This document shows positions 1-45,246 of a stretch of 45,246 bases of DNA, one piece after another. The position numbers were made by a program, and so were the translations under genes. Origin of the DNA: a virus (taxonomy: Duplodnaviria > Heunggongvirae > Uroviricota > Caudoviricetes); the IMG/VR virus record IMGVR_UViG_2778261297_000003. The stretch is one strand, 5' to 3'. How positions within the stretch are numbered: the first letter of the stretch is position 1; each line of letters opens with the position of its first letter. Below the pieces are notes generated by a model. It did not search any database. It was given only the letters and a program-made list of their open reading frames with translations, and was not told where the DNA came from.

Positions 1-321
1 CTACATTACAGGCGATTTATCGTCTTTAACTTGGTTAAGTGTATGTGTAAGAACGCCGTGTACCGTTACGTCATTCAGAGCTTCCCCTTCTATCGCTTCA
101 CCATCTTCAGTGATCAGCGCGTGGCCCATTAGCTTCACGAACTGGTTTCTCCCGTCCATGCTAACCAGCAGCGTATCCCCTCCTTCTGGCTTCAGACTGA
201 CGTTAATAACGGCCCAGCCGCATGAAGTTTCAATAACCCGGCAGTTGTTATCTACACCGCAGATAACATCTATCGTCATGCGCTGCTCCTGGTAATCCAT
301 GGCTGGCGATGGAAATCCCAT
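1..321 (-). CDS. UmuD'-like protein (S24 LexA/UmuD fold, lacks N-terminal cleavable arm, probably non-catalytic)
   Basis: 106-aa ORF. N-terminus MGFPSPAMDYQEQR matches UmuD starting at the Cys24/Gly25 RecA-mediated cleavage site (UmuD sequence recalled from memory). The position of the GDSM serine nucleophile reads SCGW; a lysine in FVKL is retained. RBS GGGGAGGG lies 7 nt upstream of the ATG. Confidence 0.5.
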   Translation of the reverse strand: MGFPSPAMDYQEQRMTIDVICGVDNNCRVIETSCGWAVINVSLKPEGGDTLLVSMDGRNQFVKLMGHALITEDGEAIEGEALNDVTVHGVLTHTLNQVKDDKSPVM

Positions 322-407
322 TAGAAAACCCTCCCCATGTTTCGCAGGATCCAGTATCGATTCTCACTTCCGTTTGTCGTCTTATCGGCGAAGTCCGGCT
401 GGTACCG

Positions 408-563
408 CTAGATCCATGAATTTGCATCCGCCTGGCTGAAATGCCAGTGCCTCTCCTGCAGTTCAGCGATAAATTTGTCTGTATGCAGGCAGAGATAGCC
501 CTTCGGGTTTTGCTGTATGACCGCAACAAAAGCAGCACGAATATCCGGTTGACGAGGCATGTG
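408..563 (-). CDS. small hypothetical protein (51 aa), SOS-box proximal
   Basis: ATG at 561-563 preceded by a GAGGG RBS; the LexA-box-like palindrome lies about 25 bp upstream. The longer 78-aa track ORF is not supported upstream of this ATG. Confidence 0.4.
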   Translation of the reverse strand, partial: HMPRQPDIRAAFVAVIQQNPKGYLCLHTDKFIAELQERHWHFSQADANSWI

Positions 564-585
564 CGCACCCTCACTCGCTAATTGA

Positions 586-601
586 CTGTATACACATACA
601 G
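586..601. promoter_or_regulatory. LexA operator (SOS box) CTGTATACACATACAG
   Basis: Matches the CTGT-N8-ACAG consensus with an AT-rich spacer; sits between the divergent dinI-like gene and the 51-aa ORF. Confidence 0.65.
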
Positions 602-660
602 TAGTATTTTTATAAAAACAGATCAAGCACAGGCAATTTTTCACTAATGAGAGGATCGGT

Positions 661-927
661 ATGTTTGTTGAACTCGTTTATGACAAGCGTAATGTTGAGG
701 GGCTCGAGGGGGCCAGAGAGATCATACTGGCCGAGCTGACGAAGCGGGTGCACCAGATTTTCCCTGATGCCGAAGTGAAGGTGAAGCCGATGCAGGCGAA
801 CGGCTTGAATAGCGATGCCAGCAAAAGCGATCGTGAAAAACTGAACCACATGCTGGAGGAAATGTTTGAAGAATCCGATATGTGGTTGGTTTCTGAGTTC
901 CCGACTGTTCGCCAAGCCGGGCTGTAA
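661..927 (+). CDS. dinI: DinI-family DNA-damage-inducible protein
   Basis: 88-aa ORF MFVELVYDKRNVEGL...EEMFEESDMWLVSE, typical of prophage DinI homologues; LexA box about 60 bp upstream. Confidence 0.85.
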   Translation: MFVELVYDKRNVEGLEGAREIILAELTKRVHQIFPDAEVKVKPMQANGLNSDASKSDREKLNHMLEEMFEESDMWLVSEFPTVRQAGL

Positions 928-970
928 AATGGTTCAGGCTGCCAGCTTCAATATTCACTGGCGGCCTGCA

Positions 971-1531
971 TTATGTCTTACCACTACCTACCGGAAATTT
1001 TCGGTAGAGTGTTGAAACCCCTACGTCGTAAATTATTGCCACACGCTGGCGAGATTCCCCTGCTGAGATCAATCTCCCTGCCTGCGCCCATTGTTCATCC
1101 GTTAATTTGGGCCTGCGACCGCCGAACCGCCCTTTTGCTCGCGCAGCTGCTAAACCCGCCCGGGTGCGTTCAACAATGAGCTCTCTTTCCATTTCTGCCA
1201 AAGCCCCCATAACATGAAAGAAGAATCGGCCCATCGGCGTAGACGTGTCTATGCTGTCGGTCAGGCTGCGAAAATTAATGCCCCGCTCTCGCAGCTCCTC
1301 CACAAGAACGACAAGATGCCGCATGCTTCTACCGAGCCGATCGAGTTTCCAGACCACCAGCGTGTCTCCCTCCGACAAGATACGGAGTACCTTTTTGAGC
1401 CCCGGCCTCTCCGATGTCTTTCCGCTTATCTTATCTTCAAAAATCAGTTCACATTCTGCGCTATCGAGCGCATTTCTCTGTAATGCGGTGTTCTGGTCAT
1501 TTGTTGACACTCTCACGTAACCAATAAGCAT
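971..1531 (-). CDS. serine recombinase, DNA invertase (Hin/Gin/Pin/Cin family)
   Basis: 186 aa from MLIGYVRVSTNDQN (catalytic Ser motif) with a C-terminal HTH (VGVSTLYRKF); near-colinear with Hin/Gin. RBS AGGGG upstream of ATG at 1529-1531. Confidence 0.9.
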   Translation of the reverse strand: MLIGYVRVSTNDQNTALQRNALDSAECELIFEDKISGKTSERPGLKKVLRILSEGDTLVVWKLDRLGRSMRHLVVLVEELRERGINFRSLTDSIDTSTPMGRFFFHVMGALAEMERELIVERTRAGLAAARAKGRFGGRRPKLTDEQWAQAGRLISAGESRQRVAIIYDVGVSTLYRKFPVGSGKT

Positions 1532-1585
1532 TGTTTTATCCCCTGCAAAAAGCAGAAAGCATGCCACTAGTGAGCAGAATGGTCA

Positions 1586-1611
1586 TTATCAAAAACGTTG
1601 GTTTGGGAGAA
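1586..1611. repeat. inversion crossover site, left (hix/gix-like) TTATCAAAAACGTTGGTTTGGGAGAA
   Basis: 26-bp site resembling hix/gix half-sites, 55 bp upstream of the invertase start; an inverted copy lies inside the tail-fibre gene at 3431-3456. Confidence 0.7.
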
Positions 1612-1932
1612 GCGGCGAAAAGGAATGTGGGGACTGGGGCGAATCAGATACCAGACATGTCAGCTTATTCATCAGGATCTGGCTGGCAAAAATTGCCTGA
1701 TGGTTCAATTGAACAGTGGGGAAGAATTAATTTCCCGACTAACGCCGCGGCGGTATCTACAAATGTGACTTTCCCCATTCCTTTTACGCAGGAGCCAGAC
1801 GTAGTGATTGTATATGACGGCGGTTTTGGTGGTGGGAATATGTGGGGCGCAACTAACTGGACGCGAACAGGATTTGTTGCGCATTGTAACTATGGATTTG
1901 AAGGTGGAGCTTTCTTTGCGAAAGGGCGTTAA
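1612..1932 (+). CDS. alternative tail-fibre C-terminal cassette (currently promoterless/silent)
   Basis: Reading frame continues from the crossover site (..KNVGLGEAAK..) to a stop at 1932; would be fused to the constant fibre N-terminus after inversion. The track ORF start at 1531 is not a real start. Confidence 0.55.
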   Translation, partial: AAKRNVGTGANQIPDMSAYSSGSGWQKLPDGSIEQWGRINFPTNAAAVSTNVTFPIPFTQEPDVVIVYDGGFGGGNMWGATNWTRTGFVAHCNYGFEGGAFFAKGR

Positions 1933-1934
1933 TT

Positions 1935-2375
1935 ATGAAATATTTATATATTGATAATCTGGCGTACCCTTACGCCCTACAGTCTGTTTACGCTGCAAAA
2001 GGGCAATGGCCAGAAGGAAAAGGCGTAGACATAGACGAAGCTATTTTCAGGGAATATTTCCATGACACGCCGCCCGAAGGTAAGCGCAGAATTACCGCAG
2101 GCGACGGAATGCCAGCTTGGGCAGATGTTCCTCCACCAACACGTGAAGAACAAATTGCATCAGCCGAAACTAAAAAGCAGCAATTGATTAACCAGGCCAA
2201 CGAATACATAAACAGTAAACAATGGCCAGGTAAAGCATCAATTGGTCGTCTGAAAGGTGAGGAACTGGCGCAATATAATTTGTGGCTGGATTATCTGGAC
2301 GCACTGGAACTGGTCGATACTTCCGGTGCGCCAGATATTGAATGGTCTACGCCTCCGGCAGTTCAGGCCAGATGA
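1935..2375 (+). CDS. tail fibre assembly protein (alternative copy, Tfa')
   Basis: 146 aa; C-terminal motif YNLWLDYLDALELVDTSGAPDIEW parallels the other Tfa (LNAVLDYIDAVTATDTSTAPDVIW). Confidence 0.75.
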   Translation: MKYLYIDNLAYPYALQSVYAAKGQWPEGKGVDIDEAIFREYFHDTPPEGKRRITAGDGMPAWADVPPPTREEQIASAETKKQQLINQANEYINSKQWPGKASIGRLKGEELAQYNLWLDYLDALELVDTSGAPDIEWSTPPAVQAR

Positions 2376-2949
2376 CGTCCGGCGCTGTGCTGGTATCTGT
2401 TGCCGTCACCGCGTCAATGTAATCCAGCACAGCGTTAAGTCGGGTGTTTTCTGGCTGCGTCAGCTTCCGCCCGGCCTGTAATTTCAGTTGAATCAGACTG
2501 ATGGAAGCCATTGCTGCATTAATCAGTGACTGGCGCTGTGCTTCTGCCGCGTCTAGTGCGGCGCTATGCTGTGCCTCGGTATCCGTCACCCATTTCTCAC
2601 CATCCCATTTATCGTATGGCGTTAATGGGGCGATAGTGGTTGTATTTTCAGGGTAATCACCCGGAACTGTGATTTCTTTGGTATCTCCCGTTTCGGTACT
2701 ATAGACAACTTCACCGCGATGGTCTGGCACATATTCCCATGAATTTAAATCTACAGAGCGACAGATTGCATAACCAGCTTTATGTGTACCTGGTGCATCC
2801 AGACAGGAACATGCCGGGATACCGACGCCGACAGCGAGATATTCAGTTGATGTAGAAATATATTCCCGCGTTTCGCCATCATAGTTATGTACGATGATTT
2901 CCCCATCATTTAAAGCGTAACCGTCTTTTCCCAAAATAGCCTGTTCCAT
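2347..2949 (-). CDS. tail fibre assembly protein (Tfa, active orientation)
   Basis: 200-aa ORF directly downstream of the fibre gene with the conserved Tfa C-terminal motif. Confidence 0.8.
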   Translation of the reverse strand: MEQAILGKDGYALNDGEIIVHNYDGETREYISTSTEYLAVGVGIPACSCLDAPGTHKAGYAICRSVDLNSWEYVPDHRGEVVYSTETGDTKEITVPGDYPENTTTIAPLTPYDKWDGEKWVTDTEAQHSAALDAAEAQRQSLINAAMASISLIQLKLQAGRKLTQPENTRLNAVLDYIDAVTATDTSTAPDVIWPELPEA

Positions 2950-3729
2950 TTATGCAGCCCTCACAATGTAGTTAAATGCAATGTTTCGCGGGCTACCATC
3001 ACCGGCGCCGGAACTGACATGATTGGTTCTATCCATTCGTTTACTGTCATTTGTTGTTCCACTCCCATCCTTCCACGAATACAATAACCCGCCATCGCCA
3101 ATGCTCAACTGCACCGCAAATACGGATGAACCGGATGAATAAACATCTCCAGCCATGAGTGGGTTCCCTGTCCATCCATGCATTTCATGGTTATGTTCAA
3201 GGATAGATGCTGCCTGACTTGAAAGCAGCAGTCTCGCGGAATCAACACCTCGCCCATCATCCCACCCGCGAATAAACTCACCGCGCAAATCCGGTAATTT
3301 TAACTTTGGGTAAGCCTTTGCCAGTTTTGGGTACTCTTCGGCAGAAAAAGGTGCACCGTTGCATTTCAGCCAGCCTGTTGGTGGTGTGGCTGAAGGCCAC
3401 GGAACAGGCACACCAACGGGTAACGCTGAGCCTTCTCCCAAACCAAGGTTTGTGAGAGCCGTAGAAATCGCCGCTGCACCATCTGATTTGATATCGGCAA
3501 ATGGGTTTGCACGGCTCAGTGTGAGTTTTTGAATGGCTTTTAAAACCTGAGTCATATCGTTAATGTCGAGCGCCAATCCTGCTGACTCTACGATATGCGC
3601 TAACTCTTCCTGCATGGCATTAAACGCTGCTGCCCGCAGCCTCGTTGCGGCAATACCACCAGCAACACTTCCATCAGTATATTTGCCATCCTGCGTTGCA
3701 GTGGCTTCGACTTGCCCGATTCGGAGCAT
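2950..3729 (-). CDS. tail fibre protein (constant N-terminus plus invertible C-terminus)
   Basis: 259-aa ORF; the crossover site lies about 93 codons in; GAGGAT RBS upstream of the ATG at 3727-3729. Confidence 0.8.
   Translation of the reverse strand: MLRIGQVEATATQDGKYTDGSVAGGIAATRLRAAAFNAMQEELAHIVESAGLALDINDMTQVLKAIQKLTLSRANPFADIKSDGAAAISTALTNLGLGEGSALPVGVPVPWPSATPPTGWLKCNGAPFSAEEYPKLAKAYPKLKLPDLRGEFIRGWDDGRGVDSARLLLSSQAASILEHNHEMHGWTGNPLMAGDVYSSGSSVFAVQLSIGDGGLLYSWKDGSGTTNDSKRMDRTNHVSSGAGDGSPRNIAFNYIVRAA
3431..3456. repeat. inversion crossover site, right (inverted copy)
   Basis: Reverse complement CTCACAAACCTTGGTTTGGGAGAAGG shares the 19-bp core AAC(N)TTGGTTTGGGAGAAG with the left site; located at the constant/variable junction of the tail-fibre ORF (encodes ...NLGLGEG...). 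Confidence 0.7.
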
Positions 3730-3780
3730 AGTTAATCCTCACTTAGTGTTAAGCGATAAAATCAGAGGGGGAAATATCAG

Positions 3781-4374
3781 TTATGAATAATTGAAAATGA
3801 TGTTCAGATGGGATGGGGCAATTTTGTTGATTGAACACTCCAGTTGTTTATTGCCCCACGATGCGAGCGGATCTCCGCAGTAGGACGCGCCAGCAAGCGA
3901 ATACTTGATCGTTGTTTGTGGCGCATTTATCCGCCAGGTAAATGGCCACTCGTCACCGTTAAGCGCATCACCGCATACTGACATGCCACTCATAGCGGGC
4001 CGGAACTGTGTGATAGTGATGGTATAACCAAGAGCTGCAGCCACCCGGATGTAATAATCGCGGTTCAGGCCGCCGGTGCTGATTAACTTTGCCACCACGG
4101 CGCGCTGGCGATCGCTGACGCCACCGGATTCACCAATCGCACAATCATCTGGTAACCCCAGAGAGCTTTCCCATTCTGACAACATTACCGTCGCTGTAGG
4201 GGGAAAAGCACCAGTAATCAGGCTTTGCGCATCGTTGTCAGAACGCTGAAACGCGCTGCCCAGTGCCCGTAATACCGCAGCCTGTACCGTTTTTTGCGAT
4301 CTGGGCCACGCCCTGCCCGTCGGCAGCAACGCGCCAAGCGCACCGGCATAATCATTTTTTGAAAAGAGGCTCAT
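3781..4374 (-). CDS. tail protein (Mu gp48-like, DUF2313-type)
   Basis: 197-aa ORF in the Mu-like order between baseplate J-like protein and tail fibre. Confidence 0.65.
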   Translation of the reverse strand: MSLFSKNDYAGALGALLPTGRAWPRSQKTVQAAVLRALGSAFQRSDNDAQSLITGAFPPTATVMLSEWESSLGLPDDCAIGESGGVSDRQRAVVAKLISTGGLNRDYYIRVAAALGYTITITQFRPAMSGMSVCGDALNGDEWPFTWRINAPQTTIKYSLAGASYCGDPLASWGNKQLECSINKIAPSHLNIIFNYS

Positions 4375-5513
4375 ACAAAATTCACCCCGCCAAGCACCGG
4401 AATTTCGCCAACAGCAAAGGTGATATTGGCCATCGGAGAGTTAAGGATATAGCCCGTCGTGCCACTAACACCGCCGATACTCCCGTTAATATCAGAGAGG
4501 TAAACTTTCCCGGAACCATCAGGGTTAGCCTCATCAAAAAACAGCGCCGTCAGCGCGTCTTTTATACCCTGAACTGTGGTGCTGTCGGCATTTTTGATAC
4601 CAGAGATTTCAATATTGATGACTTTCTTGATCGGGGAACATACGAAAACAATGGCAGTGTCTGTCTGCTGCGGATAGATGTGGTCGGCGACAGCGAGCTG
4701 GTCTCCGGTGGCTTTAACAGCCCCCCAGTCCTCAAGTTGGGATATTCCATCGGTACCGACCGGAAACCCACCATTGACATTCCGATCACACATGATATAC
4801 ACGCCAACGGTCCCGGCCCCGTTCAGACGCCGCTTTACCCACGCGCGGGTGACGCCCGAAACCTCAAGCGCCCATTTTTTATAATCGGCGTCGCTTCCAC
4901 CCTGAGGCGGATTCTGCCATGCCAGCAAGCCACGACTGCGAAAGTCCTCTTCCGTTTCAATATCGGCTCCGCCGGTCGCAGCGGACAGTAACGTTACCTG
5001 TGGATCCACGCCAGCAATATTCGCGTCCAGGGTCATTATGGTCCCGGCATCAGCGTTACCGCGCGCGCCTCCACCCGTTACATCACTGGTAATATCCGGC
5101 AGGATGGCCGTCACCGCGACGATACCAAATCCATCTGCCTGAATTTTAAGATCTGCATCCGTCCGGTACTGGTATCCGTCCCCGCGGTTAATGATCGAGC
5201 CAACAGGGATAATACTGTCAACACTGCCACTAGCCTGTACCGCAGGCGACTTCGCCGCTGCAGCTGGTTTTCTGAATACCTGCTTAAGGGCCATCCACCC
5301 GGCGAGATACTCATCGGTAGAGGTAAACGGGTTTGTCTGCAGGGCAATATAGTCAAGGTAGGCGTAATGCAGATGCCCCATCCCCGCATCCATGTCAGCC
5401 AGTACCTTCAGGTTCGCGAAGCGCAGGAGCGCACCAACATCCTCAAGCTCCGCCTGCATAAATTTCCGGTTTCCGTCGCGGAGTTCGCTCAGCGTCGGTC
5501 GTTTAAACGGCAT
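4371..5513 (-). CDS. baseplate J-like protein (Mu gp47-like)
   Basis: About 380 aa from MPFKRPTLSEL; size and position match baseplate J family; start chosen to abut the upstream gene stop at 5515. Confidence 0.75.
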   Translation of the reverse strand: MPFKRPTLSELRDGNRKFMQAELEDVGALLRFANLKVLADMDAGMGHLHYAYLDYIALQTNPFTSTDEYLAGWMALKQVFRKPAAAAKSPAVQASGSVDSIIPVGSIINRGDGYQYRTDADLKIQADGFGIVAVTAILPDITSDVTGGGARGNADAGTIMTLDANIAGVDPQVTLLSAATGGADIETEEDFRSRGLLAWQNPPQGGSDADYKKWALEVSGVTRAWVKRRLNGAGTVGVYIMCDRNVNGGFPVGTDGISQLEDWGAVKATGDQLAVADHIYPQQTDTAIVFVCSPIKKVINIEISGIKNADSTTVQGIKDALTALFFDEANPDGSGKVYLSDINGSIGGVSGTTGYILNSPMANITFAVGEIPVLGGVNFV

Positions 5514-5514
5514 A

Positions 5515-5952
5515 TTAACGTTGCTCCCATATCCAGTAAAACCTGAATTCCTGCCAGTCCTTCCCCGGTGCCTGATAGCGGATAATGAGATTGAGCCGGT
5601 CAGGCAGGACGATCCTGGCAACAGGAATAACCTCGCTGACAACGCCATCAACCTTTAACCAGTTGAGCGCTTCACTCGAGTATTCCTCCGCTTTTTTTGC
5701 TACATCCGGGGTCAGTTTTTTCCGCCGTAGCAGCCACAACCGGGATCCCAGTTGGGATTCCTCCCCAGAATCCCCCCACCAGCCGCGGCGATCGCTATCC
5801 TCATAATCATCGTCAGCGCGCGCCAGCCTGTCAGTAAACAGGCTGTCCAGTATTGCAGTCTGTAAATCGTTCCCCGTGGTGAGTTCGCCCAGCCCTTTCT
5901 GCCAGTCAGCAAACATCTCATCCACATTCCAGAATGAAGCGATGTCACTCAT
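5515..5952 (-). CDS. baseplate protein (Mu gp46-like)
   Basis: 145-aa ORF in conserved Mu-like tail gene order. Confidence 0.65.
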   Translation of the reverse strand: MSDIASFWNVDEMFADWQKGLGELTTGNDLQTAILDSLFTDRLARADDDYEDSDRRGWWGDSGEESQLGSRLWLLRRKKLTPDVAKKAEEYSSEALNWLKVDGVVSEVIPVARIVLPDRLNLIIRYQAPGKDWQEFRFYWIWEQR

Positions 5953-6533
5953 GTCACCTGATCCTCTGTTTTTTGGCTGCGGATATTGTCATTGCCACTC
6001 TGGGCATTTTTAACCACATGATCATGGTCATTATGTGCATCCCGCAGCTCTTTCAGTGTTCGGGTATTGGTTTCACAGTTATCAACAATGTCACCCGTGC
6101 ACCTCAGGATCGGGGTATTTGCAAGAATCCCCTGGCTGGCATTGATGGTCACGTTAGTGGCGTTATTGACCTCAACATTCTGGCCCTTTGCATCCAGGAA
6201 GATCCCCTTCTCCGTCAGGAGAATATTAAGACCCCACTGGTTATACATGACCGTTTCGCCCGCTTTCAGGCCTGTATGACGGAACCCCTGATGGTTGGAC
6301 GCAATTACCACCGCGCTGGAACGATCACCGCCAATAAAAGCCAGAACCACGTCAGTCCCTGACGGCAGGCCGGATGAAAAACCAAATTCAGCCATCCGCG
6401 GTGCGCTGGCCACCTCCAGCGGAGTCTGGTACTGGATTGACTGCACCACCCCACCATCTTTCATAGCCGTGATCCGGCCAATCCCCAGCATGCCGGCGAT
6501 CCTGGTCGCTGCATGTTTAAATAGTTGCTTCAT
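5949..6533 (-). CDS. baseplate assembly protein V / spike (Mu gp45-like)
   Basis: 194-aa ORF, position and size consistent with gpV-like baseplate spike. Confidence 0.7.
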   Translation of the reverse strand: MKQLFKHAATRIAGMLGIGRITAMKDGGVVQSIQYQTPLEVASAPRMAEFGFSSGLPSGTDVVLAFIGGDRSSAVVIASNHQGFRHTGLKAGETVMYNQWGLNILLTEKGIFLDAKGQNVEVNNATNVTINASQGILANTPILRCTGDIVDNCETNTRTLKELRDAHNDHDHVVKNAQSGNDNIRSQKTEDQVT

Positions 6534-7615
6534 GTATTGAATCCCGCCAGGTTCTGGTAGAAGGCATATGGCTGAACGGCGAATGCTTCAGGCGGCATCA
6601 GCGTCATGCGTGCATGGGTGCCGTAGTCATCGCGCATATAGGTGACTTCTGCCAGTAGCAATTCAGTCTCCGGCAACCGTAAGGTGGGAAGATCAACGGG
6701 GATCAATGTGTTTGGTTCCCACAGTTTCCCGTCTTTATCCCGCCAGGAATCGATGGTTACCGAGAGCTGTTTTGAACGTCCGTACCGCCGGTTCATTTCC
6801 CAGTCGATCGCACTTTGTGCCTGTTGAGTAGCCATCAGGGTACTTTCCACAATCGATATATGTTTTCGGTACCGCATACGGGCGGCCTCCGGATCTCTCG
6901 CCGTTGCCAGAGTCACAGCGTCATAGGCCGTATCAGGCGAATACCCTGCAATTGGAGAAACGCTCATTGATACACCGACATAATCTGAAAACCTGTCAGC
7001 CATCGATTTGCGGTAGTATGCCTGCTCGACATTTACCCCTTCGGCTATCCCACTCGCCGCACGACGTGTTCCCACCCGGGTCAGTAACAGGTTTCCATCG
7101 GGCTGATCGTAGTAAAGCAGAGCAGACCATCTGGCCACCCGATCGATGACTTCTTGCGGAGACTCACCCCAGTTCAGAGTGAACTGGGGTACCTTCACAA
7201 GTTCATCAACATCCGTGGTTACGGTGATGCCGTAGTAGGATGCCAGGCGAGAAGCAATTTCAAGTGCATTACTGGCATTAATGACGTTGTTAGGCCACTC
7301 AGCTGAGCAATCCACCAGGTCCTGACATTTGCTCCTGCCCGTGGCGCGGACCTCATGGCGGGAGCGCGATAGTGCGGGTTCCCAGTCATCAACATATCCC
7401 GTCAGTGTCAGATCATCTCCGATACGAACTTCACAAGACATTCCCTCTTCAACGAGTTGACGATCTTCGTTGCCAGGGAAGTAATCCATTAGCCCAAGAT
7501 CGAAATCAGAGGGAAAACGCTCAATACCCCGCGTTACCCGGACAGAATCCCACCCCTCGATGATTTTGCCGTCGACCGTCAAAGAAACAACATCCAGATC
7601 GCTGTCTGCATTCAT
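6530..7615 (-). CDS. tail protein (Mu P / gp44-like, baseplate hub)
   Basis: 361-aa ORF downstream of the DNA circularization-like gene, Mu-like order. Confidence 0.7.
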   Translation of the reverse strand: MNADSDLDVVSLTVDGKIIEGWDSVRVTRGIERFPSDFDLGLMDYFPGNEDRQLVEEGMSCEVRIGDDLTLTGYVDDWEPALSRSRHEVRATGRSKCQDLVDCSAEWPNNVINASNALEIASRLASYYGITVTTDVDELVKVPQFTLNWGESPQEVIDRVARWSALLYYDQPDGNLLLTRVGTRRAASGIAEGVNVEQAYYRKSMADRFSDYVGVSMSVSPIAGYSPDTAYDAVTLATARDPEAARMRYRKHISIVESTLMATQQAQSAIDWEMNRRYGRSKQLSVTIDSWRDKDGKLWEPNTLIPVDLPTLRLPETELLLAEVTYMRDDYGTHARMTLMPPEAFAVQPYAFYQNLAGFNT

Positions 7616-9018
7616 TGCCTCAGTACCTTCATGGTTGTCGGCATAAACGCCGGATGCGGTACGCGCGCTTCCTGTACCAGTTCATCTGCACGGGTGGCAT
7701 CCTGGTATAATCGGTTTGCCAGCGTCAGCGCCGGAAGCGGCTGAGCGGTAGTAACCTGCAGAAGCTCGCTCAGACCAGAAGCACGCTCACTCATCGTAGA
7801 AAGGAATGCCGATCTGACGGCGAGAAGCGCGTTATACATATCATCGTCCGCGCGGTCTCCAGCCAGAACCAGCGCCGTATCAAGTTGCACAGAAACTCGT
7901 TGAGTTAACTCTTCTGCCTCGTCTGTACTGGCTGGTCTGGAGTCCGCAGCGGCACTGGTCATGGCACCAGTACATAGCACAACAATCAGCGTGTTCATGG
8001 TCGCCGAAATCGCTTTGCTGCTGTCGGACTGCTGGTACTCCGTGCTGATTGAATTAGCCAGTTTTTCCAGCGCTGTGATTCGGTCATTAACGCTGCCGGC
8101 GCTGTTAAGAATTGCGTTTACCACGTCGGCGACGCCCTGGACAAACTCATCAGGTGTGTTGGAGCTGCTAAGCTGGCTCGACCTGTCGGTAACATTTTTC
8201 CGGTCCATTACCGACTGGGCTGTTACCTTGTCAGCCAGTGCTCTCTCATCATCCACATCAGCAACTGACGATTTGCCAGCAACAGCAGAGGAACTACCGC
8301 CCACAGAGCCTTTACTGTAACGTCCGTACCGGGTATTCCCGAACGTGGAGTTCAGGACATTGCTGAGATTCGTGACCTGACTGATGGTGCTGTCAACCAT
8401 GTTAGTCCAGAACGTGACCGTGCCTCTGATGGTGTTTATAGCCTGTGTGACACCGCGGATTTCACTCTTAACCCTGGCAATCGTGCTCAGCACAGCAGTG
8501 CTGACCAGTTTCAGATAGTTGGTTTTCACCGTGGCGCCTGCAACGGTACTGCCCGTGACAGCAAACACTTTAAGCCCTGATTCAATTGCCATCAGGGTAA
8601 ATTCAAATACTCGCCCGTTCTCCATCGAACCGGAAATACGCAAACCATTCTCAGGGATGGAAACCGTTAATTCGCCCAGTGTCGGATGGACAAGCGTACC
8701 GCTACCTTTTTGTTCACAGGCTTCAATCAGTGACTGGCGCTGCGTGATAGCATCGCCGCCGCCGTAAACCTGGCTGTTCTGGATCAAGAAACCGCGAATA
8801 ACAAATCGCCGTGTTGCCCGCCCGATATCCTCTATCCAGGCTGTATCACGGTAGGGATATTCATGTACCGCCTGGCGTCGGCCGTGGCTCCCTTCCTCAG
8901 CAACAATTGCAAATGGCACACCTCTGAATGAGCTGGGCCGTAACTGCCCCTGCCAGTCATCGCTGGTATCTCCCCCCAAAAGAGAAGTTATTGCGTCCTG
9001 GATAATTGACGGCATCAC
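7612..9018 (-). CDS. DNA circularization protein N-like (Mu gp43-like)
   Basis: 468-aa ORF following the tape measure gene in the Mu-like tail order; GGAGG RBS. Confidence 0.7.
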   Translation of the reverse strand: MMPSIIQDAITSLLGGDTSDDWQGQLRPSSFRGVPFAIVAEEGSHGRRQAVHEYPYRDTAWIEDIGRATRRFVIRGFLIQNSQVYGGGDAITQRQSLIEACEQKGSGTLVHPTLGELTVSIPENGLRISGSMENGRVFEFTLMAIESGLKVFAVTGSTVAGATVKTNYLKLVSTAVLSTIARVKSEIRGVTQAINTIRGTVTFWTNMVDSTISQVTNLSNVLNSTFGNTRYGRYSKGSVGGSSSAVAGKSSVADVDDERALADKVTAQSVMDRKNVTDRSSQLSSSNTPDEFVQGVADVVNAILNSAGSVNDRITALEKLANSISTEYQQSDSSKAISATMNTLIVVLCTGAMTSAAADSRPASTDEAEELTQRVSVQLDTALVLAGDRADDDMYNALLAVRSAFLSTMSERASGLSELLQVTTAQPLPALTLANRLYQDATRADELVQEARVPHPAFMPTTMKVLRQ

Positions 9019-9027
9019 GCCTCCGGA

Positions 9028-9054
9028 AATAAAAAAACCGCCATGTCGGCGGTT
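9028..9054 (-). terminator. rho-independent terminator-like hairpin
   Basis: Minus strand reads ACCGCC-GACAT-GGCGGT followed by TTTTTTTATTT; sits immediately upstream of the N-like gene RBS. Confidence 0.5.
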
Positions 9055-9078
9055 TACATATGCACTGAAATGACTTAT

Positions 9079-9225
9079 CTATTTATCGCTGGATCCATTA
9101 CGGTCAAGAGATTCGGCGATCCTGTAAAGATGCTCAGTCGCCTTGAATGAGTTCATTAGGAACTCATAAAGCACACGTAAAAGCAATGCACTTACCACCG
9201 ATATCGTAATCGCCGTGAAATTCAT
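9079..9225 (-). CDS. small hydrophobic protein (48 aa), possibly part of an amber-interrupted longer frame 9079..9327
   Basis: MNFTAITISVVSALLLRVLYEF... with a predicted TM helix; an in-frame upstream ATG (9325-9327) with AAGGAAG RBS is followed by an in-frame TAG at 9292-9294. Confidence 0.3.
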   Translation of the reverse strand: MNFTAITISVVSALLLRVLYEFLMNSFKATEHLYRIAESLDRNGSSDK

Positions 9226-9358
9226 TGAGACAACAGAAAAAACGAGGTAAATGCCAATTACCAGGTAAACAAGCGCAAAAACCTTTGGAGTCTAAATGGC
9301 TTTTGCTCCAAAAACTTTTTCATTCATAACTTCTTCCTTAACGAAATGACGACAGTGA

Positions 9359-11218
9359 TCAGTAATTCATGGCCGTTGTTATTCTGCCATTATTTTCCGC
9401 ATTATAGGTTTTACGCTCCCCCTTATCATTGACCATCGTGATTTCAAGCTTGAGAGACTGATCGGACATGGCCTCCTTAAACGACCGCGCCAGATTTTCA
9501 CTAAGGGCAACTTCATCACTTTTCCCTTGTTGTGTTCTGAGTATCGTGGGTTCTTGATCCACGCCGCGTGATCCAGAGATAATGTCATACCGCTGCTGGG
9601 CCAGCACATCTGGATTTCTCTTCCCTGACCACCGATCATCAGTAATGGCGGTCTGGATGGCGTTTAGCAGTTGTTCCTCAGTATAAGGTTGTGCGCCATT
9701 CTCATGTTTAATCATAGCTGCCATTATCGTTTTTAATGTTTCCGGATCGTGCAGATTTACTTGCTCTTTGGCTCCATATCCAGTGGCTTTTGAGACGGAG
9801 TCAATATATGCACGAGTATTATTCTCTGATTGCGGAGCATAGGTATGAATAATCCCATCCAGAGTATTATTCCCCCTGTCACCATACAACATCAGCTGTC
9901 TCGCCATTGCAGTTCTTCCGTCGGCATCATTCGCAAAGGTAGAAAATCCGCCATTTTTACCCGTTGCGTTTGCTGCAACCCTCAAATTACCGGGATTATT
10001 ATTTCTGAAGCCAATTGCGTTATTCCTTGTTTCCCCGTAAGGAACATTGCCGCGTGCAACGTTGGATTGTGGCTGGCTGATAGCGGATAAGTCATTCTGC
10101 AATTGAATCGCAGAATCGGTCGCGCGGTAATTCGCATCGTACCGCTTTCTTACAGCATCAGTCATGAAACCCGCGTCAACCTGCCCACGTTCACTGCGGG
10201 GTAAGCTGTTATAAAGTTCCTTATCGTTCTGAATGCGCCGTAGTTTCTCAGCATCATTGCTGTTGATAAAACCGAGAGCATGAGACAGCCCAGTAAAATC
10301 ACCATTAGTGAACAGATCGGTAACACCTTCAAGGCCGTCTTTGACTGAACCATCCGAAAGAATGGTCTTAAGTGCCTTGTTTTTTGAACGTTGCCACAGA
10401 CCATCCCAGGATGCGCTGAGCTCATTCATAGTGCCGTTCACTTCACTCAATTGCTGATTTAGTGCCGGATCCACAGTCAGACCAAATTCATCCGATTTCG
10501 CCAGCAGCTTTTTCATGCGCTCACCGTCACGCATTAGCGCCAGCAATTCGGGCGTCAGCCCAAGTGCATCAGCGGCGGACTTCTGCTGTTCAGGTCGCAA
10601 GGTTGGAAAAATTTTTGCGATAGACTCCAGTGTTTTAAGGGTATTTACTGAACCATCGCTGTTTTTTTGGATTTGAGCACCAATTTGCGCCATCGCTGCC
10701 ATAACCCCCTCGTTTTTACCACTGGCAGCCTCATTGAATGCTTTGAAAATACCTTCTATTGATGCATTAGCGCTCTCGCTGTCTGCCCCAAGAATACGCA
10801 TTGCCCCGGAAAGTCGGGTAAAATCGTCAACGCGCATTCCCGCATTTTTTGCCGAGACATCAAGATTATAGGCCTGACGGGATGCCTCCCGAAATCCATA
10901 AGCGACCTGTTTCAGTCCGTAGCCGGCAGCACCGGCTAACCCCAGCGCCCCCATCTTCCCCGTGAGCTCCCCCACCATTTTCAGTGGGGGAACCATGTCG
11001 CCAATAAACTGCACGTTATCCCGCGCGCTCTTCGACATATTCTCGAGGCGAGAAATAAAACCGCTCAGTCCGTCGGCTGTTTCCTGACCGCCTAACTTGA
11101 GCCCTTCTTTAGTTTTATCTAGCTTCGGCTCCAGGTCACGGACAGCCTCATTAATGCGGTCTATAGCCTCGCTAACCTGGTCGCTGGCCACCAGCTCAAA
11201 ATCAAAAGAATTACTCAT
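9359..11218 (-). CDS. tail tape measure protein
   Basis: 619-aa ORF, Ala/Gly/Leu-rich and helical in character, located after the tail chaperone gene. Confidence 0.85.
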   Translation of the reverse strand: MSNSFDFELVASDQVSEAIDRINEAVRDLEPKLDKTKEGLKLGGQETADGLSGFISRLENMSKSARDNVQFIGDMVPPLKMVGELTGKMGALGLAGAAGYGLKQVAYGFREASRQAYNLDVSAKNAGMRVDDFTRLSGAMRILGADSESANASIEGIFKAFNEAASGKNEGVMAAMAQIGAQIQKNSDGSVNTLKTLESIAKIFPTLRPEQQKSAADALGLTPELLALMRDGERMKKLLAKSDEFGLTVDPALNQQLSEVNGTMNELSASWDGLWQRSKNKALKTILSDGSVKDGLEGVTDLFTNGDFTGLSHALGFINSNDAEKLRRIQNDKELYNSLPRSERGQVDAGFMTDAVRKRYDANYRATDSAIQLQNDLSAISQPQSNVARGNVPYGETRNNAIGFRNNNPGNLRVAANATGKNGGFSTFANDADGRTAMARQLMLYGDRGNNTLDGIIHTYAPQSENNTRAYIDSVSKATGYGAKEQVNLHDPETLKTIMAAMIKHENGAQPYTEEQLLNAIQTAITDDRWSGKRNPDVLAQQRYDIISGSRGVDQEPTILRTQQGKSDEVALSENLARSFKEAMSDQSLKLEITMVNDKGERKTYNAENNGRITTAMNY

Positions 11219-11383
11219 CGTCTTCAGGTTTCCTAAGCTTGTTTATCCGGGATGCCTGCGCCACCCACCATTTCAGCCGGGCGCGGGTCATTCCCCACGC
11301 CCTGTCCTCAGACCAGCGGAAATAGAAGGTGACGTCAGCGGCCATTTCCTGCCAGGTTGTCAGGGCTTCCAGGTCAAAAAACT
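11211..11383 (-). other. programmed -1 frameshift extension of the tail chaperone (GT-like product)
   Basis: Slippery heptamer at 11375-11383 (minus strand AGTTTTTTG region); the -1 frame is open for 53 codons and stops at TAA 11211-11213, overlapping the tape measure start. Confidence 0.6.
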
Positions 11384-11638
11384 GAGCAGATACTCCTCAC
11401 ACTTACGGAAGTCGAGAAAATCCATCGGCTGCAGTACGCTTTCACGCGTACCGGAAACCAGCGCAATAAGCAGGCGCATCGCCGCGAGCGACGTTGACGC
11501 AGCCTGTTTCTCGTAAAACTGCTCAGCCTGGCTTAGCGTGGGTGCTTTCAGCTCCAGCTGCGTATAAGTGGTCTTCTCCGCAGCATCATCCAGCGCTACG
11601 GTTAATGGAATGGTTTTAACGCGTTCAATCTCAGCCAT
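11360..11638 (-). CDS. tail assembly chaperone (G-like / Mu gp41-like)
   Basis: 92-aa ORF between tube and tape measure; slippery T_TTT_TTG heptamer near its 3' end. Confidence 0.7.
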   Translation of the reverse strand: MAEIERVKTIPLTVALDDAAEKTTYTQLELKAPTLSQAEQFYEKQAASTSLAAMRLLIALVSGTRESVLQPMDFLDFRKCEEYLLSFLTWKP

Positions 11639-11639
11639 C

Positions 11640-12011
11640 TTAGTTCTCCGTTACGTCGCGGCCTTCCCAGCGAACATCAAATACTGCATCTTCGCTTTCC
11701 ACTTCCTGGACGTTGACCGTCCAGAGTGAACGGCCAATGATAGTTTTCCCGTTAGCCAGCTCGGCGATCACGTTGACGTTCGTCTGCTGGTTAAAGCCCT
11801 GCACATTCGTTCCGCCACTGTCACGCAGTCGGGCAGAAATGTATGGCGCCACAGGTTTTTCCTTATATCCGTGCACACCATCCATCCCTGTCAGGGTGGT
11901 ACGGTTTACGGTGGCAGCCTGGTATTTAAACGAGCCCTCCACCATTACCGTCACACCGTTAACAGTGACATAGGCGGTTCCCGCCAGGCGGTTAGTAGTA
12001 TCACCTGCCAT
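11640..12011 (-). CDS. tail tube protein (Mu gpM-like)
   Basis: 123-aa ORF directly downstream of the sheath gene. Confidence 0.8.
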   Translation of the reverse strand: MAGDTTNRLAGTAYVTVNGVTVMVEGSFKYQAATVNRTTLTGMDGVHGYKEKPVAPYISARLRDSGGTNVQGFNQQTNVNVIAELANGKTIIGRSLWTVNVQEVESEDAVFDVRWEGRDVTEN

Positions 12012-12014
12012 CGT

Positions 12015-13517
12015 TTAAGCTCCTGTTGATTCAGCCCGAGTGCGGAACTGATTGAGCAGCGCGAAAATGCGCAACTGGTTCATGAGGGTTCCCGGCCACA
12101 GCACATCGACGCGGTTCGGATTTTTGGCGTTCTGCTCGACGATGATATTTTTTGCGAATGCCTCCGCATCCTGCGCATAACCGTTCCATACCAGAGTCTG
12201 GTACTCGGCAATCTGATCGGCCTTGATAATGTTTGGCGTGACGATCGCCGCGCCAGGTGCAAATCGGGTTCCATCCGCAGCAAGCTTCATACGGCCAAAC
12301 TTGCTGGTCACCGCTGTGCGCAGGTAGCGGGTCACAAACATCAGGCTGAACAGCGTCTCCACTTCCAGATAACTGTCATCTGCATCGCCATAGCTGTTTT
12401 TCTGGTAGGTGGTGATCAGGTTTTCAATGCGCACCGTGCCATCGTCATCGACCGTAAATGTCGAAATGCCGCTGTACAGCAGATTGTTACGCTCGGTCAG
12501 CTCAAAGCGATCCTGCAGTTCTGGCGCAAGCACCCCCTGAACAGCGAGCGACTGTAGCGGGCGGCCGGGGTCATTACGCAGACTCACCGCAGCTGCGCCG
12601 GTGTAAGCTGCAGACCATGCCCAGGAAGGGGACGGCGATTTATTTACGCCCAGCAGGGTCTCATGCTGGTTATTGCGCAGCTCACCTTTGGTACCGAGCT
12701 GGGCGTAAGTCCCGGTGGTGGTACCAAAGGAATGGCCATAAAGCTGCTTGTCCCATGCCCAGCGACCGCCAGTGTCTGACAGGAACTCCTTCATCACATT
12801 CAACGAGGTTGTATCGTCGTAAGGGTTGATGATGAAATCGAATGTCCGATCCTGCAGGTTTGCCAGCTCGCCGGTAATATCCGGAGCCCCGACTCCGTTA
12901 GACATAGCAGTAATCGTCAGTTCCAGGCCTGCAGGTGTGGACTCGCCTCCAGGTAAGCCGAGGAAGTTCAGGCGAATGTCGATCCCATTACCCGTAGCAC
13001 CAAGATTCTTCGCGGTCAGGGTTACGGTATCCGTAGTCGCACTGGCGGTTACAGGTAGCGTGGTTTTTGCGTTAATCGCCGCGGCCAGAGAGGTGGCGAT
13101 CGCTGCCACCGTATCTGTTGCTACAACGGTCAACTGAATGCGCTCACCAGCAATATAAAGGGAGATCACTCCGGTTGCCGTCGGTGCGCTGCTCACTCTA
13201 ATGGTGCCGGTTGCAGCCACCATGGAATCGGAGTCTTCCTCCAGCGGCAGGATCCAGACTTCGGCTGCGGTATCATTTTTCTGATACGCCGCCATCATGG
13301 CCTGCAGAATTCCCCCTTTTCCTGTCAGCTCACCGACGGTATCCGAAGAGGAAACTCGCTGCGGAATACCAGGGAGGGTTGAGCCGGTACTGAGCATCCC
13401 ACCGATAAGCAGGGTGCGCTGCGTGGCAGTGGCGTTATTCGCCATTGAGTTATCAAACTCAACGAAGAAAAGCCCTACCCGCAGGTTATCGGGAACACGA
13501 GCGAAAGGTACGGTCAT
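12015..13517 (-). CDS. contractile tail sheath protein (Mu gpL-like)
   Basis: 500-aa ORF; size and position typical of myovirus sheath proteins. Confidence 0.85.
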   Translation of the reverse strand: MTVPFARVPDNLRVGLFFVEFDNSMANNATATQRTLLIGGMLSTGSTLPGIPQRVSSSDTVGELTGKGGILQAMMAAYQKNDTAAEVWILPLEEDSDSMVAATGTIRVSSAPTATGVISLYIAGERIQLTVVATDTVAAIATSLAAAINAKTTLPVTASATTDTVTLTAKNLGATGNGIDIRLNFLGLPGGESTPAGLELTITAMSNGVGAPDITGELANLQDRTFDFIINPYDDTTSLNVMKEFLSDTGGRWAWDKQLYGHSFGTTTGTYAQLGTKGELRNNQHETLLGVNKSPSPSWAWSAAYTGAAAVSLRNDPGRPLQSLAVQGVLAPELQDRFELTERNNLLYSGISTFTVDDDGTVRIENLITTYQKNSYGDADDSYLEVETLFSLMFVTRYLRTAVTSKFGRMKLAADGTRFAPGAAIVTPNIIKADQIAEYQTLVWNGYAQDAEAFAKNIIVEQNAKNPNRVDVLWPGTLMNQLRIFALLNQFRTRAESTGA

Positions 13518-13711
13518 TCATTTTCTCCCGCTTTTTTAGGTAATGATTGTTTCTCTGGCGCGCCCTCATCCTTTTTAGAGAGGATCACGTCCCCATCGCT
13601 CAGACGGCGACGCCAGAAAATATTGTCAGGTACTTCAGCACCCTCTTTAGGCAATGGGATGCCCTTGACGGGGCAGCGAACGCTGAGCCCGTTGTTCGGC
13701 TTAACAAACAT
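13514..13711 (-). CDS. small tail-associated protein (hypothetical)
   Basis: 65-aa ORF translationally coupled upstream of the sheath gene. Confidence 0.45.
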   Translation of the reverse strand: MFVKPNNGLSVRCPVKGIPLPKEGAEVPDNIFWRRRLSDGDVILSKKDEGAPEKQSLPKKAGENE

Positions 13712-13714
13712 GGA

Positions 13715-14260
13715 TTACTCCTGAAGATTGAGGCTGATACCCGGTTTAACTGTGCCGTCTGGCATGTCGACCGCAATATCCATGCCTTCAAGGGGAACCG
13801 ACTGGACAGGATAAAAATCTTCCGGCCCCTGGTAATGCTCTATGTCGATCTCGAAAAGAAGCTGCCCCATATGGGCCTCTCCTTCTGAATCAACATTGAT
13901 GGTTGAACGAACTTCCGCGTATTTCTGAATATTCCGAGTCAGTTCGTAGCTGTTGATCACCGCGCGCTCCACCTGCTCGCGAAGGCTTTCAAGCGCCAGC
14001 TCTGCCCGCATGGCTCCATCATCCACTGTATCGCCGTCATACTCCTGAACGCGCCCAGTGATCCTGACAGTGGTGAGGGTGGTAAAAGCAGGGGTATTAC
14101 GCCCCTGTGATTTTTTCTGTTCAAAAGGCGTCTGAACCAACAACACAGGATACATATCTGGTGAAGTTGACCAGTCGCGTGGAGAGAATACGCGGTCGCC
14201 CGCGCTGGTTGTCCCGGTTAGTGCAGTGACAACCATTTGCCGTATCGCTGCTGAATTCAT
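13715..14260 (-). CDS. neck / tail completion protein (putative)
   Basis: 181-aa ORF between head-completion and sheath genes. Confidence 0.45.
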   Translation of the reverse strand: MNSAAIRQMVVTALTGTTSAGDRVFSPRDWSTSPDMYPVLLVQTPFEQKKSQGRNTPAFTTLTTVRITGRVQEYDGDTVDDGAMRAELALESLREQVERAVINSYELTRNIQKYAEVRSTINVDSEGEAHMGQLLFEIDIEHYQGPEDFYPVQSVPLEGMDIAVDMPDGTVKPGISLNLQE

Positions 14261-14616
14261 CGCAGTTTTACCACATTGAGGACAAGACGAGATCCGCCAT
14301 GACTGTCGGGTTCGACGTTTGACACAACAAATAACTGATTGATGATGTGACCACCGACCGTCTTTATAAATACCCGGTCAGATACAGCAGGTTGCGATTT
14401 ACCCAGCTTGCGAAATTCAGCATCGCGCACACCCAACATCGGGCTGGAGGTGTTAATTTCTGAATCGCCATCAAGGTTTTCAGCAACCTGCGCATAACCA
14501 CGGTCAAAAATCCCGTTAATTGTAAAAGGAGTACCGTTACGTGGACGGTACTCGTGCTCATCGCCAAAGACATCATGCAGCGGACTCAGAAGATGAGAAT
14601 CCCAGTCCACGCCCAT
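14257..14616 (-). CDS. head-tail joining protein (FII-like position, putative)
   Basis: About 119 aa from MGVDWDSH; follows the FI-position gene. Confidence 0.45.
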   Translation of the reverse strand: MGVDWDSHLLSPLHDVFGDEHEYRPRNGTPFTINGIFDRGYAQVAENLDGDSEINTSSPMLGVRDAEFRKLGKSQPAVSDRVFIKTVGGHIINQLFVVSNVEPDSHGGSRLVLNVVKLR

Positions 14617-14620
14617 GTCA

Positions 14621-15001
14621 TTACCCTGTCGTAACTGAAACTGATGGCTGAGAAGCAAGAACTCGCTTACGAAGCACATCAACATCAGCAATAACGCCGG
14701 ACTGCAGAAGACGCTCAGCATCTTTGCCGGTTACAGGGATGCGCATATTTTCGCGGTACATCTCCCCGTCATGACGAATGCAATTCCCTTTCAACACCAC
14801 ATACTCCTGCGATTCAGTGTCTCCGGATTTTTCGTCACCACCATCGTCATCAACAGACAATTCGGCATCATCTGTTTTGCTCAAAGGCTGTTTTTCCTGG
14901 GTGTTATCGCCAGCATTCAGGTCGTCAACGCTCAGGCCGTCTTTGGCAGATCCTTCTGCATTCAGATCATCAGCCAGCCCGGTATTAGGTTGTTTTGCCA
15001 T
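14621..15001 (-). CDS. acidic head protein in FI position (putative DNA packaging / head completion)
   Basis: ATG at 14999-15001 overlaps the capsid gene stop; GGTGG RBS; acidic N-terminal half. Confidence 0.35.
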   Translation of the reverse strand: MAKQPNTGLADDLNAEGSAKDGLSVDDLNAGDNTQEKQPLSKTDDAELSVDDDGGDEKSGDTESQEYVVLKGNCIRHDGEMYRENMRIPVTGKDAERLLQSGVIADVDVLRKRVLASQPSVSVTTG

Positions 15002-15002
15002 A

Positions 15003-16052
15003 TCAGACCACCGTTGCGCAGAGGGATGCATTTACCCGGCTCGGAATAACCAGCGGGGAGGATTGCATCAGGATAAGACGCTGGGCTGGATCTTCTTTCA
15101 CCCAGGATTTTGGCGCATAAGCCAGCGGACCGTAGTTGAAAGCCGGGTCCAGGATAACGCCAAATGCGCGGGTACCCATCAGATCGGCACCACTCATAAT
15201 GACAGCGCCATCGGGGATCATAGGCTTCTCGACGTTGTCCAGCGGGTCAATAAACCAGTCGTTATATAACCAGAGGTCAAAGTTACCCCAGCGCCCTTTA
15301 TAAATTGCGCCCTTCATTACCTGTGGGCCGGCGTTAATCTGGTTACCAAACGGGCTCAGCGCCGGGAATGTAATGGCGTTATCCTTGATGGTGGTATCCA
15401 GTCGGAATGCACGCCATGACTTATTCGTAAAGACCAGATCCGTGGCGACAGAGCCGGACTCTTTCAGGAAAGTAGTCTGCCAGATTTCAATGTCATCTGA
15501 TGGCTGGGTATTGGTAGCGCCAGCTGCAACGGTCAGTGGCCATTTATCCGAGCCGCTAAGAGTGATGGTCAGATCCGAAGCACGCCCGAAATCCACCACC
15601 TGAGTTTCATAGCCCTCCCCGGCGACGGTTACGGTCCCAGACACCAGCGCACTCGCCGCCATCCATTCCAGACGACGGTTGATCATGTCAATCTGGTCAG
15701 TCATTTCAAACTGAAGGTTCAGCATTTCGCGCTCGGCAGCGGTATATTCCCCGCCAATACGCTCACCAATCTGGCGGCGGATAGGTTTGCGCAGGTCCGG
15801 CGCGCGCTTATCTTTGATGTATGCCGGTTTGAAGGTATTGGTCTGGTATTTACGGGATTCGACCAGCTTACCTTCCACCAGCGGGGAGACGAACGGCGCC
15901 ATACGACGCAGGCCGACATCAACATCAATCGCCACTTCTTCAGTCTCGTAAGTCACGACATTCGGGAAGAAGCGATCGAGCAGCCAGTTCTGACTGGTTT
16001 TCAGGTTAGGAACAACCTGCACCAGCACGCTGGTATCAAAAATATTTTCCAT
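15003..16052 (-). CDS. major capsid protein (lambda E-like)
   Basis: 349 aa from MENIFDTSVL; overall resemblance to lambda gpE and position after the D-like gene. Confidence 0.85.
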   Translation of the reverse strand: MENIFDTSVLVQVVPNLKTSQNWLLDRFFPNVVTYETEEVAIDVDVGLRRMAPFVSPLVEGKLVESRKYQTNTFKPAYIKDKRAPDLRKPIRRQIGERIGGEYTAAEREMLNLQFEMTDQIDMINRRLEWMAASALVSGTVTVAGEGYETQVVDFGRASDLTITLSGSDKWPLTVAAGATNTQPSDDIEIWQTTFLKESGSVATDLVFTNKSWRAFRLDTTIKDNAITFPALSPFGNQINAGPQVMKGAIYKGRWGNFDLWLYNDWFIDPLDNVEKPMIPDGAVIMSGADLMGTRAFGVILDPAFNYGPLAYAPKSWVKEDPAQRLILMQSSPLVIPSRVNASLCATVV

Positions 16053-16149
16053 ATTCAGTCTCTTGATAGTGCCAGCCGCAGCTGGCAAAAAATTTAAACG
16101 AGCCAGCCCCTGCCGGTTAAAGCATTCGTCAGGAGAGCCGTGGGGGAAA

Positions 16150-16554
16150 TCAGGAGGTGGTTACAGGTGCCTGGTCACTGTCTTTCAGGAAGATAGCCAG
16201 CGGTCGGAGCGCTTTTTTCAGGTCAGCGGTCGTCCAGGAGTTATCAAAAATAATTCGGTGCTGGTTGAATTCCCCCATCAGATACAGGCCGCCGTTCTGA
16301 TCGGAAGACGATGCATCAACATCATCAACCAGAATAGCAACGGGTAACTGACTGCCATCTTCAGCCGTTTTCACACATTGCGTGTATTTCCCGCTGGCAG
16401 CCACCAGGCCCAGGACAGTACCACGCTTAAAGGCACCGCCCGTAATGATCCCGGTGTCAGTCACCAGCTGGAGCGTGCCAGCGACAAGCTGATCCGGAAC
16501 AAACAGCGCGCTCTTCATGCCAGGCGCAAACGCATTCTGACCAAACTGATCCAT
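16150..16554 (-). CDS. head decoration protein (D-like)
   Basis: 134-aa ORF between scaffold and major capsid genes. Confidence 0.7.
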   Translation of the reverse strand: MDQFGQNAFAPGMKSALFVPDQLVAGTLQLVTDTGIITGGAFKRGTVLGLVAASGKYTQCVKTAEDGSQLPVAILVDDVDASSSDQNGGLYLMGEFNQHRIIFDNSWTTADLKKALRPLAIFLKDSDQAPVTTS

Positions 16555-17144
16555 TATTTCTCTCCTCTTGTGGAGTTGTAGAGGCCGGTCATTTTACTTA
16601 CCAGCGCAGACTTTCCGGTCTCTTTCTGTCCGCTATCCGGATTAAGCCGGACCTGGTGGCTTTCCTGCATACGCTGATCGAGAGAGCGTTTACGGGATGG
16701 CTGAGATGCGGCTGCGGCCGGAGCCGAAGAGGCTAGGACATTAATTGCTGCCGCAGAACTCATCCCGGTATTGAAAGCCAGTGACGCGGCCAGTGAAGGA
16801 TTCGCAGCTGCATGCTTACTGCCGAAAATACGGGCGCAGCGTTTACGCTCAGCAGCGCGTGCATTTTTTACCGCCTTACTCTCTTTGCGATCGTCGTCGC
16901 CGTCGTCTTCAGAATCATCATCTTCTGACGCATCCGGATCATCGCCGTCATCTTCAGCATCATCGTCGCGTTCGTCTTCTTCCGCGTCGTCGTCGCGCTC
17001 ATCATCATCGGCATCATCTTCGCGCTCGTCCTTTTCCGCGCGACGGGCTTTCGCTTTTTTGGCTTTTTTATCCTCTTCTTCCTCAGAAGCGGAAGGGCCA
17101 AGACCAATGAGGTGAGCAAAACTAAACGTCTTTTTCTTTGCCAT
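16554..17144 (-). CDS. head scaffolding protein with acidic repeat region
   Basis: Starts MAKKKTFSFAHL immediately after the protease stop; long D/E-rich repetitive stretch; lambda Nu3-like position. Confidence 0.6.
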   Translation of the reverse strand: MAKKKTFSFAHLIGLGPSASEEEEDKKAKKAKARRAEKDEREDDADDDERDDDAEEDERDDDAEDDGDDPDASEDDDSEDDGDDDRKESKAVKNARAAERKRCARIFGSKHAAANPSLAASLAFNTGMSSAAAINVLASSAPAAAASQPSRKRSLDQRMQESHQVRLNPDSGQKETGKSALVSKMTGLYNSTRGEK

Positions 17145-17145
17145 T

Positions 17146-18012
17146 TCAGGCTCCTGTTTTTTCAAGTAAGTTTTTGAACGCAGCGTCAGGAGGACACACC
17201 TCATCAGCCAGTCCAATTTCAACGCCATCAGCAGCCATAAAACAGGCGGCCTGGGTACTTTTTATAACCTTTGCGCTAATCCCCCGGTTTCTGGCAACAG
17301 TGTTCACAAACAATTCGCCCATGGTGTTAATGTCCTGCTGGATGGCGGCCAGCGCTTCATCTGACAACTCTCTCAGCGGCGAACCTTCAGCCTTGCGGGA
17401 TCCATAGGTGATGATCGTAACTTTAAGACCGTCATCTTTAATCCGCTGCGTCCAGTCAAGGTGCATGGTGATCACACCCACAGAACCCACTCCGCCGGTG
17501 CGCGGAACAGAAATCCGGTCCGCTGCACTGGCAATGGCATACGCAGCGGAATAAGCGCTTTCCGTCAGAATGGCATGGATAGGCTTTTTCCCCCGGGAGC
17601 CGTAAATGACATCAACCAGATCGAAGCATCCAGCGACCTCGCCGCCGGGTGAGTCGATATCCAGGCAAATTCCCGAAATGTCGGGATCTTCCATCGCAGT
17701 AAGAAACGCCTGACGAATGCCGTCATACCCTGTCATTCCACTGTACGGACGCAGACTGCCCAGTTTTTGCACCAGCGTTCCGCATATCGGGATGACGGCG
17801 ACACCCAGCACATTGTCATAACCCGGATCACTACGGGATTCACGTCCCCGGTTATCGTCATATCCGTACCAGTCATCCTCCATGGCAAGAGAAGATTCGA
17901 TTTTACTGATACCAAATCGGTCCATTACGGATGCCATGATGACTTCGGCTTTACTCGGGTGCAGCGCCAGCGGGGTGTTAAATAATCGCTGGGCCAGATG
18001 GGGTAGATTCAC
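17146..18012 (-). CDS. head maturation protease (S49/ClpP-fold, lambda C-like)
   Basis: 288-aa ORF after portal; SppA/ClpP-like features (..DSPGGEV.., ..SAAYAIASAAD..). Confidence 0.8.
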   Translation of the reverse strand: MNLPHLAQRLFNTPLALHPSKAEVIMASVMDRFGISKIESSLAMEDDWYGYDDNRGRESRSDPGYDNVLGVAVIPICGTLVQKLGSLRPYSGMTGYDGIRQAFLTAMEDPDISGICLDIDSPGGEVAGCFDLVDVIYGSRGKKPIHAILTESAYSAAYAIASAADRISVPRTGGVGSVGVITMHLDWTQRIKDDGLKVTIITYGSRKAEGSPLRELSDEALAAIQQDINTMGELFVNTVARNRGISAKVIKSTQAACFMAADGVEIGLADEVCPPDAAFKNLLEKTGA

Positions 18013-19646
18013 TTTTCCTCCGGTTCGGTAATGGTCTGGCTCGCAAACTGGTCAGCCTGTGCCCAGCTCGGAAGCGGTAATCCGCGTTTAAGACATGACT
18101 CAATTTCTCTCTGGCGCTGATCAAGCACTTCTTCCCAGTCTTCACCGACGTTTTCACCCACCTCAATCTCGAGGGTGGAAAGTCCGGCATCCAGACCAAG
18201 AATGGCGCCTTTTTTCTCTGCAACCGGATCCACCCAGCCGCGCCCTGGCCCCATCCAGCGCGCGCGAGAATACGCGGCTCTGGCGTCAACAAAATCAGGT
18301 GCGCCTGCGGGCAGGGGTAAATCCTCATTGTCGTGAACTTCTTCAACAAAGGCGGTGAGAATGGGCTGAGCGAAGCCGGTAGAAAAATCGTCCCGGCGGC
18401 GAGTCAGTGTTTTCCATGCCTCCAGCAACGAGGAGCGTGCAGAACTGTAGTTAACGTCAGACCAGTCCTGGGTGACCTGCTGTGGGGACAACCCTGTTCC
18501 TGAAGAAAAATTACGGAGAACAGCAGATTCGAAGACTTCAAAATTGCTGTAGGGCCGCGCCGCGTTAACCGTCGTGATTTTCTCACCAGGATAAAGAATG
18601 GGCATTCGGGCACCATTCTGAAGTGTCAGACGCCGATCGTTATGGAACTCAACACGCCCGTCCTGATAAGTGCCTAACTCCGACTCGTCATAGGTCTCGC
18701 CCAGGGCAGACTGAACCATCGCAGGGTCATAGGGTGACTCAATGTAAGCGGCAAATATGGCATTAAGAATTGCTGCCTCAAGCTCACTCTGGTCATACTT
18801 CACCAGCATTTTCAGACGCTGAATAACCGGAGTCAGGATGCCGTTACCGCGGTGCTGCGCGCCACGCTCATGATCAAAATCGTGAACCACATGCGGGCGG
18901 CCCCAGTCAGTTTCACGCGGGATACGCTGCCACGTCATGGTTTTAGCCCCGCTCCACCAGTCACCGATATGGGCCTCCCTGATGTGGTAAGCAACCGGCG
19001 CACCGTCCGCATCAATTTCAACGCCACCACGGACATTTGGCATATCGAAATTCTGCTGAGGATTACTGAGGCGGTCAGGATCGACAATCTGTACCGTGGT
19101 GGCGTAACGCCCTCTTCCGGGACCAAGCCTGTCAGTTCTGTACTGGAGAATGGCCAGAGCATCCCCGTCAATAAGCTTATGACGAAATCCCAGGCGTAAC
19201 ATCTGCGACACGGTGAGTTTTCGTTCAACATCACAATACCGGCCAGGATCGTTACTCCAGGTCCGCCAGTGCCCGTCCAGTGCTTTTCCGTACTCTTCCG
19301 CCCAGGACGCATCAAACGCCTTGTTTCCGGTGATCATTCTGAGAACACGGTAATCGGGTTTCATGATGGGGCGGAAGTTGGCACCAACCGCATTATCCAG
19401 CAGACGTGTGACCGCACCGTTTGCCCAGCCGTCATTACGGACCAGATCGCGTGCGCGGGACACGATGCGATCCCGGTAAATGTTAATTTCATTGTCCGGG
19501 GACCACAGCGCGGGTTGCCAGTTCGCCAGTTGATCGCTGAAAGAGTCAGCTGCGTCATAAGGTACGCGGCTCCCCCCCACCAGCATAGAGGGACGCTGCT
19601 GTCGCAACGGCTGCCCATCAGAGCCCAGTATCTGTACTTTATTCAT
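18009..19646 (-). CDS. portal protein (lambda B-like)
   Basis: 545-aa ORF; start overlaps the W-like gene stop (ATGA). Confidence 0.9.
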   Translation of the reverse strand: MNKVQILGSDGQPLRQQRPSMLVGGSRVPYDAADSFSDQLANWQPALWSPDNEINIYRDRIVSRARDLVRNDGWANGAVTRLLDNAVGANFRPIMKPDYRVLRMITGNKAFDASWAEEYGKALDGHWRTWSNDPGRYCDVERKLTVSQMLRLGFRHKLIDGDALAILQYRTDRLGPGRGRYATTVQIVDPDRLSNPQQNFDMPNVRGGVEIDADGAPVAYHIREAHIGDWWSGAKTMTWQRIPRETDWGRPHVVHDFDHERGAQHRGNGILTPVIQRLKMLVKYDQSELEAAILNAIFAAYIESPYDPAMVQSALGETYDESELGTYQDGRVEFHNDRRLTLQNGARMPILYPGEKITTVNAARPYSNFEVFESAVLRNFSSGTGLSPQQVTQDWSDVNYSSARSSLLEAWKTLTRRRDDFSTGFAQPILTAFVEEVHDNEDLPLPAGAPDFVDARAAYSRARWMGPGRGWVDPVAEKKGAILGLDAGLSTLEIEVGENVGEDWEEVLDQRQREIESCLKRGLPLPSWAQADQFASQTITEPEEK

Positions 19647-19909
19647 CAGAATCTAAACCTCGCTGGTTTCCGGGGACGAGAGATAATCCCCAGTTGCGCC
19701 TGCAGAAGTTGAATCAGGGCCAGCAGATCAGCCAGGGTGCTTTGCTGATAGGACACTGATCGCGTCCCGTCTCCCTGCGTATAGGAAAACGAAACACCGT
19801 GGCTCCCGGTTGCTAAATCAATGTACGCCTGCTGAGCTTTCGCAAGCGCATCCCTGAGCTGATCGTCAGTCATTGCGCCGGCAAGCAGGCTGGTGTTCCG
19901 GTTGAACAT
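19646..19909 (-). CDS. head-tail joining protein W-like
   Basis: 87-aa ORF between terminase large subunit and portal, as in lambda. Confidence 0.65.
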   Translation of the reverse strand: MFNRNTSLLAGAMTDDQLRDALAKAQQAYIDLATGSHGVSFSYTQGDGTRSVSYQQSTLADLLALIQLLQAQLGIISRPRKPARFRF

Positions 19910-19917
19910 GATTTTCC

Positions 19918-22047
19918 TTATTTCGGCAGGAGTTGCGATATTCGCTTACGTTTGACCGGCGCTGGTTCTTCAATAACCGCACCCGGCAGCTCGTAATTGA
20001 TTTTTTCTTCCTGTCCAACTGGCGCTGGCAGGAACTTATCCGGATCGGCTTCGAGGTTGGCGGCCCGGACGTTGAGTTTTAACCCCATATGTTTGAGACC
20101 GCACAGCGCGGCATAGCTGTAAACGAGGCAGTCAAGCGCTTCGTTAGCTCGTCCTGGTATTGCTTCCCAGATACTGTACCGCTGCCCGGAAATGACTTTG
20201 TAAACCAGTCGCTCCGCCAGCAGCTGATTGAAGTACCCGAGATCGCGATCGTCAGGAAAATGCATATAACCCGCAGCGGCGGCGCCAGGTTTGGGTGGCT
20301 CAAGATGCAGGCGACCGCGTATCACGTCTTTCGCTGAGTTAACCCCCAGAATGACAGGGCGGAAACTGGCTTTGCTTTTCGATGATGGTCGTTTGGTCGG
20401 CCAGACAGGATTGCGTTTACCTCCCTGTGCAGACTCCCCCTTAATTGCCCAGACACGACGGCCAAGACGCTCTTTGGCGAATTCGTATACCTTCTGCGTA
20501 TGGTGGCCACCGGAGTCCATGCACGTTGCCATGATATTCAGGCCGCGCCCGTCACCACGTCGCCAGATCTGTTTCAGGTATGCATCCAGTCGCTTCCAGG
20601 GTTCTTCCGTCTCAAGGTCACCATAAATAACGTCATGCGCGACCGACCACGATTCTTCATCTCTCCCCCAGCCGGTGATCGTAATTTCGAAGCGATCGTC
20701 CTGGGTATCAACTCCAGCTGTTAACAATGCCACCCCGTCCGGAACGACGGCCGGAAATATTTCCCGGCGCGCCAGCAGAACATCAACAGGGAGCTGTTTC
20801 CCATGATTAGGTCGGTGCGGAAGCCCCATCTGGGTATTCCACCACGCCTGTTCCTTATCCGGATCGCCCTTCGCATCGATATATTTTTTCGCAATATCCG
20901 ACGGCTTATCTTTTTGCCAGGGGCTGAAAAGCTTGGATGCCTGGTACCCCGCGTGGTGGTTATCGACTGCCTCCTTTCCACAGGAGGGGCAGATTGCGCG
21001 ATAGACCGCATGCCGTTCCGACTCTGACCATTGCCAGACCTTTTCAACGCTGCCCTCGTCTGCCGCCCGCCAGGCAAGGTCATAATCCATCAGCGGTGAG
21101 TGCCGCTCCCCGCAGCACTCAAATGGGCGCGTCTGATGCCATCGAATAGTGTGCAGAGCTCTGAGGCGCTGTCCTTCGGACCAGCCACTACCACAGCATT
21201 CGCAATAGAGCATCGCCGATTTAGTCAGGTGTTTATCTCCCTCTTTCGGCCACTGAACGTGTTTGAAAAAGTCGGGGAACTGGCGGTGGCCACAGTGCGG
21301 GCAAACCACAGATGCCCGGCGCTGATCGGAGTCGGCGTAGCTGTCAGCAATGCGGCTCTCATCCTCCACCGTCGGCGAACAGGCGCGTACAGACAGCCAG
21401 GTCAGGCCAAATGTCGCTGTACGCTCTTCGGCCAGCGCAATTGGATCGCCTTCGCGGGTTATCGGGTACTTGTCCACTTCATCCGCCAGCAGGACACGAA
21501 TCGGACGACGCGCAAGGTTATCAGGGCTACCAGCACCCGCCAGCGCCAGAAATCCGCCAGTGAATGCCTTGTAAAGAATGGTTTCTTTCGAGCTTTTCTG
21601 TTTCGAATCACCGATGATTTTACGCAGTACCGGCGTCACCCTTACCAGCGGGCTAATACGCTCTTTCGAAAACTGTTCAGCGGCTTCTTCTTTCGGCTGC
21701 AGCAGCAGTATCGGACAAGGATCGAGGTGGGCAAAATAGCCAAAAAGGTTTTCCAGCAGTGCTGTCTTCATCAACTGGGTACAGCACATTACAGTGATGA
21801 TATGAACCCCGGACTCCGTCGCGGCAAGCATCGGTCCGCGGGCAATTTCTACCGTCGATGTTTCCCAGTTTCCCGAAGTGCTCCCAGCCTCTTTTGCCAG
21901 CTTACGATAGTCATCTGCCCACTGCGGCACACTGATACGCGGCGGGGGTGTCCAGCCTTTGCGGACGCTTAATTCAAGACGCTCAATCTTCTGCCGGGTT
22001 AAACTCTGGCTCTCCGAGGACTGAGATGTGTTTGTGGACATGTTCAA
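19918..22047 (-). CDS. terminase large subunit (lambda gpA family)
   Basis: 709-aa ORF with ATPase region (..ILLLQPKEEAAEQFSKERI.., ..RVLLADEVDKYP..) and multiple Cys clusters as in gpA-type terminases. Confidence 0.9.
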   Translation of the reverse strand: MNMSTNTSQSSESQSLTRQKIERLELSVRKGWTPPPRISVPQWADDYRKLAKEAGSTSGNWETSTVEIARGPMLAATESGVHIITVMCCTQLMKTALLENLFGYFAHLDPCPILLLQPKEEAAEQFSKERISPLVRVTPVLRKIIGDSKQKSSKETILYKAFTGGFLALAGAGSPDNLARRPIRVLLADEVDKYPITREGDPIALAEERTATFGLTWLSVRACSPTVEDESRIADSYADSDQRRASVVCPHCGHRQFPDFFKHVQWPKEGDKHLTKSAMLYCECCGSGWSEGQRLRALHTIRWHQTRPFECCGERHSPLMDYDLAWRAADEGSVEKVWQWSESERHAVYRAICPSCGKEAVDNHHAGYQASKLFSPWQKDKPSDIAKKYIDAKGDPDKEQAWWNTQMGLPHRPNHGKQLPVDVLLARREIFPAVVPDGVALLTAGVDTQDDRFEITITGWGRDEESWSVAHDVIYGDLETEEPWKRLDAYLKQIWRRGDGRGLNIMATCMDSGGHHTQKVYEFAKERLGRRVWAIKGESAQGGKRNPVWPTKRPSSKSKASFRPVILGVNSAKDVIRGRLHLEPPKPGAAAAGYMHFPDDRDLGYFNQLLAERLVYKVISGQRYSIWEAIPGRANEALDCLVYSYAALCGLKHMGLKLNVRAANLEADPDKFLPAPVGQEEKINYELPGAVIEEPAPVKRKRISQLLPK

Positions 22048-22552
22048 TCAGCACCTCTGTCATCCTGTCCGCCGGTACATCCAGATCAGCAGCCATTAGC
22101 GGCGCCACCCTGGACGGCCAGTTAAGCCAGGCATCACGCTGTTGGCGAAAGGCGTTGAATAAAACCTCCTCGGCTGCTGTCAGCTCAATAAGCTGGCCGC
22201 TGTCTTTTTCATACTGCAGCTTTGCCTGCAGGGCCATGTAATTCTCGCGGATACGTCCCGCTTCCTCTCTCGAAAGATCTGCCCCTTCAGTGAGCATTAT
22301 CTGGCGGACAGTTTTATTGATTTCATCACCGTCATCATCGTTATCGCTAACGACGGGAGTTTTCTTTTTCTTCGCGTTCGAGGCGCGCGGGTCTTTGCCA
22401 TCGCGGTTTTTCTTCAATGCCGCATCGCTGGCCTCTACGTCAATCAGGTCTCCGTCCATCACAATGAAGCGCCCGGCTTTAATCCACCGACCAATTGTTT
22501 TGCGATCCACACCTGAATGTTGTGCGTACTGACTCTGGTTCATCGTGGTCAT
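21983..22552 (-). CDS. terminase small subunit (Nu1-like)
   Basis: 189 aa; N-terminal HTH MNQSQYAQHSGVDRKTIGRWIKAG resembles Nu1; overlaps the large subunit start. Confidence 0.75.
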   Translation of the reverse strand: MTTMNQSQYAQHSGVDRKTIGRWIKAGRFIVMDGDLIDVEASDAALKKNRDGKDPRASNAKKKKTPVVSDNDDDGDEINKTVRQIMLTEGADLSREEAGRIRENYMALQAKLQYEKDSGQLIELTAAEEVLFNAFRQQRDAWLNWPSRVAPLMAADLDVPADRMTEVLIEHVHKHISVLGEPEFNPAED

Positions 22553-22700
22553 GGGACATCACCTGGGACATTTTCTGGGGTGGGACATTCGCCTGGGACA
22601 TTTTTGCCATGTCCCACCAGAATGTCCCACTGGAATAAACTGGAATAGCCAGAGCTGGCGAGGTGTCCGTAATGATCGCCAGAGGTGGGACATGGGACAC
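22553..22700. repeat. GGGACAT repeat array (candidate cosB / small-terminase binding sites)
   Basis: At least 5 direct and 2 inverted copies of GGGACAT/ATGTCCC within about 150 bp immediately upstream of, and overlapping, the Nu1-like start. Confidence 0.5.
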
Positions 22701-22791
22701 AAATCTGAAAGTTGTAGCTAGGAAAACACCGCGGCGCGCAATGCCCGTGCCTTACAAAAGGCTCAGGAAGGACCCAAAACCCCTGGGGGGG

Positions 22792-23433
22792 CTATCTGGC
22801 CGAGCTGATCGCCTCAGCAATCGCCTGGTGCAGCGCTGAGGGTAACAATGCGTTGGCCATGGTGTTTGCCCTGTCCATATAGCCGAGCGTTGGTTTGACT
22901 GGAAGCGCGTCTCCAAACCGAATAAGCAATTTTGGTGCAGGTTGCTTAATCTTGTCTCTGCGCGTGCCGTTCGGAGAACGTTTTGCCCGTTTCTTCCCTT
23001 TTTTGGTTTTCGGCTTTTTTCTCTGCCACACGGCATTCACGCCACCAACGTCACCAATAAATACGTTTGGCTTTGCTTTGAGCTGAGAGAGCTTATTACG
23101 CGGCAGGTTGCCGTATTTATTAAGCTTTATGTCTTTCGGGTTAAGCAAAGCACCACCATTAAGCTTGTGCGCTCCGCCGAACTCGAAGGGTTCAAGGTAG
23201 CCAGCAGCAGTATCACGAACAAACACCTTCGCACGAAGGCTGTTTTTCCTGGCACCAACTGACCCTACCGATTTAACTGTAAAAGGTGTTGGATTATCCA
23301 GATTCTGCTCAAATGCTGTTTTTTGGGCCGCTTCTATCTGGCGAACCACTTTAGTCATAGCCTGGGCAGTCGCAAACGGTATTTGCTTCTGCAGCTGTCT
23401 TAACTGACTGGAAAGGTCCTTAAGCGTTGCCAT
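22792..23433 (-). CDS. hypothetical protein with basic K/R-rich segment
   Basis: About 213 aa from MATLKDLSS (AGGTGG RBS); K/R-rich stretch RKKPKTKKGKKRAKR; no family recognised. Confidence 0.5.
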   Translation of the reverse strand: MATLKDLSSQLRQLQKQIPFATAQAMTKVVRQIEAAQKTAFEQNLDNPTPFTVKSVGSVGARKNSLRAKVFVRDTAAGYLEPFEFGGAHKLNGGALLNPKDIKLNKYGNLPRNKLSQLKAKPNVFIGDVGGVNAVWQRKKPKTKKGKKRAKRSPNGTRRDKIKQPAPKLLIRFGDALPVKPTLGYMDRANTMANALLPSALHQAIAEAISSAR

Positions 23434-23486
23434 ATCATTGACCACCTAGTTACAGTAATTAAGATCAGTTTGCTCATAAAGTTGAC

Positions 23487-23510
23487 AATAAAAAACCGCC
23501 CGTAGGCGGT
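23487..23510 (-). terminator. rho-independent terminator
   Basis: Minus strand CCGCC-TAC-GGGCGG followed by TTTTTTATTG, overlapping the stop of the upstream ORF. Confidence 0.55.
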
Positions 23511-23794
23511 TAGTCGAACATTTTATCAAGTTGCTTAGCAAGAGCTCGGTTAAACAGCTCCTTCGAAACTGTCATCAGCGTGCCCATACTGGCATCTTTG
23601 AATCCGGTTTTTAATGTTGCCCAAACCTCTTTGTTACGGAGAGCATCCAAGAAGTCATGCCCCATCGCGGTCAATCGCAAGGGCATTACAGCCCAGTGAG
23701 TCATTCCGTCTAAAGACTGAATAGCACCAAAGCCGGGCTCTCCATCACTCCTGATAATCAGCCCTCTATCCTCAAGCAAACGCATATGAAACAC
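23510..23794 (-). CDS. hypothetical protein (94 aa from GTG; same frame continues upstream to an ATG at 23912-23914 across one TAG)
   Basis: Track ORF starts at GTG; an upstream in-frame ATG with GGAGGGG RBS is separated from it by a TAG at 23867-23869. Confidence 0.45.
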   Translation of the reverse strand: MFHMRLLEDRGLIIRSDGEPGFGAIQSLDGMTHWAVMPLRLTAMGHDFLDALRNKEVWATLKTGFKDASMGTLMTVSKELFNRALAKQLDKMFD

Positions 23795-23946
23795 AAATGT
23801 GTCAGTTTCACAATTGAACCCTAAATCATTTAATCGAATAATATCGGTATCAGGTGAATCCGATGCCTAGAAAGCCTCGAGCAAACCTTTAAGGTATTCT
23901 TGATCTATTTGCATAACCCCTCCGTATGTAAAAGGTTAATTTAACA

Positions 23947-24426
23947 TCAATTTAAGCACTGCTCTTTGATGTATTCCTGCAAATATCCAACCTGTTTCGT
24001 CACTGTGACGATTCGCTCTCTGAGGGTGAAATAATCCCGTTCAGCGGAGTCAGTAAGTCGGGGGCCGGTAACATCGCCCAGGCCGCCGGTGCTGGTCGCT
24101 CCGTTCGCGGGACATCTGGCGTTGACGTGCAGCCCACACTTGCCAGTGCGAACACAACGCTGCAAATCATCAAGCTGCTTTTTAGCATCAGCTAAGTCCT
24201 TCGTGTATTTGGCATCCAGCACCGCTGCATCACGCTGGCGGATCTGCATGTCTTTGATGGTGGCGTTCGCCTGGCTAAGATTCTTAATGGCTTTATCGCG
24301 CTGGTCTTTGTAGGTGATGGCGTTGCCGCGGTAGTGGTTAATCGCCCAGGCCATGGAAACCATCAGGCAGATAACGACAGCACAGATGATTGCTGTTAAT
24401 CGGCTCACTAATCTAACCCCCAACAC
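23947..24426 (-). CDS. Rz: i-spanin Rz
   Basis: 159 aa; N-terminal TM segment and strong similarity to lambda Rz (..[18 protein letters not shown].., ..[11 protein letters not shown]..). Confidence 0.85.
24000..24188 (-). CDS. Rz1: o-spanin Rz1 (embedded in Rz, +1 frame)
   Basis: 62-aa ORF wholly inside Rz; lipoprotein signal ..ALASVGC followed by a Pro-rich segment, like lambda Rz1. Confidence 0.75.
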
Positions 24427-24944
24427 GCCAGCGCGCTTTCCTGGTCCCGTCTCTCAACCTGACCATAGCAGCCATTCTTCTGGCCTTTGGTTAGTCGGCA
24501 ATCGCGGCCACCGTCTTTGATCCACCAGCGGATTGCTTCACATGCCCCTTTACGATCACCGGCGTTGATGCGTTTATAAAAGGTAGAAGGGAAGCATTTA
24601 CCAGGACCAATGTTGTACGGGCAAAATGAGGCAATCCCCGCTTTCTGCGGTTCGGTCAGTGGTACCTGGATATTGCGGTCGACCCAAGCCAGCGCCTTGT
24701 TCAGCTCGCTGGCGTTCACCTGATTACATTTCTCTGGCGATAGCCTCATACCTGGTGTAACAGGCTTGCCGTCAACCGTGGTAGCTCCCCGGCAAATCGT
24801 CCAGATGCCGCTGCCATCTTTGTACGCTGTAAGGCTGTTTCCCTCTTTCTCATTCAGAAACTGATCGAGAATGACGGATGCTGGCGCACCAGCAAGTACC
24901 AACCCCAGAACAGCAGCACTTAATTTTGCTCTGGATCCCATCAC
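24408..24944 (-). CDS. SAR endolysin (lysozyme, T4/P21-type muramidase)
   Basis: 178 aa; N-terminal Ala/Gly-rich weakly hydrophobic signal-anchor-release-like segment, then E..D..T catalytic spacing ([16 protein letters not shown]). Confidence 0.8.
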
Positions 24945-25243
24945 TCACCTTCCTTTTGTAATGCCTCAACGACCACGCTTGCAGCCGCAGGACGTTCGTG
25001 AAGGGGTTTATCACCAACGCCTTTCAGGTAGTCATTGACCATTTTTGTTCGCTTCTCGTCCTCTCTACGCCTGCGGTGGGCATCCACGCGACCATTGACA
25101 TAGGAGGCAAACGAGATAAGCAGACCAGCGGCGCCAAAGAACATGAACACCATATCCTGAGTGGTAAAACCAATGGCTGACGCCAGAGCTGCTACCCACG
25201 CGAAGAACTGCGTGAAAATGTTCCCTGAATCATTCATTTTCAT
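24941..25243 (-). CDS. holin (two TMDs, Met-Lys-Met dual-start motif)
   Basis: 100 aa starting MKM; two hydrophobic segments and a charged C-terminus; immediately upstream of the endolysin. Confidence 0.7.
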   Translation of the reverse strand: MKMNDSGNIFTQFFAWVAALASAIGFTTQDMVFMFFGAAGLLISFASYVNGRVDAHRRRREDEKRTKMVNDYLKGVGDKPLHERPAAASVVVEALQKEGE

Positions 25244-25280
25244 GGTCTCTCACCTCGCTGTGTGCGGGTGTTATTGAGGT

Positions 25281-25305
25281 AATAAAAAAGGCCGCTTGAG
25301 CGACC
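25281..25305 (-). terminator. terminator-like hairpin between methyltransferase and holin
   Basis: Minus strand GGTCGC-TCAA-GCGGCC followed by TTTTTTATT. Confidence 0.5.
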
Positions 25306-25311
25306 TCACGT

Positions 25312-26364
25312 TTATTCCCCTGTTAACGCCCTTATTTCCCCCACCGTCTGGCTAAACCTGTCCTTCTCGAGTTCAACGCCGATAGCCTGGCGGCCAAGTT
25401 CCAGCGCGATTTTCACGGTCGAACCGGACCCCATAAAGAAATCAGCCACCACATCACCAGGCTTACTGCTGGCGTTGATGATCTGCCGCAACATGTCAGC
25501 GGGTTTTTCGCATGGGTGTTTACCTGGGTAAAACTGAACGGGTTTATGTGTCCAGACGTCGGTATAAGGAACGGATACGGAAACAGAGAAATGCCGCCGA
25601 AGCGATTTGTACTCTTCGAGCAGCTCTGAATACTTGCGATTTAACGAATGCCACATAGCCACCAGCTGGTGGTGTGGTGTTGCCAGTTCGCCGTTCTGGT
25701 GCTTTTCGATGGCTACCTGCGTGAAAAGGGACTGAAGCTTCCGGTAGTCTGATTCATTCGGTAATTGCCACTGGCTACCGCTGAACCAGTGAGACACCAT
25801 GTTCTTCTTTCCAGTCGCATCGGCTATTTGTTTTGAGGTTATGCCAAGCGCTTCACGTGCATCCCGGAAATAAGAAATTAGGGGAGTCATTACATGCTGC
25901 TTCAGCTCGCTTCCCTTCTCAGCGTACCCGTCGCTCTTTGGTTTATACGGCCCCTGGTAATGCTCAGCGAACAGGATGCGCTCTGTTGCAGGGAAGTAAG
26001 AGCGCAGGCTCTCTTTATTACAGCCATTCCAGCGGCCCGACGGTTTAGCCCAGATGATGTGGTTCAGGACGTTGAACCGCTCACGCATCATGATCTCAAT
26101 GTCTGCCGCCAGACGGTGACCTGAGAAAAGATAAAGACTGCCGGCAGGTTTAAGCACTCGCCAGAATTGTGCGAGGCACATATCAAGCCAGCGAAGATAA
26201 TCCTCATCCCCTTTCCATTGATTGTCCCAGCCGTTGGGTTTCACTTTGAAGTACGGCGGATCCGTGACTATCAGGTCAATGAAGTTATCAGGGAGAGTTG
26301 CGATGTATTGCAGGCTATCAGCGTTGACTAACTCAACACTGTTTATATTTACAGTATTTTTCAT
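25312..26364 (-). CDS. DNA methyltransferase, beta-class (N6-adenine or N4-cytosine; DPPY motif)
   Basis: 350 aa; motif IV VTDPPY near the N-terminus and motif I FFMGSGST near the C-terminus. Confidence 0.8.
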   Translation of the reverse strand: MKNTVNINSVELVNADSLQYIATLPDNFIDLIVTDPPYFKVKPNGWDNQWKGDEDYLRWLDMCLAQFWRVLKPAGSLYLFSGHRLAADIEIMMRERFNVLNHIIWAKPSGRWNGCNKESLRSYFPATERILFAEHYQGPYKPKSDGYAEKGSELKQHVMTPLISYFRDAREALGITSKQIADATGKKNMVSHWFSGSQWQLPNESDYRKLQSLFTQVAIEKHQNGELATPHHQLVAMWHSLNRKYSELLEEYKSLRRHFSVSVSVPYTDVWTHKPVQFYPGKHPCEKPADMLRQIINASSKPGDVVADFFMGSGSTVKIALELGRQAIGVELEKDRFSQTVGEIRALTGE

Positions 26365-26533
26365 AGATCCGTAAGCGTAACTCTGATAGGCTCACTATGC
26401 TTTTGCGCTAAAGCAGTGGGCCTTGGTTAGCTTGTGACCTGTAAGCATGAGCTGATGGTTGGTCGGGTGCTACAACACCCACCAGCCGCCCATTCCACAG
26501 CAAAACTCCTCCATATTGAAGGAACGAAGGCGT

Positions 26534-26568
26534 AAAAAAGCCCTGATTTTCAGGTCAGGGCATTTTTA
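26534..26568. terminator. bidirectional terminator-like hairpin
   Basis: AAAAAA-GCCCTGA-TTTTCAGG-TCAGGGC-ATTTTTAAT, immediately 3' of the protease gene. Confidence 0.55.
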
Positions 26569-26582
26569 ATAAAATCTGAAAT

Positions 26583-27482
26583 TTACGCGTTTCCAGGAGG
26601 GACATGCCAGACTCTTCGGCCATCCTCATGGTTCTCGATAATCTTGGCTGCTGTACTGCCACCAAAAGTGTGCATATAGCTATGATGTATCGTTAACACA
26701 ATATCTTGTAATGCCTGATCTGCTTCCATCGGTATGATTTTCAAACCAATTTGGCTAGCTTTATCACTGTGAATATGACGTGCATGAGCAAAAGTTGAAC
26801 TGTGGTTATTCAGGCTTGAACAAATAGCTTCAGCCTTTTGCTGGGCATCTGGATCCCCATCAAACATACCAGTAATTAGCCATTCACTGACAATTGTTGT
26901 TGCCCATTGGATTGCCTTTTCACACTCACCAATGAACGTCGGATTGAGTTTAGACAGTGTAAATTGCCAATACGCAGCAGTCGCAGGGTTTTTAATAATA
27001 TCTTGCATAGCCTTCTGCGCTTCTTCAATCACGCCATGTGCTGGCACGCCACCGATTTGGGGATCGAAAGGACCGATATTTGATTGTTTCCCCATGATGA
27101 TTTCTTTTGCACAACAAGCCAACATAGTCCCTGCTGACATAGATATCATGGGGACAAAAGCACGGATATCGTTACCGAACTTAGCTCTCAAGTAATAACC
27201 TATCGATTCTAAGGCGGCGATATCCCCACCAGGTGTATGCAAAATGAGATCAAGCCCCTTCGTGGCATCGAGCCCATGAACCGCTGTCATGAATCCATTT
27301 TTATCATCATCAGACATAGTGCATAAATGCGAGCTATTCTGAAGGAACCCCGAGTAGTACGCAATGACGTTACGTCCGGTCATCTGCGACATCTCTTTGA
27401 TATATTTGCTTCTTACTGTGTCTAGGGGGCTTTTTTGGGCGAGGACTGCAACCTCGCCCATAACATGATTCCAATTAGGCAT
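26583..27482 (-). CDS. Clp/crotonase-fold serine protease (S49/SDH-like), accessory
   Basis: 299 aa; ..LILHTPGGDIAALESIGYYL.. and ..ISMSAGTMLACCAKEIIMG.. resemble ClpP/SppA-fold serine peptidases; family assignment from memory. Confidence 0.55.
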   Translation of the reverse strand: MPNWNHVMGEVAVLAQKSPLDTVRSKYIKEMSQMTGRNVIAYYSGFLQNSSHLCTMSDDDKNGFMTAVHGLDATKGLDLILHTPGGDIAALESIGYYLRAKFGNDIRAFVPMISMSAGTMLACCAKEIIMGKQSNIGPFDPQIGGVPAHGVIEEAQKAMQDIIKNPATAAYWQFTLSKLNPTFIGECEKAIQWATTIVSEWLITGMFDGDPDAQQKAEAICSSLNNHSSTFAHARHIHSDKASQIGLKIIPMEADQALQDIVLTIHHSYMHTFGGSTAAKIIENHEDGRRVWHVPPGNA

Positions 27483-27496
27483 TGTTCATCTTATTG

Positions 27497-27706
27497 TTAG
27501 TATGAATACAGTTGGTACGATGCATTTCCTTGTTGATTGTAATCAACATTTTCCAGGTGAGAACCTGTCGAATAAATCACACCTTTTTGCCCAGAACCAA
27601 CTGATGAGGTACTCATTACTCTGCGACCAAAATCAGTTGCTGTTTCGTTTGGCAAAAATTCTGCGGGGGTGATACCAAAATCGTCATAAAGCTGGTTTAT
27701 GTTCAT
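27497..27706 (-). CDS. small protein (69 aa) co-transcribed with the serine protease
   Basis: ATG at 27704-27706 with GGAGAG RBS; 14-nt gap to the protease start; no recognisable family. Confidence 0.5.
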   Translation of the reverse strand: MNINQLYDDFGITPAEFLPNETATDFGRRVMSTSSVGSGQKGVIYSTGSHLENVDYNQQGNASYQLYSY

Positions 27707-27725
27707 GGCTGCGCTCTCCAACAAA

Positions 27726-27769
27726 CTACATGTAGTAAAAAAACAACTTCGGCACACAACATGTAGATT
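27726..27769. promoter_or_regulatory. palindromic operator-like sites ACTACATGTAGT and CAACATGTAGAT
   Basis: Perfect 12-bp palindrome 27726-27737 plus a related copy 27758-27769, just upstream of the small-protein gene RBS. Confidence 0.35.
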
Positions 27770-27787
27770 TCACTAAGGGATAGATAC

Positions 27788-27809
27788 GAAAAAACCTCCC
27801 AAGTGGAGG
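27788..27809 (-). terminator. rho-independent terminator
   Basis: Minus strand CCTCC-ACTT-GGGAGG followed by TTTTTTCG. Confidence 0.5.
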
Positions 27810-28010
27810 TCAAGATTGCTTTAGTTATGCGCTAAATATGGTCTGAACATACGTTATATGCAATCTTTTTTGCACAGATTAGTGGTGTTTCTCGGAGATT
27901 TCTTGACTTTTTTTGTTGTAAGTGCAGCTTAACAACAAATTCCTATGAATGTATAAACAGTATCTTTTTATGTTGTTATGGTCGCCGGGTAATCCCATCC
28001 ACTTAGTACG

Positions 28011-28040
28011 TGAAAATGAAAAACCCGCTCGCTGGCGGGT
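28011..28040 (-). terminator. late-promoter-proximal terminator (tR'-like)
   Basis: Minus strand CCCGC-CAGCGA-GCGGG followed by TTTTTCATTTTC, about 95 bp downstream of the putative Q gene. Confidence 0.55.
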
Positions 28041-28134
28041 TTATATACTCATGGCAACATATCAAATTAGCTTTAAATATCGCTTATTTTGTTGCATTTT
28101 GCAAGCCTGATTGAAGACGTTAGTGAAATTTACT

Positions 28135-28827
28135 TCACATTTCTACCACTTTCGCTTCTTCATACTCTTCGTACCGCGCCAGGCTTTCACATAACGCCAC
28201 GCTGTCCATTTCCACGAAAGCTGCTTTAAATGCTGTCCAGTGAGCAGCGTATACCCTTAGCCAAGTTGAACGCTCCACGCTCACCATGCGGGCCAGTGCA
28301 GCCCCCGCATACTCCTGGTACGTATCGTTATTGCGTGATGCCGCAACTTCCTGGGCCGCGAGCCAGACCAACCCCACTAATTTTTTTGTGACTCTGTCTT
28401 GGAGCTTCTTACTCCCCTGCTGATGCTGAAACTGTGCCCAAACGTACTGGCACATTAACGTCTGGTACCGGAAAGACAGGTCATACCCATAGCAATACCT
28501 CACCCATGCCTGCAAATGCTCCCCCAGACCATTCACCGAACGACGCCATGCTGAACAAGCGAACTCCGTATCCTTAATAGGCGGTAAAGGTCGACGACGG
28601 CTCCTTGTCTCAAGAACATAAAGTGGAGTGGCCAGCGTTTTTACAACCTTGGATCCACAACCTTCCCCACCCTCCATGATGATTTCAGGATGGTGCCGGG
28701 GGTATTTGTTCTTATCTGCTGGTGGATGCTCACTGAACGCCTGCAGCTGTCCTTTTGTCGATCCTGATAAATCCGCCAGCGCGCGGCGCAGTTCAATCCG
28801 TGTAAATTCCAGTTCTTGTAAATTCAT
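28135..28827 (-). CDS. late antiterminator Q (putative)
   Basis: About 230 aa from MNLQELEF; mainly positional: last gene before a promoter-proximal terminator and the late/lysis region. Confidence 0.5.
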   Translation of the reverse strand: MNLQELEFTRIELRRALADLSGSTKGQLQAFSEHPPADKNKYPRHHPEIIMEGGEGCGSKVVKTLATPLYVLETRSRRRPLPPIKDTEFACSAWRRSVNGLGEHLQAWVRYCYGYDLSFRYQTLMCQYVWAQFQHQQGSKKLQDRVTKKLVGLVWLAAQEVAASRNNDTYQEYAGAALARMVSVERSTWLRVYAAHWTAFKAAFVEMDSVALCESLARYEEYEEAKVVEM

Positions 28828-28848
28828 TATGCTCAGCGCTCCATACAA

Positions 28849-29910
28849 TTACGCTTTTGTTATTACGCCGATCGCCAGCGCTCGATTCATAAATCGGAAT
28901 AGCAGCTCCAGCTGGGTACCGTGTTTTTTCTCGAACGCTGCAACATCAGCATGTAATTTGTCGTGACACTCTCTGCACAGAGGGATCACGAACAAATCGT
29001 GGGCTTTAGTGGCGGTACCGCCCATGCCGTGACCAATGACATGGTGTGGATCATCCGCTGGCCGCCGGCAACCTTCACAGGGCTGGGTTTTAGCCCACCG
29101 GGTATAGTCCTCATTCACCCACCTGCGGTGTTTTGGGCGCAACATGAATGATTCAGGGGATTCAGGATCCGCATGCAGAGCCAGAACCTGTGGCTGGTCA
29201 TAGGCCACTTCCTGATTTGTTCCATGCTTTAAATGCGCAGCCGTGACCGCAGGGGTGACCTTCTTCTGCAAAATGTTTTTTGTCGGTGGCATCGGCACAA
29301 TGTCACTTTCGCGATATACGGATAAAAACGGCTCATCCGGTAAGCGAAGCGCATGCTGGGCCATCCTTTCCGTGATTGCATCAGCAATGCCTGAGTAAAC
29401 GGCCCACCAGCACAATTCACCGAGGGATAGTTCACGCTCGTTGTTGTAGCCAAGCGAAGACAGGATAGAACTGATCAGCCAGTTAATGAGATTACGCCGG
29501 GCCAGTTCTGCCAGCGCCGCGGTGGTTTGCTCGCGCAGCTGGTTATCGCAATGCCAACAGAGCAACATTGATCCAGGGGGATGTCGCATCGTTACCAGCT
29601 CATGATGGTGATAATTAGTGTGCGGGTACTGGCATTCCTTCACGTTACGCTCTAGCCAGGATTCCAACCCGGACAAACCGCCTGCTGCACGGATAACTCT
29701 CTCGTCGGTGAAGAATTCCTCGAGGGACTTATCTTCTGCCAGCGGCTGCCGGGCATCAGGGACGAGCCCCGACGGAAGCCCAGCCATGCTTTTTGGCTGA
29801 GGCTCCACCAGCACACGCCCCTGTTGAAACAAAGACATCAGTTCGCTACCCGGCTTTAACAGCACAAGCCCAAGGCGCGGAACAGTCTCGGCTGTAAACA
29901 GTCCTCTCAC
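28849..29910 (-). CDS. DUF968-family protein with C-terminal HNH-like Cys/His motif
   Basis: 353 aa; C-terminus ..CEGCRRPADDPHHVIGHGMGG...CRECHDKLH resembles HNH/zinc-binding nuclease motifs; typical nin-region gene. Confidence 0.6.
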   Translation of the reverse strand: MRGLFTAETVPRLGLVLLKPGSELMSLFQQGRVLVEPQPKSMAGLPSGLVPDARQPLAEDKSLEEFFTDERVIRAAGGLSGLESWLERNVKECQYPHTNYHHHELVTMRHPPGSMLLCWHCDNQLREQTTAALAELARRNLINWLISSILSSLGYNNERELSLGELCWWAVYSGIADAITERMAQHALRLPDEPFLSVYRESDIVPMPPTKNILQKKVTPAVTAAHLKHGTNQEVAYDQPQVLALHADPESPESFMLRPKHRRWVNEDYTRWAKTQPCEGCRRPADDPHHVIGHGMGGTATKAHDLFVIPLCRECHDKLHADVAAFEKKHGTQLELLFRFMNRALAIGVITKA

Positions 29911-30599
29911 GCGGCATGCCCCTTAGCGATGTGTGCCGTCCACAGGCCGCCGATCCACTCGATGCCTTTGGGTGTAAAACGTGCCTGGCTAAAGGCGTAG
30001 TTTGTTTCGCTCGTAGTGCCAGTTTTCACTTCAAACCGCCCGGCAGCAATGTGCTGGTGCCGAGGTGTCAGCACTCCACTGAGCCGGTACAAAATGCCGC
30101 TCTCAATGAGGAACAAGCGGAAATCGGTCTCTTTGGCCTGCAACAGCTTTGCCACCTGGCGGAAAGACATTGAGCCTTTGGCAGTACAATATCGATCGAC
30201 AAACTCAACTTTCGGCGCGGCAGCGGCTAACTGCTGGCTGAGTTGTTCTTTCTGCTCGGCCAGATCCGCGGCGAGACGTAATGCCTCCGGCAATGTTTGC
30301 GGGACACTTACGGCCTGGCTGTTCTCCAGCTCTTGCCAGCGATCGACAACAGCGGCGGTAAATTCTGGCGACAGCCTGGCGACGATCACCAGAGAATCAC
30401 GTTTGTTAAACCAATACTCCTCGTAGGTTTGCCCGTTTTGCGGGTGTGTGTAGGGGGTGTGCGCCAACGGCGCGGTTAAAATACCAGCAGATGCAAGGCG
30501 CTCAGCTGAGCGCTTCACATCACCATGTTTGCTCTGCACCAGCCTGGCAATTTCACGGCTGGACATTGTCACAACACCCTTAGCGGTTAACTGATTCAT
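29907..30599 (-). CDS. antirepressor (Rha N-terminal domain plus KilAC-like C-terminal domain)
   Basis: MNQLTAKGVVTMSSREIARLVQSKHGDVKRSAERL resembles Rha; C-terminal half resembles antirepressor KilAC domains. Confidence 0.7.
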   Translation of the reverse strand: MNQLTAKGVVTMSSREIARLVQSKHGDVKRSAERLASAGILTAPLAHTPYTHPQNGQTYEEYWFNKRDSLVIVARLSPEFTAAVVDRWQELENSQAVSVPQTLPEALRLAADLAEQKEQLSQQLAAAAPKVEFVDRYCTAKGSMSFRQVAKLLQAKETDFRLFLIESGILYRLSGVLTPRHQHIAAGRFEVKTGTTSETNYAFSQARFTPKGIEWIGGLWTAHIAKGHAA

Positions 30600-30613
30600 G
30601 CTATTTCTCCATA

Positions 30614-32551
30614 TCAGGCGGCTGCACCCGCCTTTTGATTTGCACATAATTCAGGAAGATTTGCTTCTACCAGCGCACGAGCGAACGGCGGCGGTACTGC
30701 GTTACCACAGCGCGCTACCTGCTTGTCTTTGGCGTAACGATTGCCGCGATAGTCCTGATCGATAACGTAGCCGTCAGGGAAGCCCTGCGCCTTATAAAGC
30801 TCATGCGGTTGCAGCATGCGCATTCCGATATCGACGATCTGGTACTTAACCCCCTCGATCGTCACCAGCCATTCATCCTCGCTATCACCGCAGTAGGTTT
30901 CGAGGAATGTCCGGACCTCGCCAACGTGCTGGCCACCAGCGGTAATCGTCGGCATAGGTGTATCCATGGTCTGACCGTCGCTGCAGGTTCCGCGCAGCTT
31001 CACCAGGTGCGACGCAACTACCGCGTGGTGATCAACAGTAGTGACTGAGTGGGCAGGCTCATCCATACCAACACCCGGCCCCGTGTAATTCCCACCATAG
31101 TGCTTCGCCAGGAACGCGCTCACCGTTGCAAACTTATTACCACCAGCAGTGACCGTGCCGAGCGGGTTATTCAGTTGAAGAACACGCGGTTCTTGCCCTG
31201 GGCGTTCGCCGTACCCCATCTGGATCAGTGTTGGAGTTACCAGCTGCGACTTACCGCCACCACCTGCAGTAATCGTCGCACTCGGTTCGTCAGCCCTGTG
31301 CCCAACACTGGCTCCAAACTGGCGGGCGATGACCGGCGCAACCACGCACGCGCGGGACTGCTTGAGGATTGTATGAGCGGGTTTATCCAGCGGGCGCGGC
31401 TTTGCCTGGTACTCACTGCCGCCATTGCCAGCCAGGAACGGTGTCAGGGCGGCCTCAACTACGCCAAGCGCATGCCCATTCCCGCCCGGGCGCGCCGACG
31501 TACCAGCGGTGACAGTTGGTACCGGCTCGGTCACTGGCTGCCCGGTGGCCCCGGTGCGGAATTTAGTAAGATGCGGTACCGCCAGTGCGTAGCCATGCTT
31601 TTTAGTGATGGTCTGCAATGGCTCTAACAACGATTGCCCGCGGAAACAGTCATAACCTCCTTTCGTCGTGGTGTGGTTACACTTCACGATGAAAGGTGAT
31701 GCGCTTTCGATAACAAAGCGCTGGATGCCGCGCGCGATACGTTTGAGCGTATTTTCCGCCAGCGGCTTTTTGCGGTCGAAGATGGACCGGGCCGGGATAT
31801 TCCAGTCAATGCACTCCGCCGCGGTACGCCATGGCGCCAGCTTGCCGCTTTGTACTTCCAGTGATTTTGGATCCCCATGAGTCGCTTCAGGCCAATGAAT
31901 CTTGCGGCCGTCACAGCGCATGACCATGAAGAAACGCTTTCTGATCGTCGGCGCGCCGTAGTCACATGCGCGCAGCTCCCGATAATCAACCTCATAACCA
32001 AGCCCGGCGATCAGCTGTTGCGCCTGCTGGCCGTGCGGCTCAATGGCAAGGAATTCACAAACCTCAGCCAGCGCAGGGTGATTCGCCGCGATCCCCGTCG
32101 ACAGCATGCCGACAAATGCCTCGAATGTTTCGCCAGCACGCTCAGGATCTGGGCGTAATTCTTCATCCAGCAGCGGGCCCCATGTCTTAAACTCTTCGAC
32201 GTTCTCCAGCATCATGACGCGGGGACGTACTGCCAGCGCCCAGCGCAGGACAATCCACGCCAGCCCGCGAATCTCTTTCTTAACCGGCTTAGCGCCCTTC
32301 GCCTTGGAAAAGTGGCGGCAGTCAGGGCTAAACCAGGCCAGACCGACAGGTTTACCGCTGGTGGCTGCGCTTGGGTCAACGTCAAACACCGACTCGCAAT
32401 AATGCAGCGTGTCAGGGTGATTCGTCTTATGCATCGCAATAGCGTTTTCGTCGTGGTTGATAGCGATATCCACGCTACGCCCGATCGCCAGTTCAATGCC
32501 GGTACTCGCGCCGCCGCCACCAGCAAAGTTATCAACGATAATTTCACGCAT
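30614..32551 (-). CDS. DNA (cytosine-5)-methyltransferase, large, with repeated TRD-like modules
   Basis: About 645 aa from MREIIVDNFAGGGGAS (motif I); SPDC..FS.AKG (motif IV-like), MLENV (motif VI), RKRFFMV (motif VIII), CGNAV (motif X); four TxTAGG-containing repeats between motifs VIII and X. Confidence 0.8.
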   Translation of the reverse strand: MREIIVDNFAGGGGASTGIELAIGRSVDIAINHDENAIAMHKTNHPDTLHYCESVFDVDPSAATSGKPVGLAWFSPDCRHFSKAKGAKPVKKEIRGLAWIVLRWALAVRPRVMMLENVEEFKTWGPLLDEELRPDPERAGETFEAFVGMLSTGIAANHPALAEVCEFLAIEPHGQQAQQLIAGLGYEVDYRELRACDYGAPTIRKRFFMVMRCDGRKIHWPEATHGDPKSLEVQSGKLAPWRTAAECIDWNIPARSIFDRKKPLAENTLKRIARGIQRFVIESASPFIVKCNHTTTKGGYDCFRGQSLLEPLQTITKKHGYALAVPHLTKFRTGATGQPVTEPVPTVTAGTSARPGGNGHALGVVEAALTPFLAGNGGSEYQAKPRPLDKPAHTILKQSRACVVAPVIARQFGASVGHRADEPSATITAGGGGKSQLVTPTLIQMGYGERPGQEPRVLQLNNPLGTVTAGGNKFATVSAFLAKHYGGNYTGPGVGMDEPAHSVTTVDHHAVVASHLVKLRGTCSDGQTMDTPMPTITAGGQHVGEVRTFLETYCGDSEDEWLVTIEGVKYQIVDIGMRMLQPHELYKAQGFPDGYVIDQDYRGNRYAKDKQVARCGNAVPPPFARALVEANLPELCANQKAGAAA

Positions 32552-33878
32552 TGACGGCCCCCTGCATGCTGTTGAAGAGACCACCAGCGGTCGTGATAAT
32601 TTCACTCGTCGGCATACGTTCGAGCCACAGCTGGTTGATATTGGCTTTCAGCTTGTTCTGCTGCGAAACAGGTAGAGCGTCAGCCCCTTCAATCTGGTTA
32701 AACACCAGTCCAACCTCAAGAGGCCAAACGCGCGATTCGTTTAACGCCTTGTCCTTTGATTCCTGCGTCTCACGGACATGGGCGCGGATCCCCCGAATAT
32801 TTGACCATTTGGCTTTATCCAGGCTTTCCATGGTCGCGATGAATTCACTGTGGTTAATGCCGTATTCTTTCGCAGACTCAACGGCAACCGTGCGTAACCG
32901 CTCTGACATGTCTTGTTTCACGTCATCGCTATCAAAGGGCAATGTTTCCAGCCATGCATTAACACCCACCAGGATGCTCTCGCTGATCAGCTTTTTCGCT
33001 CTGTCGATCGTCAGCGGTGAAACATTGGTAAATTCAGGGTTTTCCAGAGAGTCGGCAGCCCAGGTATGACCAAACTTTGACTCGCTGAAGGTGTACTCGT
33101 CTTTCTTGCCGAACGCCGCGACAACACAGGCCCAAGCCTCTACACCGCTGGTTTCCAGAATGGCTTTTTGGGTTAATGGCAGTTCTGCCTCTGATTTCTC
33201 CGGCACTACCTCAGCGTCCAGCTCCGGCGCCGCATCAGTTTGCGTTCTTCCCACGGCAAATTGGGCCAGCGACATCGCAGCACGGCCTTTGGCCTCCAGG
33301 TCGGTGCGGTTGATGTAACTGAAACGCTCACCCCGCCATGTTTTGTCGAAGACCACGATAGCGCCAGCAAAAAATGCGCTGGTGGGCTGCTGCTTTTCGT
33401 CTTTCGGCACGAACCATGTAGGAAGATCGAAACCAATTCGGCCACGGATGAATGTGACGTGATCTGCCTCTTCCGGCCACCACGTCTCACTCGTCGCAGA
33501 CTTAATGAGAAAAACGTACCGTCCACCCTTTTCTCGCATTGCCATAGCGTGGTTAATGATGTGGGTCATTCCGGTAACGGCCTGCTTGTCGTGGTACTGA
33601 GAGCGGCTGTAAGGCGGGTTGCCAAACCCGGCACCACCGAGTTCTGCCAGACGCTCTGACCAATCCTGCGTCAGGGCATTATTTTCAGCCGTGTACCAGG
33701 TTGGGCACTTCGCGTTGCTGTCGTCGGCAAAAAGGTCCAACACCAGAGGGCCGAACATCGCATTGATACCCCAAAACAACAGATCCGGAGTGCGCCATTG
33801 ATCGCCGACCTCTTTCAACTCATGGGCTGGTTTTGAACGCAGTTCAGCCAGCGCGCGGCAGTATTTGCTTTCAATCAT
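32544..33878 (-). CDS. phage Dam-type N6-adenine methyltransferase (NPPY) fused to a 270-aa C-terminal domain of unknown function
   Basis: N-terminal region WRTPDLLF...GFGNPPYS matches phage Dam family; C-terminal extension has no recognised motifs. Confidence 0.7.
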   Translation of the reverse strand: MIESKYCRALAELRSKPAHELKEVGDQWRTPDLLFWGINAMFGPLVLDLFADDSNAKCPTWYTAENNALTQDWSERLAELGGAGFGNPPYSRSQYHDKQAVTGMTHIINHAMAMREKGGRYVFLIKSATSETWWPEEADHVTFIRGRIGFDLPTWFVPKDEKQQPTSAFFAGAIVVFDKTWRGERFSYINRTDLEAKGRAAMSLAQFAVGRTQTDAAPELDAEVVPEKSEAELPLTQKAILETSGVEAWACVVAAFGKKDEYTFSESKFGHTWAADSLENPEFTNVSPLTIDRAKKLISESILVGVNAWLETLPFDSDDVKQDMSERLRTVAVESAKEYGINHSEFIATMESLDKAKWSNIRGIRAHVRETQESKDKALNESRVWPLEVGLVFNQIEGADALPVSQQNKLKANINQLWLERMPTSEIITTAGGLFNSMQGAVNA

Positions 33879-34807
33879 CCTCTGAACCCCTCTGGAATTT
33901 TGGTATCTACCGGGCCGAACTTCATCGGGTCATGTTTCTTCTCGCCCCAGCTTTCACGCGGGGGACGGCCTTTCTTATCCCAGCGGATCCCGCTTTGCAG
34001 ATAACCCTCAAATTTTTTCGGCCCAAACAGAGTTTCAGGCCGCATGTACTGATACTGCGCGTCATTGCCGTTCCAGTGTTCATGCTTAAGGTCAATCACC
34101 AGCGTCAAGTCGCTGACGGTATAACCTTCACGCAGACGGGCACGTATGTTTTCCAGAGAGGTTTTAGATTTCTGGTACCGTGAGCCGCTAACCTGGTTCA
34201 AATGAGTTAAAACCAGGATGGCGTTATCAGTGATCAACACTTCAGGGTCTGGTTGCGGCGCAACCGGACAAGAGGGGTTAATGATCTGTTTGTGATGATC
34301 TGAGTAATGATCTGTATAGAGAATAGGTTCCGCGACTTCGCGGTTAGGGTTCTGCGGTTCTGCGTTTTCGGTTCCGTGATTTTGCGGAATAGGTTCCGCG
34401 ACTTCGCGTTTCCCGTTCCGCGATTCTGCGGAATCCAGTGTTACAGGGAATAAAACGTTAATTAGCGCTTCGCCGTTAATGCGGTAATGCGTTTTTTTTG
34501 TACCATTTACCTGGCGCTGGGTCTTTTGAACTACGTCAGGAAGCCAACGAGTGCAAATCTTGTTTACAAGGCGCTGTACCTGATCTTCACTTACTCCTCG
34601 AATCTCAGCGGCAAGCTCACTGTGTTCTTTGTAGAACCAGCCATCATTCAAGTCGGATTTACCTGACCAGAACACAAGTTGGTTTAGAACAGCACCTAAG
34701 GCGTGCGCCTGCTGGTCACCTGAGAAAAAATCGAGGTAAGGCACCGGAATGGTAATGCAGTTCCGTTGTCCCGATAGCGATTGAACGATTTCAAATATCT
34801 GGCTCAT
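33875..34807 (-). CDS. replication initiator (lambda O-like architecture, iterons within the gene)
   Basis: 310 aa; internal repeated peptide REVAEPIPQN...REVAEPIL is encoded by DNA iterons, as in lambda O; C-terminal region resembles the conserved phage replication C-terminus. Confidence 0.55.
   Translation of the reverse strand: MSQIFEIVQSLSGQRNCITIPVPYLDFFSGDQQAHALGAVLNQLVFWSGKSDLNDGWFYKEHSELAAEIRGVSEDQVQRLVNKICTRWLPDVVQKTQRQVNGTKKTHYRINGEALINVLFPVTLDSAESRNGKREVAEPIPQNHGTENAEPQNPNREVAEPILYTDHYSDHHKQIINPSCPVAPQPDPEVLITDNAILVLTHLNQVSGSRYQKSKTSLENIRARLREGYTVSDLTLVIDLKHEHWNGNDAQYQYMRPETLFGPKKFEGYLQSGIRWDKKGRPPRESWGEKKHDPMKFGPVDTKIPEGFRG
34281..34430. repeat. iteron array / candidate origin of replication
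   Basis: Three direct ATGATCTG repeats (each with a GATC) at 34281-34314, and 21-bp direct repeats AATAGGTTCCGCGACTTCGCG at 34322-34342 and 34388-34408 plus degenerate GGTTCCGCGA/TTCTGCGG units. Confidence 0.5.
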
Positions 34808-34976
34808 GTTCGTTCGTTATCTCCCTGAATTTTTGTCTGAATAACTCAAGTGGGCTGAAGCATTCGTGCTCATACCCTGCTCGCAGGTAGATAACACGCC
34901 GCGTTTCAGGCTCCCACCGGATAACCCGAACGGGGATACCTCTGTGGTCTTTGAACCTTCGGTTAACTTCGCGCAT
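34791..34976 (-). CDS. small hypothetical protein (61 aa)
   Basis: ATG preceded by AGGAAGG RBS; overlaps the start of the O-like gene by 17 bp. Confidence 0.35.
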   Translation of the reverse strand: MREVNRRFKDHRGIPVRVIRWEPETRRVIYLRAGYEHECFSPLELFRQKFREITNEHEPDI

Positions 34977-35148
34977 AAGCGTTTCGCCTTCCTGTAGTAA
35001 ACCCCCACAATTGCGACCGCCCGACTGTGGTTACATGGCACCCAGCGGTTTGCTATTCTGCGTTCATACCGAAACAACGGAGCGCCCGGTACCGGGATCA
35101 TCCTGAGTTGCGGTAAACGGTTAAAAGCCGTTAAACTGGTCATGCGGA

Positions 35149-35697
35149 TTACTTCTCCATACAAGATTTATCTGCCACGACGCCCGGAGCTGCACACTCG
35201 CGGGCGTCACTCTTTTCCGGCGCGCAAAACACACGGAAAAGCAGCGTCAAATGTTCCTGCCACTTAGCCATCACCTGATAGCTGTTCTCTTCAATCTGCG
35301 CGCGTTCTTGAGCATCAATAACCCCATCAGCGGTAGCTTTACGAAGGTATTGCGAATGCTTGCCGATCCACTCAACTGACTCCATGAGACGCTGGTTGAT
35401 ATCGCCGTTCTCAACCTCTTCAACATCAGCCAATGGCACGAAAACACCGTTCGAGTGACGTGCAATTGCGTTCGCTATGTGGTGTGAACCACCAGCACGT
35501 TGAAGCACCATCGCCCAACCGAGCGGGAAGATCTGATCACCATCGGTACGCAGCCGGTTAAACAGCGCGTTCTCGGTCACACCCAACCACTCAGCTGCCT
35601 CGGAATACCCGCCCGGAAGCTCTGTGATCGTTTTTTTGATTGCGGCCACCAGCCAGGCTGGCTGCTTATCTACTTTCCATTCAGGTTCTATACCCAC
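35149..35697 (-). CDS. CII-position HTH regulator (putative)
   Basis: GTG start 7 nt after an AAGGGAGGA RBS just downstream of cro; HTH-like segment GYSEAAEWLGVTENALFNRLR. Confidence 0.4.
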   Translation of the reverse strand: MGIEPEWKVDKQPAWLVAAIKKTITELPGGYSEAAEWLGVTENALFNRLRTDGDQIFPLGWAMVLQRAGGSHHIANAIARHSNGVFVPLADVEEVENGDINQRLMESVEWIGKHSQYLRKATADGVIDAQERAQIEENSYQVMAKWQEHLTLLFRVFCAPEKSDARECAAPGVVADKSCMEK

Positions 35698-35719
35698 GGC
35701 TAGGTCCTCCCTTCTGTGG

Positions 35720-35935
35720 TTATTTCTGATCGTTAGGCGATGTATTCTTGCCATAACGTTCTGGGTTGAATTCAAGTTCACCAGCAGTTCGATACGCAGC
35801 TTCAGCAGCTCGTCCTTTTGGGATTAAGCGTCCGGGGCGATTACGCCACTGGTAAACGGCCTCACTGGTGATGCCAAAAAATTCGGCTACTTTCTCAGTG
35901 CTGCCGAAATGTTGTTCAATCTCGTCGGTTGTCAT
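35720..35935 (-). CDS. cro: Cro-like repressor
   Basis: 71 aa; HTH ..VAEFFGITSEAVYQWRN..; AAGGAGG RBS; divergent from cI across an operator region. Confidence 0.7.
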   Translation of the reverse strand: MTTDEIEQHFGSTEKVAEFFGITSEAVYQWRNRPGRLIPKGRAAEAAYRTAGELEFNPERYGKNTSPNDQK

Positions 35936-35947
35936 GAAGCCTCCTTA

Positions 35948-36012
35948 GCTAAGTTTAGTTAGATATTAATAACCAATCTAACTTTGGTCAATAAAAACTA
36001 AGATTACTTAGT
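35948..36012. promoter_or_regulatory. OR-like operator cluster between cro and cI
   Basis: GCTAAGTTTAGTTAGAT (35948-35964), ACCAA-N7-TTGGT (35972-35988) and perfect palindrome ACTAAG-ATTA-CTTAGT (35997-36012). Confidence 0.5.
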
Positions 36013-36034
36013 CTTTTTTAAATTTGGTGCTTTC

Positions 36035-36661
36035 ATGGAAACGGTTGGTCAGCGCATTAAAGCCCTACGCAGGGTTACAAAAACCTCTCAAAAAGAACTG
36101 GGTAAGTTCTGCGGGGTTAGTGACGTAGCGGTGGGTTATTGGGAAAAGGATGTGAATATCCCAAACGGGGAATCACTGGTTAAGCTGGCTAAATTCTTCA
36201 ATACATCAATAGATTACATTCTTTACGGCACTGAATTTGAAGGTACCCTCATAACTAAAATGAGGCGTGTGCCCGTGATTTCCTGGGTTCAAGCTGGGCA
36301 GTTTACGGAATGTAAAGCCGCTGATTTATTCAGTGATGTCGATAAATGGGTTGAAACATCACTTCGCATTGGGGATAGCTCGTTCGCTTTAGAGGTCAAA
36401 GGGGATTCAATGACCAATCCAAATGGCCTCCCAACAATCCCTGAAGGGGCAACCGTTATTGTTGATCCAGATGCCGAACCCCTTCATGGCAAGATTGTGG
36501 TTGCGCGTATTGATGGCACTAACGAAGCGACTGTTAAAAAACTTGTCATTGATGGCCCACAAAAATTTTTAGTGCCACTAAATCCTCGCTACCCCAACAT
36601 CCCGATCAATGGTAACTGCCTCATTATCGGCGTTGTTAAAGGCGTTCAGTACGAACTCTAA
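36035..36661 (+). CDS. cI: CI-like repressor (HTH plus S24 LexA-type autopeptidase domain)
   Basis: 208 aa; N-terminal HTH (..SQKELGKFCGVSDVAVGYWEKD..), Ala-Gly cleavage site (VQAGQF), GDSM serine motif and downstream KK lysine. Confidence 0.9.
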   Translation: METVGQRIKALRRVTKTSQKELGKFCGVSDVAVGYWEKDVNIPNGESLVKLAKFFNTSIDYILYGTEFEGTLITKMRRVPVISWVQAGQFTECKAADLFSDVDKWVETSLRIGDSSFALEVKGDSMTNPNGLPTIPEGATVIVDPDAEPLHGKIVVARIDGTNEATVKKLVIDGPQKFLVPLNPRYPNIPINGNCLIIGVVKGVQYEL

Positions 36662-36690
36662 TCCCTTCCCGCTCTTCCTCTAAGCATCAA

Positions 36691-36742
36691 GCTAAGTTTA
36701 GTTTGATGTTTCACTTGACCAACAAACTAAGTTAAGTTAGAT
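36691..36742. promoter_or_regulatory. OL-like operator cluster downstream of cI
   Basis: GCTAAGTTTAGTTTGAT (36691-36707) and AACTAAGTTAAGTTAGAT (36725-36742) repeat the OR half-site motif CTAAG/CTTAG. Confidence 0.5.
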
Positions 36743-36862
36743 TTTTTCTGTCGACACCAAACCACCGCGCCTGATGTGGTTAAAAGCAGGCCAAAGCATT
36801 ATGAAGTGATCCCTGTTCTGGCTGTTCACTTCCCATGAGGGTGACAGCCAGCTTTTTAAGGG

Positions 36863-36942
36863 CACAACGTGAAAGCGCACTCCATCAACTATCGGTTGTG
36901 GATGACAGGTAAGTAAACAGGCGGAGTGCGCTTCCAGTTGTG
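36863..36942 (+). repeat. structured element A (about 19-bp stem, 39-nt loop) in the untranslated leader
   Basis: 5' arm CACAAC-G-TGAAAGCGCACTCC pairs with 3' arm GGAGTGCGCTTCC-A-GTTGTG. Confidence 0.5.
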
Positions 36943-37205
36943 ATGAATTGCAGCCCTTTGAGGCAACCAGAAGATAAGCACCTGGCGTCACAGCACTATT
37001 GAACATGGCGAAAGCCGAAAGACTTGAAGGCGGTTTTCTCAGGTTGCGCGCTAAAGAATAGCGGGGAGAACCTGGGGCGGAGAGCAAACCCCGCGATGCA
37101 GGACTTGAAATACCTCACAGACCAATAAGCCGTCTGGCAGCGTAACTGCCCTTTACATCAGCCCCGGCGAGGTGGCGCCGCCGGACCGGGGCTGGTGAAT
37201 CGCAA

Positions 37206-37281
37206 CACAACATGAAAGCGCATTCCTCTTTTCACTGATGGGGATCGGTTTGTTACCTGGCGGAGTGCGCTTCCAGTTGTG
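37206..37281 (+). repeat. structured element B (second copy of element A with a G-U-compatible substitution)
   Basis: Same arms as element A (CACAAC-A-TGAAAGCGCATTCC ... GGAGTGCGCTTCC-A-GTTGTG); a C to T change yields a G.U wobble; loop differs but keeps ATCGGTT and a ..GGC junction. Confidence 0.5.
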
Positions 37282-37619
37282 GTAATGCGGCTCTGCGCAC
37301 GTGACGAGGCCAACAAGTTTTTATTTCAACTTTTGAAATGAATACGTTTCTTGTGGTGTAGCGTCGCCGGTTCTGGCCGGTCCGGCAGGTGGAGGCACCA
37401 CCGCCACAACAACATCATTGCTGTGTGTAGTCTTTGCCCATCACATCGGTGGGCACCTTTTTTACACAAGAGACAAGGGCATCACCGGGCGACGGGCTCA
37501 TTCCCCAATCCACCCGGGCAAGAGGATAGCGATTGCAGTCGCCGACAAATGCAGGTGCCCTTCTCTGTTGTGTATGGAGAAAGTTCGGCGGTGGCAGCCG
37601 CCATAACGAGGGTAAAACC

Positions 37620-37991
37620 ATGAGTAATGACCGCATGACCGTAGTGCCCGACTTTTTGGGCGAGCTGGATGCCGGTGTGTTCATGAACAAAATCGCGGCA
37701 GCACTTAACACCACCGCGCTTGGCGTTCTGAACAACGGCAACAAAGGCAAAGTAGTCCTCACCTTTGATTTTGAGCGTATGGGTAATTCCGTTGAAGAGA
37801 AGCGCGTCAAGATCAAGCACAAGCTGAACTACAGCACCCCAACCCCGCGCGGTAAAGCCTCCGAAGAGGACACAACCGAAACCCCTATGTGGGTTAACAA
37901 AGGCGGGAAGCTAACCATCCTCCAGGAGGATCAGGGGCAACTGTTCGGGATCACCGGCGCGGTGGACGGAAAGCTTAAAGCGGCTCAGTGA
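37620..37991 (+). CDS. hypothetical early protein (YfdP-like position)
   Basis: 123 aa from MSNDRMTVV with GAGGG RBS; first ORF after the long leader. Confidence 0.5.
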   Translation: MSNDRMTVVPDFLGELDAGVFMNKIAAALNTTALGVLNNGNKGKVVLTFDFERMGNSVEEKRVKIKHKLNYSTPTPRGKASEEDTTETPMWVNKGGKLTILQEDQGQLFGITGAVDGKLKAAQ

Positions 37992-38047
37992 TCCGCAACA
38001 ACAAACTCACTGATACCACTTTGATCATCAGTTAATAAGGAATTTTT

Positions 38048-38875
38048 ATGTCTCAGTTAGACAGCGGCACCTTCAAGCAGGTCAAAGACCTGGTCCTTTC
38101 CGGTTATCACCTGAATGATATTCATGGCCTGGCTTGCCCGACCGCATTACTGCCAGAGGGTACTGGCGTTGAAAGCCTTGAGCGCTTTTCTCTGGAACGT
38201 TTCCGCTTTCGTGGCGCAATGACCACAACCAGTATTGACGACTTCGCACGTTATTCTAAAGGTTATGCCAGCGCCAGCGAGCCAGCTCGTTGCTTCATTG
38301 ACGCTGACAACATGACCGCCCGTTCAGTGTTCAACATCGGCACCCTGGATAACCCCGGTCACGCCGATAACGTTGCTTCAATCACTCTGAAGAAAACCGC
38401 CCCGTTTCGCGCGCTACTACAGATCGATGGTCAGCGTCTGAAACAAAAGCAAATCGCTGAATGGCTGGAAGACTGGAGTGATTACCTGCTGGCGTTTGAC
38501 GCTGATGGTAAGACGATGGAGATTTCTCAGGCGGCTCAGGCCGTGCGTCGTATCACTATCCAACAAGCAACCCAGCAGGATCATGAAACTGGTGATTTCG
38601 CTGGTAAAAAATCACTCATGCAAAGCGTCGAAGCAAGCAGCAAAGACGTAATGCCGGTAGCGTTCGAATTCAAATGTGTGCCGTATGAAGGTCTGGGCGA
38701 ACGCCGCTTTAGCTTGCGTAACAGCCTGCTGACCAGCGATGAACCCTGCTTTGTTCTGCGCATCGTCCAACTTGAAGCCCAGGAAGAAGCAATCGCCAAC
38801 GAATTCCGCGATTTACTGATCAGCAAGTTCGACGGTGAATCAGTGGAAACTTTCATCGGTAACTTTAAAGCCTAA
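38048..38875 (+). CDS. DUF2303-family protein (YfdQ-like)
   Basis: 275-aa ORF; size and sequence character recalled as matching the CPS-53 prophage YfdQ family. Confidence 0.6.
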   Translation: MSQLDSGTFKQVKDLVLSGYHLNDIHGLACPTALLPEGTGVESLERFSLERFRFRGAMTTTSIDDFARYSKGYASASEPARCFIDADNMTARSVFNIGTLDNPGHADNVASITLKKTAPFRALLQIDGQRLKQKQIAEWLEDWSDYLLAFDADGKTMEISQAAQAVRRITIQQATQQDHETGDFAGKKSLMQSVEASSKDVMPVAFEFKCVPYEGLGERRFSLRNSLLTSDEPCFVLRIVQLEAQEEAIANEFRDLLISKFDGESVETFIGNFKA

Positions 38876-39003
38876 TTGCTCTGCATTAAATCCCCGGCGC
38901 CGCGGGGATTTATTGAAGCGTAATTCCATTAATTATCGCCATCCGGCGAGGGATTCGTGCAACCAAAATCTGCGCGGTGCAGCGCGCCAATATGGAGAAA
39001 ACC

Positions 39004-39543
39004 ATGAGCTACATTCAGACATTATCCGGCAAACACTTTAATTACCTCGATATCCAACAGGACGATATCGTCATCGAGGATATTGCTACTGCGCTGTCTC
39101 ATATCTGCCGTTTTGCTGGGCATCTTCCTGAGTTTTACAGCGTCGGCCAGCATAGCGTTTTAACCAGCCATCTCGTTCCGCAGGAGTTTGCCTTAGAAGC
39201 ACTGCTTCATGATGCCGCCGAAGCCTACCTGCAAGATATTCCCTCACCGCTTAAGCGCCTGTTACCGGATTACCAGGTGATCGAAGCTCGCGTAGACGCT
39301 GCTATTCGCCAGAAATTTGGCCTACCGACGGAGCAACACCCAACAGTGAAATATGCCGATCTGGTGATGCTCGCCAGCGAACGCCGCGATTTTGAGATTG
39401 ACGAAGGTTCCGTGTGGCCATGCCTCGATGGCGTTGTCCCGACGGACCTATTCATCATCAATCCAGTTCGTCCAGGCCAGTCATACGGCATGTTCATAAA
39501 TCGCTTTAATGAGTTGATGGAGCAGCGTCAATGCGCCGCATGA
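39004..39543 (+). CDS. HD-domain phosphohydrolase (YfdR-like)
   Basis: From MSYIQTLSG; His and HD motifs (..ALSHICRFAGH.., ..LLHDAAEAY..). Confidence 0.7.
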   Translation: MSYIQTLSGKHFNYLDIQQDDIVIEDIATALSHICRFAGHLPEFYSVGQHSVLTSHLVPQEFALEALLHDAAEAYLQDIPSPLKRLLPDYQVIEARVDAAIRQKFGLPTEQHPTVKYADLVMLASERRDFEIDEGSVWPCLDGVVPTDLFIINPVRPGQSYGMFINRFNELMEQRQCAA

Positions 39544-39706
39544 AGGTAAAAGAACTCGTGGCGGAGGCGTTTGCCTCCGTGGCTGAATTGCCACCAAAGC
39601 ATGCATCGCTTATGCGCGAAGTCGCTACCAGGCTTGAAGCTACGTTCGCAGCATTAACCGAATCATTGGCGCAACTGGAACAGGAACGTAAAGGTAAAAC
39701 GCAATG
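39539..39706 (+). CDS. small hypothetical protein (55 aa)
   Basis: ATGA start/stop overlap with the upstream gene; helical and charged in character. Confidence 0.3.
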
Positions 39707-39958
39707 ACCGTATTTGAATATCTCCAGGGCCACCCGAACGCCACCAGCGGTGAAATCGCAAGGGCGATGGGTAAAAAGACGCCAGCCGTAGCCAGCGCAC
39801 TATCTCAGCTTTATGCAACAGGGAGAATTGTTAAGTCTGGCGCACGCGGTGGGATACCGACATACCGCGTCAATGATCTGCCGTTTGGATGCAGCAATAA
39901 CTTAACGCTGATATTTAACCAGCTTCTGCGAAACGTCCGCAAAGGAGCAGCCCAATGA
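39704..39958 (+). CDS. hypothetical protein, possible winged-helix DNA-binding
   Basis: 84-aa ORF; ..TSGEIARAMGKKTPAVASALSQLYATGRIV.. resembles a winged-helix recognition segment. Confidence 0.4.
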   Translation: MTVFEYLQGHPNATSGEIARAMGKKTPAVASALSQLYATGRIVKSGARGGIPTYRVNDLPFGCSNNLTLIFNQLLRNVRKGAAQ

Positions 39959-40272
39959 GCAAATTTACGGCATTACCAGTAGAACGCGACCAATACGGCT
40001 ACTGGACTCACCCCGTCTATGAGCAATTTTGCGATGGTCGTGAATTTATCTCACCTGATGAGTTCAACGCCTGGCTGGATAAAAACGGCCTCGAATGGAC
40101 GGTAGTTTACCGGGATGAAGAAGACATCGATCCTGAAGTTGATGGTTACGATATTTCAGCCTGGCAGCCAGAATCGCCAGCCGGTGAAGGTTGGTTTGTC
40201 GGTTCAATTCACAACACCGAAGATGGCGCGGTATGCATCTGGTTACGTAACGTTGAAGGCGGTGCAGCATGA
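39955..40272 (+). CDS. hypothetical protein
   Basis: 105-aa ORF translationally coupled to neighbours. Confidence 0.45.
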   Translation: MSKFTALPVERDQYGYWTHPVYEQFCDGREFISPDEFNAWLDKNGLEWTVVYRDEEDIDPEVDGYDISAWQPESPAGEGWFVGSIHNTEDGAVCIWLRNVEGGAA

Positions 40273-40426
40273 CAGTCCATACACTGAAGCAATGCCGCCC
40301 GGACCAAGAAGAAGCGCATGACTGGCGCTGACTGGCTGACAGCGATTGAGATGTACAAACCAACTGTGCGCATCGTGGAAGTTAATGTGCCACGCGCCGC
40401 TGGCATTCGCATCAAAGGAGAGTGAT

Positions 40427-40942
40427 ATGGCGTTAACACACCGCGAACTCTGTCAGATTGCGTACAAGTTCCTTAAGCGCAACGGGTTCAAGGTTTGTTT
40501 TCATGACCGCTTTATAGCTGTAACCAGTACCGGAGAACAGCCAGATGCTATGGGATTCAGAAATTCAGCATCATGCCTGATAGAGGCGAAGTGTTCTCGT
40601 GCTGACTTGTTGGCAGATAGAAAAAAGCGTTTCCGTAAAAATCCCTCACTTGGCATGGGCGACTGGCGATTCTTTATTAGTGAGCCGGGAATTATTTCAG
40701 TTGAGGATTTACCTCCCGGCTGGGGATTACTTCACGTTGTTAACGGAAGAGTACGGAAAGTACATGGGTGGCCCAAGGGTAATTGCTGTTGGGGTAATCC
40801 TGACGATAAGCCATTTACTGGAAATAAGCAGGTTGAATGCGATTACATGTTATCTGCATTAAGGCGCATGGAGTTGAGAGGGCACCTTAATGAAATATAT
40901 GACGGTGTAATTGTTAATAAGAAAGAAGGAAACGCGGCATGA
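40427..40942 (+). CDS. PD-(D/E)xK nuclease-fold protein (putative)
   Basis: 171 aa from MALTHREL (AAAGGAGAG RBS); candidate motif ..GEQPDAMGF..(n)..LIEAKCS (PD...EAK). Confidence 0.45.
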   Translation: MALTHRELCQIAYKFLKRNGFKVCFHDRFIAVTSTGEQPDAMGFRNSASCLIEAKCSRADLLADRKKRFRKNPSLGMGDWRFFISEPGIISVEDLPPGWGLLHVVNGRVRKVHGWPKGNCCWGNPDDKPFTGNKQVECDYMLSALRRMELRGHLNEIYDGVIVNKKEGNAA

Positions 40943-41553
40943 CCACTATTACCAAAGAACGTATTGAATTGTTCATTAAAAATCCGCTTGAAAACGGACT
41001 TACCCGTGGCGAACAAATGGAACTGGCACGGATTGCACTGGCATCACTGGAAGCGGAGCCTGTAAGCCAAGCTTACAACTTGCCACAAACGCACTTTGAA
41101 CAGGTTGCTGACCTTTACGAAATGCAATTTGAGGATGGACGCACTTGTACCTTTCACACTGATGCGCAAAAGGCTGTGCAATGGCTTCAGGCGTGCGACG
41201 GAAACAGGGTTCAGGAATACGTTAAGCTGGAACGATTGCAGAACGCACTGTCTGGCAACTCTCCGGTAGCTCCGGATGGTTTGTTAGGTTGTGGTGAAAA
41301 TTGCTGGTCATGTGGCAAGTATTTTACATACGAACAGCACTCTGAATGCGACGGATACTGCCCACACTGTAACTCTCCTGTTGATCTTGATGATGAAGAA
41401 GACCAGCCATCGAAAGTAGTGCCAACTAATCCTACGGAAGAGATGATTTCTAACGCATGGAGGGAGGCAATCGGCAAGTGCGATCATGAAACCATTAAGC
41501 GCATATACGCGACAATGCTCGCAGCAGCACCACAACAGGAGGTGAAGCTGTGA
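40939..41553 (+). CDS. hypothetical protein with Cys-rich zinc-ribbon-like motif
   Basis: 204 aa; CGENCWSCG...CDGYCPHC cluster. Confidence 0.5.
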   Translation: MTTITKERIELFIKNPLENGLTRGEQMELARIALASLEAEPVSQAYNLPQTHFEQVADLYEMQFEDGRTCTFHTDAQKAVQWLQACDGNRVQEYVKLERLQNALSGNSPVAPDGLLGCGENCWSCGKYFTYEQHSECDGYCPHCNSPVDLDDEEDQPSKVVPTNPTEEMISNAWREAIGKCDHETIKRIYATMLAAAPQQEVKL

Positions 41554-41789
41554 CTAAATCAGAATTCCTCCAGAAGGTAGCGGTGCTGGCCGGTGAATGC
41601 CATAAGTTGGCCTGTGAGCTGGACATAGGCGATGAACGAATAGAGATGTTCGAGATTTATGAAGTGCTTCGCCGAATCCAGCGGAGTGGTGCAGCCGGTG
41701 AAATGCTGGCTGCAACAAACCCTTTACTATCCCCTGGAATACCTGAGGACACTGAATGGGTAAATTTCCATAAAGAGGATCATGCCTGA
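41550..41789 (+). CDS. hypothetical protein
   Basis: 79-aa ORF, overlapping starts/stops with neighbours. Confidence 0.4.
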   Translation: MTKSEFLQKVAVLAGECHKLACELDIGDERIEMFEIYEVLRRIQRSGAAGEMLAATNPLLSPGIPEDTEWVNFHKEDHA

Positions 41790-41965
41790 TGCCTAAGACA
41801 ATCATCATAACCTTAGAAATTGATGTTCCGGAACACGCTACCGATAGCGACATATCAGATTGGGTAGACGTCGAGTACGGGCAGTGTGGTGGACAAAAAT
41901 TAGATAACCCCTGCCGTGGCGATGCCACCGAAGTAATAAACCATTCATGGAAATTTGAGAGCTAA
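41789..41965 (+). CDS. small hypothetical protein (58 aa)
   Basis: ATGA overlap with the upstream ORF; not in the track because it is under 60 aa. Confidence 0.3.
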   Translation: MPKTIIITLEIDVPEHATDSDISDWVDVEYGQCGGQKLDNPCRGDATEVINHSWKFES

Positions 41966-41967
41966 AG

Positions 41968-42540
41968 ATGAACGACTTAATGATTGACCTCGAATCAATG
42001 GGGAAAAAGCCAAACGCGCCGATCGTCTCAGTTGGTGCTGTCTTTTTTAACCCTCAAACAGGTGAACTAGGCCAAGAATTCTATACAGCCGTCTCGCTTG
42101 AAAGCTCAATGGATCAAGGCGCGGTACCGGATGGAGATACGATTCTTTGGTGGCTAAAACAAAGCCCTGAAGCGCGCTCAGCTATCTGCGTTGATGATGC
42201 GATGCCTATCACTGATGCACTGTCGGAACTTAGCCATTTCATTCACCGGCATGCATATAATCTCAAATACATGAAGGTCTGGGGTAACGGGGCCACCTTT
42301 GACAATGTGATTCTGCGCGGAGCTTACGAACGCGCCGGACGCATTTGCCCGTGGGAATTTTGGAACGATCATGATGTACGCACGATTGTTACCCTCGGTC
42401 GCAGTGTTGGTTTCGATCCGAAGCGTGACATGCCATTCATTGGCGATGTTCACAACGCCCTGGCTGATGCGCGCCATCAGGCAAAATATGTGTCAGCAAT
42501 TTGGCAGAAAATTATCCCTGCCACCAGCACCAACGAGTAA
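41968..42540 (+). CDS. 3'-5' exonuclease (DEDDh / DnaQ-like fold)
   Basis: 190 aa; MIDLESMG (DxE motif) near the N-terminus and H-x4-D (DVHNALADA) near the C-terminus. Confidence 0.7.
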   Translation: MNDLMIDLESMGKKPNAPIVSVGAVFFNPQTGELGQEFYTAVSLESSMDQGAVPDGDTILWWLKQSPEARSAICVDDAMPITDALSELSHFIHRHAYNLKYMKVWGNGATFDNVILRGAYERAGRICPWEFWNDHDVRTIVTLGRSVGFDPKRDMPFIGDVHNALADARHQAKYVSAIWQKIIPATSTNE

Positions 42541-42584
42541 ACCACTCAGTCCGGGTGCAGCCGGGCTTTATGGAGAAGGAAACC

Positions 42585-42794
42585 ATGGCAAAGCTAATGA
42601 AAGCGAGTCTCTGGAGTAAGCGCGAATTTACCAAAGACTCCATTCCTGACAACCGTACAATTAAACGTTGGGTCGAAAACGGATTACTCATGGGAAGGAT
42701 TGTAGATGGTTCAGTTTTTGTCTATGAAACCGAAAAGTGGGGAGTTGACTCAATTGTTAATCAGGCGGTACGTCAGTTAATAATTGAGGGTTGA
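42585..42794 (+). CDS. xis: excisionase-like protein (putative Xis)
   Basis: About 69 aa from MAKLMKASL (GGAGAAGGA RBS); small basic protein immediately upstream of and overlapping integrase. Confidence 0.5.
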   Translation: MAKLMKASLWSKREFTKDSIPDNRTIKRWVENGLLMGRIVDGSVFVYETEKWGVDSIVNQAVRQLIIEG

Positions 42795-42796
42795 CC

Positions 42797-43978
42797 ATGG
42801 CAGCAAGGCCACGAAAAAAAGAATACCGCCACCTTCCTGATTATCTTTTTTTTGATAAAGATCGTGGCGTGTATAAGTTCACGCTTATAACTGGGAAAAA
42901 GAAAACTCTCGGTTCGGATCGAGTAATGGCTATCGCCATCGCCCGAGAATATAACCTGAGGATGCGCCCTGAAAATACACCATCGATAGATTCATTAATT
43001 CGGGAATCGGGAGGGCTGAATGGTGAAGCCCACCCGTTTTCTGAACATGTTGATCGCATTATGGAGAGAGCGATCAAAGATGAGCAGCCGTCTAAAAGCA
43101 CACTTGACGATTGGAATAATGATGCCATCAGGGTTAAAGAATTTTTTAATAACATACCCGCATGCGATATTGAGCTTGAGCACGTAAATGCCTACATACG
43201 AAATTACCATTCTGAATCGTCGGCCAATGTTCAGAACCGAAAAGTTAGCTTCCTGAAAAAGCTATTCTCTTATGCTGTTGATGAATCGCTAATGATGGAT
43301 AACCCTGCAACACGGAAAAAAATGCGGCGTGTCGATAAAAAGGTCCGCCGGCGACTCACTTTGGAACAGTTCTTGGCCATACATGCAGCTGCTGAACCTT
43401 GGCTGAAGACTGCAATGGACCTTGCCATACAAACTACGCAAGCGCGCCTGGAAGTTTCCCGGATCCGGTACTCGATCAAGGAACCTCAAGAAGGGGTTTG
43501 CGGCTGTGTATGGTTCGATCAGGAGGAGGCTGGCATATTCGGAACGCTTTACATTCACCGGCAAAAAGTGCAGCACAAAGAGGCTTCACACGTCGCTATT
43601 CCGATCGGCAGGGCCCTGAAAGAGATCATCGACAACAGCAGAGACAATGTGGCCAGTCCTTATGTTGTTCACCGGCTTCTGGAAAAGAGAAGCAATCCGA
43701 TAAGTAAGGAAGTTAACCACCCAACACAGGTGGCCCCTGATTATTTGAGCAGGGCATTTTCAGAGCTGCGGGACCGGATAGGTGTAGCGGCAGAATTACC
43801 TATCAAAGAAAGGCCAACTTTCCACGAAATTAGAGCGCTGGCGGCTCATATTTTCGAAAGACAAGGTATCGATCCGCAGGCAAGGATGGCCCATAGTGAT
43901 GCAAAATCGACAAAAATTTATACCCAGAATCATGTTGAATGGGTTGAAGTACCACATGCAGAAATAAAAATGGCATAG
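42797..43978 (+). CDS. int: tyrosine integrase (phage integrase family)
   Basis: About 393 aa; C-terminal catalytic region with HxxR (HEIRALAAH) and Tyr (TKIYTQNH) motifs. Confidence 0.9.
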   Translation: MAARPRKKEYRHLPDYLFFDKDRGVYKFTLITGKKKTLGSDRVMAIAIAREYNLRMRPENTPSIDSLIRESGGLNGEAHPFSEHVDRIMERAIKDEQPSKSTLDDWNNDAIRVKEFFNNIPACDIELEHVNAYIRNYHSESSANVQNRKVSFLKKLFSYAVDESLMMDNPATRKKMRRVDKKVRRRLTLEQFLAIHAAAEPWLKTAMDLAIQTTQARLEVSRIRYSIKEPQEGVCGCVWFDQEEAGIFGTLYIHRQKVQHKEASHVAIPIGRALKEIIDNSRDNVASPYVVHRLLEKRSNPISKEVNHPTQVAPDYLSRAFSELRDRIGVAAELPIKERPTFHEIRALAAHIFERQGIDPQARMAHSDAKSTKIYTQNHVEWVEVPHAEIKMA

Positions 43979-44000
43979 AAAAAGGCACCTGATGGTGCCT
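43977..44000 (-). terminator. terminator-like hairpin next to the int stop
   Basis: Minus strand AGGCACC-ATCA-GGTGCCT followed by TTTTCTAT. Confidence 0.35.
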
Positions 44001-44097
44001 TGAATAAAGTCTTGAATAAGACACCCGAAGGTGCCTTAAGTGGTTCTCTTAGCAACGAACTAAGAACGCCCACGCCTCATACCCATAATCATGAGCA

Positions 44098-44202
44098 TCA
44101 AGGACTTTTGCGGATTTCCCACGTACCTTGCGGTAACGGCAGAAAACCCAACGGAACCCTTTTGGTGCCGCTTTCGAAGCGATAGATTTCAAACTCATTC
44201 AT
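44098..44202 (-). CDS. small ORF (34 aa) with strong RBS
   Basis: AAGGAGGTG RBS 6 nt upstream of the ATG; very short, no supporting family. Confidence 0.2.
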   Translation of the reverse strand: MNEFEIYRFESGTKRVPLGFLPLPQGTWEIRKSP

Positions 44203-44356
44203 GTAACACCTCCTTACCAAGAGAGATTTTTCCCTTGAACATCTTCCCTGAAGGTGTTAGTTTCAGGCTGTCTATTGAAGCTGTTCACGGTGGTGACGCC
44301 TCTCGGATTCATCACCTTAAGACCCCTTGCATTGGTTGGCGCCAAGCAGGGGGTTT

Positions 44357-44878
44357 TTACATTTTGTCTAACTGATATCGTGCGGCCACTAATGATACTC
44401 CGCATGCCTCAGCTACATTTTCAGCACTCATACCTTTCAGAACATTGGCATGAATAGCCGGTACTAATAGCTCACCACTGAAACATTTGGCTTGCCACTC
44501 ACTACTCTCAAAAGGGCGGATTTTTACCCCTGGAGCAGAACGCGCGAAAGCAATGTTCCTGTGCATGAGAAGATGTCCCAGTTCATGTGCGGCAGTCATC
44601 CTGTCACGCCCTACCCCATTCAAAGCACCCTCGTAAATGTCTTCACGAAGAATCAATAAATGTTCCTGTGGGTAGGTGAGACCGTGCGTCTCCCCCATTT
44701 CCTTCATCCCACCGATATGGAGTTCAAAATCTGGGATCAACTGAGGCAATGCGAACTCAATCACCTCCATAACAGGAAACATCAGACCTGTAATACCGAA
44801 GGTGCTCCGCAGAGATCTGACGATAGAACGTATTGATTCGCGGTTCTGCGGGGGTACACGATAATCTTGTCCGCTCAA
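44357..44878 (-). CDS. ImmA/IrrE-family zinc metallopeptidase (DUF955/COG2856-like)
   Basis: 173 aa with HEXXH motif (AAHELGHLLMH). Confidence 0.8.
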   Translation of the reverse strand: MSGQDYRVPPQNRESIRSIVRSLRSTFGITGLMFPVMEVIEFALPQLIPDFELHIGGMKEMGETHGLTYPQEHLLILREDIYEGALNGVGRDRMTAAHELGHLLMHRNIAFARSAPGVKIRPFESSEWQAKCFSGELLVPAIHANVLKGMSAENVAEACGVSLVAARYQLDKM

Positions 44879-44886
44879 AATGCCTC

Positions 44887-45246
44887 CTACTGCTGTTTTC
44901 GATTCAAAATCTGTCGTAAATTCCGGAAGTCTTCTTCATTTAACTCATCAAAACTACGAGCGAACGCAATTGCGACTTCACGAGCATGGTCGTTCTTACC
45001 TGACAAGCTGATCTCTACTGATTGCTGAGAGTCACGAGCTGCACTGATAAGCTTTTCTTTTTGTTTTTCATCCGCATTCAGATAGCCAATGATGCTATCA
45101 AGCACGGGTTTAGTGACCGCCCTTTTACCAGTTTCGATTGCTGAAAGATAAGACGAGGTCATACCCATAGCCTCAGCCATGCTTTTAAGCGTAAGCCCCA
45201 GGTCTATGCGCATTTTTCTTACTGTCTTACCAAACGGCGTTAACAT
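44887..45246 (-). CDS. XRE-family HTH transcriptional regulator
   Basis: 119 aa; HTH ..LGLTLKSMAEAMGMTSSYLSAIETGKR..; start codon at the window edge. Confidence 0.8.
   Translation of the reverse strand: MLTPFGKTVRKMRIDLGLTLKSMAEAMGMTSSYLSAIETGKRAVTKPVLDSIIGYLNADEKQKEKLISAARDSQQSVEISLSGKNDHAREVAIAFARSFDELNEEDFRNLRQILNRKQQ

Follow-up and report, generated by a model that had tools for sequence, protein, structure and literature searches.

The locus just downstream of the Q gene in the analysed stretch of 45,246 nucleotides (the window) was found to be a self-contained, horizontally mobile two-gene cassette, consisting of a gene for a small protein and a gene for a Clp-fold serine protease. The host element is an E. 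coli lambdoid prophage, and the cassette, compact at 1.1 kb, is moron cargo in its Q-to-lysis slot. Judging by sequence comparison, the small protein represents a real, unannotated family coupled to the protease, which is a new result. The pair could plausibly be a protease and its (pseudo)substrate forming a toxin-antitoxin (TA)-like exclusion or defence module, a function and mechanism that we infer tentatively.

Both open reading frames proposed in the first-pass annotation were recovered on the minus strand. The small partner gene (27497–27706, 69 aa, "hypothetical" in RefSeq) is followed in the same direction by the SDH-type ClpP-fold serine protease gene (26583–27482, 299 aa, assigned from the ORF list and Pfam PF01972), which starts 14 nt past the small gene. 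RefSeq/PGAP annotates both genes and there starts the protease at M8 (26583–27461). The 299-aa start is favoured over M8 because the comparison of homologues showed MP[NS]W to be the protease N-terminus throughout the family. A Shine-Dalgarno-like GGAGAG was read from the sequence at 27714–27719 on the minus strand, 7 nt before the small gene ATG, and orthologous loci have a purine-rich box at the same place. In the GC profile the surroundings stood out as a low-GC block marking inserted cargo (26500–28100, assigned to neither strand), with GC contents of 37–46% compared to 50–57% in both flanks. Homology to phages that lack the cassette or carry other cargo stops at approximately 26505. The cassette had been placed between Q and the lysis cassette. 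This proved correct for the Q side (Q gene at 28135–28827; PF06323, 1.5e-40), but a DNA methyltransferase gene (25312–26364) intervenes before the lysis genes. Neither Rfam families nor tRNAs were found anywhere in the 45-kb window.

The identification of the larger protein as a Clp-fold serine protease was supported by profile as well as fold comparisons. Pfam PF01972 was passed with 66.6 bits (cutoff 31.3; 2.4e-18), the match spanning only residues 56–164, and the NCBIfam equivalog NF047768 gave 85.7 bits, which is below its 250-bit cutoff. Because the former was passed and the cutoff of the latter was not reached, the protease is regarded as a member of the SDH family but of a distinct subfamily. 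Its PGAP name is "SDH family Clp fold serine proteinase", and PHROG 11747 was matched over the full length (1e-106). The AF2 model (pLDDT 84) showed a ClpP-type fold in Foldseek, where the nearest solved folds were SppA, ClpP and 1510-N, all of them weak matches (TM about 0.35–0.38 and 12–13% identity for SppA and 1510-N). Among these nearest structures were 4kwb, an SppA with its own C-terminus in the active site, and 3viv, 1510-N together with a substrate peptide. The best viral fold matches, from BFVD, were "serine dehydrogenase proteinases" of giant viruses (TM 0.63). With the SDH proteinases (PF01972, MEROPS S49 relatives, NF047768) the cassette protease has in common the core fold, the G-x-S elbow and the TPGG turn, whereas only the cassette subfamily has the His-bearing helical C-terminal domain and the obligatory small partner.

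The SMSAG motif noted earlier was located at residues 114–118 of the protease. The predicted nucleophile within M-S-A-G is Ser116, the codon of which was read from the sequence at 27135–27137 (minus strand). In the alignments this residue takes the position of the catalytic Ser in both ClpP (1y7o) and the 1510-N protease (2deo/3bpp), and it was invariant in the 238 distinct homologues that are at least 48% identical. The candidate Asp and His residues D140, H82, H233, H236, H266 and H267 were likewise invariant in the 238 homologues, as was C187 in the C-terminal domain, a helical region of about 140 residues that carries invariant His residues. The invariant His, Asp and Cys of this domain hint, from conservation, at chemistry or regulation beyond simple proteolysis. 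The protease is predicted to be cytoplasmic; no signal peptide or long hydrophobic segment was seen by eye in either protein, and neither had a Pfam match to a membrane or export domain.

If the 299-aa protein were a routine head-maturation or scaffold protease of the phage that had been moved out of the head module, the shared ClpP/S49 superfamily fold and the weak matches to NF045542 (E = 9e-5) and phrog_53 (E = 1.4e-5) would be accounted for. The matches were, however, far below the family thresholds (22.5 bits against a cutoff of 120 for NF045542 and 13.2 against 475 for NF045540), and phrog_53 came far behind phrog_11747 at 1e-106. Furthermore, the head module of the prophage is lambda-like and complete, with a Peptidase_S49 head protease of its own (17146–18012, between the portal and capsid genes), and the TPGG turn is all that this protein and the 299-aa protein share. 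The cassette protease family is also present outside phages and in archaea, and head proteases ranked far below the SDH proteinases in the fold search. With profile scores below the cutoffs, a gene outside the head module and a separate S49 gene, a head or scaffold protease identity was ruled out; the explanation, which retains next to no probability, is effectively refuted. Assignment to a routine structural or scaffold-protease family, named in the first-pass annotation as the outcome that would count against it, was thus not obtained.

The small protein matched PHROG 25714 (E = 3e-13). AF2 modelled helices at residues 3–9 and 23–33 with a pLDDT of about 88, and values below 50 in the tail indicate disorder. 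Within the tail, the family alignment revealed the motif V43-I-Y-S-T-G-S49 (27560–27580, minus strand), with the consensus [VI]-x-Y-S-x-x-[ST]. Over 253 distinct members, the motif columns had V or I in 85%, Y in 84%, S in 75% and S or T in 92%. The family, which is often missed by gene callers and lacks a Pfam entry, was defined here with an iterative HMM search seeded with the small protein of the window. In the genome-locus set, comprising 7458 ORFs, and in the viral loci the HMM matched solely protease-adjacent ORFs on the same strand, at 45 of the 80 genome loci and 62 of the 80 viral loci. Among 1.84 billion proteins the family had 359 cluster representatives, of which the best 150 were nearly all standalone proteins of about 50–100 aa, the exceptions being a few mis-called or repetitive ORFs. 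No fusion of the partner with the protease was found among these best 150 of 359. Apparent long protease ORFs were artefacts of upstream starts, the true start being at MP[NS]W. The ORFs found upstream of the protease in Bacteroidota and beta-proteobacteria showed a weak alignment to the partner family (hhalign E about 3e-4), and two further partner types, C and E, showed none, although they match the family in size, position and the Ser/Thr-rich tail.

The two genes were adjacent and in the same direction throughout. The small gene is situated upstream of the protease in most lineages and downstream of it in Lachnospiraceae-type loci, the gaps between the two being mostly from −8 to +30 nt across the loci. 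The two genes co-diverge (Spearman 0.64; Mantel 0/500), with the partner evolving much faster (median identity 20% compared to 56% for the protease). No third conserved gene was detected beside the pair, as the 146 neighbours represented 143 different Pfam families. The strict coupling of the partner to a dedicated protease would also be compatible with peptide maturation, the small protein being then a precursor with a leader and a Ser/Thr-rich core, which the protease would cut or modify into a bioactive or signalling peptide. The partner indeed resembles a leader plus core with a conserved Y-S-x-[ST]-[ST] segment, and H233, H236, H266, H267 and C187 of the protease could bind metal or carry a second activity. 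Several features nonetheless make this explanation very improbable: the 146 neighbours with their 143 Pfam families included no conserved exporter, immunity gene or modification enzyme, both proteins lack Pfam membrane or export domains and, by eye, any signal peptide or long hydrophobic segment, and what follows the motif is variable both in length and in composition, sometimes consisting of only 2–3 residues.

Rho-independent hairpins had been described on both sides of the cassette, and terminator-like hairpins were confirmed at 27811–27793 and 26561–26540. The terminator scan identified the upstream one as an intrinsic terminator on the minus strand (27793–27811; GACCTCC-ACTTG-GGAGGTT + T6). 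Its stem is kept by compensatory changes in the orthologous loci L087 and L004, and many alleles from enterobacterial prophages have an equivalent hairpin some 100 nt ahead of the small gene. The downstream one (26540–26561), detected when both strands were scanned, is a bidirectional intrinsic terminator 21 nt past the protease stop; terminators downstream of the protease were common in the enterobacterial alleles, with 14 sense and 4 antisense among 85 loci. As part of the context, outside the cassette itself, a terminator was found just downstream of Q (28021–28042, minus strand), which represents tR' or else marks where the early transcript ends. The region 25200–29000 included altogether 15 terminator-like sites, compared to 3.9 ± 2.0 in shuffled sequences. 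Comparison of the loci showed that the flanking terminators are mostly a feature of the cassette in enterobacterial prophages.

Also the perfect 12-bp palindrome and its related copy, reported to precede the cassette, were both located. The perfect palindrome ACTACATGTAGT is at 27725–27736 and the second box, ACAACATGTAGA at 27756–27767, is a copy of it with two mismatches. Together they form a candidate operator/promoter region (27725–27767, assigned to neither strand) in the palindrome search. The raw palindrome count was not significant, as 18 of 100 shuffles gave at least two matches. The 45 kb contain no copies other than the two boxes, which are spaced 31 bp apart immediately ahead of the small gene. 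In the loci L002, L088, L087 and L004 both have kept their position, with symmetric substitutions; in diverged orthologous loci the palindrome changes symmetrically from CTACATGTAG to CTATATATAG. A related palindrome, CACAACATGTTGTG, was present upstream of another enterobacterial allele (L098). In the loci outside the enterobacterial group palindromes did not exceed chance, and a universal upstream operator was thus not found. The promoter scan predicted no sigma-70-type promoter upstream of the small gene, where a weak −10-like TGTAGT is present together with the conserved palindromic boxes. Because no such promoter was predicted, autonomous regulation of the cassette and its expression in the lysogen stay putative.

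The moron features held, namely the flanking terminators, the GC dip and the refilling of the slot with other cargo in sister phages. Phages Eeyore and LLS have the same backbone of Ant, DUF968/HNH, Q, slot, methyltransferase and holin, with other genes in the slot. This alternative cargo had no identity in Pfam or PADLOC and therefore gives no hint of a defence hotspot. One known cargo of the Q-to-lysis region is stxAB of the Stx phages, and the moron concept itself follows Hendrix and colleagues. The cassette is positioned like stxAB, after Q and a terminator and before the lysis genes, and as in Q-to-lysis morons it has its own terminators, deviant GC content and presence or replacement polymorphism. 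It differs from the Stx-type morons in that its cargo is unrelated to toxins and its own promoter is putative. The first-pass annotation had considered a dedicated protease with a small partner not to be a standard lambdoid function, a statement that needs to be softened, since the same slot is occupied by the cassette in many enterobacterial lambdoid prophages and about 1.5% of complete E. coli genomes have it.

The Q-to-lysis slot of the window and of many enterobacterial prophages, with holin and endolysin downstream, was one of several positions in which the cassette was found. In other prophages it was located beside int, or after the tail fibres in the opposite orientation, and a further slot, reminiscent of that of rexAB, is immediately behind cI in the same orientation as this gene. 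The late activator C directly precedes the cassette in a Mu-like Shewanella phage, in which the lysis genes come after the cassette. The position between the late activator (Q or C) and the lysis genes, with the cassette immediately behind the activator, thus occurs in two unrelated phage types and is consistent with a role in the lytic cycle. In that case a late protease would degrade host proteins (defence proteins, stress proteases, envelope or lysis regulators) or process a phage or host factor, and the small protein would be a chaperone, an inhibitor or a timer. Q-modified polymerase would read through to the cassette, and its slot corresponds to the first late transcript. Other positions, however (after cI, by int and past the tail fibres), would allow expression in the lysogen or are separate from the late operon, and the cassette is also present on non-phage islands and at plain chromosomal sites. 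Its own terminators bracket it, and sister phages do without it. A lytic-cycle function is for these reasons considered improbable.

When the pair was searched for beyond the window, as the first-pass annotation had proposed, it proved to be conserved: other prophages have it, some in the Q-to-lysis slot and some in different moron slots, and outside phages it was present in chromosomal and defence islands. Members of the family were found in at least 382 GTDB species. Between the protease of E. coli and those of Bacteroidota, Planctomycetota and Methanosarcinaceae the identity is at least 48–50%, and an identical 299-aa protein (P0036) occurred in at least four different lambdoid prophages. 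A version of the cassette was present in about 80 of the 5426 complete E. coli genomes (~1.5%), Nissle 1917 included, and in 4 of the 72,556 plasmids. The phages bearing it were all temperate or prophage-derived. Several of the loci were among housekeeping genes or at plain chromosomal sites. The cassette was beside HicAB in a prophage, beside Fic and YafQ at a non-phage locus, and on an integrase island with PARIS AriA/AriB. The defence-type genes among the 146 neighbours included BrxL/PglX, type I and type IIG restriction-modification, UvrD/GajB-like genes and DRT. This association with defence genes is anecdotal, consisting of individual examples.

If the pair is a protease with its (pseudo)substrate, the small protein would be a dedicated ligand of the protease, and its disordered tail would dock as a strand in the substrate groove, either as a substrate or as a pseudosubstrate. 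The bound partner would keep the protease occupied or latent. Expressed from the prophage, the two proteins might then work as a TA-like exclusion or abortive-infection module: an infecting phage would upset the balance, and cleavage of host or phage targets by the freed protease would make the infection fail. The trigger might be a synthesis shut-off affecting a partner with fast turnover, or a phage protein that competes for the partner or binds it. Upon prophage induction, Q-modified RNA polymerase would be expected to read through all three terminators, and this proposed read-through would lead to strong expression of the cassette also late. That the tail would dock in the active site we infer purely from structural analogy with 1510-N/stomatin and SppA. 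In the 1510-N/NfeD and stomatin pair (PH1510/PH1511) the substrate of a ClpP-fold protease is encoded in the same operon, and in SppA (4kwb) the C-terminal tail of the protease itself is in the active-site groove. Both 1510-N and SppA are membrane-bound Ser-Lys dyad proteases of membrane protein quality control, whereas the cassette proteins look soluble, the partner being part-disordered and only about 60–69 aa, and the pair is mobile cargo.

A protease carried by a prophage or an island and latent until infection has parallels among known defence systems. Lit of e14 is an abortive-infection protease of a prophage, cleaving EF-Tu, and also IetAS and CalpL-CalpT are defence systems containing a protease; in the latter the small partner is the dedicated substrate of the protease. 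The likeness of the cassette to these systems is one of analogy, as their protease classes (Zn-metallo, subtilisin and Lon, respectively) differ from that of the cassette protease and no sequence relationship exists. Unlike them, the cassette has no sensor domain or ATPase. Neither protein matched PADLOC-DB 2.0 at E ≤ 1, and in the literature on the SDH/PF01972 family no function or defence role was found. Apparent literature matches for DUF114 arose from the shared prefix, as with DUF1145 and DUF1149.

The same logic of a protease and its inhibitor could instead serve addiction or stabilisation, in which case the selected role would be the retention of the carrier prophage or island by post-segregational killing. 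As many toxin-antitoxin systems prove to act in defence, the two readings overlap. The cassette resembles type II TA operons in architecture only: it is a tight, co-directional pair with a small, fast-evolving and part-disordered first gene product and a conserved enzyme second. Enterobacterial alleles have palindromic boxes over the likely promoter, as do autoregulated TA operons, the cassette is on or at the edge of mobile elements, and its neighbours include the TA genes HicAB, YafQ and Fic. However, neither cassette protein matched known toxin or antitoxin families in Pfam, NCBIfam or PADLOC, and the partner has no recognisable DNA-binding domain in Pfam or in its AF2 fold. The near-absence from plasmids (4/72,556) is unlike many TA systems, and beyond the enterobacterial group the palindromes are not above chance. 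To our knowledge, no TA toxin is a ClpP-fold protease. Post-segregational killing as the selected role therefore seems unlikely.

A broader form of the defence reading extends it to temperate phages, many bacterial phyla and some archaea. The pairs would then make up a wide, unrecognised class of protease-based immune or conflict systems, in which an SDH protease is held in check by a disordered "bait" through [VI]xYSxx[ST] and released by infection; this generalisation is possible but rather doubtful. The repressor alone is reported to protect Nissle 1917 against lambdoid phages just partially (PMC5987069). The cassette allele of this strain could be a candidate for one of the prophage factors behind its resistance to lambdoid phages.

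The conservation of the protease across domains, with about 50% identity between an E. coli prophage and Methanosarcinaceae, implies a strongly constrained target or mechanism and frequent transfer across domains of life. The position in the slot of the Stx genes, the presence in Nissle 1917 and the occurrence in ~1.5% of complete E. coli genomes make the cassette relevant to prophage-mediated phage resistance in clinical and therapeutic strains. The pair offers a first point of access to the function of the SDH proteinase family and, if the defence reading is true, the gating of a ClpP-fold protease by a tiny disordered protein would be a new enzymatic logic in prokaryotic immunity.

The window covers an E. 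coli prophage nearly in full. It matches three of the 5426 complete E. coli genomes (e.g. NZ_CM174221.1) at 100% identity and combines lambda-like regulation and a lambda-like head with a contractile tail. The regulatory genes comprise a cI-like S24 repressor, Cro, Q and integrase, the head genes gpW, portal, S49 protease, decoration protein and major capsid protein, and the late genes all lie on the minus strand. Locally the gene order is Ant, DUF968, Q (28135-28827, minus strand), a 69-aa ORF (27497-27706), a 299-aa ORF (26583-27482), a DNA methyltransferase of the N6/N4 type adjoining them (25312-26364, minus strand), holin, lysozyme and spanin. Both ORFs of the pair are also annotated in RefSeq. 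The locus is a self-contained mobile two-gene cassette of a predicted serine protease with the SDH-type ClpP fold and a dedicated, partly disordered partner, carried in the window as a moron in the slot between Q and the lysis genes.

The first-pass annotation had described the two genes as bracketed by hairpins and preceded by a perfect palindrome with a related second copy, and all these elements were recovered. Terminator-like hairpins were located on the gene strand (minus) just after Q (28042-28021) and upstream of the small gene (27811-27793), and a bidirectional one 21 nt past the protease stop (26561-26540). Shuffles of the region 25200-29000 gave an expectation of 3.9 ± 2.0 terminator-like sites, and 15 were counted in it. 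Upstream of the small gene are the perfect palindrome ACTACATGTAGT (27725-27736) and its copy with two mismatches (27756-27767), with no further occurrence in the 45-kb window; their count is not significant by itself, and their closeness, position and conservation weigh more. In diverged orthologous loci of Kluyvera, Buttiauxella and two viral contigs both palindromic boxes were kept with symmetric substitutions, and the stem of the upstream terminator was maintained by compensatory changes. GC content also drops across the cassette, from 50-57% in the flanks to 37-46%. The small-gene ATG is preceded, at 7 nt, by a Shine-Dalgarno-like GGAGAG, and no sigma-70-type promoter was predicted upstream of this gene.

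The 299-aa protein passed Pfam PF01972 (ClpP-like SDH-type serine proteinase), with the match limited to residues 56-164, and did not reach the NCBIfam equivalog cutoff. Along its full length it matched PHROG 11747 (~1e-107), which has no assigned function; the protease is a member of an annotated family without functional characterisation. In the AF2 model (pLDDT 84) the ClpP-like core leads into a C-terminal domain of ~140 residues that is helical. The closest solved structures, B. subtilis SppA, ClpP and the stomatin-specific 1510-N, were all distant (E ~1e-3, TM ~0.35-0.4), and Ser116, in the motif M-S-A-G, aligned to the catalytic Ser of ClpP and 1510-N. Among 238 distinct homologues (identity minimum 48%, median 57%) the invariant residues were S116, H82, D58, D60, D78, D140, C187, H233, H236, E253, H266, H267, E283 and N284, which far exceeds the minimal need of a protease. 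The best matches among viral models (BFVD) were giant-virus 'serine dehydrogenase proteinases', with TM up to 0.63. Marseillevirus and Klosneuvirinae (e.g. Hyperionvirus), which provide these nearest viral folds, encode many paralogues of them.

The reading set against an accessory role in the first-pass annotation, that of a routine head or scaffold protease, was rejected for the 299-aa protein because the prophage has a separate Peptidase_S49 (17146-18012) between the portal and capsid genes. Phage head proteases also ranked far below the SDH proteinases in the viral fold comparison.

A direct search with the small protein found five close relatives only. In most of the 80 genome loci retrieved through the protease, however, a same-strand ORF of 55-90 aa ended within ~30 nt of the protease start. 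An iterative HMM seeded by the small protein of the window converged on 45 of the 80 genome loci and then matched 62 of 80 viral loci, every match being an ORF directly adjoining the protease. Most lineages have the partner upstream of the protease, and Lachnospiraceae-type loci have it downstream. Most loci without a match either lacked the upstream sequence or had a divergent ORF of equal size and position with a Ser/Thr-rich tail; the divergent Bacteroidota and beta-proteobacterial ORFs aligned to the family at hhalign E ~3e-4, while two other divergent types did not align to it. A profile search of 1.84 billion representatives gave 359 clusters, the best 150 of which were nearly all standalone proteins of ~50-100 aa, with no Pfam domain, name or protease fusion among them.

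The conserved pattern of the family, drawn from 253 distinct members, is I-x3-[FY]-x2-[LF]-G-[IL]-x5-P-x-Y-x2-[PA]-x2-[FY]-A-[RK]-x-F-K-[KR]-C-[ST]-x6-[VI]-x-Y-S-x2-[ST], and the small protein of the window fits it (QLYDDFGI...DFGRRV...GVIYSTGS). AF2 predicted two short helices (residues 3-9 and 23-33; pLDDT ~88) and a disordered tail. The enterobacterial partners form a subgroup without the Cys that 70% of the family conserves, and in them alone a second Tyr-Ser motif is conserved at the very end of the protein (...QLYSY, ...LYTY; residues 64-69 in the window). Partner and protease distances were correlated (Spearman 0.64, reached in none of 500 permutations). Divergence is much faster in the partner, at a median identity of 20%, than in the protease, at 56%. 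The small protein is a real conserved family and an obligatory partner of the protease.

The protease has a large family (at least 7997 database matches), which strict peptide patterns found in at least 382 of the 185,579 GTDB species. These belonged to Proteobacteria, Bacteroidota, Firmicutes, Planctomycetota, Verrucomicrobiota, Nitrospirota, Spirochaetota and Methanosarcinaceae, all at identities of at least 50%, and frequent horizontal transfer under strong constraint is therefore indicated. About 80 of the 5426 complete E. coli genomes had a member, always chromosomal. Only 7 of 50,697 cultured-phage records, each from a temperate or prophage-derived phage, and 4 of 72,556 plasmids carry the family.

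The pair was conserved both in several classic cargo slots of prophages and in islands outside phages. The slot between Q and the lysis genes was occupied in the window and other phages, and an identical protease sequence was present in at least four different lambdoid prophages. The sister phages Eeyore and LLS share the backbone Ant, DUF968/HNH, Q, slot, methyltransferase and holin, with other uncharacterised genes filling the slot between Q and the methyltransferase. Elsewhere the pair was beside the integrase (Pseudomonas prophage), beyond the tail-fibre genes (Proteus prophage), beside HicAB inside the structural module (Porphyromonas phages), after the minor tail genes (Gordonia phage BeeGee), and between the late activator C and the lysis genes (Mu-like Shewanella phage). 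In a Shewanella prophage (locus L165) it directly followed cI and was co-oriented with it, the position held by rexAB in lambda. This prophage also encodes Tad2-like (anti-Thoeris family), DndB-like and HEPN proteins (907-1278, 14540-15601), and thus carries defence plus counter-defence cargo. In three different Proteus mirabilis prophages (loci L186-L188, 7150-7380) a gene for DNA polymerase III theta (HolE-like) was found ~400 nt upstream of the cassette.

Outside phages, in a small integrase island of Pseudomonas fluorescens (locus L184, JTGG01000010.1, 10684-12874), the integrase separates the cassette from PARIS, whose AriA/AriB were called by PADLOC. Other such settings adjoined Fic and YafQ genes or the edge of an integrative element, and some loci were among housekeeping genes. 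A role in the lytic cycle of the phage itself is a rival reading, which the positions after Q or C favour and the other prophage slots, like the non-phage loci, speak against. Among 146 flanking genes 143 Pfam families were counted, and no third gene was conserved; integrases, restriction-modification genes of types I and IIG, and BREX (PglX, BrxL), UvrD/GajB-like, DRT-like, phage Q and holin genes are among them. A peptide-maturation system was also considered; against it, neither an exporter nor a modifying enzyme is conserved. In both prokaryotic domains the pair moves as a unit between moron slots of prophages and defence islands.

Some further features of the window prophage were recorded. 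It has three DNA methyltransferases, an unusually heavy self-protection or epigenetic load: besides the one next to the cassette, those at 30614-32551 and 32544-33878, the types being N6/N4, cytosine-C5 and N6-adenine. Directly after the repressor gene is an unannotated gap of ~960 bp (36662-37619) with no convincing ORF; in lambdoid phages this position often holds exclusion genes or RNAs expressed in the lysogen. At 971-2949 an invertase-type recombinase gene adjoins two tail-fibre assembly genes of opposite orientation, along with a gp53-like fragment, which looks like an invertible host-range segment of the Gin/Cin type. Just outside the integrase gene (44357-45246) is another protease-and-small-regulator pair, an ImmA/IrrE metallopeptidase with a helix-turn-helix protein, which is probably part of a neighbouring element.

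In E. coli Nissle 1917 a diverged allele of the cassette (locus L176, NZ_CP022686.1, 454923-456041) occupies the slot between Q and the methyltransferase of a lambdoid prophage, with the protease 63% and the partner 35% identical to those of the window. Between protease and methyltransferase there is an additional 63-aa gene that matches a DprA winged helix. Lambdoid prophage 3 of this strain contributes to lambdoid-phage resistance; the repressor by itself protected only in part, and the authors of that study suspect other genes of the prophage (PMC5987069). Prophage 3 may be the one that bears the cassette, and a tie between the cassette and this resistance is offered as a lead only.

The conserved tail of the partner may bind in the groove of the protease and serve as its substrate or pseudosubstrate, by analogy with SppA (4kwb), which has its own C-terminus bound, and 1510-N (3viv), with its operon-encoded stomatin substrate. 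Expressed from the prophage, the pair would act as a toxin-antitoxin-like exclusion or abortive-infection module, and Q-modified polymerase would additionally read through it late in induction. This mechanism is tentative, in our judgement plausible but somewhat short of probable; an addiction module is an alternative reading of the same pair. Neither cassette protein matched a model in PADLOC-DB 2.0, and the full-text literature search found no study of the protease family in phage biology or defence. The recognition of the partner as a conserved family and of the pair as a mobile unit considerably strengthens the first-pass proposal of an undescribed accessory cassette. We rate the cassette as a putative protease-based two-gene conflict module, which is compact, widespread and directly testable.

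Follow-up and report, generated by a model that had tools for sequence, protein, structure and literature searches.

The window analysed here, a stretch of 45,246 nucleotides of phage DNA, encodes a C5-cytosine methyltransferase (MTase) of 645 aa whose variable region contains an array of seven tandem units. The reading that we find best supported is that these are stacked target-recognition domains (TRDs) giving the enzyme multispecific, anti-restriction methylation, and we judge its chances of being right or wrong to be about equal. Modular gain and loss of units, within a family of combinatorial architecture, is observed directly among the relatives of this protein. The features discussed below are collected in Table 1.

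Catalytic core and prophage setting

As the first-pass annotation had it, the protein is a C5-cytosine methyltransferase. It matches Pfam PF00145 with 73.9 bits (cutoff 22; E=2e-20), the match being split into three stretches by a long insert, and motifs I, IV, VI, VIII, IX and X are all present in the canonical order. PHROG 116 and PHROG 23072, both described as "DNA methyltransferase," match as well, and an identical CDS is found in E. coli EC09, where RefSeq annotates it as "DNA cytosine methyltransferase." The NCBIfam model TIGR00675 (dcm) scores 53.2 bits, which is under its cutoff of 100.65; this model leaves the 370-aa variable region uncovered. The query has the catalytic-domain fold of the solved C5 MTases, and AlphaFold2, supplied with an alignment of 138 sequences, models that domain with confidence.

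Motif IV departs from the usual form. It reads SPDC (aa 75–78), with Asp replacing the Pro that normally precedes the catalytic Cys; P76 and C78 are invariant among the 138 homologues, D77 is at least 90% conserved, and S-P-D-C stands in place of P-P-C-Q across the family. Motif VIII is present in a variant form (T-I-R-K-R), and the variable region begins after it.

The gene belongs to a lambdoid prophage, where it has the replication genes on one side and Q on the other, which bears out the lysogen and phage setting that had been supposed for it. Its ATG (32551) and the stop codon of the Dam-family gene upstream share an overlap of 8 nt (ATGCGTGA), and a Shine-Dalgarno-like GGGGG run precedes the ATG. 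A longer version starting with GTG at 32605 is unlikely, and was set aside for the ATG on the grounds of the 8-nt overlap, the GGGGG run and the RefSeq CDS. The product of the upstream gene was recognised through Pfam PF05869 (E=3.4e-43) and TIGR01712 (202 bits). No hypermodification genes adjoin the C5 MTase gene in the neighbourhood that was looked at. The same prophage also specifies a 350-aa PF01555 MTase, in the size class of M.EcoGII, which adjoins the lysis genes.

Table 1. Positions in the window of the methyltransferase genes, the conserved motifs and the parts of the variable region
Feature	Position	Strand	Residues	Remarks
Dam-family N6-adenine MTase, upstream, translationally coupled	32544..33878	-	444 aa	Outside the repeat
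C5-cytosine DNA methyltransferase CDS	30614..32551	-	645 aa	Stop codon included; from ORF list
Motif I, FAGGGG	32510..32527	-	aa 9-14	AdoMet binding; nearly invariant in 138 homologues
Motif IV, S-P-D-C-R-H-F-S	32306..32329	-		Catalytic Cys78; aligned to GGPPCQGFS of 3g7u
Motif VI, LENV	32198..32209	-	aa 115-118 (ENV from aa 116)	Sequence and 138-homologue alignment
Motif VIII, PTIRKRFFMV	31922..31951	-	aa 201-210	Aligned to PTIRTRYFFI of 3g7u
Variable region, first, non-repeat part	31631..31921	-	aa 211-307	Family-conserved; S256 and R271 invariant
Unit 1, type A, LLEPLQTITKKHGYALAVPHLTKFRTGATGQPVT	31529..31630	-	aa 308-341	LOO 15.6 vs shuffle maximum 7.6
Unit 2, type B, first TxTAG, EPVPTVTAGTSARPGGNGHALGVVEAALTPFLAGNGGSEYQAKPRPL	31388..31528	-	aa 342-388	LOO 8.7 vs 9.7, borderline
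Unit 3, type C, DKPAHTILKQSRACVVAPVIARQFGASVGHRA	31292..31387	-	aa 389-420	LOO 3.9, weakest unit
Unit 4, type D, second TxTAG, DEPSATITAGGGGKSQLVTPTLIQMGYGERPGQEPRVLQL	31172..31291	-	aa 421-460	LOO 9.0 vs 3.7
Unit 5, type E, third TxTAG, NNPLGTVTAGGNKFATVSAFLAKHYGGNYTGPGVGM	31064..31171	-	aa 461-496	LOO 15.5 vs 4.9
Unit 6, type F, DEPAHSVTTVDHHAVVASHLVKLRGTCSDGQTM	30965..31063	-	aa 497-529	LOO 14.1 vs 5.8
Unit 7, type G, fourth TxTAG, DTPMPTITAGGQHVGEVRTFLETYCGDSEDEWLVTI	30857..30964	-	aa 530-565	LOO 11.7 vs 7.6
Motif IX, MRMLQPHELYKAQGFP	30776..30823	-	aa 577-592 (RMLQPHELYKAQGFP at aa 578)	
Motif X, CGNAVPPPF	30683..30709	-	aa 615-623 (GNAV at aa 616)	

Seven tandem units in the variable region

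The distance from motif VIII to motif IX is approximately 370 aa and that from VIII to X approximately 405 aa, so that the earlier figure of about 400 aa for the latter was a fair one. In the first part of the region the AlphaFold2 pLDDT is about 87–98 as far as aa 280, and then drops to 77 and 52. The first-pass annotation had described four repeats centred on TxTAGG. Four T.TAG strings are indeed present (aa 346, 426, 466 and 535) and are the ones that it quoted; 20,000 shuffles gave an expectation of 0.032 and a maximum of two. As a count of repeats, however, four is too low. The pattern P..[TS][IV][TL] occurs seven times (aa 311, 343, 391, 423, 463, 499 and 532) at a spacing of 32–48 aa (shuffle expectation 0.077, maximum 2), and the seven segments align with one another as one repeat with a shared hydrophobic strand pattern.

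The array is made up of seven tandem units of 32–47 aa. In each of them a [DE]xPxxT[IV]T head, often with AGG after it, leads into a beta strand, and this is followed by a tail that is specific to the type and abounds in Arg, Gln, Lys, Tyr and Gly. TxTAGG belongs to the generic head, the type-specific information residing in the tail beyond the strand. When every unit was scored against 500 shuffles in a leave-one-out (LOO) HMM test, five of the seven beat all of the shuffles; unit 2 was near the shuffle maximum and unit 3 was weak. A search for tandem repeats at the DNA level over the gene revealed nothing relevant; the units are therefore old and diverged and not the result of recent duplications.

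The consensus of the TL motif of TRDs is (YFW)X(RK)X5P(STCA)PT(ILV)(TASV)X5-16H(PFYWL), as quoted in PMC2413257, and the motif is located 10–50 aa upstream of motif IX. The heads of the units match the core of this published motif: P-x-x-T-[ILV]-[TASV] is exact in five of the seven, unit 3 ending in L and unit 6 having S for T. None of the seven matches the full consensus, in which (YFW)x(RK) comes before the core and H(PFYWL) after it. Since the sequences of SPR, rho11s, H2, Dcm, HhaI and HaeIII also fail to match it, the strict pattern is a poor discriminator. Only the head of unit 7 (T535), which lies 43 aa before R578, is at the canonical distance from motif IX; the other six are 76–264 aa upstream of it, and these six units are therefore supernumerary. 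The N-TL and C-TL trimers, which have been proposed as diagnostic of specificity, correspond to no class described so far among SRN/GRQ, ERN, QGE/RHG and QG(NQ)/HHG, so target prediction is not possible. The earlier description of the repeats as TRD-like is sound as regards their place in the variable region and the fit of their heads to the TL core, but their similarity to characterised TRDs does not go beyond short stretches.

The AlphaFold2 model of the query has a pLDDT of 27–65 over aa 298–560, from which the fold of the array is not readable, and only the core aligned when this model was compared by Foldseek with the PDB. The model of P0134 (pTM 0.82) displays long strands, derived from the unit cores, which could form one sheet; in the minimal relative moderate confidence is reached by the strands alone. 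The loops are predicted to be flexible. A phmmer search of the repeat region against PDB sequences returned motifs IX–X only. Comparison of the region with Pfam, NCBIfam and the PDB produced no match to any family besides the C5 MTases, and hence no non-TRD domain to which the repeats align.

Relatives and comparison with known enzymes

Close relatives (78–99% identity) differ from one another by exact single-unit indels, which give rise to alleles of six, seven and eight units, among them ABCEFG (e.g. P0040), ACDEFG (e.g. P0026) and ABCDExFG (e.g. P0002). There are also natural alleles of 609–610 aa that lack the tail of unit 2 and the head of unit 3, and others of 605–629 aa that lack the tail of unit 4 and the head of unit 5. 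The wider family, which is common in phages, comprises no fewer than 2,591 clusters (50% identity, E<1e-30), and its members possess 1–12 units, in combinations that hardly ever recur from one protein to another. Among isolated phages, arrays are encoded by Pseudomonas phage Presto (8 units), P. stutzeri phage vB_PstS-pAN (5 units) and Mycobacterium phage Dori (2 units). It is rare for a recognisable unit type to occur more than once in a protein. The order of the types is partly permuted across the family, some types occur in just 14–50% of its members, and the type-specific tails are conserved in distant relatives. Nearly all members have types G/Y and H, each in one copy and in a fixed place at the C-terminal end; where F is present, it always comes before G and H. 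The terminal H unit is common elsewhere, but in the clade to which the query belongs its TL head has been lost. The idea that family members of about 1000 aa are fusions with an adenine MTase was rejected; they contain inteins instead. The literature searched yielded no paper on this methyltransferase family or its repeats and no methylation data for any member, nor did it cite multispecific cytosine MTases outside the Bacillus phages.

The Bacillus phage enzymes M.SPRI, M.Rho11sI, M.H2I, M.Phi3TI and M.SPBetaI resemble the query in being phage-borne orphan C5 MTases with one core. They share with it a variable region, enlarged and situated between motifs VIII and IX, that carries tandem TL-motif elements, and in both groups modules have been gained, lost and recombined among relatives. 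According to the review literature the Bacillus phage enzymes guard against many R-M systems with one enzyme. There are three to four TL elements in SPR, rho11s and H2, the sequences of which were checked, as against seven in the query. In the relative P0144 the last TL element and the motif IX that follows are colinear with those of SPR (40% identity). The likeness to multispecific phage MTases that had been noted earlier holds for the possession of several TL motifs, as in SPR, rho11s and H2, but is slight at the level of alignment: the best pairwise match is that of unit 6 (EPAHSVTTVDHHAVVASHLVKLR) to SPR residues 354–376 (E=0.009), and hhalign of the seven units with the Bacillus TRDs aligned only six columns. 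The unit HMM scored at most 5.5 bits on SPR, rho11s and H2, nothing on Dcm and almost nothing on the HhaI and HaeIII sequences, which indicates that beyond the TL core the repeat is family-specific.

Judged from sequence, the clade of the query is separate from the Bacillus multispecific enzymes. Its units are shorter than the Bacillus TRDs and much more regular; they can be aligned with one another, and there are more of them, up to 12 in the family. Its motif IV is SPDC, and its hosts belong to the Proteobacteria and Actinobacteria instead of Bacillus. For the Bacillus enzymes multispecificity is a demonstrated property, whereas in the query it is a reading of the sequence.

M.HhaI and M.HaeIII, monospecific enzymes for which DNA complexes have been solved, possess the same catalytic fold as the query. 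Each has a single TL motif, flanked by recognition loops, in a variable region of about 100 aa, in contrast to the seven TL-like motifs in about 370 aa of the query. The layout of the M.HhaI sequence "GKGGQGERIYSTRGIAITLSAYGGG" resembles that of the junction of units 4 and 5, "QMGYGERPGQEPRVLQLNNPLGTVTAGGNK". The closest solved structure, both by sequence (phmmer, E=6e-7) and by Foldseek (E=8.8e-12), is 3g7u, a putative MTase of E. coli prophage CP-933R, of which only the catalytic core aligns. This protein, for which the sequence file gives 376 aa and the solved chain 348 residues, shows the canonical PPCQ in motif IV and is without a tandem array. M.EcoGII and M.EcoGI, non-specific MTases of E. 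coli prophages, are functional analogues in that they provide broad protective methylation from a lambdoid prophage and are silent in the lysogen. They differ from the query in being N6-adenine enzymes of the beta-class amino-MTases with another arrangement of the fold and no repeat array.

Possible mode of action and significance

The protein is an orphan phage-borne C5 MTase in which one catalytic core is combined with a variable region arrayed as seven small modules. Should these be stacked TRDs, the strands of the units would build an open-ended sheet displaying the TL-type recognition loops. Each loop pair, formed by the tail of unit n and the TL head of unit n+1 in the register of the recognition loops of M.HhaI, would serve as one of several alternative TRDs. 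The TRDs would dock by turns with the single active site, and several different short sequences would be methylated. From the delayed-early location of the gene between the replication genes and Q, and its coupling to the Dam-family MTase gene, one would assume that it is expressed after induction or infection, when methylation would shield progeny DNA against several host restriction systems. That the supernumerary units function as TRDs, how many of them are active, and the time of expression are points which we infer.

A single extended or relaxed-specificity TRD is a serious rival to this scheme. The array might constitute one large TRD of single specificity, in which only the TL loop of unit 7 serves the active site and the rest are diverged structural repeats; the extra units would widen the DNA footprint, add non-specific backbone contacts or processivity, or make protein-protein contacts, and the motif recognised might be long or degenerate. 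We regard this as less likely than stacked TRDs, though several of the observations described above speak for it. The shortness and regularity of the units (32–48 aa spacing, with the shared hydrophobic strand pattern) have the look of a structural repeat, and the strands modelled for P0134 could belong to one sheet. The near-universal, single-copy G/Y and H, in fixed order at the C-terminal end with F always ahead of them when present, are scaffold-like, and single-copy types are equally to be expected of diverged repeats of one fixed domain. Unit 7 alone is at the canonical TL distance; the likeness to proven TRDs is weak and limited to short motifs, and the three-dimensional arrangement of the array is not modelled confidently (pLDDT 27–65). 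Yet the P..T.T head is strongly conserved in every unit, even far from motif IX, and it is not easy to see why this should be so were a single head to serve as TL loop. Close alleles gain and lose whole units, and permuted order together with types found in only 14–50% of members would be atypical of one cooperatively folded domain with one target. The loss of the TL head of the H unit in the query's own clade suggests, moreover, that TL heads are interchangeable.

It is improbable that the enzyme is a relaxed or nearly non-specific cytosine methylase, its many loosely specific loops jointly permitting it to act in contexts of 2–3 nt or on most cytosines as a cytosine counterpart of M.EcoGII. 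Non-specific phage MTases that are silent in lysogens do exist (M.EcoGII), the 350-aa PF01555 MTase of its size class is carried by this very prophage, and the loops are predicted to be flexible; against this, conservation of the tails in distant relatives and the fact that types are unrepeated within a protein point to distinct, specific roles, and a non-specific C5 MTase was not found in the literature searched. Least probable by far is that the protein is no plain 5mC writer and transfers another group (carboxymethyl; cf. phage CmoX) or acts on another substrate, the repeats serving to handle it. The family-wide S-P-D-C of motif IV would fit such an activity, and one of the best structural matches is to the C5-carboxymethyltransferase 8yf3, but its score is no better than those of ordinary DNA C5 MTases, motifs I, VI, VIII, IX and X are canonical, and hypermodification genes do not adjoin the gene.

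Returning to stacked TRDs, we would put forward, tentatively and with rather less assurance than for the single enzyme, the existence of a very large phage family of combinatorial "TRD-cassette" C5 MTases, with some ten or more module types, 1–12 modules per enzyme, an open-ended sheet, and DNA targets specific to each module. If this is true, multispecific anti-restriction methylation is widespread in the phages of Proteobacteria and Actinobacteria, beyond the SPbeta-group of Bacillus, and the module types amount to a recognition code that can be read and engineered. Natural alleles exactly one unit apart are a ready deletion series for mapping units to sequences. The units being small, they could provide a compact, swappable code for the engineering of C5 methyltransferases, and a possible use would be the pre-methylation of DNA for the transformation of restrictive strains. 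Such enzymes would also confound 5mC methylome and nanopore analyses after prophage induction. Provided that the seven-unit array works as the Bacillus phage enzymes do, protection of many targets by one enzyme would be a frequent trait of the phages that infect enterobacteria, pseudomonads, vibrios and actinobacteria, and would help to account for the ability of many temperate phages to cross restriction barriers.

The methyltransferase gene and its neighbours

Based upon its match to Pfam PF00145 (C5 cytosine DNA methylase; 73.9 bits, in three stretches) and a complete set of core motifs in order, I (FAGGGG), IV (SPDC), VI (ENV), VIII (TIRKRFF), IX (RMLQPHELYKAQGFP) and X (GNAV), the query is a C5-cytosine methyltransferase (MTase), as the first-pass annotation had proposed. 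It also matches PHROGs 116 [E=1e-105] and 23072 [E=1e-130], both described as 'DNA methyltransferase'. The score of NCBIfam TIGR00675 stayed under the cutoff, as its model leaves the long insert uncovered. Across the family P76 and C78 of motif IV are invariant and D77 is at least 90% conserved; in most C5 MTases the residue before the catalytic Cys is Pro, while in this family it is Asp. Between motifs VI and VIII lies a 31-aa insert (MLSTGIAANHPALAEVCEFLAIEPHGQQAQQ) which the related protein P0134 lacks; some close relatives carry a further insert of ~20 aa just upstream of it (alignment A1, columns 130–154).

An alternative GTG start 54 nt upstream (+18 aa) was considered. We prefer the ATG since it gives an 8-nt overlap with the stop of the upstream gene (ATGCGTGA), is preceded by a GGGGG run, and is the annotated start in an E. 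coli chromosome of 100% identity. The upstream gene encodes a Dam-family adenine MTase, and the overlap implies translational coupling of both MTases. Only the first ~200 aa of the Dam-family protein match Dam, and a C-terminal extension of ~240 aa lies beyond.

The window is a lambdoid prophage (integrase, cI/cro, replication genes, MTases, Ant, DUF968, Q, lysis genes, terminase and structural genes) with a close DNA match in only 13 of 5,426 complete E. coli genomes. The C5 MTase gene, placed after the replication genes and before Q, belongs to the delayed-early region. Directly downstream are the Ant and DUF968 genes, which overlap each other, and the longest Ant ORF overlaps the C5 MTase stop; these overlaps suggest one operon with the two MTases. 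The DUF968 protein shows a weak HNH-like match. The third MTase of the prophage resembles M.EcoGI/GII, non-specific adenine MTases of 349 aa (PMC5778455), in size and prophage setting, and is 81–97% identical to holin-adjacent MTases of phages cdtI, SfV (orf48), mEp460 and Eeyore. The neighbouring protease gene, which lies in a low-GC patch (0.42–0.46 vs ~0.55 around), is probably a moron.

Features of the prophage MTase, its neighbours and its relatives in isolated phages (L006–L008 are phage loci)
Feature	Position (strand)	Remarks
C5 MTase ORF	30614-32551 (-)	645 aa from ATG
Motif IV	32306-32329 (-), aa 75-82	S-P-D-C-x-H-F-S throughout family
31-aa insert	32015-32107 (-), aa 149-179	
Unit u1	aa 308-341	
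Unit u2	aa 342-388	
Unit u3	aa 389-420	
Unit u4	aa 421-460	
Unit u5	aa 461-496	
Unit u6	aa 497-529	
Unit u7	aa 530-565	
Dam-family adenine MTase	32544-33878 (-)	444 aa; PF05869, TIGR01712
Third MTase (N6/N4)	25312-26364 (-)	350 aa; PF01555; between antiterminator Q and lysis genes
SDH/ClpP-like serine protease	26583-27482 (-)	PF01972; between Q and adenine MTase
Ant/KilAC-Rha antirepressor and DUF968 genes	28849-29910 and 29907-30647 (-)	
Pseudomonas phage Presto gp78	L006 2423-4576	717 aa, 8 units
P. stutzeri phage vB_PstS-pAN gp31	L008 2450-4042	530 aa, 5 units
Mycobacterium phage Dori gp72	L007 1492-2994	500 aa, 2 units

A seven-unit array and its types

Four repeats centred on TxTAGG had been noted between motifs VIII and X. 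All four strings are present (aa 346, 426, 466 and 535), far above the chance expectation for TxTAG (mean 0.032, maximum 2, in 20,000 shuffles of the query protein), but three additional degenerate copies (LQTITKK, AHTILKQ and AHSVTTV) bring the total to seven. Seven matches to the pattern P..[TS][IV][TL], spaced 32–48 aa apart, compare with 0.077 expected. The seven segments (u1–u7) can be aligned as one repeat, composed of a head, [DE]xPxxT[IV]T(AGG), a hydrophobic strand (h.alV.a.L) and a tail with a Gly-rich, polar end. In leave-one-out HMM comparisons five units scored above all 500 shuffles, u2 was borderline and u3 weak. No tandem repeat was found at the DNA level, which argues that the units are ancient and diverged.

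An exhaustive HMMER search over 1.84 billion representative proteins returned 8,631 clusters at E<=1e-3 and 2,591 at E<=1e-30. Relatives are encoded in 349 phage records, and the query's own protein cluster is abundant in Enterobacteriaceae. In Presto and vB_PstS-pAN the array gene directly follows one for an HD-type phosphohydrolase. Members of ~940–1110 aa (P0131, P0191, P0197, P0208, P0217 and P0222) were rejected as fusion proteins; they carry an intein with a Hint domain, and in several a LAGLIDADG homing endonuclease. The intein starts at ~aa 78–98, coordinates which place it close to the catalytic cysteine of motif IV.

Among the best 150 representatives and the query, the unit HMM found 1–12 units per protein, mostly 6–7. 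Recognisable unit types are shared between proteins of <=50% identity and are set apart mainly by their tails: A (KFRTGATG), B (RPGG..LG), C (RQFGxSxG), D (GYGERxGQxPR), E (KHYGGNxTG), F (KLRGT) and G (EVRxFLxKYYG). Type H is the terminal unit, EPlHTvTtkDRfGLVT, immediately before motif IX; in the query's clade it lacks the head but retains the strand (WLVTIEG...). Nearly every representative has a unique architecture. Each type occurs in only 14–50% of proteins, apart from the G/Y and H units, which are near-universal and fixed in order. Types are nearly always single-copy (proteins/duplicated: E 49/0, F 34/0, B 22/0, C 21/0, D 55/3); 12 same-type duplicates were observed vs 64.5 +/- 6.3 under label shuffling, the shuffled count staying above 40 in all 2,000 runs. 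At the C terminus the order F-G-H is fixed, and A tends to adjoin B, and D to adjoin E. A, C, D and E change places relative to one another (A precedes E in 5/12, C precedes D in 1/5 and E in 5/10), as seen by eye in P0129 (D before C) and P0144 (D before A-B).

Relatives 78–99% identical to the query fall into length classes of ~605, 609, 626, 645, 660, 680 and 690–695 aa, and their alignment shows clean indels, each one unit long. One class lacks 35 aa (u2 tail plus u3 head), another 39 aa (u4 tail plus u5 head), and a third has ~35 aa extra after u6. Typing of 121 close relatives gave ABCDExFG (44), ABCDEFG (27, query included), ABCEFG (25), ACDEFG (5) and rarer forms. Since each break falls in the strand midway along a unit, the piece removed is the tail of one unit plus the head of the next. 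This register presumably corresponds to the pair of recognition loops in M.HhaI, of which loop 1 comes first and the TL loop second.

Relation to known target-recognition domains

The TL motif, (YFW)X(RK)X5P(STCA)PT(ILV)(TASV)X5-16H(PFYWL), is the only conserved element of target-recognition domains (TRDs) and lies 10–50 aa before motif IX; residues flanking it touch DNA in M.HhaI and M.HaeIII, and the 5' part of the target is read by residues N-terminal to it (PMC2413257, quoting Vilkaitis et al. 2000 and the Trautner group). Its core, P-x-x-T-[ILV]-[TASV], is exact in five of the seven query heads and nearly matched in two. The full consensus is matched by none of the seven units, nor by any control (SPR, rho11s, H2, Dcm, HhaI and HaeIII). 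Only u7, 43 aa before motif IX, falls within the canonical window; the remaining six are extra.

The likeness to multispecific phage MTases claimed initially holds in part. The enzymes of Bacillus phages SPR, rho11s and H2 have three to four tandem TL motifs each (in SPR, for example, LSPTITT, VSHTLSA and EPAFTVNT), and M.SPRI is described as having three TRDs and three targets. Sequence similarity is, however, weak beyond two matches: u6 with the last SPR TL element, the best query–SPR BLASTP segment [E=0.009 for the pair], and P0144's terminal unit together with motif IX, colinear with SPR 354–391 [40% identity, E=4e-4]. The hhalign match covers 6 columns; scores of the unit HMM are minimal for the Bacillus enzymes, and Dcm gets none. 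Searches of the repeat region against Pfam, NCBIfam and the PDB returned no family other than C5 MTase, and no non-TRD domain.

The most economical reading of these sequences is that the array would stack several TRD-like modules upon a single catalytic core, making the enzyme multispecific as in the Bacillus phages. The conserved, supernumerary TL heads, type-specific tails unrepeated within a protein, mix-and-match architectures and natural indels of single units all argue for it. We hold it with evenly balanced confidence, because units so regular, and G/Y and H units that are near-universal and fixed in order, would also fit a structural scaffold, and single-copy types are equally expected from diverged repeats of one domain. 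The main rival is a single extended TRD with one target, in which only u7 is the TL loop and the others extend the footprint or bind backbone; this we consider possible but distinctly less probable. An enzyme of relaxed specificity seems unlikely, and a chemistry other than methylation very improbable.

Phage C5 MTases that are multispecific through stacked TRDs are an already known kind, for which a 2025 review cites Bacillus phages as the sole case; in the literature searched we found no description of this clade, its short regular unit, its array size (up to 12) or its family size. Some units of the array may be inactive relics, so that the enzyme could have far fewer than seven targets.

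Follow-up and report, generated by a model that had tools for sequence, protein, structure and literature searches.

A phage Dam methyltransferase fused to two helical modules, one of them a clade-specific companion of the cytosine methyltransferase encoded next

Results

Organization of the locus

The window analyzed here is a stretch of 45,246 nucleotides from a virus of the Caudoviricetes (IMG/VR record IMGVR_UViG_2778261297_000003). Within it, a Dam fusion gene lies between the gene for an O-like replication initiator and that for a C5 cytosine methyltransferase (Table 1). The open reading frame is real and is a prophage gene. Three complete Escherichia coli genomes encode a 100% identical protein under the PGAP label "phage N-6-adenine-methyltransferase," and Escherichia phage Flotzy shares 96.8% nucleotide identity with the 6-kb region around the gene, its counterpart coding sequence (XNS38014) bearing the wrong name "PAPS reductase." The bounds originally predicted, 32544-33878, are exact; they had been given with no strand, which is the minus one. 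Proteins with the complete 444-aa layout are rare, with 13 occurrences among 5426 complete E. coli genomes and three phage records.

Table 1. Features of the Dam fusion gene and its neighbors
Feature	Position	Strand	Details and evidence
C5 cytosine methyltransferase	30614..32551	minus	645 aa; PF00145; directly downstream of Dam fusion
ATGCGTGA junction	32544..32551	minus	C5 start codon overlaps Dam-fusion stop codon by 8 nt
Whole Dam fusion ORF	32544..33878	minus	444 aa, ATG start, stop codon included; ORF listing
Terminal three-helix module	32547..32738	minus	Residues 381-444, 62 aa; phrog_16025, alignment A3, pLDDT 85-91
Mid module	32739..33182	minus	Residues 233-380, ~148 aa; alignment A6, AF2 pLDDT ~90
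Low-complexity acidic linker	33183..33263	minus	Residues 206-232; alignment A1, pLDDT, dN/dS
Dam-type N6-adenine methyltransferase domain	33264..33878	minus	Residues 1-205; PF05869, TIGR01712, PADLOC, dN/dS
ATGA junction	33875..33878	minus	Dam-fusion start codon overlaps O-like stop codon
O-like replication initiator (Phg_2220_C)	33875..34807	minus	Upstream of Dam fusion

Dam domain and linker

Judged by its sequence, the N-terminal domain is a genuine member of the phage Dam family. It matches Pfam Dam over residues 19 to 199 (PF05869, E=3.4e-43, 147.7 bits against a cutoff of 28.1) and the NCBIfam equivalog phage_N6A_met (TIGR01712, 202.3 bits against a cutoff of 97.05), and PADLOC calls it MTase_II. 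Both hallmarks named in the original prediction can be read from the translation: WRTPDLLF at residues 28 to 35 (33774-33797), within an intact DxWxTP motif (DQWRTPDLLF, residues 26 to 35), and the catalytic NPPY at residues 87 to 90 (33609-33620). The columns of both motifs are near-invariant in homologue alignment A1, and dN/dS for the domain is 0.06-0.25. The assignment to the Dam family was right, and only the extent of the domain changes, from 170 aa followed by a 270-aa extension to a limit near residue 205 followed by about 240 aa.

The linker that follows varies in length and sequence among homologues (alignment A1), falls below a pLDDT of 50 in the full-length AF2 model, and has a noisy, frequently higher dN/dS that reaches 0.9.

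Two separable modules in the extension

The extension had been described as an uncharacterized C-terminal domain. It does match no Pfam family; it is not, however, one domain but the linker followed by two separable modules, Mid and the 62-aa terminal module, which differ in distribution and occur on other carriers too. A homologue search of 1.84 billion proteins matched only 46 cluster representatives, among them ParB-like proteins with Mid, stand-alone modules, and one fusion of a DPPH methylase with the terminal module. Pfam returned no family for residues 201 to 444 even at E<=10, NCBIfam and PADLOC matches were confined to the Dam part, and a PDB sequence search with the whole protein gave nothing significant for the extension. 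A literature search brought up no paper that deals with the Dam-Mid-module fusion, PHROG 16025, or the C5 partner.

The structure prediction proposed for this region succeeded in part. The full-length AF2 model is poor (pLDDT 55); residues 229 to 444 gave a good all-alpha model (mean pLDDT 86.6) of two domains with a low-confidence hinge between them. Foldseek comparison with BFVD and PDB returned generic helical folds only, with no match at E<0.9. Purifying selection acts on both modules (dN/dS of about 0.1 in Mid and <=0.2 in the terminal module) and resembles that on the Dam domain.

Mid is modeled as about nine helices. Its alignment (A6) shows a conserved ESKF(A/G)HTWAADS motif and a C-terminal W.NIR..R, with invariant S, H, W, D, N, and R columns, and its dN/dS is 0.05-0.28. 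A search with the Mid-alignment profile found 13 proteins only, so the alignment is shallow. PHROG gave no match for Mid, and Pfam searches with 11 family members gave none at E<=0.01, only single chance matches above that value. Mid is also found C-terminal on the ParB-like proteins P0123, P0125, P0129, and P0131, in the same genomic slot. The distant Dam fusions P0157 and P0159 carry it as well. Dam and Mid are thus joined a second time in a remote lineage, where Mid identity is about 32%. Across the family Mid is mildly acidic (net charge -1 to -15, pI 4.4-6.0). A Ser-His-Asp triad considered for Mid was dropped, all three residues being on one helix.

The terminal module belongs to PHROG 16025. 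Residues 383 to 437 match this 85-aa PHROG (E=4.7e-15), and the stand-alone homologue P0142 matches it over its full length (E=1.2e-49); a stand-alone gene of about 85 aa is the commonest form of the module. The consensus in alignment A3 is xTVWPxEVxLVFxQ..A..LP...Q.RLK.HINxxWLE..P...II.A, with W, P, E, and L invariant, dN/dS is 0-0.22, and the charge is near neutral. Against PDB sequences the A3 profile found nothing better than E=0.34. A candidate beta-clamp-binding motif was discarded because family members do not share it. A helix-turn-helix of the HTH_3/XRE type had no Pfam, PDB-sequence, or fold match in the extension, and DNA binding by either module was also dropped, both being acidic to neutral.

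The downstream C5 methyltransferase and its link to the terminal module

The C5 protein begins right at motif I, leaving no N-terminal docking element, and it holds motifs I, IV, VI, VIII, IX, and X. As all canonical motifs are present, it is not obviously in need of a subunit. A repeat scan located seven tandem TRD-like repeats at residues ~311-560 (pattern P..[ST][IVL][TLMV]); their number varies among homologues of 575 to 763 aa. Between motifs VI and VIII lies a clade-specific insertion of at least 32 aa (residues ~150-185, about 31997-32104). The Dam and C5 catalytic domains are two open reading frames in different frames and not one polypeptide; the single-chain variant P0009 resembles a deletion chimera in alignment A1.

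In a clade-specific manner, the terminal module accompanies the large multi-repeat C5 methyltransferase encoded next, ending on the C5 start in essentially every instance. This was seen in 53 Enterobacterales loci, one genome per species, gathered with a narrow terminal-module alignment: the C5 gene directly follows the module in 53/53 (degraded in four). The module stands alone in about 37 of these loci and is otherwise carried by a DPPH methylase (seven), by Dam (seven, one with an N-terminal PAPS-reductase domain), or by an MT-A70-like methylase (one). At one locus, L181, a ParB-like protein fused to the module precedes C5. When IMG/VR was instead sampled by the C5 N terminus, 79 of 117 evaluable loci had the module, a count that overstates independent events because close kinship is common among the IMG/VR loci. 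The C5 proteins of those 79 loci are 71-100% identical to that of the window, against <=63% for module-less C5 proteins in a full-length N-terminal alignment.

Whether the module stands alone or is fused to any of these partners, its stop codon overlaps the C5 start (ATGA, GTGA, or ATGCGTGA). Distinct module/C5 junctions comprised 61 with an ATG 8-nt overlap, 59 with GTGA, 14 with ATGA, and three with a GTG 8-nt overlap. The 8-nt overlap in the window, ATGCGTGA, has the geometry of translational coupling. The C5 insertion follows the module as well: all C5 enzymes with the module have it, and module-less relatives do not. Motifs VI and VIII lie 64-88 aa apart when the module is present, compared with 31-32 aa when it is absent, and an HPA[LIV] motif is found in 64 of 65 cases with the module and in 0 of 25 without, although this link reduces to a single clade and is therefore confounded by phylogeny.

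Exceptions to the C5 linkage comprise a RusA-adjacent lineage and C5 deletions. Dam plus module is followed by RusA, with no adjacent C5, in ST64B Sb44, phage 118970_sal3, L070-73, L081, and L083, and E. coli Nissle has the module without an adjacent C5 gene. Since the module is kept in some lineages lacking an adjacent C5, it may also serve Dam or act alone.

Replication context

Upstream, the position directly downstream of an O-like initiator was borne out, with the two genes sharing an ATGA stop/start overlap. So was the GATC cluster at the origin: three sites at 34283, 34297, and 34309 (span 34283-34312) adjoin 22-bp iterons inside the O-like gene (34321-34430). Dam plus Mid accompanies O-like alleles of 30 to 100% identity, and at L066 an O-like protein 89% identical to that of the window stands beside a 299-aa Dam without Mid. 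These comparisons of O-like proteins indicate that Mid is dispensable for this replication module.

Discussion

Relation to known methyltransferases

Placing the fusion beside known systems helps to separate what is familiar from what is particular to it. Like the Dams of the phage T1, VT-2, and 933W type, the N-terminal 205 aa here score above the PF05869 and TIGR01712 cutoffs and have DxWxTP and NPPY. The closest named relative with the terminal module is Sb44 of Salmonella phage ST64B, and its Dam-plus-module layout is shared by hundreds of Enterobacter and Citrobacter prophage Dams of 295-299 aa. What distinguishes the present protein from these Sb44-type Dams is the extra ~148-aa Mid between Dam and the terminal module.

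M.AquI and M.EcoHK31I are two-subunit C5 methylases in which the small chain supplies catalytic motifs. The likeness is that of a small polypeptide encoded beside or overlapping a C5 methylase gene; the difference is that C5 here has its own motifs and the terminal module has none. Phage P1 Dmt, in turn, combines Dam and a C5 methylase in a single chain. Compared by description, both cases concern a temperate phage that co-produces adenine and cytosine methylases, presumably for self-protection or packaging. Here, however, two distinct polypeptides are made, whose genes have nothing but an 8-nt overlap to join them, with a dedicated 62-aa module between the enzymes, and the Dam type differs. 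PMC12707154 mentions the P1 dmt gene.

PMC12707154 also cites Trautner et al. 1996 for multispecific C5 enzymes from the Bacillus phages SPR, phi3T, and rho11s. The C5 here would resemble these in its seven tandem ~35-45-aa P..T[IV]T TRD-like units, variable in number; it differs in its host group, in its motif VI-VIII insertion, and in its conserved upstream partner ORF. A further parallel is offered by the phage ParB-dependent thymine dioxygenases, an enzyme subclass with a variable insertion that relies on a neighboring accessory protein (PMC13229309). Both systems would pair an insertion-marked enzyme subclass with a neighboring partner, and the module of L181 is even fused to a ParB-like protein. 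The enzyme here is a SAM methylase rather than an Fe/2OG dioxygenase, and its predicted partner has three helices and not the ParB CTPase fold.

A fusion that may connect two methylases

Our best reading, tentative and at somewhat under even probability, is that the modular fusion tethers Dam to the C5 methylase or co-regulates the two, a mechanism that we infer. Modular recombination would have added two portable helical modules, in frame, to an intact phage Dam of the early operon. The terminal module could then act as an accessory or adaptor subunit of C5, either as activator or as docking element, and would probably contact the clade-specific C5 insertion. Through the fusion and the overlap of stop and start codons, production of Dam and C5 could be coupled, and it is conceivable that the two are tethered as one m6A and m5C self-protection machine, expressed right after the replication initiator and functionally comparable to P1 Dmt. 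Mid might be a mildly acidic domain for protein-protein interaction, bringing whatever protein carries it (Dam in this phage, a ParB-like protein in other cases) to a partner, and it would be optional for replication.

A more specific form of this proposal, possible but on the doubtful side, makes the terminal module a hitherto unrecognized accessory subunit that an Enterobacterales clade of putatively multi-TRD C5 enzymes requires. It would be docked on the VI-VIII insertion and repeatedly fused (to Dam, two other methylase types, and a ParB-like protein) into tethered multi-enzyme DNA-modification complexes, with Mid as a second, independent recruiter that Dam and ParB-like proteins share.

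Alternative explanations

It could also be speculated, with a rather low chance of being right, that the terminal module or its translation gates C5 production or activity as a form of expression or toxicity control, the Dam fusion being incidental. Such control might work through translational coupling from a leader, through regulation of timing, or through neutralizing the methyl-cytosine-dependent restriction of the host (McrBC, McrA, or Mrr) in cells in which C5 is switched on. The stop/start overlap conserved across module/C5 junctions fits this well, as does the greater frequency of the stand-alone ~85-aa form. Its amino acids are conserved, however, despite saturated synonymous change (dN 0.03, dS 0.74), which argues for a folded protein and not merely a leader ORF. 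Also unfavorable are the lack of a match to any HTH or controller-protein family and the near-neutral charge of the module, which DNA-mimic inhibitors do not have.

We consider it unlikely, too, that the fusion is a neutral mosaic, in which two independent small phage proteins, Mid and the terminal module, happened to be encoded between Dam and C5 and became joined in frame by recombination or stop-codon loss, with an effect limited to co-expression. This would account for the terminal module being known as a stand-alone ORF, for both modules being on several unrelated carriers, and for a low-complexity, variable linker; dS is also unequal between regions of the same gene pair, which points to recombination breakpoints between the modules. 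Against it, the independent fusions to five DNA-acting carriers, always C-terminal and always abutting C5, exceed chance expectation, and Dam and Mid were joined again in a distant lineage (Mid identity of ~32%).

The model of the original prediction, a lambda-P-type loader or a coupling of GATC methylation to the origin through binding of DnaB or the O-like protein, is weakened and now seems very improbable. Pfam detects neither lambda P nor DnaC/IstB in the extension, and the Walker A motif G....GK[ST] was looked for in it and not found. Coupling of methylation to replication is countered by the absence of Mid beside the 89%-identical O-like protein (L066), since Mid is thus not co-inherited with a cognate initiator. 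A helicase-loader or replication role is unsupported, and the final 62 aa go with the C5 gene downstream and not with Dam or replication.

Most remote is an anti-restriction decoy, with Mid as an acidic DNA-mimic-like inhibitor of host restriction enzymes: Mid is acidic across the family and lies in a DNA-methylation gene cassette, but its charge density is far under that of known DNA mimics, no Ocr, ArdA, or Arn fold was matched in PDB or BFVD, its conserved motif is aromatic and polar with no patterned acidic surface, and a DNA-mimic role of the extension as a whole is disfavored by pI values of 4.4-6.0 in Mid and near neutrality in the terminal module.

Implications

Of the functions considered, it is probable that the fusion links the two methylases rather than methylation to replication, and the idea that the Dam-fusion protein acts as a replication factor falls away. 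An anti-restriction role is plausible for the entire methylase cassette. Two annotations can be corrected: "PAPS reductase" is wrong for the Dam-fusion gene in pharokka-annotated phages, and the 85-aa proteins of PHROG 16025 are labeled "DNA methyltransferase" merely by association.

Orphan methylases give phages one of their main ways around restriction and are useful tools in the laboratory as well. Should a broad-specificity C5 methylase prove to need the terminal module as partner or activator, that need would account for the trouble that enzymes of this kind may give once they are cloned by themselves. An accessory role, if true, would also make the module together with the C5 insertion a simple genomic marker for the clade, and phage DNA-modifying enzymes that depend on an accessory protein would then have a second example.

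Modular organization of the Dam fusion

The window represents a temperate phage or prophage of E. coli; over the 6 kb surrounding the Dam-fusion gene, identity is 96.8% to Escherichia phage Flotzy and 96.7% to Eeyore. Three complete E. coli genomes carry a 100% identical copy of the gene, whose full 444-aa form is rare (13/5426 complete E. coli genomes and 3 phage records). The ORF listing gives a 444-aa ATG ORF bounded exactly by 32544-33878 on the minus strand; translated on the plus strand, this interval is riddled with stops. The original prediction is therefore confirmed in its coordinates, with the strand now fixed, and both cited motifs are present, WRTPDLLF (within DQWRTPDLLF, residues 26-35) and NPPY (residues 87-90). 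The N-terminal domain is assigned to the Dam family, as predicted, through matches to Pfam Dam PF05869 (residues 19-199, E=3.4e-43) and the NCBIfam equivalog model TIGR01712 (202 bits; cutoff 97); PADLOC classes the ORF as Type II methylase. It extends to about residue 205 rather than ending at 170.

A C-terminal extension is confirmed, but alignment of homologues 295-448 aa long divides the protein into four parts, so that the single 270-aa domain first proposed gives way to a linker and two modules (see table). The terminal block is common to hundreds of 295-299-aa Enterobacter/Citrobacter prophage Dams without Mid, and is also found as stand-alone proteins of 81-138 aa (PHROG 16025) and fused to a different methylase with a DPPH motif (P0149). 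Mid had no PHROG or Pfam family when both databases were searched, and when 1.84 billion cluster representatives were scanned exhaustively with HMMER, residues 229-444 returned just 46 relatives. Mid forms the C-terminus of ParB-like proteins (349-446 aa, HTH_ParB; P0123, P0125, P0129, P0131) and is carried at ~32% identity by the distant Dam fusions P0157 and P0159.

Features of the Dam-fusion region and of other genes discussed
Feature	Position	Strand	Description
Dam	residues 1-205		homologue alignment
Linker	residues 206-232		low complexity, variable; homologue alignment
Mid block	residues 233-380		in a subset of homologues only; homologue alignment
Terminal block	residues 381-444		homologue alignment
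C5 methylase insertion	~31997-32104	-	clade-specific FVGMLSTGIAANHPALAEVCEFLAIEPHGQQAQQLIAG; residues ~150-185, between motif VI and RELRACDYGAPTIRKR motif
C5 methylase tandem units	gene 30614-32551	-	seven units of ~35-45 aa; residues ~311-560
O-like initiator	33875-34807	-	Phg_2220_C
Origin-like region	34283-34430		inside O-like gene; iterons and GATC sites
Third DNA methylase	25312-26364	-	350 aa; PF01555 N6_N4_Mtase, E=1.5e-42
ClpP-like ORF	26583-27482	-	299 aa; SDH-type serine protease domain, PF01972, E=2.4e-18

In comparisons with 38 homologous genes, Mid typically shows a dN/dS of 0.05-0.28 and the terminal module one of 0-0.22 (dN 0.03, dS 0.74 for the latter against loci L038 and L040). 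These ratios are comparable with that of the Dam domain and place both modules under purifying selection. Recombination between modules is indicated because dS is unequal between regions of one and the same gene pair. A neutral mosaic fusion is a rival explanation of the extension. Homologue P0009 (405 aa, 3 contigs) is a natural chimera in which Dam and the first two thirds of Mid continue directly into the C-terminal ~85 aa of the C5 methylase (…EDEWLVTIEGVKYQIVDIGMRMLQPHELY…GNAVPPP…), a layout pointing to a deletion that took out the terminal module and most of C5; locus L014 likewise retains a C5 remnant of 244 aa.

Linkage of the terminal module to a cytosine methylase

Among 80 IMG/VR loci retrieved using the terminal module, the prevailing order is O-like initiator, Dam (with or without Mid) plus module, C5 methylase, Ant; C5 is next in ~68, shows a deletion in 5, and in 7 neither applies, RusA following the module where checked. 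A genome scan with one genome per species gave 53 module loci, spanning Kluyvera, Atlantibacter, Citrobacter, Serratia, Pantoea, Erwiniaceae and others, and a C5 gene directly follows the module in 53/53 (4 of these genes are degraded). The module stands alone in ~37 and is otherwise fused to a DPPH methylase (7), to Dam (7, including one that additionally carries a PAPS-reductase domain) or to an MT-A70-like DPPW methylase (1). One further locus, L181, encodes a fusion of a ParB-like protein with the module ahead of C5, and Klebsiella phage Kpn_R1 encodes the module as an 86-aa ORF that directly overlaps the C5 start.

Reverse sampling by a C5 N-terminal DNA pattern yielded 120 loci. The module is present in 79 of them, as a stand-alone ORF in 34 and fused to Dam in 20, to Dam+Mid in 11, to the DPPH methylase in 9 and to MT-A70 in 5. 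All 79 encode C5 proteins 71-100% identical to that of the window over 300 aa; module-less C5 proteins are at most 63% identical, truncated, or have too little upstream sequence to score. The spacing from ENVEEFKTWGP to RELRACDYGAPT is 64-88 aa in C5 with the module versus 31-32 aa without, and the inserted HPA[LIV] segment occurs in 64/65 versus 0/25, a correlation that rests on a single clade. The tandem units consist of [DE]P..T[IV]T(A)GG and then a hydrophobic strand, and resemble the target-recognition domains that multispecific phage C5 methylases carry in tandem; through unit gain and loss homologues range from 575 to 763 aa, their N-terminal 300 aa still being 71-100% identical. Taken together, the comparisons show tight, clade-specific linkage of the module to the multi-repeat C5 methylase, insertion included.

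In every one of ~160 distinct junctions the module stop codon and the C5 start codon overlap (ATGA, GTGA or ATGCGTGA), which shows a conserved coupling geometry. Control of expression or toxicity is a rival explanation of the module.

The module persists without adjacent C5 in the ST64B Sb44 / 118970_sal3 / Nissle lineage, where its last helix differs and RusA is next. Dam+module followed by RusA rather than C5 is seen in L070-L073, L077, L081, L083, L004 (phage 118970_sal3) and L344 (ST64B sb44-sb45), with the third helix replaced (…TATSEIITAASELVRNMRGEAA or …GLVSSMRREVA), suggesting a recombination breakpoint inside the module.

Genomic setting and the role of Mid

The minus-strand order is CII-like, DUF4222, O-like, Dam fusion, C5 methylase, Ant, DUF968/HNH, Q. 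The predicted location directly downstream of the O-like initiator holds, as the Dam-fusion start codon overlaps the O-like stop codon (ATGA); its own stop codon overlaps the C5 ATG (ATGCGTGA). Inside the O-like gene, about five 22-bp CGCGAAGTCGCGGAACCTATTC-like iterons (34321-34430) adjoin an AT-richer stretch with three GATC sites within 30 bp (34283, 34297, 34309; spacing 14 and 12 bp), and GATC is only mildly enriched across the window (210 observed versus 180 +/- 12 expected).

ParB-like+Mid proteins occupy the same slot after O-like genes, with no C5 next. ParB-like proteins (ParB N-terminal domain plus HTH_ParB) lie, with or without Mid, downstream of Phg_2220_C initiators in L143-L156, L162-L166 and L191 (IMG/VR) and in L140/L141; they measure 435-441 aa with Mid versus 265-283 aa without, and in L140/L141 the ParB-like part and Mid are separate adjoining ORFs (223 + 177 aa). 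Mid tracks neither replication nor C5. Given the mildly acidic character of Mid (pI 4.4-6.0) and the near-neutral charge of the terminal module, protein-protein interaction seems more likely than DNA binding or the mimicry expected of a DNA-mimic decoy. The proposal that the extension substitutes for lambda P as a replication loader, or couples methylation to replication, is not supported, as Mid is missing at L066 beside an O-like protein 89% identical to that of the window and occurs with O-like alleles spanning 30-100% identity.

Annotation and neighboring genes

Pharokka-style annotation names the Dam-fusion gene "phosphoadenosine phosphosulfate reductase", a misnaming inherited from PHROG 33262. 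That group goes back to fusions of PAPS reductase with Dam, one example being the 595-aa ORF of L137 (2420-4207). The family is systematically mis-annotated (Flotzy PP925827 CDS0062, L001 2706-4040; NC_031940 gp124; NC_004313, ST64B), and PHROG 16025, which represents just the 85-aa module, bears the label "DNA methyltransferase" despite having no methylase motifs. The third methylase gene falls in the interval from the Q antiterminator (28135-28848) to the lysis genes, giving the prophage three methylases of three different families. Between this third gene and the Q gene region lies the ClpP-like ORF, not obviously part of a head-maturation module.

Proposed function

On the favored reading, the terminal module would serve the C5 enzyme as an accessory or adaptor subunit. 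The fusion would then have an adenine methylase and a cytosine methylase made together and tethered, immediately after the replication initiator. Such a pair would be the two-chain counterpart of P1 Dmt, would agree with the self-protection ("Trojan horse") role that PMC12707154 reviews, and would parallel phage thymine dioxygenases, in which an accessory-dependent subclass is marked by an insertion (PMC13229309). The Dam-fusion gene is a new architecture within a known enzyme family, and its more interesting content is the small, uncharacterized C5-methylase partner it has taken up.

Follow-up and report, generated by a model that had tools for sequence, protein, structure and literature searches.

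Why does the early-left operon of a lambdoid prophage begin with a long untranslated leader, and what are the repeated long hairpins within it for? The window, by which we mean the whole stretch of 45,246 nucleotides of DNA analysed here, is an E. coli lambdoid prophage, and strain EC09 carries an identical stretch; the leader studied here is also present unchanged in E. coli ST536 O21:H9. In the EC09 annotation, one strand runs from the Q antiterminator through a Cro/CI family regulator, and the opposite strand encodes a LexA family protein, a hypothetical protein, YfdQ, more genes and the integrase. An initial annotation of the window proposed an RNA-level function for two copies of a hairpin in this leader, and named put-like antitermination RNAs, RNase III processing sites and a regulatory sRNA as candidates.

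Layout of the leader and its two hairpins

The leader lies downstream of a cI-type repressor gene (36035–36661, plus strand; Pfam HTH_3, E = 1.8e-10; Peptidase_S24, E = 6.5e-27), which is the LexA family protein of the identical E. coli record. A consensus scan predicted a PL-like sigma-70 promoter on the same strand at 36715–36743 (TTGACC-17-TAGATT), and operator-like repeats are seen in the sequence on both sides of it. Transcription from the predicted promoter would start at approximately 36750. According to the ORF list and the RefSeq annotation, protein-coding genes of the early-left operon begin with a member of the yfdP family (37620–37991, plus strand), whose product matches PHROG 204, which is of unknown function. 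The approximately 870 nt between the promoter and yfdP constitute the leader. No CDS is called in it by the RefSeq/PGAP annotation of the identical E. coli sequence, in agreement with the earlier view that it contains no credible ORF. The leaders of relatives likewise show no conserved reading frame; the ORFs that can be drawn there shift in frame and content where the cargos of the hairpins are swapped, and conservation tracks RNA pairing.

The order of elements in the leader is PL, hairpin A, a spacer, hairpin B, a terminated sRNA with an RprA seed, hairpin C and yfdP. The spacer 3' of hairpin A is 263 nt long and has no recognisable module, and no tRNA was found in the window. Two additional GC-rich hairpins had been reported in the leader. 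The one just upstream of B is stable when taken as 37156–37197 (plus strand; −31.4 kcal/mol, z = −4.0), lacks a T-run and stands outside the hairpin family described below, whereas the one at 37061–37094 folds at chance level (z = −0.27).

Hairpins A (36863–36942, plus strand) and B (37206–37281, plus strand) are two diverged copies of a hairpin of approximately 80 nt, which we assign to class V1. A repeat finder returned the direct repeats 36863–36883/37206–37226 and 36908–36942/37247–37281, as well as the inverted arms of hairpin A, 36870–36883/36923–36936. The 45 kb contain exactly two occurrences of the 23-nt 3' arm, with zero expected. Folding gave −32.8 kcal/mol for A (z = −3.0) and −34.8 kcal/mol for B (z = −3.6), and for each of them none of 200 shuffles was equally stable. 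The coordinates and the 19-bp stem originally assigned to both copies therefore hold. The outer stem is composed of 6 bp, a bulged G/A, 2 bp, an A.C 1x1 mismatch and 11 bp. The apical region, first described as a loop of 35–39 nt, is present but is not unstructured, because it contains a 7-bp inner helix with compensatory changes. With the 19-bp outer stem and the 7-bp inner helix, the two hairpins have the mostly paired helix length of a generic RNase III substrate (approximately 20–22 bp, about two turns).

The single C-to-T change that had been read as preserving a G.U pair is real: C36880 of A is replaced by T37223 in B, with a G opposite, giving the U.G wobble 37223/37265. Folding energy does not decide the strand of hairpin A, because its minus strand folds with z = −6.5. 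As judged from sequence comparison, it is the one-sided substitutions across the family, described below, that pick the plus strand. Rfam offers no family for either copy: Rfam 15 at the gathering threshold gave zero matches across the whole window, and a scan at a relaxed E-value returned nothing credible over A or B.

A hairpin family in prophage early-left leaders

In BLAST searches against phage records, A is 94% (93.8%) identical to a segment of coliphage mEp390, and phage LLS and Klebsiella prophages carry the closest relatives of B. Most of the phage records examined have the segment 3' of the repressor gene, at a distance of a few hundred bases and in the same orientation. A gapped pattern scan of IMG/VR detected the element in at least 120 viral contigs, with 78 distinct copies among the matches listed. 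The nearest sizeable upstream ORF on the same strand is an HTH/S24 repressor in approximately 27 of 51 representatives, and the nearest upstream ORFs of the remainder are mostly spurious or interposed; in annotated phages, cI is followed by the element. One sub-type sits between divergent genes near the terminase and tail genes. The orientation of the element is always that of early-left transcription. Among 5,426 complete E. coli genomes, 28 have a B-type copy. Copies of the window type were also detected in at least 16 assemblies of other species, almost all of them Enterobacterales. No feature is annotated on the copies in the annotated records examined. Since the copies retrieved from viral contigs and phage records are mostly found in repressor-proximal leaders, they do not behave as a chromosomal repeat of the REP/ERIC kind.

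A covariance model, R1, was built on the window-type family (A, 89.8 bits; B, 79.2 bits), and the copies were realigned with it. The outer helix is 97.7% paired in this alignment of 77 distinct sequences, an invariance that is partly by construction because the core of the outer stem was preset by the search pattern, which also partly limits the covariation of the V1 outer stem. The observed covariation score was reached by none of 500 shuffles, and pairing fell to 27–43% in slid control alignments. All of the one-sided changes that keep a standard pair are C-to-U changes that produce U.G on the transcribed strand (28 + 11 + 3 + 4 = 46 cells), and U.G is found at the A/B wobble position in 28 of the 77 distinct members. 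In the inner helix, five of the seven pairs show compensatory changes on both sides. These C-to-U changes, together with the covariation, indicate that the element is selected as a folded plus-strand nucleic acid, namely the early-left transcript. A and B are thus real RNA stem-loops of a large unannotated family in prophage early-left leaders, and the proposal of an RNA-level function is borne out by the plus-strand wobbles, the compensatory changes and the fixed early-left orientation.

Weaker matches of R1 (E = 1e-9 to 1e-5) are also long hairpins, most of them 170–450 nt 3' of the main copy and in the same orientation. The hairpins of this superfamily keep the CACAAC/GUUGUG base and the layout of bulge, 2-bp island and mismatch, while their helices carry compensatory swaps. 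In the island, UG/CA is replaced by GG/CC or GA/UC, and in the arms, AAGCGCA/UGCGCUU is replaced by AAGAGCA/UGCUCUU, AAGGGCA/UGCCCUU or AAGCGCG/CGCGCUU. Their apical cargo ranges from approximately 30 to 100 nt. A scan for the arms collected 209 hairpins from 128 loci; these comprised 98 distinct arm pairs, and a leader typically had one to four hairpins. The scan demanded stable arms and its set is ascertainment-biased, so that it shows abundance and organisation rather than unbiased covariation. The same scan identified hairpin C of the window (37465–37572, plus strand; −47.7 kcal/mol, z = −3.3) as a third superfamily member, with the sequence CACAAG-A-GA-C-AAGGGCAUC...GGUGCCCUU-C-UC-U-GUUGUG. 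Its basal helix is paired at 18 of 20 positions, it begins directly 3' of the T-run of the sRNA terminator, and it has relatives in 13 other loci.

The sRNA module itself occupies 37327–37464 on the plus strand and was located by a relaxed Rfam scan and a terminator scan. Neither this sRNA nor hairpin C was listed in the initial annotation. The module carries the RprA seed AUUGCUGUGUGUAGUCUUUGCCC at 37417–37439, followed by an intrinsic terminator stem (37435–37455) and a T-run. It shares 23 consecutive nucleotides with the RprA consensus (RF00034) and has a similar terminator, whereas its 5' half is unrelated and its score of 41.5 bits (E = 0.0019) is below the gathering score of 70. This same seed, given as GCUGUGUGUAGUCUU, and a variable, covarying terminator are found 3' of V1 in 70 of 126 loci; the other 56 have no RprA-seed sRNA within 1.5 kb. 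The next hairpin mostly starts 0–7 nt after the U-tract of the sRNA. The sRNA of one relative matches Rfam DicF (RF00039) via its terminator hairpin (33 bits, E = 3.7e-5; gathering score, 48), and sister copies of the sRNA have a terminator hairpin of the DicF type and occupy the position of dicF. The suggestion of a regulatory sRNA is accordingly true of the leader, which has a separate RprA-seed module 3' of B, but not of A and B themselves.

Other modules were found in the related leaders. At 13 of 60 loci, as well as in E. coli PCP07014, a tRNA-Arg(UCU) starts 2 nt before the end of the hairpin, and the overlap is always the same 3 nt. In another locus, a tRNA-like element with a 68-nt insert lies between two hairpins. 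Rfam scans of the related loci returned only tRNA and the sub-threshold DicF. Because sRNA, tRNA-Arg and tRNA-like modules alternate with the hairpins, these leaders are strings of non-coding RNA modules separated by one hairpin family.

The Qin homologue upstream of dicF

R1 also finds a V1-type hairpin in the Qin prophage of K-12 (36.5 bits, E = 2.3e-9). It spans 2674–2757 of the extracted locus, L147 (match, 2670–2762), which corresponds to approximately 1,649,173–1,649,256 of MG1655, and it lies approximately 125 nt upstream of dicF. The region upstream of dicF has been described as a "long untranslated region" of the dicBF operon (PMC5069750). The Qin hairpin has 7 bp, a bulge, 2 bp, an A.C mismatch and at least 10 bp, which is the same architecture as V1, and its alignment with the family shows the invariant AAGCGCA...GTGCGCTTCC.GTTGTG. 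Of the 5,426 complete E. coli genomes, 3,639 have a Qin-type copy, and the records listed annotate no feature on it.

DicF processing has been studied experimentally. Ragunathan et al. (2023), confirming Faubladier et al. (1990), reported a 190-nt DicF species whose 5' end depends on RNase III and lies between nucleotides 813 and 814 of the transcript from dicBp, a 53-nt form that requires RNase E, and bands of the upstream ydfA RNA that are lost in an rnc deletion (10.1101/2023.04.14.536235). Counting 190 nt back from the 3' end of dicF leads to approximately 2746–2751 in L147, and a count of 813 nt from the dicBp start predicted at approximately 1939 (TTGACC-17-TAATCT) leads to approximately 2751. 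Both estimates fall in the 3' arm of the Qin hairpin (2739–2757), beside the 2-bp island, with a margin of roughly ±5 nt, the cut being placed by the length of a fragment and a predicted start of transcription and not by a published coordinate. On MG1655, the 5' end of the 190-nt species is thereby predicted at 1,649,245–1,649,251. A transcriptome study placed another RNase III site in the dicF–dicB spacer at 1649470, and this site falls in a flank resembling the sequence just 3' of B.

RNase III has a groove for approximately 22 bp and shows base-pair preferences; between its cuts lie two positions that usually form base pairs, G-C at one or both of them (PMC6212723). The conserved region of bulge, island and mismatch fits these in vivo rules. 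Of the three candidates first named, the RNase III processing site is thus supported by homology to a hairpin onto which an RNase III-dependent end maps.

Proposed processing, its alternatives and known systems

We propose that A and B act on the PL transcript as a processing and stability signal, with RNase III as the most likely enzyme, and we put the probability of this reading at roughly 0.55. The leader would then be a small non-coding RNA operon extending from PL to yfdP. Its irregular helices of approximately 20 bp would be cut at the conserved bulge, 2-bp island or 1x1 mismatch, and the cut in B would create the 5' end of an sRNA precursor, which RNase E may then trim, as for DicF. Each cut would leave the upstream fragment ending in a 3' hairpin that shields this RNA from exonucleases, and hairpin C would remain at the 5' end of the downstream yfdP mRNA and protect it likewise.

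The processing reading does not account for passage past the terminator at 37435–37463, or past Rho in 870 nt of untranslated RNA; therefore, an antitermination role stays as a rival. In such a role, the nascent hairpin would bind RNA polymerase, with or without Nus factors, as a put-like processive antiterminator and would allow read-through of the terminator and Rho sites to the early-left genes. The absence of an evident N-like gene, noted at the outset, still stands, as the first early-left genes of the window and of several relatives match only PHROGs without an assigned function. The untranslated leader has a good intrinsic terminator 3' of B and 5' of yfdP, the helix sequence is strongly conserved, and V1 is mostly the first hairpin after the promoter. 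No fixed promoter-to-hairpin distance was found, and the range from the −10 element to V1 (9–352 nt) spans both putL-like and putR-like distances. The Nus-dependent mEp collection (PMC11893012) presumably includes the V1-carrying mEp390, which is not named there. A put RNA was suggested for N-less lambdoid phages of such a kind in the paper on phage LLS (Genome Research, 2025; PMC12315714).

The comparison with put itself does not favour this role. The family and the put elements of HK022 and HK639 are both promoter-proximal, cis-encoded structured RNAs in the early operon of an N-less lambdoid phage. However, inspection of HK022 putL/putR and of the HK639 putL-like RNA revealed no likeness in sequence or fold, R1 has no match in either region, and put, with two adjacent stem-loops in about 70 nt, adopts a two-stem V shape (PMC9378689), whereas the window has one long hairpin. 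The window family is confined to the PL operon and occurs in multiple tandem, variable copies: both matches in the window are in the PL leader, with none in its PR operon, a point that weighs little because the HK639 put-like element also occurs in PL only. Hairpins such as C recur after the terminator, and the size of the apical part ranges between 30 and 100 nt. A search of 36650–37650 for a boxA (UGCUCUUUAACAA-like) with up to three mismatches found none, and UGCUCUUU occurs only in the paired 3' arm of another hairpin class, which is absent from the window. Finally, an RNase III cut maps at the Qin homologue. We consequently regard antitermination as unlikely and find no support for the put-like RNA of the HK022 type that had been proposed.

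It is also improbable that the hairpins are structural or protein-binding domains that act without cleavage, as a 5' stability cap or as a platform for ProQ, Hfq, a phage RNA-binding protein or a decoy target. Such a domain would agree with the mEp390-type arrangement, where a compact unit of approximately 165 nt is made up of V1, a linker of 24 nt, the seed and the terminator, with an arm sequence conserved beyond the need for pairing, and with conserved apical motifs (a UGG-containing loop for V1, and T-arm-like GGUUCGAUUCC hairpins for other classes). It is harder to reconcile with the 56 of 126 loci where V1 stands without the sRNA, with the same basal helix enclosing unrelated cargos of 30–100 nt, and with the RNase III-dependent end at the Qin homologue.

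A DNA-level element, in which the RNA structure would be incidental, is very improbable. The hairpins would then be recombination linkers, mosaic boundaries or attC-like folded single-strand sites. Their flanks are indeed of discrete types that are shuffled between phages; LLS has one copy with the 5' flank of A and the 3' flank of B, which looks in sequence like an A/B recombinant, and A resembles the mEp390 allele while B resembles the Klebsiella and LLS alleles. The CACAAC...GTTGTG base is loosely like the R''/R' boxes of attC. However, the one-sided changes are wobble-compatible on the transcribed strand only, compensatory changes mark the inner helix and the swaps between classes, the orientation is fixed relative to transcription, no recombinase is associated and one position in each attC-like box is off consensus. 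It is more probable that the repeats cause this shuffling of flanks than that shuffling is what they are for.

Several known element types were rejected on inspection. An integron attC site was dismissed for lack of an integrase, for one off-consensus position in each core box and for the favoured transcribed strand. A CRISPR-repeat mimic is wrong in length and sequence, a retron msr/msd has no reverse transcriptase here, type III antitoxin repeats have another period, and a Y RNA would need a Ro-type helix, which is not present.

To return to the processing signal, the arms of the hairpins are conserved beyond the need of a generic RNase III substrate, and A and B may therefore have another sequence-specific partner. 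Tentatively, and with more doubt than confidence, the early-left leader could be a phage non-coding RNA operon with dedicated punctuation. The superfamily hairpins (CACAAC...AAG.GCA / UGC.CUU...GUUGUG) would frame interchangeable cargos and would separate tRNA-Arg, tRNA-like elements and a DicF-scaffold sRNA with an acquired host RprA seed. Their recogniser would be more specific than RNase III, or they would confer on the polymerase an added resistance to the terminator and Rho. If this were true, an induced phage would hijack the RprA regulon.

The signal proposed here is not of a new kind, since processing by RNase III upstream of DicF has been on record since 1990. The hairpin family, its arrays, the fixed tRNA-Arg junction and the association with an RprA-seed sRNA are undescribed in Rfam 15 and in the literature searched. 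No Rfam 15 family matched any copy scanned, the literature searched contains no account of the arm sequence, of a prophage RprA-like RNA or of RprA in ST64B, and the Pas-sRNA preprint and the mEp021 paper have no bearing on the hairpin element. The untranslated stretch can be explained as an organised array of RNA modules, neither junk nor a put site, which corrects the tentative expectation in the literature of an HK022-like put RNA in N-less lambdoid phages of the LLS/ST64B type. The array is tied to one experimentally studied case, the biogenesis of DicF in Qin, and the Qin hairpin becomes a member of a large family. The covariance model and predictions of RNase III cuts are thereby offered for many prophage leaders. 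Through prophage sRNAs with the seed of RprA, a core-genome sRNA, induced prophages could reprogramme host regulation, a route that is open to testing.

The dicBF operon of Qin is the closest known system. The hairpins take the same operon position in both, early-left under a repressor of the cI/DicA type, and the order of the window (repressor, PL, A and B, and terminated sRNA, all on the sense strand) matches that of Qin and is the same in relatives. The spacing to the terminated sRNA is similar, with 125 nt in Qin and 138 nt from B to the seed in the window. The Qin hairpin is preceded by the three small ORFs ydfABC, whereas the leader of the window is wholly untranslated and has two copies; the sRNA of Qin has the DicF seed, whereas that of the window has the RprA seed and an RprA-like terminator. 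Cleavage is published for Qin only, and we infer its placement on the hairpin.

Retained hairpins stabilise the RNA products of the early RNase III sites of phage T7 (R0.3–R1.3) and of the RNase III hairpin in the lambda N leader. As in the window, these are related irregular hairpins between the units of an early polycistronic transcript, with internal loops at the cleavage region. They have no sequence similarity to the hairpins of the window, whose family differs in that it separates mainly non-coding RNAs (sRNA, tRNA-Arg and tRNA-like elements) and carries variable apical cargo.

Flanks and spacer of hairpins A and B

Hairpins A (36863-36942) and B (37206-37281) are two copies of the V1 class in the untranslated leader of the early-left operon. 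A terminator-like hairpin lies just 5' of A (36818-36858), consisting of GGCUGUUCAC...GUGACAGCC followed by AGCUUUUU. The segment of about 70 nt that holds it is missing from relatives such as locus L048, in which AAAAGCAGGC is directly followed by the hairpin. The 263-nt spacer between A and B (36943-37205) contains no recognisable module except the GC hairpin at 37156-37197. The same two-copy layout, with a period of 343 nt, is found in loci L013, L016, L026, L042, and L122, while phage LLS carries one hybrid copy.

[quoted passage not shown] The flank includes GCGCAC, and the 3' arm of the hairpin itself holds the complementary GUGCGC, so that flank and arm may form an alternative pairing.

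Hairpin C and the modules of related leaders

Hairpin C (37465-37572), a third member of the superfamily, directly follows the T-run of an sRNA terminator. Its relatives occur in ST64B-type phages, where they lie upstream of yfdP; this accounts for the BLAST matches of 37459-37640.

The commonest V1 sub-type is represented by Klebsiella phage ST11-OXA245phi3.2 (L006, 2503-2583) and by some 20 contigs like it. Its stem contains two mismatches, C.A and A.G, and its context is a different one: it is flanked by small divergent genes in the vicinity of terminase and tail genes. In class V2 hairpins of related loci (e.g. L011, 7031-7109), the 3' arm contains UGCUCUUU, which exactly reproduces the first 8 nt of the rrn boxA and is base-paired; this boxA-like feature is absent from the hairpins of the window.

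Many leaders have a conserved non-coding module ahead of the hairpins (L001, 2207-2449; L048, ~930-1018; L092, ~10215-10304), whose 3' end forms a small covarying hairpin, CCYCGG-AAGAG-ACGRGG. The copy in mEp390 (mEp390_036, L001) is annotated as a hypothetical protein, and this annotation is probably spurious.

tRNA and tRNA-like elements

In E. coli PCP07014 (L148, 1503-1838), a superfamily hairpin runs into a tRNA-Arg(UCU) gene, which starts 2 nt before the hairpin ends. This junction recurs in L011, L029, L034, L035, L037, L038, L057, and L059-L062 with a constant 3-nt overlap, in which the terminal GUG of the hairpin provides tRNA positions 1-3. A single junction common to RNase P and hairpin processing is therefore predicted. 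Elsewhere, a tRNA-like element that contains a 68-nt insertion lies exactly between two hairpins (L048, 1116-1241; L033, 1800-1925); it scores about 40 bits with the Rfam tRNA model and is not called by ARAGORN. T-arm-like stem-loops (GGUUCGAUUCC) also occur in the variable apical parts of hairpin 3 of L008 and L048 and hairpin 2 of L074 and L079, and look as if they were captured tRNA fragments.

A leader sRNA resembling RprA

The leader sRNA between B and C (37327-37464) has a seed at 37417-37439 and a terminator at 37435-37463. The host sRNA RprA has a conserved 3' seed region, to which a core of 23 nt in the leader sRNA is identical; the RprA score is below the Rfam threshold. Of 126 related leaders, 70 also have the RprA-type seed, combined with differing terminators, some of which are DicF-like. 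The element may be a seed-swapped sRNA that occupies the DicF position and mimics RprA.

What the first reader, a model, noticed from the sequence alone, without database searches (positions are those of the whole stretch)
44357..45246. XRE-HTH plus ImmA/IrrE-type metallopeptidase pair next to the integrase, cut by the window edge
An HTH regulator followed by an HEXXH DUF955-type peptidase is the architecture of damage-responsive regulator pairs (ImmR/ImmA, CapH/CapP-like) that often control neighbouring defence or mobile-element operons. The pair lies outside the int gene, and the element it controls would be beyond the right edge of the window. It may belong to a second island sharing the integration site.
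Basis: partly seen in the sequence, partly recalled or inferred. Interest (0 to 1): 0.5.

Follow-up and report, generated by a model that had tools for sequence, protein, structure and literature searches.

The report
Prophage repressor-protease switch with hidden third gene
The repressor-plus-protease gene pair is real, but it lies inside the prophage, and its likely target is not a neighbouring defence operon but an unannotated, widely conserved 49-residue protein gene behind a folded RNA leader in its own operon.

Summary
Both genes are real and complete, on the minus strand: XRE-HTH at 45246..44887 and M78/ImmA peptidase at 44878..44357, with an intact HExxH...E site. Only the promoter is cut by the window edge.

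The window is 100% identical to E. coli SZQ1. There, 298 bp beyond the edge, lies a 50-bp copy of the proL tRNA 3' end (attR), followed by yejO, narP and ccm. So the pair is cargo inside a lambdoid prophage, between int and attR. There is no second island and no divergent operon.

A conserved palindrome (AATCAACA-N6-TGTTGATT) overlaps the -35 of the pair's own promoter and occurs nowhere else in the prophage.

Downstream on the same strand lie a hairpin, a 125-nt pseudoknotted leader supported by covariation (44320..44196), and a 49-aa basic protein gene (44198..44049). This gene is under purifying selection and is not annotated in SZQ1. The trio recurs across Proteobacteria and phages.

The leader plus small gene also follows RelE/HTH, TIR and STAND genes. 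Neither has a match in Pfam, Rfam or PADLOC.

Best reading: an autorepressed protease/repressor switch whose output is a tightly translation-gated small effector. The effector's function is unknown.

The parts
44887..45246 (-). XRE-family HTH repressor gene (119 aa). The HTH is at the N-terminus and there is a helical C-terminal region of about 55 aa with an invariant F95-A96-R97.
   Evidence: Pfam HTH_31/HTH_3 at about 1e-10. PADLOC capH at 4.6e-10 over residues 2-116. Codon-position substitutions 3/1/8. Family alignment of 42 sequences. The stop codon TAG lies inside the peptidase SD, which suggests translational coupling. The promoter and operator lie outside the window: the palindrome AATCAACAGAATTTTGTTGATT is at L001 21422-21443 (window-equivalent 45321-45342), a degenerate second copy is at 45366-45387, and attR is at 45544-45593.
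44357..44878 (-). Compact M78 (ImmA/IrrE-type) zinc metallopeptidase gene (173 aa, TTG start).
   Evidence: Pfam Peptidase_M78 at 3.6e-9. PADLOC capP at 1.1e-10. HELGH and E127 align to the active site of CapP 7T5T. H98, E99, H102, H106, E127 and Q129 are invariant in 18 homologues of 42-87% identity. Substitutions 7/3/50 by codon position.
44323..44353 (-). GC-rich hairpin 'T' directly after the peptidase stop codon. It has a 6-nt loop, CGCCAA here.
   Evidence: Present after the upstream stop codon in nearly all related loci. The loop is UUGGCG-like or its complement in different loci. It is part of the minimum-free-energy fold on both strands. Its role is unexplained.
44196..44320 (-). Structured leader RNA of the small gene. 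Helix Pa is at 44316-44292. Its loop (44306-44300) forms a pseudoknot with the tract 44223-44217. Helix Pb encloses hairpin Pc (44286-44237). The SD, AAGGAGGTG, is at 44215-44207. The start region reads ATGnATG.
   Evidence: Only 11 of 158 bases differ from the 91%-identical copy, against 40 of 174 upstream of the HTH gene. In 13 sequences 80.4% of cells are paired, against 38-53% in slid controls, and 21 of 30 pairs show double changes; 0 of 500 shuffles reach the observed value. G-U outnumbers A-C 12 to 4 in Pa plus the pseudoknot, which favours the sense strand. Covariance model R1 scores 137 bits here, and its 30 hits in 703 kb all lie directly upstream of the small gene. In the minimum-free-energy fold the SD pairs with the same pyrimidine tract that forms the pseudoknot. 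No Rfam match.
44049..44198 (-). orf49: a 49-aa, strongly basic (net about +8), beta-rich protein, MSLKSIASKAAPKGFRWVFCRYRKVRGKSAKVLDAHDYGYEAWAFLVRC. It is not annotated in strain SZQ1.
   Evidence: Substitutions 2/1/13 by codon position against the 91%-identical copy, whereas the overlapping 34-aa frame gives 7/2/1. phrog_33859 at 1.5e-26. 105 species-level genomic loci and 111 clusters at 50% identity, all small stand-alone proteins. AlphaFold2 pLDDT 90 with four beta strands. No hit in Pfam, NCBIfam, PADLOC, PDB or BFVD.
43982..44001 (.). Hairpin terminator between the convergent int gene and the cassette.
   Evidence: The terminator scan finds it on the minus strand: AAGGCACCATCAGGTGCCTT followed by TTTCTATG. 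It sits 3 bases after the int stop codon and 47 bases after the orf49 stop codon.

Best explanation
The pair is the sensor and regulator half of a self-contained three-gene cargo cassette. The cassette occupies window 44015 to about 45420 in window-equivalent coordinates. A lambdoid prophage integrated in tRNA-Pro (proL) carries it between int and its attachment site.

Proposed mechanism:
1. The HTH protein binds a palindromic operator that overlaps the -35 of the cassette's sigma-70 promoter. This represses the HTH-peptidase-leader-orf49 transcript.
2. On a signal, the M78 peptidase cleaves the HTH protein in its C-terminal oligomerisation helix, near the invariant F-A-R. By analogy the signal would be DNA damage, single-stranded DNA or infection.
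3. Transcription rises. Translation of the last gene, orf49, is gated separately by its leader. A pyrimidine tract can pair either with the SD (off) or with the loop of helix Pa as a pseudoknot (on).
4. The 49-aa basic beta-protein is the output. It most likely acts on a conserved cellular target or nucleic acid, as a growth-arresting or conflict effector.

Shown here: the genes and their integrity, the location inside the prophage, the operator and promoter architecture, the conserved synteny, the RNA structure, and that orf49 is coding.

Inferred: repression by the HTH protein, its cleavage by the peptidase, the nature of the signal, co-transcription of orf49, and what orf49 does.
For: Location:
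- The window is 100% identical to E. coli SZQ1.
- The intact tRNA-Pro lies 1.2 kb left of the window, and a 50-bp copy of its 3' end lies 298 bp beyond the HTH start, followed by host genes.
- There is no third att copy.

Module:
- About 1.4 kb (window 44015 to 45420-equivalent) is 89.5% identical to copies in another E. coli prophage.
- The same trio lies between int and the element end in Yersinia, and in the nin region of an Aeromonas prophage.

Operator:
- AATCAAC-N7-GTTGATT is conserved 80-100 nt upstream of the HTH start in 8 of the 13 loci examined, from 6 genera including Pseudoalteromonas. Vibrio and Photobacterium carry a variant palindrome, AAACCA-N-TGGTTT.
- Its right half, TTGATT, lies 16-17 nt from a -10-like hexamer.
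- There are two copies at this promoter and none in the 45-kb window.

Protease:
- Catalytic residues are invariant.
- Homology to CapP and CapH.
- Published cleavage paradigms for CapH/CapP and ImmR/ImmA (bioRxiv 10.1101/2022.04.27.489752).

Output gene:
- orf49 is under purifying selection.
- It lies 100-225 nt downstream of this peptidase subfamily in 46 of 80 species-representative genomes. The same holds in 19 of 21 viral contigs whose peptidase is at least 45% identical.
- It stays 78% identical where the HTH protein is 36% and the peptidase 44% identical.
- A divergent 44-aa version follows the pair in gut phages.

Leader.

Precedent: Makarova et al. 2009 predicted that Xre-COG2856 pairs regulate a third component.
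Against: - No experiment supports binding, cleavage or co-transcription.
- The hairpin after the peptidase stop could terminate transcription. In that case orf49 would need its own promoter; none was recognisable, and the promoter scan found 0 sites.
- The peptidase lacks the GAF domain that CapP and IrrE use in sensing, so the signal cannot be transferred by homology.
- The leader plus orf49 also occurs behind unrelated genes: RelE/HTH, TIR, a STAND ATPase, a class II ribonucleotide reductase and two unknown families. It is therefore a separable unit.
- orf49 has no detectable similarity to any toxin or effector, and it is not hydrophobic like type I toxins.
Confidence: 0.55

Rival explanations
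1. The cassette is an extra induction pathway for the prophage, independent of SOS. On this reading orf49 is a small antirepressor that inactivates the prophage's CI, as in the transcription factor-smORF modules of Silpe et al., with the XRE/peptidase pair supplying the sensory input.
For: Phage-borne XRE regulators next to unannotated 52-60-aa ORFs have been shown to work this way (bioRxiv 10.1101/2022.09.16.508337). The cassette sits in prophages in E. coli, Yersinia and Aeromonas.
Against: - Those smORFs are phage-specific (about 11% identity between modules) and are transcribed divergently from an activator.
- orf49 is 60-100% identical across phages and hosts with unrelated immunity regions.
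- orf49 also follows TIR, STAND and ribonucleotide reductase genes on contigs where no phage genes were evident within the roughly 4-5 kb flanks examined, and a RelE/HTH pair within a P2-like prophage.
- This prophage has its own LexA-family CI and Cro.
- An IS1 insertion truncates orf49 in one strain while the pair stays intact.
Confidence: 0.13
2. The leader plus orf49 is an independent selfish or regulatory unit. It could be, for example, an RNA-gated small toxin resembling a type I toxin-antitoxin locus, perhaps with an antisense RNA ending at hairpin T. On this reading it merely tends to lodge downstream of toxin-antitoxin-like genes, and the HTH/peptidase pair does not control it.
For: - The unit occurs with at least six different upstream gene types at the same spacing of about 135-235 nt.
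- Hairpin T reads as a terminator on the antisense strand, and its loop occurs in both orientations, UUGG being a YUNR-type loop.
- The antisense strand folds with z = -4.9.
Against: - No promoter is recognisable for either strand.
- G-U versus A-C counts favour the sense strand.
- The protein is soluble and basic, not a membrane peptide.
- Association with this one peptidase subfamily is tight: 19 of 21 in phages and 46 of 80 in genomes.
Confidence: 0.17
3. The pair is a plain two-gene type II toxin-antitoxin system, with an Xre antitoxin and a zinc-peptidase toxin, and has no further regulatory target.
For: Makarova et al. listed Xre-COG2856 as a candidate toxin-antitoxin system. A Brucella ZnMP/HTH-Xre pair has been treated as one. 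The genes are tightly coupled, with the HTH stop codon inside the peptidase SD.
Against: - Conserved third gene and leader.
- COG2856 proteins were not toxic when over-expressed in S. pneumoniae or E. coli (PMC4257102).
- Characterised relatives (ImmA, IrrE, CapP) are repressor-cleaving proteases.
Confidence: 0.08
4. One reading: a CapH/CapP-like pair controls a divergently transcribed defence operon or a second island to the right of the window.
For: Profile similarity to capH and capP. In Yersinia, other integrase-bearing islands with defence-like genes do abut the promoter side of the cassette.
Against: - In the identical genome, the right flank holds the operator and promoter, attR, the proL terminator, then yejO, narP and ccm.
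- There are only two att copies.
- The peptidase has 173 aa and no GAF domain.
- The operator is absent elsewhere.
Confidence: 0.03

Closest known systems
ImmR/ImmA of Bacillus subtilis ICEBs1 and phage phi105 (XRE repressor plus COG2856 anti-repressor protease)
   Same: Separate small XRE repressor and a single-domain M78 peptidase of about 170 aa in one operon, next to int on a mobile element. The HExxH...E site is intact.
   Different: ImmR controls the element's excision and transfer genes. Here the operator is found only at the cassette's own promoter, the prophage has its own CI/Cro switch, and a conserved 49-aa gene with a structured leader follows the peptidase.
CapH/CapP regulators of CBASS and other immune operons (Lau et al. 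2022; Calloji et al. 2026)
   Same: Best profile and PDB matches. The HTH protein has an HTH plus a C-terminal helical region of CapH size.
   Different: CapH/CapP genes are divergent from an immune operon. CapP has about 290 aa (peptidase, HTH and GAF domains, often with a cysteine-switch loop) and is activated by ssDNA bound in an inter-domain groove. Here there is no divergent operon, no GAF domain and no cysteine between HExxH and E127.
DdrO/IrrE (PprI) of Deinococcus
   Same: An XRE repressor inactivated by an M78 protease that cuts its C-terminal dimerisation domain.
   Different: That system is a chromosomal regulon of DNA-repair genes, its genes are not in one operon, and IrrE has a GAF domain.
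Predicted three-component Xre-COG2856 toxin-antitoxin systems (Makarova, Wolf and Koonin 2009)
   Same: The logic is the same: the protease/repressor pair regulates a third, effector gene in the same operon on mobile elements.
   Different: The third components described there are RelE or PIN toxins, usually with a fused HTH-peptidase. Here the genes are separate and the third gene is an uncharacterised 49-aa protein behind a pseudoknotted leader.
Phage transcription factor-smORF induction modules (Silpe et al. 2022/2023)
   Same: A phage-borne XRE-type regulator next to an unannotated small ORF of about 50 aa.
   Different: In those modules the genes are divergent, the transcription factor is an activator, there is no protease, and the smORFs are phage-specific antirepressors with almost no conservation.
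RosmerTA (RmrA is a fused XRE-M78 protein)
   Same: Weak profile matches of both proteins to RmrA models.
   Different: RmrA is one protein of 360-400 aa, paired with an RmrT toxin. No RmrT-like gene is present here.

Membership tests
ImmR/ImmA-type repressor/anti-repressor protease pair | XRE-family HTH protein encoded next to the peptidase, on the same strand | tested here: met
   Pfam HTH_31/HTH_3 at about 1e-10. There is an 8-nt gap, and the HTH stop codon lies in the peptidase SD.
ImmR/ImmA-type repressor/anti-repressor protease pair | M78/COG2856 domain with HExxH and a downstream Glu ligand | tested here: met
   PF06114 at 3.6e-9. H98, E99, H102 and E127 are invariant and align to the CapP active site.
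ImmR/ImmA-type repressor/anti-repressor protease pair | The repressor controls the host element's excision, transfer or lytic genes | tested here: not met
   The candidate operator occurs only at the cassette's promoter and 0 times in window 1-45246. The prophage has its own CI/Cro. This is a computational test only.
ImmR/ImmA-type repressor/anti-repressor protease pair | The peptidase cleaves the repressor on a signal | not testable with these tools
   Only a conserved candidate site is available: the invariant F95-A96-R97 in the C-terminal helix.
CapH/CapP | Gene pair divergent from, and sharing a promoter region with, an immune operon | tested here: not met
   Upstream of the HTH gene lie 298 bp, attR, and then yejO, narP and ccm.
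CapH/CapP | CapP has peptidase, HTH and GAF domains (about 290 aa) with an ssDNA-binding inter-domain groove | tested here: not met
   The protein has 173 aa. Only residues 81-141 align to 7T5T, and the capP profile is matched only at positions 56-147 of 242.
CapH/CapP | CapH has an N-terminal HTH plus a C-terminal oligomerisation domain that is cleaved | tested here: inconclusive
   The capH profile is matched at positions 4-97 of 103, at 4.6e-10. Oligomerisation and cleavage were not tested.
Xre-COG2856 type II/three-component toxin-antitoxin system | A toxic component neutralised by the Xre partner | not testable with these tools
   The literature reports tested COG2856 proteins as non-toxic. 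Toxicity of orf49 is unknown. An IS1-truncated orf49 is tolerated.
RosmerTA | Fused XRE-M78 RmrA plus an RmrT toxin | tested here: not met
   The genes are separate. RmrA matches are weak and partial, and orf49 has no PADLOC hit.
Type I toxin-antitoxin locus | Small hydrophobic membrane toxin plus a cis-antisense RNA | tested here: not met
   orf49 has 11 K/R against 3 D/E, no hydrophobic span, and a predicted beta-sheet. The existence of an antisense RNA is unresolved.
Any Rfam 15 RNA family (riboswitch or leader) | Match to a curated covariance model | tested here: not met
   No hit at gathering score. At E<=10 the matches were only marginal, all far below their gathering scores and none of them to the leader fold, for either leader class.

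The most novel reading that the evidence does not exclude
The 49-aa protein with its pseudoknotted leader may be a previously undescribed output module that is widespread on mobile elements. It would plug into several different stress or infection sensors: the XRE/M78 switch, a HigBA-like toxin-antitoxin pair, TIR proteins and STAND NTPases. The leader would be a new class of translational switch that responds to a signal not yet known. On this reading, the trio in this window is the commonest form of a new family of phage/host conflict systems.
Probability: 0.3. Interest if true: 0.8.

Novelty: new variant of a known kind. Interest (0 to 1): 0.6.

Why it matters
XRE/M78 pairs are among the commonest unexplained gene pairs on phages and islands, and what they regulate is usually unknown.

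Here comparative evidence identifies a concrete, testable output. It is a very conserved 44-49-aa protein that most annotation pipelines miss, translated from a leader whose pseudoknot competes with sequestration of the ribosome-binding site.

If the small protein is the effector, this would give substance to the 2009 prediction of three-component Xre-COG2856 systems. It would also add a new small-protein family and a new structured RNA to the phage-conflict repertoire.

For this particular finding, the work corrects the expected target. Nothing of interest lies beyond the window edge.

Tried and rejected
- tRNA and Rfam scans of the window: nothing found. The att site lies outside the window.
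- A third att copy between int and the pair, to test for tandem islands: none.
- PADLOC, PHROGs and NCBIfam on orf49 and on the overlapping 34-aa frame: only an unknown-function PHROG for orf49. The 34-aa frame was rejected as coding, because its substitutions run 7/2/1 by codon position and it is closed after 9 codons in Aeromonas.
- Rfam at permissive thresholds on both leader classes: only marginal matches far below gathering score, none to the leader fold.
- Profile search for orf49 fused to known domains: none found.
- Consensus promoter scan of the cassette: 0 sites. By eye I found no convincing promoter for orf49 or for an antisense RNA, so I do not claim either.
- RNAalifold on raw MAFFT alignments recovered only part of the structure, so helices were defined by hand and then tested.
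- Literature searches for a described XRE/M78/small-ORF trio found none. This does not prove it is undescribed.
Full report
**1. The observation**

The region 44357-45246 holds two complete ORFs on the minus strand.
- The HTH gene is 45246..44887 (119 aa). It matches Pfam HTH_31 and HTH_3 at about 1e-10.
- The peptidase gene is 44878..44357 (173 aa). It matches Peptidase_M78 at 3.6e-9.
- The peptidase starts at a TTG four bases after an AGGAGG. That AGGAGG contains the HTH stop codon, so the two genes look translationally coupled.
- Against a 91%-identical copy elsewhere in E. coli, substitutions fall on third codon positions: 3/1/8 for the HTH gene and 7/3/50 for the peptidase.
- H98, E99, H102 and E127 are invariant in 18 homologues down to 42% identity. 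They align with the active site of CapP (PDB 7T5T).

The pair is therefore real and very probably functional. The HTH ATG is the last three bases of the window, so only the regulatory region is cut off.

**2. Where it sits**

The window is 100% identical to E. coli SZQ1, NZ_CP173996.1.
- The annotated record shows a lambdoid prophage. It has a LexA-family CI, Cro, Q, lysis genes, terminase, tail genes and J.
- The prophage is integrated in tRNA-Pro proL, which lies 1.2 kb left of the window start.
- A 50-bp copy of the tRNA 3' end lies at L001 21645-21694, which is window-equivalent 45544-45593. That is 298 bp beyond the HTH start codon.
- The copy is followed by the native proL terminator and then by yejO (pseudogene), narP, ccm and nap.
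- No further copy of the att core exists in the window or in the 41-kb locus.

The pair is therefore inside the prophage, between int (42791..43978, +) and attR. It is transcribed away from attR towards int.

**3. It is a portable cassette**

- About 1.4 kb, from window 44015 to window-equivalent 45420, is 89.5% identical to a segment at the end of a different E. coli prophage. There it lies next to dinI, GIY-YIG and tail genes.
- Only 13 of 5426 complete E. coli genomes carry the cassette.
- In Yersinia the same genes lie between a different type of integrase and the element end. In Aeromonas they lie in the nin region of a prophage.

**4. A third gene**

- The conserved segment extends 340 bp past the peptidase. 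It contains a 49-aa ORF at 44198..44049 that is not annotated in SZQ1.
- Its 16 substitutions against the 91% copy are distributed 2/1/13 by codon position, with only two amino-acid changes. The overlapping 34-aa frame shows 7/2/1.
- It matches phrog_33859, a family of unknown function, at 1.5e-26.
- The protein is strongly basic. AlphaFold2 predicts a small four-stranded beta structure with pLDDT 90.
- It has no match in Pfam, NCBIfam, PADLOC, PDB or BFVD.
- A profile search of 1.84 billion representative proteins found 111 clusters. All are small stand-alone proteins with no fusions to known domains.
- A hairpin terminator follows the ORF at 44001..43982.

**5. The trio is conserved**

- A scan of one genome per species found 105 loci encoding the small protein. 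They are in gamma-, beta- and alphaproteobacteria, with a few in other phyla.
- In 46 of the 80 loci fetched, a member of this compact peptidase subfamily lies directly upstream on the same strand. The gap is 100-225 nt, and an HTH gene of about 117-135 aa precedes the peptidase.
- Among viral contigs, 19 of 21 loci with a peptidase at least 45% identical have the small gene 150-180 nt downstream.
- More distant gut-phage versions carry a divergent 44-aa homologue at the same spacing.
- The small protein is the most conserved part. In locus L013 it is 78% identical, while the HTH protein is 36% and the peptidase 44% identical.

**6. The promoter and operator**

These lie beyond the window edge.
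- The palindrome AATCAAC-N7-GTTGATT lies 80-100 nt upstream of the HTH start codon. It is conserved in 8 of the 13 loci examined, from 6 genera including Pseudoalteromonas. Vibrio and Photobacterium carry a variant palindrome, AAACCA-N-TGGTTT.
- Its right half, TTGATT, sits 16-17 nt upstream of a -10-like hexamer.
- In SZQ1 there is a perfect copy and a degenerate copy 45 bp apart, at window-equivalent 45321-45342 and 45366-45387. There are no copies in the 45-kb window.

This is the architecture of an autorepressed promoter. It also argues that the HTH protein has no other target in the prophage.

**7. The leader RNA**

- The 158 nt between the peptidase stop and the orf49 start differ at only 11 positions from the 91% copy. 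The region upstream of the HTH gene differs at 40 of 174 positions.
- The segment begins with a GC-rich hairpin, here called T (44353..44323).
- Next comes helix Pa. Its loop (CCGAGAG, 44306..44300) is complementary to the tract CUCUUGG (44223..44217), which lies immediately 5' of the SD.
- A longer helix Pb encloses hairpin Pc.
- On 13 sequences, 80.4% of cells are paired, against 38-53% when partners are slid. Of 30 pairs, 21 show changes on both sides, and 0 of 500 shuffles reach the observed covariation. Pa is 94.5% paired and the pseudoknot 89.9%.
- The pseudoknot co-varies: CCAAAAG with CUUUUGG, CUGAGAG with CUCUCAG, CUAAGAG with CUCUUAG, and CUCGGGA with UCCCGAG.
- G-U pairs outnumber A-C 12 to 4 in Pa plus the pseudoknot, which favours the sense strand.
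- In the minimum-free-energy fold without the pseudoknot, the same pyrimidine tract pairs with the SD. The two states are therefore mutually exclusive, as in a translational switch.
- A covariance model of this leader scores 137 bits at 44196-44320 (-). It finds 30 hits in 703 kb of related loci, every one directly upstream of the small gene on its strand.
- A second leader class has the same logic with different sequences. A GGGAAGC internal loop pairs with a GCUUCCC hairpin loop. The 7-bp complement is perfect in 17 of 19 sequences, against 24% in cross-pairings, and there are at least seven compensatory variants.
- Rfam 15 has no matching family.

**8. The leader plus small gene is separable**

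The same unit follows other upstream genes:
- a RelE/ParE toxin plus HTH antitoxin in a P2-like E. coli prophage, in the cargo region between plasmid-partition-type genes (ParM) and the portal gene;
- a TIR-domain protein beside a tRNA;
- a STAND-type ATPase;
- a class II ribonucleotide reductase;
- two unknown families of about 190 aa and about 250 aa.

Downstream neighbours vary and are often a convergent integrase-sized ORF. In one E. coli strain an IS1 truncates orf49 while the pair stays intact.

**9. Interpretation**

Section 9 is interpretation; sections 1-8 are results.

The best-supported reading is a three-part cargo cassette.
- An autorepressed promoter drives the HTH gene, the peptidase gene and, by read-through of hairpin T, the leader and orf49.
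- By analogy with ImmR/ImmA, DdrO/IrrE and CapH/CapP, the peptidase would cleave the HTH protein in its C-terminal helix. F95-A96-R97 is invariant there. CapH is cut at F82|R83.
- Transcription would then rise, and the leader adds a second, translational gate.
- Such multi-layer gating, the extreme conservation of the small protein and its company (toxin-antitoxin, TIR and STAND genes) fit an effector acting on a conserved target. Its activity is nevertheless unknown.
- This matches the three-component Xre-COG2856 systems predicted by Makarova et al. 2009, with a new kind of third component.

The signal cannot be inferred by homology, because the peptidase lacks the GAF domain and the inter-domain ssDNA groove of CapP.

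**10. Rivals**

- An SOS-independent induction module with orf49 as antirepressor (Silpe et al.). This is disfavoured by the conservation of orf49 across unrelated phages and by its occurrence on contigs where no phage genes were evident in the flanks examined.
- An independent RNA-gated small-gene unit that the pair does not control. This remains possible because the unit is separable and hairpin T looks like a terminator.
- A plain two-gene toxin-antitoxin system. This is disfavoured by the conserved third gene and by published non-toxicity of COG2856 proteins.
The flanking sequence refutes it.

**11. Verdict**

The pair is a new member of the ImmA/ImmR-like kind. The conserved, unannotated 49-aa gene and its pseudoknotted leader make the whole cassette a new variant that deserves experimental follow-up. 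I found no description of this trio, of the small protein family or of the leader in the libraries and papers searched. That is not proof of novelty.

Noticed in passing
Related loci L014, L035, L039, L047, L052, L054, L058, L063, L067, L073, L079, L084, L088, L092-L095 (about 130 nt upstream of the small gene): There is a second class of leader RNA. It has the conserved motifs GGAAUGG..CCCACU and UAGUGGAUUCC. An internal loop pairs with a downstream hairpin loop, giving a 7-bp pseudoknot with many compensatory variants. It goes with upstream partners other than the HTH/peptidase pair, and it has no Rfam match.
   Followed up: partly
window 44323-44353 (minus strand) and the equivalent position in nearly all related loci: The hairpin after the upstream stop codon has a 6-nt loop. 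In different loci the loop is UUGGCG-like or its exact complement CGCCAA-like, so the same DNA hairpin occurs in both orientations. On the window's plus strand it reads as a stem followed by TTTTT. Its function is unexplained.
   Followed up: partly
window 44196-44202 (minus strand): The start region has the conserved form ATGnATG. The first ATG sits at the ideal distance from the SD but is out of frame, and its frame is not conserved. The second ATG starts orf49. The first may act as a decoy start.
   Followed up: partly
L176 4994-6098 (E. coli IGC_RcoliRes_1.1, P2-like prophage): A RelE/ParE-family toxin (133 aa) and an HTH antitoxin (105 aa) are followed by a 165-nt leader and an orf49 homologue. 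They lie in the cargo region between plasmid-partition-type genes (ParM) and the portal gene. The small gene is unannotated there too.
   Followed up: partly
L014 3826-5431 and L030: The small gene also follows a 338-364-aa protein with a CAP12/Pycsar-type TIR domain, right next to a tRNA gene and secG. In another genome it follows a 405-aa STAND/AAA ATPase. Both partners are defence-type proteins.
   Followed up: partly
L009-L012 (Yersinia), 1-4200: On the promoter side of the cassette lie different islands in different strains. Each has its own P4-type integrase and genes resembling defence genes: AAA_15/AAA_21, SIR2 plus HerA-like, or RES. Tandem islands at one site therefore do occur in Yersinia, though not in this window's genome.
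   Followed up: no
L003 11288-12205 (E. coli WP5-S17-ESBL-11): An IS1 insertion truncates orf49 after about 22 codons while the HTH and peptidase genes remain intact. Loss of the small gene is therefore tolerated.
   Followed up: no
window-equivalent about 45250-45300 (L001 21350-21400) and the same place in related loci: A hairpin lies in the 5' UTR of the HTH mRNA, between the -10 and the SD. Its structure is conserved but its sequence is not, for example AGACCC...GGGTCT here.
   Followed up: no
window 35700-36646: This is the prophage's own immunity region: a LexA-family (S24) CI-type repressor (35993-36646, +) divergent from a Cro/CI-family gene (35700-35897, -). The prophage therefore already has a classical SOS-responsive switch.
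   Followed up: partly
window 1-1855 and just left of the window (L004 23269-25576): At the far end of the prophage are two oppositely oriented tail-fibre assembly genes next to a serine recombinase (invertase) gene, followed by dinI. This suggests an invertible host-range segment.
   Followed up: no
L001 21794-24385 (right of the window): The first host gene beyond attR, the autotransporter gene yejO, is annotated as a pseudogene with an internal stop.
   Followed up: no
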